A stretch of 63,369 nucleotides of DNA, filler included, from Bonamia ostreae (Eukaryota): assembly GCA_040357525.1 (NCBI GenBank). It is 37 parts of 37 records of this genome, joined end to end, with 100 filler letters (N's around TTAATTAATTAA, not from the genome) between each part and the next. Parts side by side here need not be neighbours in the genome. Positions count along the whole stretch, not along the records: positions 1 to 1,630 come from JBDODL010001534.1; 36 more parts are not named here. One strand, given 5' to 3'. The translations under genes were made by a program, and so were the position numbers. Below the pieces are notes generated by a model. The model did not search any database. It was not told the DNA's origin and saw only the letters and a list, made by a program, of their open reading frames with translations. Below, in pieces: positions 1 to 63,369 of the stretch; the stretch's first letter is position 1, and the number at the start of each line of letters is the position of its first letter.

Positions 1-254
1 AAATTACAAAAATTGCCGTTCGAAAAAATTGTTTTATCGAAAATTACAAAAATTGCCGTTTGGAAAAATTGTTTTATCGAAAATTACAAAAATTGCAATT
101 TCAAATAATTTGTTTTATCGAAAATTACAAAAAAATTGTTTTGCTGAAAATTACAAAAATTGCCGTTCGAAAAAATTGTTTTATCGAAAATTACAAAAAT
201 TGTCGTTCGAAAAAATTTGTTTTATCGAAAATTACAAAAATTGCCGTTCGAAAG
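1..254. repeat. ~40-bp AT-rich minisatellite (AAATTACAAAAATTGCCGTTCGAAAAAATTGTTTTATCGA), ~6.5 copies, probably intronic in the PAQR gene
   Basis: Direct tandem copies at 1, 41, 81 and onward. It follows a likely GTTTT donor at 268 on the minus strand. Confidence 0.95.
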
Positions 255-268
255 AAAAATTTTAAAAC

Positions 269-1201
269 TTTTTCAAATTTTTGAACATTTTCCGGTGCAT
301 TTGCAAATATCTCGAAAAAGTTATTTTTGCAGAGATATTTTTGGAAATGATGCAAATCCGCTTCGACTTTTTTGATGTCGAAATGTTTAATCTTTTCCAG
401 CTTATTCGATATCATCGATAACAAATTTGATATTTCTTTTGAAAAATTAATATCAATTTTTTGTGCCGCTGAAGAAACGAGCTTTTCAACTTCGGCTTTT
501 AATTGTTCGATTTGATCACTAAAATAGCTTTTTTCGTGCATTAACTGATTTGTAAGATTTTTGGCCGTGTAGTAAAGCAGAAAGAGAAAGAAGAAGAAAC
601 CGAGAATGTGCGTCCGTGCAAATTATTAAGGAAAATTGACGTTTTTACAAAAAAATTTTAATTGTTGAAAAGGATATAAATATTGATGGTTTCGTTGTGA
701 AGAGAAAATAAAGTTGAAAGACTATGTCGATACGTTTCGTTGTTTCGATATCCTTTACCATTTTATCTCAAAAAATATATTTAAGCTTTAAAAATTACCC
801 GGACTTTTGTAATTTAATATTCTGTGATCAAAAAATTTTTATTAATGTTTTTATTACTTTAGTATTAATGAATGAATGTTTTTATTAGTTTTTATTACAA
901 AAAATGATTATAATCCATTATTTTAAAAAATATTAATAAAGTTCAAACTTAAAATCTAATACATGGAAATTATTTAATATATATTTTATTTAAAAAATTG
1001 TTCAAATTGTTGCTACAAAAATTGTTGCAATTAAATTCTGTTTTTGTGTGTATATTAAAAGTCCTAATGTTTAAAGCTGTTCGTATTGCAAAGATGTTAA
1101 CCGTTTTTGATATAAGGATTGTCTCTCTTTTGTTCTGGTATCTCGTTAATTTTTCTGAGACGCATTTTGCTCCCATTATTCGGTTTGGTTTTGTCAGTCA
1201 T
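269..1201 (-). CDS. PAQR/adiponectin-receptor (HlyIII) family membrane protein, 5' part; exons 1201-1102, 752-678, 615-~269
   Basis: Spliced translation MTDK...EIPEQKRDNPYIKNGYRNNETYRHSLSTLFSLHNETINIWTHILGFFFFLFLLYY carries the PAQR signature DN.YI..GYR...HNET.NIWTH followed by TM1. Exon phases are consistent. Confidence 0.9.
616..677 (-). other. U12-type (minor spliceosome) AT-AC intron, 62 nt
   Basis: 5' ATATCCTTT, branch TTTTCCTTAAT with the branch A about 11 nt from the 3' end, 3' CAC. Removal restores T|GG (Trp) of NIWTH. There is no AG inside the intron and read-through hits TAA. Confidence 0.9.
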
Positions 1202-1244
1202 TATACTGAAACAAACTAAACGTAAATACAATATATTAACTAAA

Positions 1245-1524
1245 ATGCCCGAGAGCTTAATAGAGCCATTACCGAATGAGTTATTTCTGCCAATGTCTTT
1301 GATACTAATATCGATTGGGTTTGCAGTTTTAATCTACTTTTTAATGTTTTTGTTATATTTGTCGAGCTTTAATTAAAAATGGTAAATCGTTTTATGAATA
1401 AAGAAATTGCAGATCACGCTCAATTAGAAGTTTTCAGAAAGATGTGATTTTTATGTCGTTTATTTCGATATTGATGTCGCTGGGACTCTTTTTCTTTCTA
1501 TTGGAAATCGGGTTTCCGATGTGA
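1245..1524 (+). CDS. TMEM258/OST5-like small two-TM protein (~70 aa), one intron 1346-1403 or 1346-1412
   Basis: MPESLIEPLPNELFLPMSLILISIGFAVLIYFL / SRSIRSFQKDVIFMSFISILMSLGLFFFLLEIGFPM*. Size and two-helix pattern match TMEM258. Confidence 0.65.
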
Positions 1525-1730
1525 CGGCCAAGAAGAACATTACTAAATTCATTTATTTTTTTTTGTTTGAATCAATGTGGAAACCAGTTGGCAAAAGACT
1601 GGCTGGGCCCAACAGTGCGAAAAATCGACTNNNNNNNNNNNNNNNNNNNNNNNNNNNNNNNNNNNNNNNNNNNNTTAATTAATTAANNNNNNNNNNNNNN
1701 NNNNNNNNNNNNNNNNNNNNNNNNNNNNNN

Positions 1731-2691
1731 TTTTTGAATATTTAATAGTTTGATAATATAATTTAAAATTTAATTTAATTTTTTCGATTGTTTTTGTTAT
1801 TAAAATGGCTAATTTTAAAACAACAACCCAAACAATTGGATAATGCATCTCCAGACAAAGCAACTAATATCGAACCCAAGTTTCCAAACGAAGGTTTTAT
1901 CAAATTCTTTTAAAATTTAGGTATTTGATCAAATTCTTTCAAATTTATAAAATTCTAAATTTCAAATATTAAATTTTTACAAAAATTAAATTTTAGCCGT
2001 AAACATCGTCAGTAACAGTTTCGATTTTTTCAATTATGTTTTCGATTTTTCTGTCATTTTCACTGTCAGTTTTCCCGTCAATTTTCATTTTTTTCGATTT
2101 ATTTTCCATTTTCTTCTGTTTCTTTATCACTGAAACCAATTCTTCATCGTTAAAAGTGCCGATATTAAATCGAGTACTTTTGTTTTCCGATAACAAAAGC
2201 TCAAAAACAAGATCGCACTCTTCTTTTTCGGCAAAACTTAATGCGATTTCCTCGCCATTTTCAGCCCAAGTTATTATCGAATCGCCGTCTCGACAATATT
2301 TAATCGTGTTCGAGACCAAATGAGAAAGGGCCAATTTTTTATTCGATTTGTTAAATATCTGCAACATCAAAAAATCTCCGAATTTCGGGTTTTCTTTGAT
2401 TGTTTTTGACGCTCCGAAAAAATTGATTGATTTTTTTAAATGTTCTTTATTCGGATTTCTTATTTTATCAATGTTTTTGTTTTCGATAATGGCGTCGCTC
2501 ATCGCGTTTGATCGAACGTTTTGTGGGTCGACGATGAAGAAGTTTTCTAATATTTTTTTGTTTGAATGTTTGTTGTCTAACAGGGCGGATTTCAGATCGC
2601 AATATAACAATCCGAAAAAGTTTAGGTCTTCCCAATTATTGTTGTTTAGTCGAAATATTTTCACATTGAAAGGGCGATCTTTCGTCGGCAT
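1731..2691 (-). CDS. PP4 regulatory subunit 3 (SMEK/Psy2)-like, N-terminal EVH1-like domain, 3' partial
   Basis: VKIFRLNNNNWED and YCRDGDSIITWAENGEEIALSFAEKEECDLVFE match the PP4R3 motifs VKVY.L....WDD and Y....DT.I.W.E....ALSF.E...C...W. ATG at 2691. Confidence 0.8.
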
Positions 2692-2763
2692 TTTTAGTTT
2701 TTGGGTTCTTATTTTGTTCAAATTTAAATTGTTTGGAAAATTTTGAGCTTAAAAGTTATTGGA

Positions 2764-3160
2764 TTAAATTTTGAGCTTAAATAATTTGGGGATTTTTAGA
2801 TTTAACTTTGGACTGTTCTTTGGAAAATTTTTCTGTTTTTTGGATTCTGTGATTGTATCAGAAAAGGTTTTTGGGGAGCCAACATTATTTAGATCGTTCG
2901 GCTTTTTTAAAGCTTGAGTTTTTTTAATATGGTTAGTGCCAAAGAAATCGTAGTCTATGTATTTGTCGTAGCTTTTTTGGGGCTCCATTAAAAATATGCA
3001 ATGTTCTTGTAATATATTGAAAATTGCTAATACATTTTTGACGTTTGAATTAAATGAAAGCGTTTACTTTATCGCCAAATGAACATCTCCTTTGACTGCG
3101 TTCTTTAGTAAAGAAACAGCAATGTTGTCACTTTCTCCTAAACCGTCAAGTGAAAACTTC
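2764..3160 (-). CDS. Hypothetical protein, 3' exons
   Basis: KFSLDGLGESDNIAVSLLKNAVKGDVHLAIK joins through a GT-AG intron to QFSIYYKNIAYFLMEPQKSYD..., with stop at 2764. Confidence 0.5.
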
Positions 3161-3167
3161 TGAAATT

Positions 3168-3359
3168 TTAAGTCGATTTATAAAAATTATTTAAAAAATA
3201 ACAATTTTTAAAGTCAAAAATTATTTAAAAAAACGGCAATATTTTAAGTCAAATTATAAAATATTATTTAAAACGACAATTTTTAAAGTCAAAAATTATA
3301 ATAAAAAATATAGAAAACGACAATTTTTAAGTCAAATTATAAAATATTATTTAAAACGA
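3168..3359. repeat. Degenerate AT-rich minisatellite (~35-40 bp units, core CAATTTTTAAAGTCAAAAATTAT), probably intronic
   Basis: About 5 imperfect tandem copies running to the contig end. Confidence 0.8.
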
Positions 3360-3714
3360 NNNNNNNNNNNNNNNNNNNNNNNNNNNNNNNNNNNNNNNNN
3401 NNNTTAATTAATTAANNNNNNNNNNNNNNNNNNNNNNNNNNNNNNNNNNNNNNNNNNNNCATCTACATAATGCTAGCCTATAAATGCTTTTAAAGAAGTA
3501 CTAACTGCCGCAGGTTTTCCGCAATGGATACAGCTAGTCATGGCAAAAATTGTTGATATGATAAAAATGGAAACACCTCGGATATCGGTTTTAAAATATT
3601 AATACCAATCCTTAATTTTCGTTATTTTGAAGTGCTCATCGTTAATCGAAAATCTACACTGATTAATGGACCCGACCACTGTTGCCTTAGATAAATATCC
3701 ATTACCTACTCCAT

Positions 3715-3800
3715 GGGGCGAATCCACGTAGGGCGAACATGTAATTGGGGCGAATACACTCAGGGCGAACAGGTAATCGGAGCAAAACCACCCGGATCCG
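3715..3800. repeat. Short GGGCGAA-core tandem repeat in an animal-type contig
   Basis: Four GGGCGAA units at 14-16 nt spacing plus one degenerate copy. Confidence 0.55.
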
Positions 3801-5187
3801 TCCAAACGTTCGTACGGTCTGTGTCGCCATGTGAAACAAAACGGAAGTAGGGGAATAACCTGAATTTCTTATCTACACTAAGTGGATTAGAACACATTCT
3901 AACTCGGGCAAAAAAGTTGTAACGTGTAGTTGTACACATCAGGTGTGTCTATAACTTGGAGATAAATTTACACCATTGGACTTACATTTTCTGGGTATGT
4001 TCTTTTAGAATTTAAGGATTGAATATGTAAATTTGAAACACATTAGATCCAAGTTTTCTTGTTCGCACTTTTGTTCCAAAATATCGATTATACAGTGATA
4101 ATCAGTTAATAAAATGCACGGAATAATGTAATATTAATTGTTCTTGAACTCCAAATTGGTATGATTTTAGGATAGATTTTTTTTCTCTTGTAACAACTCG
4201 GGTCAGACTTTGCGAGCTAAAAATAAATGCAATATTTCGAAGGATGCTTCGCCAACTTTAGTCATTGTGTGTAATTTGTTAAGTATACAATTAAAATATA
4301 TCTTTTTATAGCATGGTTTGGTCAAATACTCTTGTACAGAAAGCGTTACATTTATCAGACAAAATATGGCGTGGCATTATCGATTTTTTCGCCAGTCCAG
4401 GCCCGTTTTTTTTTTTATCTTTATCTGGCAAGCACTTGAATATCTCTACATTTAGTAGAAGAAAAACTGGTATAATTTTTTTTAGTTTTCCTGGTTGGAT
4501 ACAATAGCTAATATAAAAGAAAGACAATTTAAGACTAAGCCAATGGATAATACAATTTACACGTGTAGCTGCGTAGTAGGGGAATCACCTAAAACCCTTT
4601 GTATTACGTTATCAGTGTCGCTTTGTATTGTAGCCTTTGTAGGGTAAAATTCATATCTTATCTTCTGATTCGGTGTTTTGATTTATACAATAATGTATGT
4701 CTTATTCAAATTGTAATGACCCCATTCCAAAGGTTTGCTACATGTGAATATATTACATTATGCAGACATTTATGAAAATCCTGATAATTAAACTCAGAAT
4801 AACTATACACGTACAGACTTGTAATCTCAACGTCCTTGGTTTTACAAGTATTTCGTGATGTTTTTGTCTGATTTACACATGTACAAGCGTAATATATATT
4901 GCAATCATTTTTCGGTGATTGAAATTGTTTGACACAGCTTCTGTGGCATACGCATTCATTTTTCTTCATGTAAGAATATTTCTGCAGTTTACAACACTAA
5001 ATGTTGATAAGTTTAGTTTCAGATTTAAAAAAAACCAAAACAAAACCTGATATTGGTTAAGCTTACTGAATTATGTCTTGTAATGAANNNNNNNNNNNNN
5101 NNNNNNNNNNNNNNNNNNNNNNNNNNNNNNNTTAATTAATTAANNNNNNNNNNNNNNNNNNNNNNNNNNNNNNNNNNNNNNNNNNNN

Positions 5188-5674
5188 AATCAGGAAAAAG
5201 AAATCTTCTCCAAATCGGACCGCTTTTTCATCGCCAAAAATTCCACGCTCCACACTCAAATTTTAGTCGATTCTTTGTACAACGTCATTTTCTTCCAATA
5301 CGATCGGTCTCCTTGGTTGCCGACATTAAAAACAGTCCATCAATGTTTAATATATTGATTCTCAAAGACCCGAAAATAATGCCAGCTCTAAAAGTTGACG
5401 AGGGCGCGATTAAACATGTTTTAAGAGGATCAGACATAATGACGCCAGGATTGACAAACGAAGGAGGAGAAATCGCGGTGGATTTGGAGGAGAACAAATA
5501 TTGCGTAAAATTTGCGATTTTAAGGTTGTTAACGCGGAAGGAAAAGAGCACGCTGCGGCGGTAGGAATGACATTGATGTCAACGGAACAAATGCGCAAAG
5601 ATGGGAAAGGCAGAGCGATAAAGAGTTTGCACCATCTCGGCGACAGTTTGTGGGAATTAGATTTGTCTAATTAA
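5188..5674 (+). CDS. MCTS1: MCT-1/Tma20 translation factor (PUA domain), 5' partial; introns 5345-5367 (23 nt) and 5505-5524 (20 nt)
   Basis: Spliced ...PWLPTLKTVHQYPKIMPALKVDEGAIKHVLRGSDIMTPGLT...AEGKEHAAAVG...KGRAIKSLHHLGDSLW. Confidence 0.93.
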
Positions 5675-5890
5675 AATTGCTAAATTTTTTAATCGTTTTA
5701 AATGTAATTTCAATATCAAATGGGTCTTTTTGTAGCATTGTAAGATTAATTTAATATAATAGCAATGCTTTTGTAGTCGGTGTCAATGTCGGATTGGATT
5801 CAAAAGGCCTTCAATTTTACAATTAAACTGAAATTTGTGGATTAATTAAGTTTGAATCGATTTGATAACAACTGTAATTAGAAATGACAA

Positions 5891-6768
5891 CTAATTATAA
5901 TCCATTAAAATAAAAATATATGCTTTATCATTAAAATCTGTAATAAGCTTAAAAATGTCCAAACAATAAAACGTGTTCCAATCGATTCCATTAAAGAAAG
6001 GATGTCTCTTTAACTTTTCAAAGCCATCTTTTCCTGCGCCAAGTCGTTCCTCTTTGGAGGTTTTCATCAATTTTCTCATTAAATCTTCACATTGTTCTGA
6101 CATAGGAGGATATTTAATGTCAGAAGTAATTGCAGAATAAACAGCCCGCAAGTCCAATTTTTTGTTCACAAAAGCGTTTTTAAAATCAAACGGACGCGAC
6201 CCCGTGATACACATGTACATGGTCACCCCCAAAGACCACAAATCAGCTTCCAGTGAAATCCGTCCTTTCAAAATCTCTGGAGCTTTTTTGTAAAATATTT
6301 TGCCGAAAAATCATAATTTTGTCAAATTAGAAGAAAAGCATTTTTATAGAAATTAATTTTGAAATTTTTAAAAATCGTCAAAATTGCTAATTTGACAAAC
6401 CCATAAACATCGGACTTCCTTTTATTTGTAATTCCTTGACATCTTCTACTATTTCGGATAATCCAAAATCGGTCAATCCGATCCGAAAATTTGAGTCGAT
6501 CAATATATTTCCCGGTTTGATGTCCAAATGCGCAAATCTTTTTTTGTGGAGCGCTTCTAACCCGTTAATGATTTGAGCGAAAATGGGTTTGTAGAAAATC
6601 TCGTTCTTGAAACTCGATTTCGCAAATTTCCCAAGAGAGCCGTTCGGATAGTACTGCATCACCAAATAAGCAGAATTTTTTGTTTGGAAAGAAGCGAATA
6701 GTTTTGGAATGAATTCGTTGTCGATATTTTGAAGGATATTTTTTTCGGTTATTAATTTGTCGAACTTT
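5891..6768 (-). CDS. AGC-group Ser/Thr protein kinase, 5' partial
   Basis: HLDIKPGN, DFG, GSPMFM|APE across a GT-AG intron, DLWSLG, RLGAGKDGFEKLKRHPFFNGIDW. Confidence 0.9.
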
Positions 6769-6983
6769 AAATCAAATTTGACTAAATCCAGAAATCAAAA
6801 TTATAGCAACTTCCCNNNNNNNNNNNNNNNNNNNNNNNNNNNNNNNNNNNNNNNNNNNNTTAATTAATTAANNNNNNNNNNNNNNNNNNNNNNNNNNNNN
6901 NNNNNNNNNNNNNNNTTTCTTAGTCATAACTGTTATAGTTTAGAATAAAGACTAACCACCATTTTCCATTCTGTTGAAATCAG

Positions 6984-7178
6984 GAAGAATTACCCTTGGG
7001 TTCATATCGAACTATTTACGAGGAAATGAGAGACCACCCTGAGGTAGCAACTGCTATTCAAAATGTGGACATTGCAATTCGGTATCTTCTTAAAACTGGC
7101 AGCAAACCCGAACTATCATTGGAACAATATATGAAGGAAAAACATCTGATGGAAAAGCCGTTTGAAGATCACCATTCG
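6984..7178 (+). CDS. Isolated exon of an RNF213-like giant E3 ligase/AAA+ (animal host)
   Basis: AG/GTATG-bounded 195-nt exon. EVATAIQNVDIAIRYLLKTGSKPELSLEQYM resembles the RNF213 C-terminal region. Confidence 0.6.
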
Positions 7179-10100
7179 GTATGCTTACATTCTAGTAGTT
7201 GATATATTTGAATTCTCGACATATTTTAAAACTCGCACCACTTAGGGATGATTTATCAGTTATGAGACATACACATGTATCGTTATAAGGAATGCTTTGC
7301 AGATTAATTAATCTAACTGTTACATATTACTTCGCTAATAGTAGCCTAGGTCACATTTCCCAAACCTTCAACTGATTTAGACTATCTTCTTGGATAGCCA
7401 CATCCACAAAGCAGCACCAGTGATCTAAGTACTTTAAAAGGGTGTACAGGTACCTGTTGAAAAATAGAGTCTCGCCTCGAATGAAAACAATTAACTGATT
7501 TTATAGTATTCTTTGATTTTAATGTGACATAAACATATTTATGTGCCTTCAAAACAGCAAAAAGAAAGCTAGGTCTACAATTTGTTCACTTTGTGAACAA
7601 TAGGCTGTGGAATCCCTGTCGGTTTTATTAAAGACTTTCAGTAGGCTACGGTTCTGTTCCTCTACTACATAGTATATATTTTGCTTTGCAATAATTCTTT
7701 CAGAATTTCGAAAGATTGTTGACTTTCAGACATTTGTGAAAATGTTGAAGACCTAAAGACAAATCTTAAAATCAAAGTCAATTACTACTACTTCCCAATA
7801 CGCTTGAATTTCATGAATCGAATAATTTTATTGACCTACTTGAACACGATTAAGAGCCTTTAAAATAGCAGCCGCAGTGGGATATATTTAACACAATTAT
7901 TGATAACAGAGGAAATATAATTGATATTTACATTGTAAAATGATTATCTGAAATCGATGCTAATAGGCAAGGGTCTATACATGTATATTGTTCATGGACG
8001 TTCGTTGATCAACAAAGTACAATAAGGTAATCCAGTCGAAAAACATACAGACAGTCAGAAATGAATACAAGTAAATGGAGGTTTTCTTATACTTGCATGT
8101 ACCAGTACCCTCTGATGCCCTATGTTGTCAAGAGAATGTTAACAACCAAATACAGATATACATCATTATGCATCTGCATATGAATCTCTCAGTCAATCAG
8201 AACAAAGATATAAATGTTCATTTGAGCTTGTAATGATATAGAAACTGTCATTGGAAACAGAAAAATATAAGCGAAGAATCTTAATTGTGGTAAGTGGAAT
8301 CTAGCAGATTTGCAGAAAGTCAAGTGATTCTAGTCATCGATACTTGAAATTCTGGTAAACATTAACTTCCTAACTGCATAAAGGAACGCCAGAATTAATA
8401 GTACAAAGAATAAAATTGTGGATCTGTGATTGACAATTCTCTACTGACGCATTTATTAATTTTAGAAGATACATGCAATATTCTCCCGCAAAAACAAACA
8501 ACAGGGCCGGCCAGGAAAAAAGTAGAGATAAAATGATCAATNNNNNNNNNNNNNNNNNNNNNNNNNNNNNNNNNNNNNNNNNNNNTTAATTAATTAANNN
8601 NNNNNNNNNNNNNNNNNNNNNNNNNNNNNNNNNNNNNNNNNCTCCTGTTGGTGTAAATAACATTGGGGGAAAATACACGGATTTTATTAGAGGTTATCCA
8701 TTACAATATTTTGCACCATGATGAAGATCATATGAACTTGTAGTCCTCTCCTGAATATGTCAAAAAAATTGCAGATGGCTAAATCATCTCAAATATTTAC
8801 ATTAAAGCGTCCAACGAAATTTCAGTACATGAAATCTCCCAGTGGTAAAAAAAAAACTTTATGTTATACATATTCGATCTGGAAAAAAGTTGGATAAAAA
8901 TACTATATATTAGAGAGAAAAATATATGATCACTAAAGGAAGTATATCTATCTACTTACCTAGAAATACGATTTGATTATGAATAATGGCTCCGAATAAC
9001 GTCATTACTGATAACATTTTCACTTGGTGGAACGCTACATTCGGGATGGCGGTCATGCCTGGAAATCGGATGGCGACCCGGAAGCGGAGAAAAGAGCAAC
9101 AAGGTGAGTAAACTTGAAATTGTTCATACATGTATCTGTGTACAAATATGTTAGGTCAGGAAATTATATTTTACGCAAGATAGCAACCATGAAGCAACCC
9201 TCGACTTCTCAGGGTACTGAAGTTTTCTACTTTTGAGTTTTAACGCAACATTCTGTATCAAAATTAATCCTTAAAGGACTTCTTTCCTAACATATTGAAT
9301 GATTATGAAGTCTTGCTTTAGAATGTAGCTTTACTGGTTTCTTGTAAGTCAATGCATTTTACTAATTAAGTCCATAGGGCTTCAAACTCGATATGACGTT
9401 GGGGTGGCGGCATGTTTAAGAAATAGGGGTTATTTTCACTTGCAGTTCTCATTTAGTCTATTTTCGGGACCAAAAAAAAAGACTCATGAATAATTAAGGT
9501 TATGTCATGGTACGATGTAATTTTGCTGTAAATGTTGTTATACCGAACTTTAAGAAGTACATTTCTGATACATGTAATTCAGAGTCCGGAATGATCAGGG
9601 AATTGACACTCACAATAGTTATATTTAGTATATTGTTGAAATTCATATTACTTTGTACAGTTCCTGCCTTTTCAACAAAAATCCAAAATTCATCACATTA
9701 ATCAAGATAATGACAATCAATGTTTCTTTACAACATAAATCCGCATCTGATTGACCGTGTTCAAATAATTAATTGTGATAATCTGCTCTCGGGACACATG
9801 TTCAAAACCGAAAGGTGTGAATTGTAAACTGTAACTTAAATTAACTTAAATGATATACATTGTGAGTGTGTCCGTTTGTTAGTCATCTGTATTCGTGTAT
9901 ACATCATTTGCCTAAGTAGTGTCATACTTAACTAAAACCGGCGATTTTCGTGATTCATATATGTATCACAGTTCAAGTATAACAGTATGTGTTATTTGAA
10001 AGGATAGGGAGTCTTCTTTCTAAGAAAAAAAAAAGATTTGTTTTTGGTGAAAAAAGAACCTTGGGAATGGGGAAAGGTCACAGTTTGTGATTTTAGGAAT

Positions 10101-11857
10101 TTAATCCCTTGTAATGCAAATTTTGAAATTGCCATTAACTTAACTACTTGTGGGTCAATACTGGGAAAATGTTTTTTTGATGAATTCTTGCTCTTTTTGT
10201 TGGTGAGTGGGTGGGTGTGTGTGTTCCGGATTGTGTCAATCTCCTGTGGATACCATCCATCAGATANNNNNNNNNNNNNNNNNNNNNNNNNNNNNNNNNN
10301 NNNNNNNNNNTTAATTAATTAANNNNNNNNNNNNNNNNNNNNNNNNNNNNNNNNNNNNNNNNNNNNGGAGAGGGCTAAGAAAAGATTGTTCCTGATGCCT
10401 GATCTCATGTACTTATCTGAACAAACTTTGTGTAATGAATTAACTGTTTATACACTAGTGTCAGCTGCAAATGTGGTGCATAAAGTATATATGCAAACGT
10501 GTTCTTTGGACCGATTTTCATTGAAAAATACAGCACATACATCAATGAAGTTGTCAAAGAAAATCTAAATACGCACCCAATTTGACAGAGAAACGACACA
10601 AACAGTAAGAGTCTGGACTCTCAATATGGACACAATATCCATGTTTCTTTATATTTACTACAATAATCATCAATTGTAAACATCACCATGCGATTTTTTT
10701 TAGCAATTCTGAGCATACTAAAAGAATCTCATCTCATGAGTCTTAAGTTTTTATATTATAATTTTTTTTTTGGTGACCTTGTTCGACTTTGTAGACGACG
10801 TATCGTTTCATAGGGGGTTATTTCCTCATCTATTTGATAAAACGTCATGATCTTTGAAAAGTAGTAACTTGGTTCAGATATTCAGCTCCAGAGAAACACT
10901 TTATCAAATGAAATCCGTCGAATAAATATCGACTTTATTGACTTTATCAAAGGTTAAATCAAACTTTAAAATATTTTTTTTTTGTAATTTGGGGCTCATG
11001 GATCATTTCTTTGTAATGCAAATAGTTATTACTCGATTCTACCTAATTTCACCTGATTCCCCCTGAATGTAAAATCTAACACATAAGAAAGTACGACCAG
11101 CATACAGAATCCGATGTTTCATCTCACACACAAATAACTGCAGATAAGCAAATGTAAGATAATAATTTATTTATTCAGTAATAAACGGTTATAAATACTA
11201 CATGTGCATGCATTTTTTCATCGCGGGTTCCTATGGATCCTTTTCCTCAAATCATTTTCCGTTGAAATCTGTTTCATGGCGACCCATTCTAGAGTTATTT
11301 AATTTACTTTACCCAACAATACCAGCTTTGTTGAAGTTTTATGGCAGAAATTGAAAAGTTATCAACACTAAGTATGCACCACTTGTAACCCAGAACAAAT
11401 GGTTTGGAGCTCGTGCAAACGTTTAGGCCAAAGGCAGACTCCCAACTAGAATGTTCTTTTTACGTGCAAAGTTCTATTATCTCAACATACAAAATTACAT
11501 ATGGAGATAGATTGGCTAGTCCCCATCGTATTTTATTTTATTGCGTCGCTCTTTATTTTTCTTAGTACTTTTAGACATATTAATAGAGTGATACTGTGTT
11601 GGGAATGTAAGTTCGACTCAATGAACCCTTGTACTGAAGAACTCCCCATTATTTAGGAATTTCAGGTTTGGTCAGAAGTACCATGTTATCCTTTTTCGCT
11701 TGTCAAGACGTTTAAGACATATGTGAAGTTAGTTTCGAATTCGTCCGAGGACCCCCCCCCCCCCCGCCTTCATTGAAAAACGATGTAAATAGCTTTAACA
11801 TTGTCCTATACTTAGTTTTTAAGTATTCCATGATATGTTTTTCGATTTTCTTCTTAG

Positions 11858-11989
11858 GATGTCCTATACCCGGGTACTATGGACCTGAATGTTCTTCAGC
11901 TTGTGCCGTTACGTGTCGGTTGTGTCAGATAGAGACTGGAGCGTGTCTGGTATGTTATCCTGGATATGATGGTCATCTGTGTGTAGTAT
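11858..11989 (+). CDS. Exon of a MEGF10/scavenger-receptor-F-like EGF-repeat protein (animal host)
   Basis: Pyrimidine tract and AG, then CPIPGYYGPECSSACAVTCRLCQIETGACLVCYPGYDGHLC. Confidence 0.75.
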
Positions 11990-12089
11990 NNNNNNNNNNN
12001 NNNNNNNNNNNNNNNNNNNNNNNNNNNNNNNNNTTAATTAATTAANNNNNNNNNNNNNNNNNNNNNNNNNNNNNNNNNNNNNNNNNNNN

Positions 12090-13712
12090 AATCATGTATG
12101 TTTAAAAGTTTAAAAATAAATAAAAAAATAATTACTGATGATGAAAAAATAAGCAAAGAAATTATGGAATATTTTGTAAACATAGGTATAAAAACATCAA
12201 AAAAAATTATAATAAGTGAAAAATTAATTAATCTAAAAAGGAATATTTTGTTAAAGAATTTAAACTTGAGATCTCAAAAAAATAAAAAATTCAGTATATA
12301 CTTATTTAATAATATAACGTTACAAAAATTAAAAAACTTTATTGATGAGCTAAATCCTAAAAAAGCGTGCGGTATAGACAAAATTCACACAAATTGTTTA
12401 AATTCAGTAAGGAAATTAGTTGTGTTTACTTAAATATATTATACGAAAAAATATTAAAAAATAAATCACCAAAATTATTTAATACAGGGCTTATAATTCC
12501 TATTCCAAAAGTAAATAAAGATATAATTGAACCATATAAAATAAGACCAATCTCAATTTTAAGTATATCAAGTAAAATTTTAGAAAAAATTATATTAAAA
12601 GAACTAAAACAATTCTTGAGGATAAACAAACTTGTATCTACAAACCAACATGGGTTCATTGAAAATAAAAATACATACAATAATATTATCAATCTACATG
12701 AAGAAACATTCGGAACATTTAAAAATAAAATTAACATGATAATTGTTTTCTTAGACTTAGAAAAAGCATATGACACAGTAAATCGTGAATTAATGTATAA
12801 AATTCTAAAAAGTATAGGTTTGGATGATAAAATGTTGAAATATTTTAAAAACATTTTATATTATAGATATGCTCAGGTAAAATTTAATAATAAAATATCT
12901 TGTGAACAAAGTTTCAAATACGGATTACCACAAGGTAGCCAGTTATCTCCAGTATTATTCAATATATACATTAACAGTGTATTGGAAAATATTAGTAATG
13001 TAAAAATAAGAGCATATGCGGATGATATATATTTATTCTAAAAATAAAGATATAAATACTTAATAAATGCAATGAATGCTGCAATAAAAACTTTATCAAA
13101 TAGAACAAATACGTTAAACCTCAAATTTTCAGTAGAAAAAAACAAAAGCTATGTTGATTTCAAACTCTATTAAAAAATGTAAAGAACTAATAATATATAA
13201 CAAAAGATAACAGACTAAAGTTTGATAACCACATTGAAAATACACTTAAAAAATGTCGTAAGAGACTATATATTCTAAAATATTTAACAAATGTAGTTAA
13301 AGGCGTTAAAAAAAGAATATTAATAAACTGTTATAAATCATTCATAAGATCTATAATTGACTACTCGTTTCCAATATTTATCTCGTTAACAAAGTAAAGA
13401 TTAAAAAAACTGGAATGCTTTCAGCATACCGCATTAACATATCTGTTATCTATAAACAAAAGGTCTAGATACCTATGTTTAATAAACTCAATAAATGTTT
13501 TATCAATTGAAAAACGAAATACAAAACTTTTATTTAAATATGTTAATAAATATAAAATTGATAAAGCAAAATATGGATTAGTTGATACTTTTTATAGTAA
13601 AATGTCTCCTTTAACTGTCATATGTGAAAAACTAAAAGTTTTACCTAAAATAAACGAAATTAAAAATGTTAAAAAAGAGCTAATTAAAATTCAATTAAAT
13701 GAATTAAAAAAC
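12090..13712 (+). mobile_element. Decayed non-LTR (LINE) retrotransposon reverse transcriptase
   Basis: KACGIDKI, IRPISIL, NQHGF, FLDLEKAYD, GLPQGSQLSPVLFNIY, YADD and a later YKSFIRSIIDYS. Frameshift near 12390; stops and frameshifts after 13041. Confidence 0.95.
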
Positions 13713-13854
13713 NNNNNNNNNNNNNNNNNNNNNNNNNNNNNNNNNNNNNNNNNNNNTTAATTAATTAANNNNNNNNNNNNNNNNNNNNNNNNNNNNNNNN
13801 NNNNNNNNNNNNAAATAGAACAAATTTTGCAATATTTGACAATTTGATTTGAAG

Positions 13855-14598
13855 GACAAATTGATCGACCCTTCATCAATTAGACATGTTTACCCGATCA
13901 CAAAAGACATCGGCTGTTTAGTCACTGGACTTCAAGGTTCTTCCAAAATTTAAAATTCAAACAGCCGACGCGCTGCATCTCATTCGCAGAGCCAGATACG
14001 AAGCAGCAGAGTTCAAATTCAAAAAAGGATTCCCGATTTCCGCTTATTATCTCTCGAAGAGAATGGCTAATTTGGCTCAACTTTGCACACAGCACGCTTA
14101 TATGCGCGCTCTCGGCGTCGTTTTGATTTTCGGTTCTTTTGCGAAAAAAGACGGAGCTGAAATTTATCGCTGTGACCCGACTGGAATTTTTGTTTTATTT
14201 GGCAAATTTTAGGATGGTTTCACGGCCTGTGCCGCCGGCATTAAAGAGCAAGAAGCGATGAGCACATTGGAACAATCTTTAAAAGACGAACCAAAAATGA
14301 CTTTTGAAAAGACGATTGAAGTTTTTTTCGTCTAAAATTTTATATTTAAATAAGATTTATAAAATTTTTGTTCGAAAAATTAGATTTTGTTGTTTTAAAT
14401 GTTTAAAAGTTTTTATTTTCAAAAGATCGCAGTGAATACAATTCAAAAAGTCGCCGGCGCAGATTTGAAAGCGGATGAACTGGAAATTGCTGTTGTGAAC
14501 AAAAACGGGTAAAAAATTTCAAATTGAAAAGATTCAAAGAATATTCGGAAAAAGACATTGAAGAAAGAATCACATTGATTCACGAGTCGAAAGAGTAA
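13855..14598 (+). CDS. PSMA6: 20S proteasome subunit alpha type-6 (alpha1), 5' partial; introns 13937-13964, 14192-14212, 14321-14425, 14509-14531
   Basis: Spliced DKLIDPSSIRHVYPITKDIGCLVTG..RARYEAAEFKFKKG..QHAYMRALGV..IYRCDPTG..AAGIKEQEA..ELEIAVV. Not present in the ORF track. Confidence 0.95.
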
Positions 14599-14734
14599 AT
14601 AAAATGCAATATTTTTTTATTTGGGCTCTCAACAACAACTTCAAATTTTCTAATCGATTTGGCCAAATCGTGAAAACAGAAAAATTAAATTAGATTATTT
14701 GGCCATTTTTGTTCACAAACTTTTTTTAATCTGT

Positions 14735-14950
14735 CGTTTCTTGTTATTTTCGCATGTTCTCTCAGGAGAACCCGCTGTCTCAAGACATTTCTAGAAACAT
14801 CGAGGTCGATAAAAACACAGTCGTCGATTGGTGCCGTTTTTGAGAGAAGTCTCCGTTTTTAATTATGAAAATATCGAAAATAAAATTGGCGGCGAAAATT
14901 TGATAGTTCTGAAATTTGAAATAGACGAATCAGATTTTATTGAAAATTAA
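14735..14950 (+). mobile_element. Merlin/ISXO2 (IS1595-like) DDE transposase remnant
   Basis: NTVVDWCRF(frameshift)REVSVFNYENIENKIGGENLIVLKFEIDESDF matches the T.VDW..F.RE....KIGG....VEIDES motif. Truncated. Confidence 0.75.
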
Positions 14951-17900
14951 TTGTTTTGTAATCGATTTTTACCGATTTTATAATGTTTTTGTTAAAGAAG
15001 TTTTTATTAGTTTTTTGAGATAAAACACAAATATTGAAAATTTTTAAACTAATGCCCGATTGTATAAAGGTTTTTTTAATGCTAATAAAAGCATCTGAAA
15101 AGCTATTTTAAAAGGTTTGCCAAATTTTGCAAAACGCTAAATTTCATCATATTTTAAATTTTTGAAAGATATTTAACATAAAACAGGGAAATATTTCTTC
15201 TAAAAACCACAAAAACAAGCAAAATAATTATTTAAAAATTTGTTAAAAAATAAAATTTAAAGTTTTAGTGAAACTAGAGAGCATCTTGATCCAATTTTAA
15301 GAGAAATGAAAGTAATATCGACAGATTATATTCACGGGATGATTTTAATGGAGCTTTACCAGAAATGTCTAGAAATTCTTGGTGAACCAATACAAAAATC
15401 TCCTTTTGTTAAAATTCCGCATATTTCTTATTTGNNNNNNNNNNNNNNNNNNNNNNNNNNNNNNNNNNNNNNNNNNNNTTAATTAATTAANNNNNNNNNN
15501 NNNNNNNNNNNNNNNNNNNNNNNNNNNNNNNNNNTATATAATGTAGATATAATGCCTCCACCCACAATTGAATAAAATGAACTACCCCAACCCATGTGAT
15601 ATTCTCATGTGAATTAAACAAAAATAAACTCCAAAATGTGGTAAATTGTGATCGCGTTGTATTTGTTATCAAATAAAAACCATCAATGCAGTTTGCAAGA
15701 TGTTTAAATATAGACCTCAAAAGATGAGATTAATTCTTATGCCTTACTCTGAACCCATTATGATGTGAACATACTTTGGTTTGCACGGTTTCTTCCGTTA
15801 GAGATCCGCTCCTCTCAAATCCTCATGCGCGCCGGATATAACATTCAAGTTATCTCCGTTTAAAAATTCCGCATTGTTTTGTCATTTTTACCAATTTATC
15901 AATTATTCAATCGTAATTATAATAGATTAAAAAATTTCAAATATGAAAACTACATGTATGTACAGTAACGTACAATGTATATTATATTAAGAGCATGAGA
16001 CAGCTCTCATCGGATTAGCAAGCATTTCAGGACAAGAAATCGAGTTCATAATCATTTTAACTGTATATTGTAGAATAGATAGATATAGATATTTCTTCGC
16101 AACACATTCAGTTAAAAATGCGGGGAAATAACACGGATTAAATGTTTGCACAGCATTTAATTCATGTGGCTTATCTCATGTATGGAATGATCAATTTCAA
16201 TCTTGTATGAACACCAATGGATTACTGTTGCTGTAAATCAAAAACGTAAAAGACCAGTGTATACAAAAGAACCATAGAAATATTTATAAAAGGTTTCTTC
16301 TAGAAATCATATTTAAAGTTTTGATGTGAAATATACTGAACTATTTTATTTAAGAATTTAAGAAATTTATTGTGAAGTTTCGAACATCAACGTTCAGTAG
16401 GTGTTGAGAAATGAATGTGTACTCCGTTAAATAATAGAGTATTTACACATTGTAATTCAAAGCAAGTTTCCGACCAAGTTCACTTTCAGTTTTGTCAAGT
16501 AAACGTAACACTATTTGAACAAAATATACTTCTAGGCTAATAACCCAAGTGTAGTGAAATGTTCAGATTTGATGTTAAAATCCTGTGAAATCACTGAAGA
16601 CACTATACAATGTACAATGTATATTCTTAAAATCTACGACAATTTGGTATGTCTTCCATTACTTATCTATTTACATGCACCCTATTATTATTACTTCTGA
16701 GTTCTGATCATTACATACATGTATCTTTACTGTACCTCATACACTATACATGTACATGCCCTTATAGTTTGACGAATACAAGTTGCAAATGAAACTTAGG
16801 ATTGGCTCATTTAATCATGTATCATGTTTGGATATGCCATCTATCAAGTACATGTAGGTAATGGACCAATACCTCCAATAACCAGTTTACGCTTCAATTC
16901 TTTCACTCTTTATCTTATTCACCCTAAGTCGTCTCCACGCAGGTCTTTTCCTTCTTGATTCTTGGTCATTTCACTCATGTTTCGTTAAGAAAATGTTCGT
17001 CGTTGTTATATTTTGCTCATTTATTCATAGATGTAAATGTGCGAACTTGAAACGGAGAGAATTCAAATGCACTCGTTTGTTGGAAATAGCAGTAAAAGGT
17101 TTAATGCAAATTGAAACAGCGAAATCTGGGGGGCAATATGCTTGGGTAAAAACANNNNNNNNNNNNNNNNNNNNNNNNNNNNNNNNNNNNNNNNNNNNTT
17201 AATTAATTAANNNNNNNNNNNNNNNNNNNNNNNNNNNNNNNNNNNNNNNNNNNNTGTATGTCTGTTTGCAAGGATGTTGGTATAGGTACGGTAGCTCCCA
17301 TTGATTGGGATATCAAATTTGTTTAACACTGAAGCGTGTTTTTGAAGACTTTCGTTTTTAAAAGAAGGAGCTTGGAGTATGAGTTAGAATACTAGATGTG
17401 CAAATATAGCTAATTTCGTTGAAATATTGATCATGAGATTAGTATTTTAGGTGCCTTGGGCTTCCATGACCTCAACCGTCACATAAAAAAATCGACATTC
17501 AGGGTCCATCTCAACATTTCAGTCGAGAAATGTTATCATATGATCTTGTTTTTTTAAAAAGAAAATATACTTTAAATTATTGATGAAAGGTATGTAAATG
17601 GGGCTATTGAACTAGTGAAAATTCATTATTACATTTCAATGTTACATTCAACATGCTGAAGGAAAAGATAATGATCATGTATTGCTTTGTGTAGCCTCAC
17701 GTTCTTTGGATTCTTATATATATGTCCGACACATTTTGCATATTTTCTACTTCATCACAACAATACCGTTCCATTAAGATACAACTTGGTTAATTATGAA
17801 AAAATGTAGTCTTTAAATTTGTCCCAATAATGACTAATATAATTCTTTGTGTCTTTACTGGTTGACATTGTAAAGAGTTACCATAAATACAATGATGATT

Positions 17901-18100
17901 AGAAGATATACAAAACATCATAAACATTTCGAATAATATGTACTACATGTTTACAGTCCAGGAAATAACGTATTCTAAACATTCCATCAATTGGTAAAAA
18001 TTAAACATGGCAGCTGACAAGATAAAGCGAATGTAATCCTTCGAATTCAACTGATACTTGCTTTAGATTTGGTAAAATGCAAATCAGAAATCCATATCAT

Positions 18101-18516
18101 TTAACGATAATAGAAGGGCCAAAATGTGTTCATGTGCTCCACCCCTTTTTCAATCACGGATATGTTAAATTCCTGAAGAATTTTATCAATTTTGCACACA
18201 AATGTTCCTGACTCAAATTTCCTTTTAGCAAATGCGATTCCAAGAGGCTTTAATTTGTCTTCGGTTCTGTCTTTTAAAAACACACCAGATCCAGAATCTC
18301 CCTCGTCGAAAAAAATGCCGTTCTCTTTATCACCAATAACGTAACAGTTTTCGAATGTTTGGTAGACATTATACTTCTTTGACGTTACACGGACAGATTC
18401 TCCTACACTCATTAAAATTCCTACAGTTCCGTTAGTTGTTCGGCCTCTTTTGTGAACCTCCTCGCTGCCATCATACCGTAAAGAGGTTTCATGGGCAATC
18501 TCTAGAACAGTGTGTT
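18101..18516 (-). CDS. Terminal exon of a trypsin-like peptidase-domain protein (animal host)
   Basis: VHKRGRTTNGTVG...FFDEGDSGSGVF...LGIAFA, with a TTTCAG acceptor at 18517. Confidence 0.65.
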
Positions 18517-19193
18517 CTGAAAGTATAGAAATAAAGATATAGTACTTTACATTATATATTGTTGGCCAATACAAGTTATCTGCTTGATGGTATTTTTACA
18601 TATTATGAATGGAGATAGAAAAACCTTTTTTATTTGTGGATTGAGCAAGCTGTTTCAACTGCTAAAACAGAAACATCATTGATATTCTTTAGTGATGTTT
18701 ATTAGATAAATATATAGTGACATTAATAAACAGACGCCAAAATTAATAAAGGAAAATATAAATGTTTGTTTTGTACAGATTGGTTACATATACTTAGATG
18801 ACAATGTGATATCATTTATCATTATAATGAATCTTATAAAATATATAGATAGAGAGGTGAAGATAACAACAGTNNNNNNNNNNNNNNNNNNNNNNNNNNN
18901 NNNNNNNNNNNNNNNNNTTAATTAATTAANNNNNNNNNNNNNNNNNNNNNNNNNNNNNNNNNNNNNNNNNNNNTAATTTGATATTTTGACTATTTTTAAA
19001 TTATAGGTTTATATTTTTTTATAATTTCAACATTTTAAAAAGAAGGATTTGAAAAAAAGACAAAAGGCAGTCCCAAAACATTTTACTCAGTCTTCGGAGG
19101 ATTAATTTTTTCAAATGATGCTCTTCTGATCTTCTTTTAATTAAATTTTGTCTATTTTCCAAAACTTTCAATTTAATAAAATGTTCAATGCGT

Positions 19194-20538
19194 TTATTTT
19201 CCACTCTTAATTTTCGCCAACTTTTTACAACTTTCCGCCATTTTTGCGAGCTCTTTTTTCTTATCTTCAACTTTTTCCAGAATTTCGATCTTTATTTTTT
19301 CTGGCACCTTCTTTGCTCCATCTGAACAAACAACTGAAGCCTTCTTCTCTAATGCTTCGAGTTGGATTTCAACCTTCTTTTTTCTTTTCGTCATCTTTTC
19401 TAATTGTTTATCGACATCGATCATATTCTTCAAAGTTTAATTTTTATCGTTTTTGAGAAGGCGAAAAATTAATAAAAAGAAGGACAAAAAATCGTTTAAA
19501 ACGACAAAAAATTATAAAAATCAAAAAATTTGAAATTAAGAAGGACCAAACAATCTTAAATAGAAAACAGATAGCTGAAGATGGACAGTTATATCAGAGG
19601 TGACAATATCGTTAGAGCAGTCGCGAAAATTAGTTCCATCGTCAAAATCAGAATCGACCACTTCAACGTTTGCCACCTTTCCCAAGACGGAGATGACTTG
19701 TTCAGCTTCTCTCAATGTTTTAATATTTTTTGCCGTTTTTATGAAAACTTTTTCCAATTGCTATTTTTAGATTTGAAAACTTTGTTTCCGAGCTCGAAAG
19801 CCATTCGAGAAGATCTTATCGATTTGACTATTAGAAAAGCCAATTCCATTTTTTCTTCTGTTTCTCGAAAAACAAATTTTTCGTTCGGAAGCGGAAATTG
19901 GGATAACATGATCGATTCCAAATTTTGACTAAAATTGGTTAATAAATTTAGTCTTTGATAAAGTTCTTCCGTCAAGAATGGCATAAACGGATGGAAAAGT
20001 TTTAATGCTCTTTCTATTACAAAAAAGAGCACTTTCGAGGAATATTTTTTGTTTTCGTTTTCACTGTAAAAAATCGCTTTTGTCAATTCCTTTTCGCATT
20101 TTTTTGTTAATTTGAAAATTTTAAAAAATATTTCGAAAAAATTAAAATTTTAATAAATTAATTCGAAAAATTACAAAAAATTATTTCGATTCAGAAAATT
20201 TCAAAAAAATATTTCGAAAAAAATAATTTCAGAAAATTACAAAAAATTATTCAATTCAGAAAATTTCAAAAAAATATTTCGAAAAAATTAATTTCAAAAA
20301 ATTATTTCAAAAAAATTGGCAAAACCAAATAGACATCACAAAGTTCCTTTAACCAAAAATCATAAATTCGAAGAGCCGCTGCGTTAAGATCGAACGTCGA
20401 GAAATTTTGATTGATTTGTTTTTCTGTGTTGTAAAGTTTTGTGAGAATCCATTTGTCTTCTAAAGACAAAAATTTTACCAAATCTTTTGATAATTTTGTT
20501 TTTAAATGTTCTTTATTTTCTTTTAACTTTTTTGTCAT
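19194..20538 (-). CDS. VARS: Valyl-tRNA synthetase, anticodon-binding and coiled-coil C-terminus; introns include 20090-20325 and 19761-19780
   Basis: DKWIL..., IYDFWLKELCDVYL|ELTK, ALKLFHPFMPFLTEELYQRL, and C-terminal IDVDKQLEK...KVPEKIK. Confidence 0.93.
20120..20312. repeat. Intronic degenerate tandem repeat (AAAAAATATTTCGAAAAAA core, longer unit ~66 bp)
   Basis: The block GAAAATTACAAAAAATTATT...TTCAGAAAATTTCAAAAAAATATTTCGAAAAAA occurs twice inside the ValRS intron. Confidence 0.8.
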
Positions 20539-20793
20539 AATTTTTATTTAACAAAATGAAAAATCAATATAAAAAAAAAAAATAAAATAANNNNNNNNNN
20601 NNNNNNNNNNNNNNNNNNNNNNNNNNNNNNNNNNTTAATTAATTAANNNNNNNNNNNNNNNNNNNNNNNNNNNNNNNNNNNNNNNNNNNNAAAAAAAAAA
20701 TTAAACAAAAAAAATTAAAACAATCAATTAATTTTATTAAAAAATGCAAAAATTTTATAAAAATCGATTAAATAGCTAAAAAAATGCAAAATT

Positions 20794-22307
20794 TTAAAAA
20801 ACATGAAAGAACTCAAATAATTTTGTAAAATCGTTTGACAAAAGAAATTTTGAATATTTTAACACATTTTCTTCAAAATCTAGTAAATTTTGTTTTAACA
20901 AATTATCCAAATTTTTTCTTCGTTTCCACCATTGTTGTTTTTGATCGCGAGTTTTCATATTTGGTGCAGATTTAGTCAAATCAATGTTTTCTTTCATAAT
21001 TTGTTCATATCGTTTTAACACATTTTCCATTTCGTTTTCATTTGTGTTTTCGGCAATTGGTATTTCCAAAACGACTTAATATAATTAATAATTTCGTTTT
21101 GTTATTTTTGTAAAAAGTTTAAGTACTTTTAATATAATTAATGATTTCTTTTTGTTATTACTAAACTAATAAAAACGAGGAAAATATTCATCGCTACCAA
21201 TTAAATCAACATCAATTCTTGTAACAGTCAGGAAAAAATTATTTTCGAAACTGTCGTAAAAAACGAGTTCGCATTTTTCGTACTCAAAAAAATAGAGAAC
21301 CAAATTTTTCGGAAAATTTGACAATAATTTTTTAACTTGTCTTTCTTCAAAATCCATTTCAGCCGAAAATTTTATTGAATCGTCTTTGGACAACATGAAC
21401 GAACTCTTAAAGAATTCGTTCAAATAGAACAAATAAGAAAAATATTCTTTTTGGGCCAAATAAATTTTAGCCAAAAATCGAAAAATTTTCGATTTTATTG
21501 TATAAAAATGAATTTGCGACAAATCGCAAAATTGAATCGCTTTTTTTAAAAGTTTAATCGATTCTTCGAAATTTTTCGATTTTTGAAAATTATATTTTGC
21601 GCGATAAAAGCAGTTTTCTGCTTTTGTAAAAACATTTGTCGTTTTTTCATATTTTGTTTTTTGCAACTGTCAATAATTTTAAAAAACGATTTCTAAAATG
21701 TTTTCGACGAACGGAAAATCTTCCGCAAAAATTTTTATTTTTCTGCAAAACAGCGATTTTATTAAAACTGTTTCAAATTTTATCAATTTTGCGATTTTAT
21801 CGCAAATCTTTGAAAAATCAAATTTCGATAATTTTGTTCCAAAAATTTTTTTCATTACATCTTTCAATATAATTTTATCAAATCTTAAAAGTCCGAAAAT
21901 TTTAAGTTGGATTTTAAGCTCGAAATCGATAAACAAATCGATATCATTAATTTTTCCGCAAACAGAAAATTTATTTTTGTTGACATAATTGTTTAAATCT
22001 TCGCTAAAATTCAGTTTTTTTATGTCAATTTGTTTTATTGATAAGTCAAAAATGTTTTTGTATCTGCGACAATTCAGATTTTTCGACAATTCTGACGCTT
22101 TTGTAAAAACGGATATTGCTCTAATATAATCGCCATTTCTTTCGTAAATAAGACCGAGCTGTAAAAACGATTTTAATTGAATTTTTGTAAATTTGAGTTT
22201 TTTGAAGTTTTTTGTTCCGTTTTTAAAGAAAAGATAATTTTCTACAAATTTTTTGTCGTTTGTAGATAAAATTGAGTTTGCGAGCGATAAAGATTTTTTT
22301 AGGCAAT
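20794..22307 (-). CDS. ESPL1: Separase (peptidase C50) internal fragment; 21-nt intron 21667-21687
   Basis: QWWKRRKNLDNLLKQNLLDFEENVL matches the separase WW..R..LD..L...L...E..L motif, preceded by TPR-like helices. Confidence 0.75.
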
Positions 22308-22471
22308 NNNNNNNNNNNNNNNNNNNNNNNNNNNNNNNNNNNNNNNNNNNNTTAATTAATTAANNNNNNNNNNNNNNNNNNNNNNNNNNNNNNNNNNNNN
22401 NNNNNNNCATTTTTAATAACATTTCAAATTGCAAACGTTTATTGTTAAAAAAAAGAAACAATAAAATTTAG

Positions 22472-23906
22472 CCAGCCAGAAAAAATTCCAAAACAAATCG
22501 AAAAAATGAAACAACAAATCGGAATTTATTTCTTCAAAATTTTGTTCAAAAACTTTTATTTTGAAAATCATTTTGACAACATAAAAGGATTCTTCTTGTT
22601 GTCGAACGGCGATTTTATCAACAATCTTTTAAATTTAGCCAAGTTTTAAAAATTCCAAATTTTTCACAGAGACGAAATGTTTAAGAATTCAAATTCTGTT
22701 AAAGCAGAAGCTTTAGATCCGTTAATACAAAAATCTTTATTAACAGTTTAAACATTAAAATTTAGCATTTATATACGAACGACAAAAAGGAAATTCAAAA
22801 TGAATTTAACCTTCGATTTTTCAAACTACAAGTTTTTATTTTTTATTATCGATATTTGTTCAAAAATTTTGTTATCGATTTTCAAAAATTTTGTTATAGA
22901 TTTTATTCAAAAATTTTGTTATCGATTTTATTCAAAATTTTGTAATCGATTTTATTCAAAAATTTTGTTATCGATTCGCGTCTAAAAATTTATCGACAAA
23001 GAATAAAGACAGCATCACAGTTTTAGACATTTTCTGCTTTACATACGATCTCAACCCAAAAAATCCACTAAAAATCATTTTCGACGATTCGTCTTTATCA
23101 AAAGTTTGAAAATTTTTCTAATAATTAAAATTCACTTTCCACAAATTAGTACAAAACAATTTTCAATTTTCTGTGGAAATTCAAATTTGCCCAAAAATTA
23201 ATGTCGGCGCAATTTGCAATAAACAGCGAAATATCGAAACGATTTTTGTCTTTCAAAGGACCAAAAGTTCAACATTTTTTAAGTCCTTTCACAAAATTTT
23301 CTGATCAAAAAAATTTTAGACAGAAAAAATAAACGGCGCAAACACAATATTATCCAAATTCGTCTTTAATGCGACAATTTTGCTCAATAGAATTTCAAAA
23401 CTGCTTTTTTATGGCGCTGTCGAAACTTCTTGCAAAAACTTTTTAACCAAATGCAAAACTGTTCACTCAAATCTGATAAACTTAACAACTATAAAATTTA
23501 ACCAAATGGCATTTTGACATTACTAAAAATAAAGTCGGTGACAATAACAGATTTGAAAGAAAATCACTTAAAATTTTTAAACGATTTGGAAAAAGTTTTA
23601 TAAGAAAAATTAAGATAATTTTCGGGGGAAAACAAATGTTTCATATTGTAATCTGCATCGTCCAATCAGTTATTCATCTCTTCAAACATTGCGCTGCATT
23701 GAAAAATCTGGTCAATTCTTACAAATTTTTAGGTTTGAATTGCGATTTAAAAAGAGAATGACGAATTTGAGACAAAGTTGGAAAAGATAATTTTGTCGGT
23801 GGAAGAAAATCAAAGATCTTTTATCAAGTTTGCGATGGCAGTCGAATCTTTGATGAAGGATAATAAAAAATATTTTTGCTATTTTACATTTTCGTTTGAA
23901 TTGTAA
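22472..23906 (+). CDS. Gamma-tubulin complex component (Spc97/Spc98 family), C-terminal half, multiple micro-introns
   Basis: HFDNIKGFFLLSNGDFINNLL, DIFCFTYDL..PLKIIF, YKTIFNFLWKFK, DLKENHLKFLNDL. Introns 22643-22669, 22746-22765, 22832-23001 and others. Missed by the ORF track. Confidence 0.8.
22846..22976. repeat. Intronic ~22-24-bp minisatellite (CAAAAATTTTGTTATCGATTTTATT), ~5 copies
   Basis: Tandem imperfect copies inside intron 22832-23001. Confidence 0.85.
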
Positions 23907-24329
23907 TAACGGCATTTTGGTCCACAAAAAAACTTCAATTCGGCCACAAAAATTTTCATCTTTGTCATAAAAATATTTTCCTCAAAAAACTTCAATGACA
24001 GAAATAGTTTCATCTTTGTCTCTNNNNNNNNNNNNNNNNNNNNNNNNNNNNNNNNNNNNNNNNNNNNTTAATTAATTAANNNNNNNNNNNNNNNNNNNNN
24101 NNNNNNNNNNNNNNNNNNNNNNNAGAGAGAGAGAGAGATGTTACTACTGAATATCCCTACGCAAATATAAGTATGCTTTTTATTTGCAATTTGTGAAAAA
24201 TATTTTAATCAAGTAATCAAAGAAATATTTATATTTGGTTAAAAACCTTACTGTTGTCAATGGCCATGTGTGCAATTTGTCTTACAGAAGTGTATTTGTT
24301 GAGAAAACAGTTTTTCAAAACCTGTCAGT

Positions 24330-24925
24330 TCTGAGTAGCTGTTTCCAAAGATCCCGGAATTGGGGTGGGAGTTCTATAAACATATAATGTACGTTCCCTT
24401 TGTCTTAAAGATGCTCATACCAAATTCGAAATGAAATTGAAATCTTAGTTATCAATAAGAAGTTTTAAAAAGTTGAATATTTAACATTTAATCTCTATGG
24501 CCATTTTGTCTCGTTCGTGATACTAATACTCTACCCCTGGAATCATGAAAGTTACTTAGGTAAACGTCTGCTTACTACTTTTAAATATCCATTTAAATTC
24601 AATCTATTCGTAATAGGCAAACATGACACTTAAATATGTCACAAAAACGATATCTGCCAAGTTTGGTCCCATTCTGGAGTCATAACCCCTTCCTTAATAT
24701 CATGAAATTAAAGACATTGATACATGTAAAGACATTTCTCTTTTACATGATTACTCATTTAGTTTTTATTGCAAATATGCAGTTGTAGAGAAGACGATAT
24801 TTCAATAATTGTCGATTTATGGCAGTTTCTATCCGCCACTTAGGCCCAATGGTGCAGAAGTCCATATTGTAACAGTTTATCCCCATGCCCTAGAAATGCT
24901 TAATACCAAAGTTCAAAACAATTAG
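24330..24925 (+). mobile_element. Degenerate oyster-type non-autonomous Helitron/Helentron with Cg170-like internal repeats
   Basis: TTTGGTCCC...AACCCC...ATCATGAAATT...CATTTAGTTTTT...GCAGTTGTAGAGAAGA and ATGCT..TACCAAA motifs resemble, from memory, the Crassostrea Cg170/Helitron-N repeat. Not database-verified. Confidence 0.6.
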
Positions 24926-26103
24926 AAAACAAATATACAAACGTATTAGCAATCTAGCAAGACAACCTTCAAGAATTTTGAGTTTTATAATTACTTCCGC
25001 AAACACGTCTTTTGCCTTTTAAGCTTGTACGCACTGTATTCATTCACAAATCAAACGAAAACATAACAATGATTTTCAGATAGAAGAAAATATCCAGTTT
25101 GCTGATGTACAGAGATGCAAGTTAAGCTCATGGTTAATGAAAGTTGCAAAATACTAACACTTGTCTCTTAAATTCCGCTTTACAGAGTAGTTAACCAGAG
25201 TGAATTTTATCATTGCAATGGATTTAGACTATTGTAAAGACATTCTTCAATTCGAGCAGAGAGACCACATTTACCTTTATTTTCAACATGGGCAATCGTT
25301 CCGTCATCTTTGTCTGCCTTTTCCTCTTTATCTTTCAGACTCTGTATGCATTCCTCATTAACTCTGTTTTCCTCTATCGGATGAGATTAAGACGTAAATT
25401 GAAAATTGTTAAGATGTTTTCATTATGTATTTATCATATTTTACTAACGTCTATCAGGGTAAATCAAATGACAGATAGTTTTTAAAATAGAGGATATGAT
25501 GATGCAAAATACTTAATAGCATAACTCAAAGCCGTAATGACACAAAAATAGCATTTGAAAACGTTTTATATTATGAAAAAAAATACTGTTGTTATGACTA
25601 TAACATTATAATGACTTCACAACACAGAAGGAGTCATTTTGAGCATAATATTCTGACGTGATACAAAGAATTTACGTTAACCTATGAAGTGTATATCTAA
25701 ATGAACGAGTGAAACAATTTTTCTTTTTCCCTTCTTTCNNNNNNNNNNNNNNNNNNNNNNNNNNNNNNNNNNNNNNNNNNNNTTAATTAATTAANNNNNN
25801 NNNNNNNNNNNNNNNNNNNNNNNNNNNNNNNNNNNNNNGATATGTCGTCTTAGCATTAAGAACTTTTATAATTTAAACGCCCCCACAGAAGACAGTTTCA
25901 GGGAGGGAACACTAATGCTTCTAATCGCTTCAATTTGGGTCTGATATTGTAGATATTATAAAACGTGTTCAATTTGCGCCTGAATTTTGATCTTTCGAAT
26001 GTTCGATGATTAAATAAATTTGAAAACTCAATTTTAAGCTTTGGACATTAAACTATTTTTAGGTTCAAGTTATGAATTTTATTTGTTTCGAACAATTAAA
26101 ATT

Positions 26104-27453
26104 TTACACAGATTCATTCGTTTTTCTGAGACTTCCCTCTTCCAATTCCCAGTTTTCACCATTACCATTATCGTTTGTTGGTACCATTGCATCCAATGAT
26201 TTGTTGTCAGAAAAATCCTTCTTCGCTTCATACATTTCTTCCTTCGCTTCTTCCTCCTCTCTGTGATTCGGCTTCATCACATTTGGACACCACAAAGGTA
26301 TCCACTGGGGGCGCCTAACGCGAATCTGCCTCCAAACGAAAACAAAAACTTTTTTAAAATAAAATAACGCAATGTGCCGTACAACAACACAGCTCCGACA
26401 ATCACCCCTCCTTTGGCAAAAGAGAGCCCCAAAAGAGCTCCCGGGATAACAAAGAAAACGACAAGAATAAACAATATCCCGTAAATGCGGTTTTTGCTAA
26501 CCTGGTAGCCGAGAGCCCTCGAACTTTCCAGTGGCAGTGACCTCATGTACGGAATGGGGTAAAAGACTAAAATACCGAAAAAGTTGAAGAGAAAATGGCA
26601 AATAGCGATTTGCAGTCCAGATGGCTCCCCTTCGCCCAGAGCGGCGAAAAAAGCAGTTATCGTTGTGCCGACATTTGCCCCCAGCGCGACGGGGAACATT
26701 TGTTCGAGCGTGATGACGTTCAAAGCGACCAGAGGTACCATAGACGAAGTGGTGATTCCCGAGGCCTGTATAAGCATGGTCACAAGACATCCCACCAACA
26801 TTCCGACGATGGCGTGTCTCAACAAGGCTTTTTTGATCCAACTCGAAGTTTGTTCTTTGAGACCAAAAGACATGACTTTTGTGAGGAGGAAGAGAGTGGT
26901 CATTATCAGAACGATCGCAATTGCAATGGCTATTCCAGCGGATTGGTTGTCGCTTAATTTGCTTGCTTTTTTATTATTTGGTAACAATAAAATGGTATAA
27001 AAGTTGCTTCTAAGTACTTGCTGAGATTTTAGTAACAATAGAAACTTTTTAAGATACCACCCAAGAGCAAAGTTCTGTTTTTATAGAAACATCTGGGACA
27101 GCCATTTCTGTCATTCGGATTGTAGACATATCCGCTTCGGCAAAGTTCTTTGGCGCAAGCCGTTGCACAGAATTTAAAAAAGTTTTTCGGGTTCAAGTTG
27201 TTTCCTTCCACGCTTACTACATGTAACAAGCAATTATTGACCTCAAAAATCAAATCGACCATTGGCGTTGTCATTGCTTTAATGAAATTGAGTTTTTCTG
27301 CGGTGTTGTCATTGCTATTTTTGGGGAGTGGCAACACAATAAAATAAGAAATCAATTCAAGCCACCCTTTGTTCTTGTAGATCGGAATCAAATTTAATGG
27401 CAGAAATAGCAAAACTGCATAAATATTGAAGAAATCGTGCACTGTTCCACCTT
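26104..27453 (-). CDS. Na+/phosphate cotransporter (SLC34/NptA family), 5' partial; intron near 26967-27045 and 20-nt intron 26349-26368
   Basis: TVHDFFN, IQASGITTSSMVPL, LGANVGTTITA, LQIAICHFLFNFFGILVFYPIP. Confidence 0.93.
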
Positions 27454-27553
27454 NNNNNNNNNNNNNNNNNNNNNNNNNNNNNNNNNNNNNNNNNNNNTTA
27501 ATTAATTAANNNNNNNNNNNNNNNNNNNNNNNNNNNNNNNNNNNNNNNNNNNN

Positions 27554-27904
27554 TTGTACAAAATTTGTAAAAAAATAGCCAAAACTGAGTTGTTTTTGGA
27601 TAAATTCGAATCAAATTTTGCACATCCGAGATCTCCATTACATTCTGGATTGACGTATGAACAAACAAAAACAAAAGTAACTCTGAACGATGATATTATA
27701 AGGGAAATTTTTTCAAACGGGAAAATAACTAAAAATATAAATGTACCGCCAATGATGGAATTGGACAAAATTGACTTATTTTGGGAAAGCAAAGAAGTTT
27801 TTTTTAATATTTTAAAGGAATTGGATACTCTTTGGAGAAACCACAAAAAGGGTGAAATAGTTAAAATGAAAATTAATGTCAAAAAGGATGTTAAAATAGA
27901 TTAA
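27554..27904 (+). CDS. Hypothetical protein C-terminus
   Basis: Open frame of 116 codons from the contig edge; no motif recognised. Confidence 0.45.
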   Translation: MYKICKKIAKTELFLDKFESNFAHPRSPLHSGLTYEQTKTKVTLNDDIIREIFSNGKITKNINVPPMMELDKIDLFWESKEVFFNILKELDTLWRNHKKGEIVKMKINVKKDVKID

Positions 27905-28118
27905 ATCTTTTGGCCATTTTAAAATTTTTGTAAATTGAAATTTGTTAACAATTAACATTTTCGCCACTTTAATATACAATTAGCATTCCGCCCTCGTAAA
28001 CTGGTTTCCACCCGAAGAACCGCTAAAAAATAAATGACCAATTTAGCAATATTTAGATTTAAACGAAAATATACATTTCCGAAAAAATCGATAAAAGCTA
28101 AATTTTAAATTAAGCACG

Positions 28119-29168
28119 ATGACGTGGAGCACAATGTTATTTTTGTTTTTCGCTATAAACAGAGTCATGTCTTTTTACGACTCGGACTCTGGTAAAGCTT
28201 TTTTTAATATATAGGAGTCAAGATTTTGACGGAAAAAAATTTTGTAAAATTTGTAAAGAGACAAAGCATCACTCTTGTCGAGTTTTATGCGCCCGTTTTT
28301 GTTTTAAAAAATTAGTGGTGCGGACATTGCAAAAACCTCAAACCAGAATATATCAAAGCCGCAAAAGAGCTTAAAGACATTATCCCCCTCGCAGCCGTGG
28401 ACGCCGACGAACGTAATATTTATATAACAAAAACAGAATCGAACAAAGCATTGGCCGCAAAGTACGAAATAAAAGGATTTCCAACATTGAAACTGTTCAA
28501 AAACGGAAAAGTCGCTGATTTCGGAGCAAGAACCGCCGACGAAATGTTATTTAATGACAATCGATAGAGTCGAACAACTCAAAAAAGAACTGTCAGATGA
28601 ATATCTGACCGTTCTCACTGACAAAAACGTTGACGAATTTATGGGGCTCAAACGAAGAAAAGTTATTGTGTTCACAAACGACGGAAAACCGGACCAAATT
28701 GTCAAAAGCGTTTCGATGCGATTTCACAGACAAATCGCATTTGGGTTCGCCACAAAAGCTGAAAACTCGATTACGAAACAATTTAAAGTCAAAAGTTTCC
28801 CGAAAGTCATTTTACTGGAAAACAAAGTAATCAATTAAAATTTTAAGAAAAATCCTAAACCTGAGGATTTGGGCGAATATTCAGCTAAAAACCTGAAAAA
28901 GCAGATCGTCACCGCTCTTGGCCCCGAAAACAACGAGTTTGAACAATTTGATATTGTTCATGACAATTCTTGTTTTCGAAAATATTGCGTCGTCGATGGC
29001 AATCTCTGTGTTCTTTACGTCGAATCGGGGAGCAAAGATGAGATAAGTCGGAGAAGAACGATTTTACAAGAAGCACGTGACGATCTCGTCGACGAAAGCT
29101 TTTTCAAATTTGGTTTTGCCATTTTTGGTATTTGCGCTTAAAACTGTTTTGTGCCATTAAGAGCTTTT
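28119..29168 (+). CDS. Protein disulfide isomerase family (P5/PDIA6-like), 3' partial; introns 28192-28214, 28295-28315, 28413-28436, 28546-28567, 28827-28847
   Basis: Signal peptide [47 protein letters not shown], and a second thioredoxin-like domain. Confidence 0.93.
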
Positions 29169-29274
29169 NNNNNNNNNNNNNNNNNNNNNNNNNNNNNNNN
29201 NNNNNNNNNNNNTTAATTAATTAANNNNNNNNNNNNNNNNNNNNNNNNNNNNNNNNNNNNNNNNNNNNACATAC

Positions 29275-29568
29275 ATGTATACTGAGTTATGTTTCGACAT
29301 CCATCCAAACTCTCTATTCTACCGCCTTGGGTCGGGATTGAGGCATATATGGAAAATGAGTATCGAGTTCCTGATTGAAGTCCTCGTATTGTAATTCTAT
29401 TTTGAGTTTTGTTAACACATGATACATTTCCAAAACTGGATGGTGGAACATAATGCATACAGAGTTGCCAGGATCTGTTACCGGTTTTCACGTTTGTGAG
29501 ATCAATTGTTATGCTGTTATTGGAGAATGATGATACAAGTCCACCAGAGCATGTCGGATCATCTGGTC
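29275..29568 (-). CDS. Fibronectin type III exon (animal host)
   Basis: 294-nt phase 1-1 exon with AG/GTATGT ends; ITIRGLQSGTRYSFSIYA. Confidence 0.8.
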
Positions 29569-31249
29569 CTATAAACAATTTTGTATATGTAACATGTATC
29601 TTGAAGAAAATTAAATCTTTTTGGCATACAACATGATACATTTTAAAAATCACAAGGTAGAGCATAAGAAATTAAAAATAAATGAAAGAGTGTACTCTGC
29701 ACACATGACATGATTTGATCCCCGCCTACACTTTACTATCTATTATTCACAAATTCATTATTGATAATGTTTAGATTAAAACATTGATCAATTATGACAA
29801 TGTAAGTAGTGTTATTTTTAAACATCTTTTACTGATCATGTATACGTTTGATGAAGAAAGATCATATAAAGGGTCTGCCAACATGCACATGCAAATACAC
29901 ATTGACATCTTTATTTTGTAATTATCACCCCCCATCTAAAAAAAGTACACGAAGCATTATACTAAAACTAGGTACAGAGAACAATGAAAATACAAATTTT
30001 TCCACGTATGTAAATGAAAAATTATATTTAATTATTCTTTATCGAGCATCAAGGGCATATCGATTGGGGATATATGAACATTTTCACATTGCTCTAAATA
30101 TATTTTCTGCAAATTATTTGTAAATCATATTTCGTTTAAAACATGTCAAGTGTAGTAAATAGCATTAGTAATAATGATCGGTTCGTAGTCCCTCTCCTTT
30201 GAAACAACAAGTTATGTACTATATATTTGATTTGAAATTCATTTCTGGAGTGAGACCGATGGGTTTTTATAGGCCTAATGTCTCAGTACGAAATGTATGA
30301 ATGAAAAGTGAAAGAAATCAATGATCCAACTACAAAAAATATGTCTAAGGAAAGAACTTTCATTATAAGGGGTATAAAAAGTAGCTCTGGGTATTATTTT
30401 TGTGCAGTGAAAATGTTATTATTAATAGAAATTTCCTCATTTGAAAGATTTTTTCGGTCATATTTCGTTGCAATGAAGAAAACATATTGTTAATTGAAAT
30501 GATAGTACATGATTTATCATGAAATATCACAAAGGTCGCTATAATCGTATTTCTTTCAATACTTCATCTGTCAGTATCCAATCGTTGTTTAAATGCTACT
30601 GTTCATATTGTTTTGCAAAAATGACTAAATTTCCAATGTTAGAATCAAAACATGAGGGAACCAGCAATAGAAGTTGGGACGTAGAGAAGAGACAAATCTA
30701 TCATTCAATCAAAGGAAGTTAAGGACTTCGAAAAGGTAACTTTATCGAAAAATAGTGAAAACTTAATAACATTACCTCATAGTCCCTTAAACTTTCTTTG
30801 AATTAATTTCACACAAACTATAGGAAATGGGCATTCTTCCAATTATTTTGAGCATTTTAATCACTAACACGTGAACATTCACTNNNNNNNNNNNNNNNNN
30901 NNNNNNNNNNNNNNNNNNNNNNNNNNNTTAATTAATTAANNNNNNNNNNNNNNNNNNNNNNNNNNNNNNNNNNNNNNNNNNNNAGCTTCGCAATTCGGTA
31001 TGGGATGCGGCGTTTTCCTCAAAGTATGAACGAATACATTTAAATGAAAAAAATGTTGTTTAAATAATGTTGCAACTTTGCGAAAAACATTCTTGACAAA
31101 ATGCTTTGATTATTATTCTAATTTAAAAATTGTTGAGCACTATTTCAATCTTTATTCTAAAATTTATAATCTGCTTTGGTCATAAAATTTGCTGTTACAG
31201 CAAAACTGAATAAAATAACTCTAATTTCGGTTAGTTTAAGATATTCAAA

Positions 31250-32598
31250 ATGTCATTATATTTAAATCAAGAAAAGTTAACAGAATCGAATCAACTTTCG
31301 TTGATCATTCCGTTCGAACATGAAAAGACGATCGGTCACAATTCGAACTATTTTGGAATTTTTATTAATCAGATTTTACAAATCTGCAGATTTTTGATGA
31401 TTATTCAATCTTCTATCAATCTCAATTCCTTGGCGATTTATTTCTTTTTTTAGTATTTCAAAATTTTCATTGTTTTAAAATTGATTTCATAAATTTTAAA
31501 AAATAGTTATGAAAATATTTTTACTCTCGAAAACTCCACATATTCTCTTTTAAAGCACTTTTCTTCCGGTATCAAACTTATATGTAACTTAATCATTTTG
31601 TTGGACTGCTCCAATATCAATTATTTTCTCAAATTTCTTGGCGATTATCAAAGCAACATGCAATTTTCAAGATTTGCACAATGTTTTGGTATAAATGTGC
31701 ACATGTTCAGACTTATTGTGCTCTGTATTTCCATATACAACGATGATGTAACAACCAATTCGTTTGCGCAAAACAATGTTGACGAGTTCAATCAATGGAC
31801 GTTCCTTTATGCTTTTAATCATTTGTACATTCCCGCCATTTTCTGTTATATATTTGCTTTACTGTTACAATTTTGTGCTTTTTTACAACAAGTCAATGGC
31901 ATTACGTCGAACTCATGGATCGAAGATTGGGGAGAATATTATAAAGGCATTGAAACCAAAAACAATTTGAAAAAGTATTTTTTCAAATTTTATCTATTCG
32001 CAAATATGACTTTTTATATTTATTTTCTCACGTTTTTCGCTGATTTCTACAATACGCAATTTTTTATTGAAAACTTTGGTGATTGGATAAAATACCCTCA
32101 GTTGATCACAATATTAGTACTCATCGCTATTTTATGGGATATATTATATAGATATTACAATGGTAACAACACAGATTTATTAAAAACGTTCTTTTTTAAT
32201 TCGTTCTTTGTGTTGTTTATTTGTCTTCAGATTTATATTCAAATGAAAGAAGAAACGACTTTTTTGAACAAAAAGTACTTTCTGGTTTTAATAATAGTAT
32301 CAATTGTTTCTTTTGCAAATTTTGTGTTAATGATGACGCTAAATTTACGAGTTTTATTGTCAAATTTGCTTTGGGCAATAAAATGGTTGATCTCTTTAAA
32401 AGGATTTTCAATGTTGTTGCATATCCTTGGATTTGTAACAATAATGAACAGTTTTGTTTTTTCTTTGAACTCTTTGTTCCAATCGAATATAATCGTAAAT
32501 ACAACCGTCGATAAAAATTTTGAACTCTTTTTTGGAGCCATGAAGAGTTTATCTGAAGATGTTTTGACGTTTTTGAGTTATTTTGAGACTATTGTTAC
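31250..32598 (+). CDS. Hypothetical multi-pass membrane protein, 3' partial
   Basis: Open frame of more than 330 codons with about 7-8 hydrophobic segments, plus a probable upstream exon. Confidence 0.6.
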
Positions 32599-32698
32599 NN
32601 NNNNNNNNNNNNNNNNNNNNNNNNNNNNNNNNNNNNNNNNNNTTAATTAATTAANNNNNNNNNNNNNNNNNNNNNNNNNNNNNNNNNNNNNNNNNNNN

Positions 32699-34312
32699 CT
32701 GAATATCGGAAAACGGCCCTGGCCCTGTCGACCTCACCCAAACGCGTCTCCAAGTTTGCGAAACGAATGCAGATGTGCGGAACGAAAGCGTCCGGCAACA
32801 CTTTCACAGCTTTCTCGTAAATCGAGCGCGTCATGATCGCCCCAAACGCCTCCGTCGCTTTGTTCAAGTACACCAAAAAAGCCTTTTGTAAATTTTGCGA
32901 AACTTCGTATTTGTCTTTTCCGCGAAGCAAGTCGCACATTTTGTCGAAAACAGCCATTGCTTTCTTCGGAGTCCCGTACTTTTCTTCAAAGTTTGCGTAC
33001 TTTACTAAGATATCTTTGGCTTCCACCGCGCGGAAACTTTTCTAAAAATGAAAGCGGTAAACCACAGCGTATTCGAAGATGGACCGAGTTCGGTCGATTT
33101 TGGTTCCGCCATAGCGCGCAACGAATTTTGAAATATAGCGCTCCCAAATCGGTATCGAATGGGGAGTTCTGAAAAGTGCCACTCCTTTTTCGTAGGTTTG
33201 GAACGCTTTTTCGAAGTATTTCTTTTTTTCCAGAAAGGTGGAAAAGTTTAAAATCATCTGGACTGTTGCCACCCGAAGTTCCATCGCCTAAAAAGGTTTA
33301 ATTGTTTCGAAGCAATGTTTTTTGACATTTTTAAATTGTATTTTTCAATTGTTTCGAAACAATATTTTTTGACATTTTTAAATTGCATTTTTTAATTGTT
33401 TCGAAACAATATTTTTTGACATTTTTAAATTGCATTTTTTTTAATTGTTTCGAAACAATATTTTGACATTTACAAAAAATTTGCAAAATTCAAACCGTTT
33501 CATAGACGGCACAAGTGGTTTCGAAAGTGCCTAGATTCTCCTCCAAATCCGCATACAGCGCCCACAGTTTGGGACTGCGATAAACGCGTTTCTGCGCTAC
33601 CAAACGGTCGCCCACGCTTTTCTCCTCAAATCTCGCCTTTTTGTGTGGCAACATCGTCGCCATCTTTATAACTTCCAGCGCCTTCTCGTAGTTCTTGTGC
33701 GATATCTCCGTCTCCGCCCAAGTGCACCACACAGTTGCGAGATGATCTACGTTCTTGAAAGGGTACATGACCGCGCGCTCAAACGTCTTTCTCACACTTT
33801 TAGAGACATTTTTCAAAAATTAATGGCAAACTTGTCCAAGTCGTCAGAATTGTCTTCGTAAAATTTAGCCAGTTTGATCCACAGCATGTGCGGGTTGCCT
33901 CTGCATTTGTCCGGGTTTATCGTTTTTATCGCCATCGCATAGCTTTCGATGACTTTGAGCGGTTCTTCTTGTCTCTGCGATTGAGATCGACATTAAAAAA
34001 ATTGCAAAATTAACTTGGTAGATTTTGGCTCTGGAGAGCCAGCAGCCGACGTTGTGAGGGTTCTGGCGAATCAGAACGCTGTTGACGAGCAGAGGGCGTC
34101 TTTTGAGCAAGTCTTCGTAACGGGCCATTAACAAGTCGACGTTGTCTCCAGCGAAACTGAAGTCGCCTTCGTCTTCGTCGTCGGTCTCTCCGCGCTCGAA
34201 CTTTGCTCTGATCATTATTTCGAAGAATTGGCAGTAAGTATTGAATATGTACTCGAAGTCTCTTACAGTGTTTACAGAGTTTACGCCTTCTTCGTAAACG
34301 TCTCTTGTCTGG
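32699..34312 (-). CDS. SYF1: Pre-mRNA splicing factor SYF1/XAB2 internal fragment; introns 33975-34014, 33797-33831, 33288-33495, 33042-33062, 32883-32903
   Basis: RDVYEEG...VRDF, RRPLLVNSVLIRQNPHNV, KLWALYADLEE, LETRLGEVDRARA. Confidence 0.96.
33300..33471. repeat. 47-bp intronic minisatellite (~3.6 copies), each with the palindrome ATTGTTTCGAAACAAT
   Basis: Units start at 33301, 33348, 33395 and 33444; the first copy has one mismatch in the palindrome. Confidence 0.93.
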
Positions 34313-36160
34313 NNNNNNNNNNNNNNNNNNNNNNNNNNNNNNNNNNNNNNNNNNNNTTAATTAATTAANNNNNNNNNNNNNNNNNNNNNNNNNNNNNNNN
34401 NNNNNNNNNNNNTAACGATTAGTATGAAGCACGCCTTACAACATTGACCCAATGCTAGGTTGTATCGGTAAAGCAGATCATATATGTTACATCACAATAT
34501 ACATGCATGAGGTCGAATGAACTATTTTCATACAAAATGAATATATTGGGTTTAATTTCTCAATGGCGACCTATGAAGCATGGAGTGGGGATGAGGTAAT
34601 TTGACAGTATAGTAGAACCCCCTCCCTAGTTTACTATAAGTAATAAACTAATTTATAGAACCTTTTTATTTATTTACCAACATCCTCACATTTTCTTACT
34701 AAAACATGCACCTTTGTATATACAATAATTAAAAATAGACATGGCCAATTTACATACTTTCGAAATGATTTATGTTATGTCCGGATGGACGGGAAAGCTT
34801 TAATCTATAGCAAATTATTCGGGTTATGATCTGTATACATGGGGAATGTTTGCTACAATAAATATGTATAAACTTCCCAAGGGGATATATAAAGTGAAAG
34901 ATTCAGGGAGAAAGTTTAGTATATAGCAAATATCCCGAAGGGTTGCATGTACTACACAATAACCAATCCGAGGGAAGGTCTGCTGTACGGAAGGTTTGAC
35001 GCACAAAATCGGTATGTAGAGACTCGAGGTATATAATTTCATATACTCTCAAAAACAGAAAGATTTTTTTATGTAAACGTTTTTAATCAATTTGATTACA
35101 TTCTGATAAATAAAACAGTGATGCGATCTTTCTTTCAAGTGTGTTCATACGCATTGGTTAGCCAATTTCAAAAGTTATATTAATCTTCAGTTTAAGTTAG
35201 TAAGAGTGTCAAGAAAAAACAAACCAAACACCTGAATGAATGTACATGTTAATATTTGTAATTATATATGTATCATGCTGGTTATGTATATCAAAGATCT
35301 ACAATGCATATACAGTATGTCTATATGATTTGATATTTCCTATATGAAATTACATGTGTGTAATTATATTTCATACTTTCAAAGGGATCTCCAATGAAAT
35401 GTCTGCATAGATGCCTCGACATTTTGCCAGATGTTAGGTGTCGATCTCCAAGAGAATGCTTGAATATCTACTCGCAAACAGAAATGTCTAATGGTATTTG
35501 TTATATTTTACCTCTAAAATGAGACTTTTACTCACCATAGACAGGTATTTAATTGACCTTTCTGACTAAAGATTGGTCAGTCGTCTGTTGTTCTTTGCGT
35601 GTCCTGAAAGTTTATGAATCTGTATTACTGTATGATTAAAACAACTCAGATGAGCTTGTATCCATTGAGCCTCTTGTGTTGTTTGATATCTTTGTGGGTT
35701 TACTTTACATAAACTCATATAACATTATTACACATGCACTTGGAATCTCCATCTAGCCCCTGTATCTTAATATAAATGCTTCCTAGCTTCTCTTTGAAGT
35801 GGGAGGACCACAATACAAGGATCTGCTTAGTTCACGAATATATACATTGTAAATCAGAACTGATAGTTTAACAAACATTTTAAAAAATGATTTGATTCGT
35901 TGTATACGCTGAAAAAGAAACAATTCAAAATATAGAATTCTGCAAATTTCAGACTACTGTTTCATTCAAAAGCCAAACTTTGTCAGAAATCTTCCTTATT
36001 TAATGAATATTCATGTTTGTTCAATCNNNNNNNNNNNNNNNNNNNNNNNNNNNNNNNNNNNNNNNNNNNNTTAATTAATTAANNNNNNNNNNNNNNNNNN
36101 NNNNNNNNNNNNNNNNNNNNNNNNNNTCGCTTTTTGTGATACATTACAACTAAAACTTAG

Positions 36161-37595
36161 CATCGCCGGGTGAATTTTCGAACATTGTCGACGAAAAATC
36201 AAATCCGTCTCTGGCAATGGATCAACGCCATTTATTCTTGAGATTGAAAGAAAATGCCCAAATTTTTAAAATGAGATCAAATATCATTCGCTGTTTCAGA
36301 GATGTCTTTTACTAAACTTTGATATCAACAAATTTTAATTTTTGTCGAGAAAAAATCAAATTTTAAGTAATAAACCAAATTTCAATTAAAGTGGTTATTC
36401 GATCAAGACTTTACGGAAGTGACTCCTCCAACTTTGGTTCAAACACAAGTTGAAGGGGGATCGACTTTATTCCACGTTGATTATTTTGGCAGTCCAGCTT
36501 TTCTGACGCAATCGTCTCAACTATATCTCGAAACGTGCATCGCTTCGCTCGGAAACGTTTTCTGTGTCGTCCCCTCTTATCGAGCCGAAAAAACAAGGAC
36601 TCGCCGACACGTCTGTGAGTACACACATTGTTTGGCCTATTTTAATCAGATTTTAATTCAAAATATCAAAAATTTGCAATTTTTAAAACTTTAATTCGAC
36701 TTAGACGAAGCAGAACTGCCGTTTATAAAATTTGACGATTTGTTACAACATCTTGAAGATATTGTTGTTTCCGTATGCGAACTGATTGTTTCGCGACATG
36801 GTGATCTTCTGAAGAGATTTAATCCGTCCTTCGTTTTTATAAACAATTTGAAATTGTAAATTTTTTTGGTTAAAAACGACATTTTATCGACATAAATTTT
36901 GCGATTAAAAACGAAAAATGGCAATTTTTAATCTAAATCAATTTTGCGATTAAAACAAAAAAAAGAAAGCCCCAAAAAGACCATTCAAAAGAATGAACCA
37001 CTCTGAAGCCATTCAATTCTGCCGCGAACACCAAATATACAAAGACCCGAACACACGTGAGCACTTCGAACCCGGAGACGACATTCCCGAAGCGCCGGAA
37101 AGACAAATGATCGAAATAATCGGAGAACCGGTTTTGCTCTGCCGTTTTCCAGCAAAAATGAAGCCGTTCTATATGCAGCGCTGCCCTGAAGATAACGACG
37201 CAACGGAGAGCGTTGATTTATTGATGCCAGGCGTAGGCGAAGTGGTGGGCGGTTCGATGAGAGAAACCAATTACGAACGACTGAAAAAGGGTTTTGAAGA
37301 CAAAGATATCGATCCTGAAAATTATTATTGGTATCTTGATTTGGTTTTTTGATTTGGTATCTTGAAAAAATAGCTATTTTTAATGATTTTTGGCGAAACG
37401 CTTTTTGCGAGTTTATAAAAAATTTCTAACTGAGCGATTTTTAAAAATATGACTAATTTTCAGCGCAAATATGGAACGGTTTCTCATGGCGGATATGGAC
37501 TTGGAATAGAAAGATTTTTGTGCTGGGTGCTGAACAGAGATCACATAAGAGATGTTTGTCTCTACCCAAGATTTACAAACAGATGCAAACCGTAA
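36161..37595 (+). CDS. NARS: Cytosolic asparaginyl-tRNA synthetase, 5' partial, four GT-AG introns
   Basis: [76 protein letters not shown]. Confidence 0.97.
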
Positions 37596-38901
37596 ATGGC
37601 TGAAAATTTGATTATTTCAAAAATTATTTTTTGGAATTGCAATTTGCAAAAATTGTTTTTACTTCAAATCATAACCGGATAAAATTACATTTTTTAAATA
37701 TAATTTGCAAATGAACCAACTTGAAAATGGAAAATCTTANNNNNNNNNNNNNNNNNNNNNNNNNNNNNNNNNNNNNNNNNNNNTTAATTAATTAANNNNN
37801 NNNNNNNNNNNNNNNNNNNNNNNNNNNNNNNNNNNNNNNTCAAAATTTAATAAGGCAATGCTTAAAGAACCATATTACGATATGGTATTCGATAAAAATG
37901 TCAGAAATTCGGGATTTGGAACTCTTCTCCGCAGCTATTTAAGGTGTAACCCATTTATATAAATAATAATCTACAATTTTGAAAATGTTTATTAAAGCTT
38001 AAGCTTTAAAACCTTCACCAAGAATTTTGGTACAAAATTTAGTGTAATTATTTCCTAGAAGTCAAAAGATCTCTGAAACTATGACGTGCCAATACATTAT
38101 TTCAATGGGAATTTGTTATATGTAGTTGTGTTATGTTTATCTTAAATTCACATATTGTTTCCTTGCATATTCTTGCTATTATGCCTACATTTCAAATTCA
38201 TTGAACTATGGATATATTATCTTTAATCAATTCAATAGTTATGGTCTTTACAACGTTATTGATGACAAACCTATCGTAAAGAATAGTTAGATTAGCATGT
38301 ATTATCATTGTGCAATGTTCATGCATGCTAAGGCGTTGACAAAATAGTACTAATGCTTGTTTTAGTCACTATACTATGTCAGTCAAAAGAAATAGAATGC
38401 CAATGAAGGATACATGTATATTCCATATTGTTCAAACCTAAGATAAGAATGTCATGGAATGAAAACAGTAACGAAGGCATAATTATCAATCCAGGTTAAA
38501 TAGAAAAAATAAAATCGATATCAGAAGAATGCTAGAATCAATGTGAAAATATATTATCAATGGTCATACATGTAATTTTAAAACCTTCCTCAACAACAAC
38601 ACACTTTTGAAAAGATTGAAAATTTGACTCCAAATGCCGGGAGGGACAAAGTATGGGCATTGTTGACTATGCATTATAGAATTATCCAGAATTAGGATTC
38701 GGAATTGAAAGAATATCGATTATTGAAAGATCAAAATTTGTTTTATATACCCACGGCCTTGCAAATATTTGAAATTGATGAAATGAAATTGTTATAGCAT
38801 ATAAAGTGTAGAACCTTTTCAAGCATATCTAAGAATGCAAAATTTTGTGAATCTTCAATACATGTAGCTTACAATTCAACATCTTGATAAACGTTTTTTA
38901 G

Positions 38902-39165
38902 TGCAGCACTTAAGGAGCTGAGGTCTTTTCAAACGAGTTGTAACAGCTTCTTCATGGATATTGTATCCAACCTATGTTTCTCTGATGATAATGCGCCAAA
39001 TGATGCTGTAGTTGAAAAGCTGATGTCTTACGTAGTGATGAAACCAAGGGAAAGAGACTCAAAAACAATGACAACCAGAGAACTTTTTTTAATTGACGTG
39101 GATGAAGCTGTGGACACCACTCCAGTAGTGAGGACGTTTCTTCTACAGCAATTGCTACGCGCAAA
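38902..39165 (+). CDS. Isolated exon of an RNF213-like protein (animal host)
   Basis: 264-nt exon with GTAAG donor. CNSFFMDIVSNLCF...VDTTPVVRTFLLQQLL matches RNF213 CNSFF.DLVS.ICF...VDKTPVIRS. Confidence 0.85.
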
Positions 39166-39552
39166 GTAAGCTTATCCCAAAGAAAAACCTCTTTACTGAA
39201 ATTGTAATCTTTATGGTACCCAATGTATATACATGTATGTTCCTCTACTGTAATTTGCAAAATACTATTTTGCAATGTTTCATTTTATCATGAAATATTG
39301 TTTCACGAACATACCAGTATGCTTTCTACATCACATGAATCCAATGCGAAGCTAAGCTTCTATGATCAAGTTTGCTCTGCGTCTATACTAGCGGGAAAAA
39401 GCAACTGTTCATACTTAAAAGTTAAACAAAATATGAAAAGTATTTTTTCGTCNNNNNNNNNNNNNNNNNNNNNNNNNNNNNNNNNNNNNNNNNNNNTTAA
39501 TTAATTAANNNNNNNNNNNNNNNNNNNNNNNNNNNNNNNNNNNNNNNNNNNN

Positions 39553-40153
39553 GACGCCAATAATAAAAGTCGCAGACATAATAAACGAACACGTAAATTG
39601 GCCATTAATCCCAAAACCCGGAATTAAAGCTTTATTGGAAAATGGAGTGAACTCACTTTATTCTTTAAAGCGCTTCAAAAATTGGGAAAAGTTGCCATTT
39701 TCGGAATATCGAAAGTCCGAAATCCAAAAATGTGTTCTGAAAATGGGGAACGGCCGCAGAGTCGATGACGAGTCGCCATTCGACTTTATGCAAAAATATA
39801 GGAAAAACGGATTAGACAAGTCCGACAGTCGGATTGTAGATTTAACTTTTGACGTGAAAGCTTTATCGGATGAAGAATTGCTGAGAAGTTTCGAATTGGG
39901 ATATCCGATAAGGCGAGAATTGGACAGAGAAGAAACGTTCAATTTGATGAAGAGGAGATTCGAAAAGATCGAAACTATTTCGAAGCCCCATATAGCGAAA
40001 ATCGAAAGTCCGATTTTTTAGCTTTAAATTAAAAACAAAAAAGCGATAATAAAAATTTGTAAAAATTTTTGAAAAAAAGACGAAAAGGAGAAAGTCGATG
40101 AAGATGGTTTCATTAAAAGACGAAACATTTTGATTGAAGACGAATCAGATTAA
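39553..40153 (+). CDS. Hypothetical protein, 3' part
   Basis: Long open frame from the contig edge, a probable intron near 40008, and a last exon ending EDESD* at 40153. Confidence 0.55.
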
Positions 40154-40174
40154 AAAATTTTGAAAATTTTTATT

Positions 40175-41150
40175 TCAGTCATTTTTATGCAATTTGGACT
40201 TTAACTTTTTCATCAAACTTTTCATCGAAACGTCTTCGACTTTTCGTTTTTCGGTTTCATTTTCCGTGTTCATTTTTCTAATCAGATTTTTCATTTGATC
40301 TGTTTTTTTGAATCTTTGTAAAATATTAAAATGAACTGTGGATTCGAAGGATCGATCGAGAAATTGCTGTCTTTCTTAAGCGCTTCAAACCTTTTATCTT
40401 TCAAATCAATCTCAAAATTATTTTTAATCGATTTTGAAGAATTTTCAATCGATTTTTCGTTTTTTGATGGGCGATTTTTAGAATCTGTTTTCGAGTTTTT
40501 GGCTTTCTTTTTTTCTTTTATCAAATTGAATCCTTTTGATTCTTTTATTTTTTCGTTCTCAATTTTTTTCTCTCTTTTTCTAATCGCGTTCTTTAATGTT
40601 TTTGGTTTAACAAAAATTTTAAAATTTTCGATTTCCGTTTTAACAAATTTTAAAAACGACTCTTTTTCTCTTTTTAAGTTTCTTTTTATTTTCCAAAAGT
40701 TGGTTCGTTTTCTCTTCTGCGCTTTCAAAATCGTTTCGATTTTCATTTTCCGATTTGTCGTCGAAACCTGTTTGAAATTTAACTACAACTTCTTCTGTTT
40801 CCTTTTTGTTTTTCAGATTTTTAATTAACGACAAAAGTTTTTCTCTCGATTTTGTGTCGTCATTTAGAAAGTCTTCATTTTTCGTTTTGTTATTTTTTAA
40901 TTCGCCATTTATTGTTTCGTCTAGAAAGTCATTTTCTTCGGAAGAGCCAAGGAATTCAGCGTAATCTTCAATTTTCGGATCGTTGTTTGAATTTGCTCGT
41001 AACAAATAATCTCTTTTTGGGTCGTTCATGTCCCAAGTGAATTTTGTATTCGAGTGCGACAAAGCGCTTTGGAAGAAAGTTGGGGCTTTGTAGTCGTTTG
41101 GTATTTTGAATGCTTTGTCTCGTTCTTTGATATCTTCGAAATTCTGATTT
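40175..41150 (-). CDS. ESF1: Pre-rRNA processing protein ESF1, C-terminal part with NUC153 domain; 23-nt intron 40314-40336
   Basis: SALSHSNTKFTWD..DPKR and DLKDKRFEAL....FSIDPSNPQ|FKKT. Confidence 0.85.
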
Positions 41151-42997
41151 TCTTAAATTTATTTTNNNNNNNNNNNNNNNNNNNNNNNNNNNNNNNNNNN
41201 NNNNNNNNNTTAATTAATTAANNNNNNNNNNNNNNNNNNNNNNNNNNNNNNNNNNNNNNNNNNNNCGTGCATGAATGCAAATAAAATCACTGTTGAGTAT
41301 TACTAACATTATTGTGAACTGTAAACTTGTGTCTGTGTCGTCACAAAGCTGTCCAATTTCTGTAAATGCTTAGATATAGACAGAGAGTTCAAAATTTAGC
41401 CAAATTTCGCTCTAGAAATATTGAAGCACAGGTACCCTCCATACCCGTCTAAACATTTTCAGTGACATAATGGTGTTATCCCAAAGCATTTGTCTGTTCC
41501 ACGTTTCCCAAGCAAATAACTACTATAAAGCACAATATTATCTGCTCCAGAGTTTTCAAATCAAAATTGCGACGTATTATTGTTTGAGATACCATTGGTA
41601 CATACCAATGTTAAAATAATGAAGAAAGTTTTACACTGTCTTGATGCAAATAGCATTATGTATGTATAATTACATCAGCACACCCTGTTGGAATATATCG
41701 TATATAGGTCAGATGGAAACAAAGAAAAACATGTTGTGACATAATTTTCCCCTATATTAAATTAATTTATGAATTTCCCATAAACAAAAATTGATATGCG
41801 AATATATATTGTATGAATCGATGTTATTTTACAATTTTTCAACGTCTACAGTATATCAATATTTAAAAGAACCACCTTATTGCTTTTGGGAATATATACA
41901 GTATTTTAGATAATAGGAAATTCTCCATTTTCTATGACCTATTGAGAACAGAATGTTTCCAAAACCCCCAAAAGAAAATTATTGATCAAATATGTTCATT
42001 ATACCTAAAACAAGGTGGCGTATGATTTATTATACAACAATTATTGAAATGTTTGATTAGCAGATTGCCGACTTTCATCACAGGTTGTTTCACAAAGTTG
42101 TGAATAGCAACTTGACTGTCAGCTGCAAAACATTCTGCGGGAGATGTGGGAAAATAGAAAGTATTGTACACATTTTGTATGAGTGTGATGACTCATCTTT
42201 TGTGTGTAAAAAGCACGCTACTAAAATTCAATGTGACTTAGTAAATCCAATAATTCCAAAGAAAGCTGTCTTGGAAAATTGTTCAACATTTTGGGCAAAC
42301 AATGGTCATTTTGGTGATAGAACTGTGGTTTCAATGTTAGCATGGAAATGCTAAAACTGATAGAAACGTGTAATATCTATTTAATCTATTGAATTTAATT
42401 CATATGTTCAAATCATATATTATATGCTGAAATATAGGTATGTACATGTATTCCCATGAATTAGAAGTATTTGTAATTGTATCAAATGTTATTATCTATG
42501 ATGTAACACAATGAGGGAACTACACATAGTGATATTTAACGAGATTTTGCCCCTACTATTCAATGTGTATGCGGAAAATAAAAGATACATATACAGAAAA
42601 AAAGGTTTTTGTTTATCTGAAGATCCATGTCTACTGTACGCTTTGAAACTTTCTCTGCACATCGATCTGGCAATAGAATTAAGTAAAAATTATAATAATA
42701 ATAATGAACACTCATGTTTACAACTCGTGTAAATTTTAGAGTGTCACTGTAACATTATTTTTCCAGGTACTATTCATGCTTGTAAATGAAATAGTCATGA
42801 CCGTTTTCTACATTACTGGATTGGCATGGCGACGCTAACGTTACTGTTTAGCGTGATATCATATTTTGCGTATGATNNNNNNNNNNNNNNNNNNNNNNNN
42901 NNNNNNNNNNNNNNNNNNNNTTAATTAATTAANNNNNNNNNNNNNNNNNNNNNNNNNNNNNNNNNNNNNNNNNNNNTTCAAAATTTTGTTACAACAG

Positions 42998-43412
42998 ATC
43001 AATAGACGGAAACATTTACACTTATGACATCAGGAAAGGTAAATTGACCAAAGATCAACTACACAGCCCAGTCACTTCAATAGCGGTTTCAAACGACAAA
43101 AACTGCGTTTTAGCCACTTGTCTGAATTCCAAATTGCAATTGCTTGACAAAGAAAATGGCGCTCTTTTGAACACTTTTGAAGGACATAAAAATTTTGACT
43201 TTTTGATCAAAAGCGATTTTGAAAAAAATGATGCTTTTGTTTTGACTGGTTCCGAAAATGGCCAAATTTGCGTTTGGAATTTGACGGGAAAAGAGCTTCT
43301 GCATTCTCTGAAAGTTCAAGAAAGTATTGTTTCGGTCGTCAAATTTAATCCGAAATTTAATTGTTTTGTGTCTGCGGATGTGAGCGGGAATGTGTTTTAT
43401 TGGGGCGAGTAA
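42998..43412 (+). CDS. WDR83: WD40 protein WDR83/MORG1, C-terminal exon
   Basis: SIDGNIYTYDIRKG...SPVTS...LQLLDKENGALLNTFEGHKN...TGSENG. Confidence 0.85.
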
Positions 43413-43635
43413 GATTTTCAAAATTGATATTTTTATGACAAATGAACAAAAATAATTTAAAACTACATCTTTTCAAATTTCATCTTCAATTTACTGACTT
43501 TGTTTTCTTTTTCAATTAAAATTTGTTAAATTAAAAAATGGGAATTTGCTTTCTATTTTTAATTTGCTTTTGTAAAAATGGGAATTTTTTATTTTAAATA
43601 AACAAATTTAAAAAAAAACGACAAAAATTTGCTTT

Positions 43636-44586
43636 TTACAAAAAACTTTGAATATTCGAAAAAATTTGATCTTTTTTCTCCAAATGGCCCATTTTTGGGA
43701 AAAATGGATAATTTTCAATAAAATTTTCCGTTATTTTTATAGCGGTCGGGATTTTGTTCTTTTTCCCGGCGAGATCTTCAAAACTGAAGAAAACCGGAGC
43801 GAACAGTATTCCCAAACTTTTGGAATCCATTTTGTTCAGTTTTTTGTTGCATTTTACGGCATTTAAAAGTTCTAACAACGAAACCAAAACGTGTTTTCTT
43901 TCAAACTATTTTTGCCATTTTTTGGAAATTTTTTTAAAATGTTAAATTTTTAAAAAACGCCAATCGATGAAATTATCTTTTCAAAATTAACATAAAAATG
44001 GTCAACGTCAATAAACTCGGAATCCAAATTGCCGAAAAGCTTAAAATTTTTTGGAAGTTGTCTTCTTATAAATTGTCTGAATTGTTTTTTTCTGTCTTTA
44101 AAAGCGATTGAATTTAGCCAAATCTTAATCGAACTTGCGACTAAATGAGGCGAGTCGAAGTTCTGAATCGAAATGTTTCCTTTTTTTATATCTCTCAAAA
44201 TTCGTTCTAATTTTTGCAAATTTGGCGATTTTCTAAAAATTCCTTCCTTTTATGAAAATTATTTGATTTTTTTAACCTAAAAAAAGGTAAAAAATGACGA
44301 AAACGAAAAATTGATTTAATGGAAAATTTAATAAAATTTAGCCAAATGACGGTTTTGTGACAATTTTTTTGTATAAAAATTCTTTTCAGTTTTTCAAAAT
44401 CTTGAATTGATTTGCTGTTGATATAATCTTCGCTGCTCTTTTCATTTGAATCGATTTGTATCGATTTGCTATTTTTCGTGATAATTTGGGTCGACACAAT
44501 TTCGTCGAAAAGATGGCTTTGACTGATTTTAGCCAAATTTAATTTTCCGATTTTTATGAAATCCTTCGATTTTCTGTTTTCGGATA
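43636..44586 (-). CDS. RhoGAP-domain protein fragment
   Basis: EGIFRKS (arginine finger), PHLVASSIKIWL, NKMDSKSLGILFAP. Confidence 0.85.
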
Positions 44587-44686
44587 NNNNNNNNNNNNNN
44601 NNNNNNNNNNNNNNNNNNNNNNNNNNNNNNTTAATTAATTAANNNNNNNNNNNNNNNNNNNNNNNNNNNNNNNNNNNNNNNNNNNN

Positions 44687-46296
44687 GAAAATCAAATATA
44701 ATAAAAAATTTAAATATACAAATATACAAATTTTAAAAAACACCCGAACAAGCAAATTACCATAAAAAAAATAGAACGACTTAAAAAAGATAATTCTTAC
44801 AAAATCAACAGAATCCATTAATAAATCGGTCCTGTGCCTTTGTCGATTATCAAAAATCGACGAAAAAACAAAAAACGCTGTCAAATCTATAAACTCCGAA
44901 TATTTTAACAAAATGCAAAACTTTAAATCCGTTTTACAAATTTTTATCAAAAGATCGAAAAAACCGATTTAATTCGATCAATCGTAACAACTTGTTTCTT
45001 CGAAAAACATTCGAAAGTTTCTAAATTAAAATTTAGCCAAATATATTAGAAAAAAGTGCAAAAGTTTTGGAATCGCTAAAAAGAATTTATTTTAATCGAT
45101 TCACAAACAAATCGATCAGAAATCTCGTTGTTCAATTTTCGTTTTGTCTATTTTCGTCTGTTTTATCGAATCAAAATTTGGTCGACATTTTTGAAGATGC
45201 TCTAAGCGAACAAAATAATCCGCAATTTTTGGTTTAAATCATCTTTAAAAAAATCAAGTTTTCGTTTCTGAAAGGTTTAAATTCCGTTTTTTCTGTCGAC
45301 GAAACTGCGATCGATTTTGATAACGAAAATGGTATTTTTGAATAATTTTAATTTTGAATAATTTAAAAATTTTGAAGAAGAATTGAACGATTGTTTAAGA
45401 ATAGAAACAATGGAAGACCAAACTTTCAATTTTTTGTCTCATTTCTGCAAAGTTTTTTTTTAAATTTAGAAACATTTTGAAACTATAAAATTGGCCACAA
45501 TTGACGGCGATAAAAACATCAGAAAATTGTCGATCGAAATTTTGGCTAAACTTGCAACATTTGTTTTTAATTATAAAAATTGACAATTTTTGCAATTTGA
45601 CCAAATAACAAAATTTGAAAAATAGAATTTGATAGATCCGTCAATTCTGTTTTCACCGATTTTCGGGTGCTTGACAGATTTGGACGAAGCGATTGCTCAA
45701 AGATCATTGTCAATCGTTCGACATTTTGTCAATGACAAATTAAGTTCTGTAAAAGCGTTAAATTTTTAAAATTTAATTTAAAAAAATTCAAATTTTTTTA
45801 AAATAGGTCGATTTTTGGAGGACTATTGCAATCGTACGATCACATAAATTCGGTGAACGACATTAATTTTTCCGAATTTGCAAATTTGGACAAATTTGAA
45901 AACCGACTGAACAATATCGCTTTCGTGATAAAAATGTTACCGAAAAATGTAAAAAATGGCGTTTTTAGGAGATTTGGCGCATTTTTGGACAAATTTGTTT
46001 TTTAAAAAATTGGAATAAAATTAGTGGTCTGAAAAAAGAAGAAAAGATTTGAACAAAATTTTATTTGTTTTTAGTCTGTTTTCTCGATTAGAAGACAAAG
46101 AAAGCCGTTTTCGGTTATTAAAAATGGCGATTGAAAATAGTCGTTTCAGAGAACAATGTTTTGAAGAAGAGAATGTTGGCGATAATGGGTCTTCCGAAGG
46201 AAAAATGGCGATTCTCTTTTCTGTTCGATTTTGCAAATCGTTATTAAAAGTTTTCTGATCGAGCAAATTTAACAATGACAGAAATTATTTAAAAAT
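44687..46296 (+). CDS. Scc2/Nipped-B (cohesin loader)-like HEAT-repeat fragment with many micro-introns, including 18-nt 45452-45469
   Basis: Spliced KHFETIKLATIDGDKNIRKLSIEILAKLATF|NLIDPSILFSPIFGCLTDLDEAIAQRS resembles the Nipped-B C-terminal GLVHP...LIA..TD region. Highly divergent. Confidence 0.55.
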
Positions 46297-46396
46297 NNNN
46301 NNNNNNNNNNNNNNNNNNNNNNNNNNNNNNNNNNNNNNNNTTAATTAATTAANNNNNNNNNNNNNNNNNNNNNNNNNNNNNNNNNNNNNNNNNNNN

Positions 46397-46794
46397 AACA
46401 ACAAAAACGACGTCAAAAAGAATAAAAATGACATTAAAAACAACAAAAATGGCGTCGAAAAAAATCAGAAAAAACAGGAATTATCGAAAGAAAAAATTGC
46501 TATTTTACAGAAAAAATTCCAAAAATTGCAAACAAAGTTAATTTTCAAAAATTTACAGATTAAATCCGCTTAAACAACAAATTCAAAAAACAGAACAAAT
46601 TATTTTCCGAAAAGAAAGAGAAAGAAGCATCGTTTATTTGATATTGGCTTGTCTTCCGCCGTTTATTCTATTACTCATCGTTGTCGCATTTAAGATTCGC
46701 GTTCCTTGTCCCAATTGTTCATATTCAACGACCGTTGTCGAGAAATTGCAGTGGATTGTTGCCAATTATGTCAATGATAAAATTCCAACATAAT
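46397..46794 (+). CDS. Hypothetical coiled-coil protein with a C-terminal TM segment, 3' part
   Basis: K/N-rich helix followed by IVYLILACLPPFILLLIVVAF. Confidence 0.45.
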
Positions 46795-47019
46795 AAATGT
46801 CACAAATTTTTTTGAAAAATTTAATAACCGGTTTCTCGGCAGTTTTACCAAAAATCGATTAAAATTACTAAAAATCGACTAAAATTGGTATTTTTAACAA
46901 TATTTTGCGAAAAATAGCCAAAATCGATCTGTTTTTATTTAAATCAATTAAATCGCAAAATTTACAATGTAAATGATTAAACTGCACAAAAGATTATAAA
47001 TAACTTAAAAATTTTAAAA

Positions 47020-47870
47020 ATGTCGCAAATATTGGAATCGGTGGAAATTCTATTATGTACGAATTTTATCCTTCTCTTAAAATTTTTTCTGTTCTGTTGG
47101 GCAAAATGCGTCGTCGAAAACGGCTTCTCAAAATTGTTTGACCATCGCAATGTAAAGACTTATTGCCGTCTCTTTGGCACACTGTCCACCCTTTGCTTCG
47201 CATTTCTTTCCTTCGATCCTCAAAATCGCCTTCGCGTTCTTTCTCCTAAAATCTATTATCTCCTGAGGCGAGCAGGATTTCTGTTCTTCGTTGCCATCTT
47301 CGCCAGTGTTTCGAACCTGTCCTTGTTAGCGATACGCGTTTTAACCGATCAGACCTATTGTCGATTCATCTACAACGTTTTGTTGGTTCTGCTCAGTTTC
47401 TCCTACTGCGTTCTGATGGCGGTGAGAGAAGTGATGGGGCTTTTGTGGACATGCGAGGAAGAGACCGATCTGACATCGCAACTTGACGGAATTGACGTCG
47501 CGATGGATTTGTTGGAGGCGGGGATATTGCTGTTGTCGATGGTGGTTTCTTTTTACGCCTACTGCAAATCTTACAAATTCTGCAATCGGTTAGAAGCCAT
47601 GTTGATGGACGAGAGAAGGAGAGTGTTCAGAGAATTCAGAAAATGGATCATTTTTCTAGGATTTTGTTGTTCCACTTTAGTTGTTGTTTTTGTGACCAAT
47701 TATCAATTGGTTCTTTACGTTTTTATTTTTAAATTTTGTAGCAAACGACCAAATTTTAATAAAAAAAGAAAAAATTGAGAATTTTGACGATGGACGACAG
47801 GATCTTATTCTCGATTATATCGTTCGCCATTTTGAGTTTGTACTATTCAATAATTTACTTTATTTTCTAA
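47020..47870 (+). CDS. Hypothetical ~7-TM membrane protein
   Basis: AAAAATG start, 252-codon ORF with about 6 hydrophobic helices, and a further hydrophobic exon after a probable intron. Confidence 0.65.
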
Positions 47871-50602
47871 AACAGTCGAATAAATTTTATCCAATTTTGG
47901 TGAAACATTTTTATTTAAATGTGATCAGTTTTTACAAAATTTGGCATTTATTAAAATTGGGATTTGTGGACTTCGCATTGAAAAACTACTTCCGATTTTT
48001 CACTTNNNNNNNNNNNNNNNNNNNNNNNNNNNNNNNNNNNNNNNNNNNNTTAATTAATTAANNNNNNNNNNNNNNNNNNNNNNNNNNNNNNNNNNNNNNN
48101 NNNNNATACATAGTACTTACATTTAACGGGTTTGCTGATTCAATGAAAACCGCTGAATTCATGCATATCCCCTGTAGTCCAAGATGGAGGGTTTGCCTCA
48201 ATCTATAAAACATTACCTGTTGTTTATTCATGTATTTCAAGATGTGGTTTTGAATTACTGCCATAAAATAAGTGACCCACTTTGGGCTATTCGACGTTTA
48301 TTTAAACTTCAATCAAGAATATGATATTCCTTAAAAAAATTCTTAATTTCTTTCTTTTAGATACGTTTAGATAACAGGCAATTTTTCAAAGTGGTAAGGC
48401 GTCAATTCAATTTTTCCATACAGTGTTCTTCGTTGACAAATATTCTTTTTATGCGGTTATTTTTGTCCGTTCTTTCATACTCTGCAGCGCAAGGCAGTGC
48501 CCTGCTCCTTGTGTGCCGTGCTTTAACTTTTGTGAAGCAGATGATTAAATCTTTGAAACCTAATAGTTTTCTCGGGGATGTGAATTACTATTATCTGATA
48601 TCCTTTACACACATAACTAATGAAATGTTAAGGAATTTAGTATTCAGATTACTTTTTCTGAAGATTTAAGCGAGAAAATTTATTTACCTTGTCCATATGT
48701 GCGCCATATAATTGTTATGTTGTCACTTGCAAAGTTTCCTTCCGTTTGTGTTCATTGATACTTATTGTAAAATCGAGTATCATCCACATTTTAATGGTAC
48801 GTCCACATTCATGACCCTTTTTTATGGTTTCACGAGGATCACTAATAGTTATGAAGCGTTTATCAATGCCCTGTGCACAGACACAACTTCCGGAGTAAAC
48901 GCCATTCTTTGTACAGTTTCGACGACAGACTCCTCCCCTTTGTCAATCATAAATTAAAATTATGAAAAATATTCACCTTCAAATGTTGATAGGTAAATAT
49001 CTTAATTCTTTGAATGCTATCATTCTGGAAAGGGCGTGGTGTCTTTACGCTTCTGTATCACAATTTTCAAAAAAATATTATTGGTCTAAAAGATGTCAGC
49101 CATTTCATCTTGATAACGGGTAGTCCGCCATTTTGAAATCTATAAATACACAGCAGGTATGGTGATTCTTCGCTTAATGGAGGTAGAGTCGCCATCTTTG
49201 ATTTGGAGCAAATAGACCTAAATTCAGTTCTTCTCAGTGAATCAGCGCTACAGATTGGTGTAAGTACTAAGCTCTAGTAGAGTTCGAAAAAAATTGTGTT
49301 GATGTTTTTATGTTTTTATATCATATGCTTTTGTTCTCATTTACTGTGGCTATTCTAAACGAATGGTATCAAAATAGGTTGGAGCACTTGCAAAGGATAG
49401 AGAGATCTATCATATTTTACTGTGCCCTTTCCTTGATTTTTATGCAGGATATCTAACTTCTAAATAAAAGGTGAAGATACCGAATAATGTGTAAAGGATT
49501 ATTATTGTATTATGATTATAAAGGATTATTATCACCATAACTACAGGATATACATAACTATACATATTCACATTTGGTTGACTCTTGTTAGGAAATGTTT
49601 GATATGACTACCATGGTAATAATGCTCTCATTTGCAAATACGATCTGTTATTACTAGCTAGGATCGATGTTCTCTTGGTTACGAAACTTGTTAAATCTGA
49701 ACTCTAACGTGACTNNNNNNNNNNNNNNNNNNNNNNNNNNNNNNNNNNNNNNNNNNNNTTAATTAATTAANNNNNNNNNNNNNNNNNNNNNNNNNNNNNN
49801 NNNNNNNNNNNNNNAATTAAAAAATAATCAGATTTAAGCCACAATTCAAAAATAGGAAAATACTTAAAAACTCTTCAAAAAAAGAATATCTACCATCCCT
49901 GTTATTACCTTATTTCCTTTTAATGTCTCTCCCCAAAAACGGCATAAAAGTCTGAGGGGTGAACAGTCCGCTATTTTACTTATAAATACATATAAACATC
50001 GTTAAAGATTTATTTAGAAAATTTTCTGTTTTAAACGAATCGATTGCGCGCTAACGCATTTATATTTTAATTCTAATCATAATTATTTTATCCTCAATAG
50101 TTTAAAAATTCAAGTACCTTTTTCCTTTATAACGAACCTTATTTTATATTTCAGTTTTATTATTTTTTAATTTTTGTATGATCTGAGTTTAAGACATTCA
50201 GATTATGTCGTGATTTTTTGTTTATAAACCCCGTCTCAAATTATTATTTACATCGAACATTTTGATATTTGAGACAAGAGAGTGACTTCAAGAAAAATTT
50301 TTTAGTTTTGTTTTTAAGGATAAATTTATTAAATAAGTTCCATTATCATTTGTCTTTAATGATATGTCATTATTTATGAATTGTCCATTGGAATGACTAT
50401 ATTTTTGTTTATATCGATTTTAGAATTGTCCTTTTGTTTATTTTTTTAATTGACAGCAACTTCCAATAAATCTAATAGTATAAAATTTTTAAAGTTTAAT
50501 TAAAAAAGTAAGAAAGTTAATTATTCATAAAATAATCCCTTTGAAAATAAAAAATAATAATGGTTTACAAGCTTTGTTAAAATTTGGTTATATAATCATT
50601 AT

Positions 50603-51423
50603 ATGGAGTGCGTTAAAAAATCGATGGAAATTGTGAAAGATGAGACTTCATACAATTTTCTAGAAAAATTAGAAAAATTAGAAAGAGAAATTGATATTAA
50701 AATTCTCCTTCTTGAAAGCAATGAAATAACTTTGAAAGAAGCAAAATGTTATTTTATTGGGACAGCTCAATTAATTATTTCATTCAAGTTTTTATTAAAA
50801 TGATTAAAATAACAATTCTAAACAACTTATACAAAGAAACAGAAAATTAGACGAAAAAACATTCAAAAAAGCAAAAATGTTGTTAGAAACATGTGTCGAA
50901 AAGAGCGAAAAGATCTCTAAAATAGAAAAATTCCAAAAATCGAAAAATATGAACAAAAGCTCTAAAAAAACAAATGAAAATTTGAACTACCCCAAAATAG
51001 GCAAAGGAATAAAAATTAATCGTCTCAAAAGTCACAAAACACTTGTTAAAGATTTTGAAGTGAAAGATTCGATCAGTCTTATTGATCAGGAAAGGAGTTT
51101 ACTGAAAAAAGCAAAATTTCATGACGATTCATTTATGAAGGGACACAGAGAAGCATCAGTGAAAGCGTTTAGATATTATAAAGAATTGGCTGAAATTTAT
51201 TCAAATAACAGTCCAATTGAATTGGGAATTTCCAAAAATCAATTTCGGGCAAAAAAGAAGATAATTGATAGTCGATTTGCTTTTTATGGGGAATTAGAAG
51301 AATGATTTTAAATAATTTTCAATATTTTTAGTTAATAGAGATTTAATCAAATCTCTCCACTTTCCATTTCATCCTTTGTGGACAGGATGACCTAACCATT
51401 TCAAATTTATTGGAAGATATGTC
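50603..51423 (+). CDS. Hypothetical helical protein with weak 14-3-3-like C-terminal resemblance
   Basis: Two ORFs joinable by a GT-AG intron; ASVKAFRYYKELAEIYSNNSPIELG. Confidence 0.4.
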
Positions 51424-51523
51424 NNNNNNNNNNNNNNNNNNNNNNNNNNNNNNNNNNNNNNNNNNNNTTAATTAATTAANNNNNNNNNNNNNNNNNNNNN
51501 NNNNNNNNNNNNNNNNNNNNNNN

Positions 51524-52334
51524 CTTTGATAACTTATTATTAAACGTCAACAAAATAGTGAAAAAGTGCCACATTTGATGCTCGAAAATTTGACATTATT
51601 TATAACATTATTTCAACCCCAATTTTGCTAAAATATAAAAGTTAGTCAAAACCTCTTTGCAAAACTAAATGTTCGTCTAAAACTTCCTTTGTTATCTCAT
51701 TTTCAGCGGTTCTTATTTTCCTTTTCAAAAGTTCCAATTCGATTTCTTGTGACATCGAAGTTCTTTTCAGCGACAACAGATCATTTGTTTTTCTTTTCAA
51801 AACTTTTTTCATTGAAGTTTATTAGCGATTTTATGATATTGAGAATTTGAACGCGACAAATTTGATTCTTTCAACTGGTTTCTCACCATTTTTTTAGTGT
51901 TTTTCGCTTCGCACAAATTTTTCCATTCTTTTTTGGCAATGACCATTATTTTTTGAAACTGTTTAGTTTTATTTCAGCTCTGCGCAAATCTTCTTCGAGT
52001 TTTTTCAATTTTTCGTCTTTCTTTTTTTCTTTCAGCTCGAAGAATCTTAGAACGAACTCCAAATGCAAATCTTTGTCGTTCAACCCAGACTCTGTAAGAA
52101 TGGAGTCGGTGCGATGTACATATTCAATAAAAAACCAGAGCGTCTTTTCCTTGATCTGATAAGAGCCAATTTTGCATCGAGGTTGGATTGCAGCAATTGC
52201 TCGTTCAAAAGTTTGTTTTTTCTTTCGAGAACACCGCCTAAAATTTCTTCTTTGATCAAGTTTCTTTCGGATTCGTTTTCGCTTTCATCCAAATCGTCAT
52301 TATTCTCAGACATCTTTGGTTGTCTCTTTAACAA
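51524..52334 (-). CDS. Hypothetical coiled-coil protein, intron-containing fragment
   Basis: ...RSRKRRS|ESGLNDKDLHLEFVLRFFELKEKK... joined through a GTTTTT...CAG intron. Confidence 0.5.
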
Positions 52335-52698
52335 ATTTTAGTAAATTCTAAAAAAAATTTAGTCCTTTCCGTCGAACAGATTTTGGCTTTTGTCAAATTT
52401 AGATTTGAAAAAATCTTGGTCCAGAAAGAGCATTTTTTGGAAATTTAAATTTGAAAATTGACAAATGAAAATTTTTTTTATCGAGTTTCACTTTGCACTT
52501 CAACACGAAATATGAAGGTTTGAAAAGTTTGTTTGAGGGAGTTAAAGACGACCATGTGATGTACTAGTTTCTTTGAATGATTTTCATTTTCTCGATAAGG
52601 CTCATTTTCGTTTAAACTAAATTTTAGTGTTGTTACTAAAATTTGCCATTTTAGATCAATTCTAGTTTTTAAGGCAAATTATTGTTTAGCATCCGCTA

Positions 52699-53131
52699 TT
52701 AAAATTTAGCCGACATCATATTAAACTTGTAGACGATATCAGTGCCTTCCACGATCAAAGTTACATTTGTGGCATTTTTCGTGAAAAAAACGGAATTGTG
52801 TTTTCCATTAATGCGAATTTTGAGGTTTTTCCCATTTTCGAATTGTCCGATGAGACATCGATCGCCTCCTGTAAATTCGCAATCGTTGCAGTCTTCAACG
52901 GTCAAGACGCGATAATCTTTTTCGCAGTCGATTTTGATTTTTTCGCAATCGTCGAAGATCATCCCGTGGATGTTCTCGTCGAGGACGGTGATAGTTGAGT
53001 TGGAGCATTTTATGAATTCTCTTGAAACAGCGACATTTGGATTTTCGTACGGTTGGACAATAAAGTTTTTGTTGTTTTTAATGTCGCGGACAATCTTCAA
53101 TTTTTATAATTCTTTGAATTTTCACTTGGAC
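52699..53131 (-). CDS. C-CAP/cofactor-C-like beta-helix protein, C-terminal part
   Basis: Periodic KCSNSTITV / IFDDCEKIKI / TVEDCNDCEF repeats typical of the CARP beta-helix. Confidence 0.6.
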
Positions 53132-53231
53132 NNNNNNNNNNNNNNNNNNNNNNNNNNNNNNNNNNNNNNNNNNNNTTAATTAATTAANNNNNNNNNNNNN
53201 NNNNNNNNNNNNNNNNNNNNNNNNNNNNNNN

Positions 53232-63369: not shown

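Follow-up and report, generated by a model that had tools for sequence, protein, structure and literature searches.

A probable U12-type AT-AC intron in a PAQR-like gene of Bonamia ostreae, a parasite of oysters

The PAQR-like gene and its organism of origin

Positions 1 to 1201 of the window (the whole stretch of DNA that was analysed, 63,369 nucleotides) hold a minisatellite and a minus-strand gene with two introns. The gene was traced from translation and from contigs of a sequencing run, X4, which is described with the splicing results below. Its features are as follows:

1102..1201, minus strand: coding part of exon 1, with the ATG at 1201..1199, encoding MTDKTKPNNGSKMRLRKINEIPEQKRDNPYIKN and the first base of a Gly codon (translation)
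753..1101, minus strand: intron 1, 349 nt, GT..AG, donor GTTAAC, phase 1, AT-rich (X4 record 4)
678..752, minus strand: exon 2, 75 nt, encoding (G)YRNNETYRHSLSTLFSLHNETINI and the first base (T at 678) of a Trp codon (two X4 joints)
616..677, minus strand: probable U12-type AT-AC intron, 62 nt, phase 1, inside the Trp codon T|GG (sequence and X4 contig record 2)
290..615, minus strand: exon 3, at least this span, encoding THILG, one hydrophobic stretch and a long hydrophilic stretch (X4 record 2)
1..258, no strand assigned: minisatellite with a 40-nt unit, at least 6 copies and 88-92% matches; the repeat runs off the window start

The joint at intron 1 was given as 751/1101 with a cut movable by 1, and GT..AG placement sets the intron at 1101..753 (minus). 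Record 4 of X4 spans 1101-1300 and extends further upstream. At the other end of the gene, the exon 3 frame is open as far as 191 (ORF 191..622), and X4 record 2 extends 1187 nt past position 290, which would leave space for a seven-helix core. The remainder of the gene falls outside the window, past its first position, and with it any such core, which in the PAQR/HlyIII family carries the zinc motifs S-x3-H...D and H-x3-H. A GTTTTA at 268..263 (minus) is a possible next donor of exon 3, in phase 0; if it is a donor, the 40-nt minisatellite at 1-258 would be intronic. The minisatellite lies directly downstream of exon 3, whose frame stays open for about 2 units into the repeat, and it may be an intron, coding sequence, or the 3' part or 3' UTR of the PAQR-like gene.

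After removal of the two introns, the translation reads DNPYIKNG|YR where intron 1 was and ETINI-W-TH where the AT-AC intron was, followed by the hydrophobic stretch. The motifs DNPYI..GYR (N.YI..GYR) and E-x2-N-x3-H before TM1 are hallmarks of the PAQR/HlyIII family (PF03006), which includes the adiponectin and progestin receptors. From these motifs the gene is a candidate for a PAQR-like membrane protein: DNPYI..GYR and an ETINIWTH placed just before a hydrophobic helix are shared with the family, whereas a hydrophilic stretch of 115 residues after the first helix, without relatives, sets the Bonamia protein apart.

Searches with the separate pieces of the protein were negative. A Pfam scan of the exon pieces taken singly, which are short (33, 34 and 140 aa), returned no family for the first two and noise at E>=0.035 for the third. 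The 34-aa piece, likewise a short query, had no match in the PDB. Among longer proteins, 749 candidates shared words with the exon 3 product, none of them at E<=0.01, and there were no matches among 1.84 billion representative proteins. No protein of the published B. ostreae annotation includes exon 3. At 191-613 (minus) the hydrophilic stretch, some 115 residues long, is without relatives in both protein sets, yet the X4 contig that carries it has a high word depth.

The species of origin was assessed from a second gene in the window. A stop-to-stop ORF at 36954..37352 is a piece of a class II aminoacyl-tRNA synthetase, and its top relative among longer proteins, with 98% identity over the ORF, was P0001 ("hypothetical protein MHBO_003143, partial [Bonamia ostreae]"). 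All 341 of the 341 residues of P0001, an asparaginyl-tRNA synthetase (AsnRS) fragment, mapped without mismatch to 36154..37592 (plus strand) across four GT-AG introns. The further AsnRS matches listed had 51-68% identity and belonged to scattered eukaryotes; those of molluscs stood at 62-63%. The G+C content of the window is 25-36%; for the B. ostreae assembly, the available text of Hiltunen Thorén et al. 2024 (PMC11069148) gives 33.3% G+C, a size of 12.24 Mb and an N50 of 1417 bp. The P0001 entry sits on a contig of 1613 bp and lies in full within 36154..37592, which indicates for the window an assembly far more contiguous than the published one.

The exact mapping of P0001 together with the G+C content shows that the contig is from Bonamia ostreae (Rhizaria, Ascetosporea, Haplosporida) and not from the host, which upholds an earlier assignment, made from the sequence without database searches (hereafter the sequence-only reading), to a protist rather than an animal host. 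An alternative is that the contig comes from the host, or from another eukaryote already known for minor introns. Contaminants are possible within the NCBI B. ostreae assembly, and the main DNA runs are coded as organism A and X4 as organism B. A foreign origin is nevertheless very unlikely in view of the 341-residue match, the distance to mollusc AsnRS, the base composition, and the GTTT donors and 20-40-nt introns of the window.

The 62-nt AT-AC intron and its removal

Minor-class introns are defined by their donor and branch motifs, and a short spacing from branch to 3' end without a pyrimidine tract is typical of them. Their donor consensus is RTATCCTTT; the donor is read by U11 and U6atac and the branch motif by U12. 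Three signals were located in the 62-nt insert of the PAQR-like gene:

668..677, minus strand: 5' splice site ATATCCTTTT, which fits the minor donor consensus RTATCCTTT
625..633, minus strand: branch-site motif TTCCTTAAT, 10-18 nt before the intron end (sequence)
616..617, minus strand: 3' terminal AC of the 62-nt intron (sequence and joint ends in the contig)

On the minus strand the AT of the intron start is at 677-676 and the AC of the intron end at 617-616, so that the insert opens with ATATCCTTTT and closes with TTTTCCTTAATAATTTGCAC. Its termini are AT..AC, one of the two pairs (with GT..AG) expected of a U12-type intron. The extended minor donor [A/G]TATCCTTT begins at the first intron base, within the ATATCCTTTT at 677..668, and a match to the branch motif TTCCTTRAY lies near the 3' splice site, within the usual range of about 8-20 nt. 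The two A residues of TTCCTTAAT are 11-12 nt from the last intron base; AATTTGCAC follows, with no pyrimidine tract.

The upstream exon ends on the minus strand with ...CAC AAC GAA ACC ATC AAT ATT T, and the sequence after the insert is GG ACG CAC ATT CTC GGT. Excision of 677..616 restores the Trp codon T|GG and gives HNETINI-W-THILG. The length of the insert, 62, is no multiple of 3; direct reading found no AG within it; and read-through would yield ...HNETINIYILFNN, with a TAA in frame after seven codons. The sequence-only reading had described such an insert, without AG, with an in-frame TAA and splitting the Trp of this motif. The anatomy, the frame break and the positions were identical on re-reading, and that description was therefore exact, coordinates included.

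Neither the donor nor the branch motif is enriched singly in the window. RTATCCTT occurred 6 times against 3.94 expected in the 63 kb (6 or more in 20 of 100 shuffles), and TTCCTTAAY occurred 3 times against 2.35 expected (3 or more in 39/100 shuffles). The combined pattern, TATCCTT-N20-50-TCCTTRAY-N6-14-A[C/G], had a single site in 63 kb on both strands, listed twice for its two possible ends, and no match in any of 100 dinucleotide shuffles. The looser donor [AG]TATCC[TC] had 22 sites on both strands, and only the one at 677 had a branch motif just before AC or AG. The paired motifs coincide with the exact break and resumption of the reading frame. No second RTATCCTT intron was found on either strand of the 63-kb window, and the AT-AC case is a sample of one.

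Contigs of runs X1, X4, X6 and X8 were aligned over positions 290-1300; the limit of 290 was chosen to avoid the minisatellite. Run X4 is RNA by guess (it is labelled "RNA?" and may be DNA), and no run is recorded as RNA. X4 belongs to a separate study and carries an organism label (B) unlike that of the DNA runs (A). X1 and X6 are coded as different samples and studies.

Record 2 of X4 (1589 nt, word depth 2163) was collinear with 290-615 and then with 678-753: exactly 616..677 was skipped. The 615/678 joint had plus-strand ends GT..AT, equivalent to AT..AC on the minus strand; its shorter side was 76 nt and its position was unambiguous. The inside of the 62-nt insert was covered by no X4 contig, and one X4 contig joined across it. 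The neighbouring GT-AG intron was also removed in this run: record 4 (word depth 4516) joined exon 1 to exon 2 with the 349-nt intron gone, and record 3 (word depth 43) retained it. A contig of X1 (labelled "DNA?") covered the whole 290-1300 stretch unspliced, with both introns kept. From X6 (kind not given) came one 151-nt contig, 519-669, that crossed 616 unspliced; X6 and X8, with small shares only, gave one short unspliced contig each. Exact joining across 616..677, as foreseen in the sequence-only reading, was thus borne out by the 615|678 joint in a run that is RNA by guess.

These contigs bear on two alternatives. If the paired motifs had arisen by chance and the frame break by assembly error, the absence of enrichment of each motif taken singly would be as observed. 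The combined pattern, however, has one site in the window and none in 100 shuffles, and the same 62 nt are present in the contigs of both X1 and X6 and are precisely those skipped by X4, which belongs to a third study; this account is already contradicted and is scarcely credible. The second alternative holds that the joined form in X4 is DNA, from a retrocopy or a deletion allele, rather than spliced RNA, and it draws on the guessed identity of X4 and the lack of any run recorded as RNA. Two introns were cut at their exact GT..AG and AT..AC ends, the unspliced form of intron 1 was in the minority (depth 43 vs 4516), and X1 and X6 were only unspliced. X4 therefore has the pattern of a transcriptome, which makes a retrocopy or deletion allele highly improbable. 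Since the contigs give neither levels nor strand, our claim is limited to the presence of the joined form.

With both signals at the right spacing and exact removal in the X4 contig, the identification of the insert as a U12-type AT-AC intron has held up. The segment 677..616 is very probably a genuine intron of this class, the second intron of the PAQR-like gene, in the haplosporidian oyster parasite B. ostreae.

Major introns of the window

Five other introns of the window were confirmed by contig or protein alignment:

PAQR-like gene, intron 1: 349 nt, donor GTTAAC (X4 contig)
AsnRS gene, plus strand: 88 nt, donor GTCTTT (P0001 mapping)
AsnRS gene, plus strand: 75 nt, donor GTTTGG (P0001 mapping)
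AsnRS gene, plus strand: 133 nt, donor GTTTTT (P0001 mapping)
AsnRS gene, plus strand: 120 nt, donor GTTTTT (P0001 mapping)

All five introns of 75-349 nt end in AG. As these confirmed introns are GT..AG with unlike donors, the AT-AC intron is no variant of the local major consensus.

Shorter introns, most of them candidates, were identified in a SYF1/XAB2 gene and by joining of ORFs:

33042..33062, minus strand: tiny GT..AG intron, 21 nt, SYF1/XAB2 gene (collinear with human SYF1)
33975-34014, minus strand: candidate 40-nt intron, SYF1 gene (continuous SYF1-like translation)
33797-33831, minus strand: candidate 35-nt intron, SYF1 gene (continuous SYF1-like translation)
21667-21687, 19761-19780, 55670-55689 and 27017-27036, minus strand: candidate tiny introns with GTTT-type donors (ORF joining)
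5345-5367, plus strand: candidate tiny intron with a GTTT-type donor (ORF joining)

The pieces flanking 33062..33042 aligned to chain 5mqf_M of human SYF1 at residues 540-583 (query 2-45 of 46) and 592-690 (query 8-113), so that the junction sits between residues 584 and 585 of the chain and no residue is lost or gained. A scan that joined ORFs across a GTTT donor and an [A/T]AG acceptor gave 10 candidates of 19-24 nt, against 1 at 14-18 nt and 2 at 25-30 nt; a control pattern gave 2 candidates of 19-24 nt. The scan has many false positives, and we relied only on its length profile and on the one case checked by homology. From these, the genome seems to have a class of 20-23-nt GT..AG introns. 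Lengths of about 20 nt are among the shortest known for spliceosomal introns. We found no mention of tiny introns in the available text of the B. ostreae genome paper (PMC11069148).

The sequence-only reading had put the major introns at about 20 nt. That length fits the 21-nt SYF1 intron and the 19-24-nt candidates, and does not fit the five confirmed introns of 75-349 nt. Its description of the donors as of GTTTT type agrees with the GTTT donors confirmed in the AsnRS introns.

The window also contains 72 runs of exactly 44 N, paired 12 bases apart with a period of about 1.7 kb (e.g. 1631-1674 and 1687-1730). These runs are masking and have no biological meaning; they interrupt several ORFs, including those of AsnRS and SYF1.

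A possible minor spliceosome in Bonamia and Rhizaria

The minor spliceosome of animals and plants consists of U11, U12, U4atac, U6atac and U5. By the rules generally held for canonical U12-type AT-AC introns of animals and plants, the Bonamia intron resembles them in its AT..AC termini, its ATATCCTTT donor, its TTCCTTAAY 11-12 nt from the 3' end, the lack of a pyrimidine tract and its non-zero phase. It differs from them in being only 62 nt long and in belonging to a rhizarian parasite whose other introns are about 20-349 nt.

The donor, the branch motif and their spacing are not common to the local major introns, which makes a minor spliceosome the most economical reading, and B. ostreae likely has working U11/U12/U4atac/U6atac machinery. 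In the splicing that we propose, the rigid ATATCCTTT donor would be bound first by U11 and next by U6atac, as is established for minor splicing. TTCCTTAAT would pair with U12 in such a way that one of the two A's, at 11-12 nt before the intron end, bulges out. Two transesterifications would then join ...AATATTT to GGACGCAC..., by which the Trp codon and the frame would be restored.

Rfam models run over the 63-kb window gave no matches at the gathering score, a result that is uninformative either way at such a sample size; a cutoff relaxed to E<=5 brought up 3 weak matches to unrelated models (snoRNA, miRNA and enterobacterial sRNA). Splicing of the AT-AC intron by the major (U2-type) spliceosome, in an organism without a minor one, would accord with the lack of any minor component in this search, limited as it was to the 63-kb window. 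To our knowledge, U2-type AT-AC introns share the AT..AC termini and differ in lacking the extended donor and the U12 branch motif: they have neither the ATATCCTTT donor nor a TTCCTTAAY 10-15 nt from the 3' end. The Bonamia intron has both in perfect position, the local major donors are GTTTTT-like, and it is unlikely that 17 consensus bases would be retained without any reader. Support for U2-type splicing comes from Olthof et al. [quoted passage not shown] 2.1% minor-like in Reticulomyxa), and some lineages with minor-like introns and no detectable minor snRNAs. On balance we consider splicing by the major spliceosome quite unlikely, and minor splicing remains the preferred reading.

In the text available, neither of two recent pan-eukaryotic surveys, Olthof et al. 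2024 and Larue & Roy 2023, names minor machinery for Rhizaria. The main text of Larue & Roy 2023 (PMC10639083) does not mention Rhizaria, Plasmodiophora, Bonamia, Ascetosporea or Endomyxa, and its clade table has Streptophyta, Fungi, Metazoa, Stramenopiles, Evosea and Discosea. In the available text of Hiltunen Thorén et al. 2024 (PMC11069148), B. ostreae has canonical introns, on average 2 per mRNA, and the term "U12" appears nowhere. The literature covered, which took in few subscription journals and no supplementary species tables, yielded no report of U12-type or minor splicing in Bonamia, Ascetosporea or Rhizaria. We put at about an even chance the wider claim that B. ostreae has a complete working minor spliceosome, which would give Rhizaria its first U12-type intron with transcript support and, by extension, its first minor spliceosome.

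The closest precedent in the available texts is Blastocystis, like Bonamia a reduced parasitic SAR protist with U12-type introns. In the texts available, Gentekaki et al. 2017 (PMC5608401) give it 346 of these, the full set of 4 minor snRNAs and 7 of the specific proteins, and Larue & Roy 2023 (PMC10639083) find 77% of its U12-type introns (196/253) to be AT-AC. Blastocystis belongs to the Stramenopila and Bonamia to the Rhizaria; in the former both snRNAs and proteins have been found, whereas in the latter the class is known from one intron.

If the claim is true, a minor spliceosome has persisted in a reduced parasite that lives inside cells and has major introns as short as 20-21 nt, and minor splicing has outlived streamlining in a lineage whose relatives, the mikrocytids, lost most introns. 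A textbook AT-AC intron, precisely spliced in a haplosporidian, would add a new supergroup branch to the map of minor splicing, and such a map of survival gives a footing for the question of why minor splicing is retained at all. With major introns of about 20 nt and a minor intron of 62 nt in one parasite, the minimal length and the recognition of each class become directly testable. Gene callers restricted to GT-AG introns would break the PAQR-like gene and similar ones.

Two further features of the window were recorded. At 12038-13760 (plus strand), a reverse-transcriptase ORF (12361-13041; Pfam RVT_1, E=4.7e-31, residues 49-226) with adjoining open frames looks like a non-LTR retroelement copy in a compact genome. 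Local G+C-rich coding stretches, with long ORFs open in several frames together, occur at 26100-27100 (both strands) and 53180-53750; the genes concerned code for a Na/Pi cotransporter (Pfam Na_Pi_cotrans, E=2.5e-14) and for a protein that has an RRM-like motif, GFGFV, and a tail rich in N/Q/Y/G.
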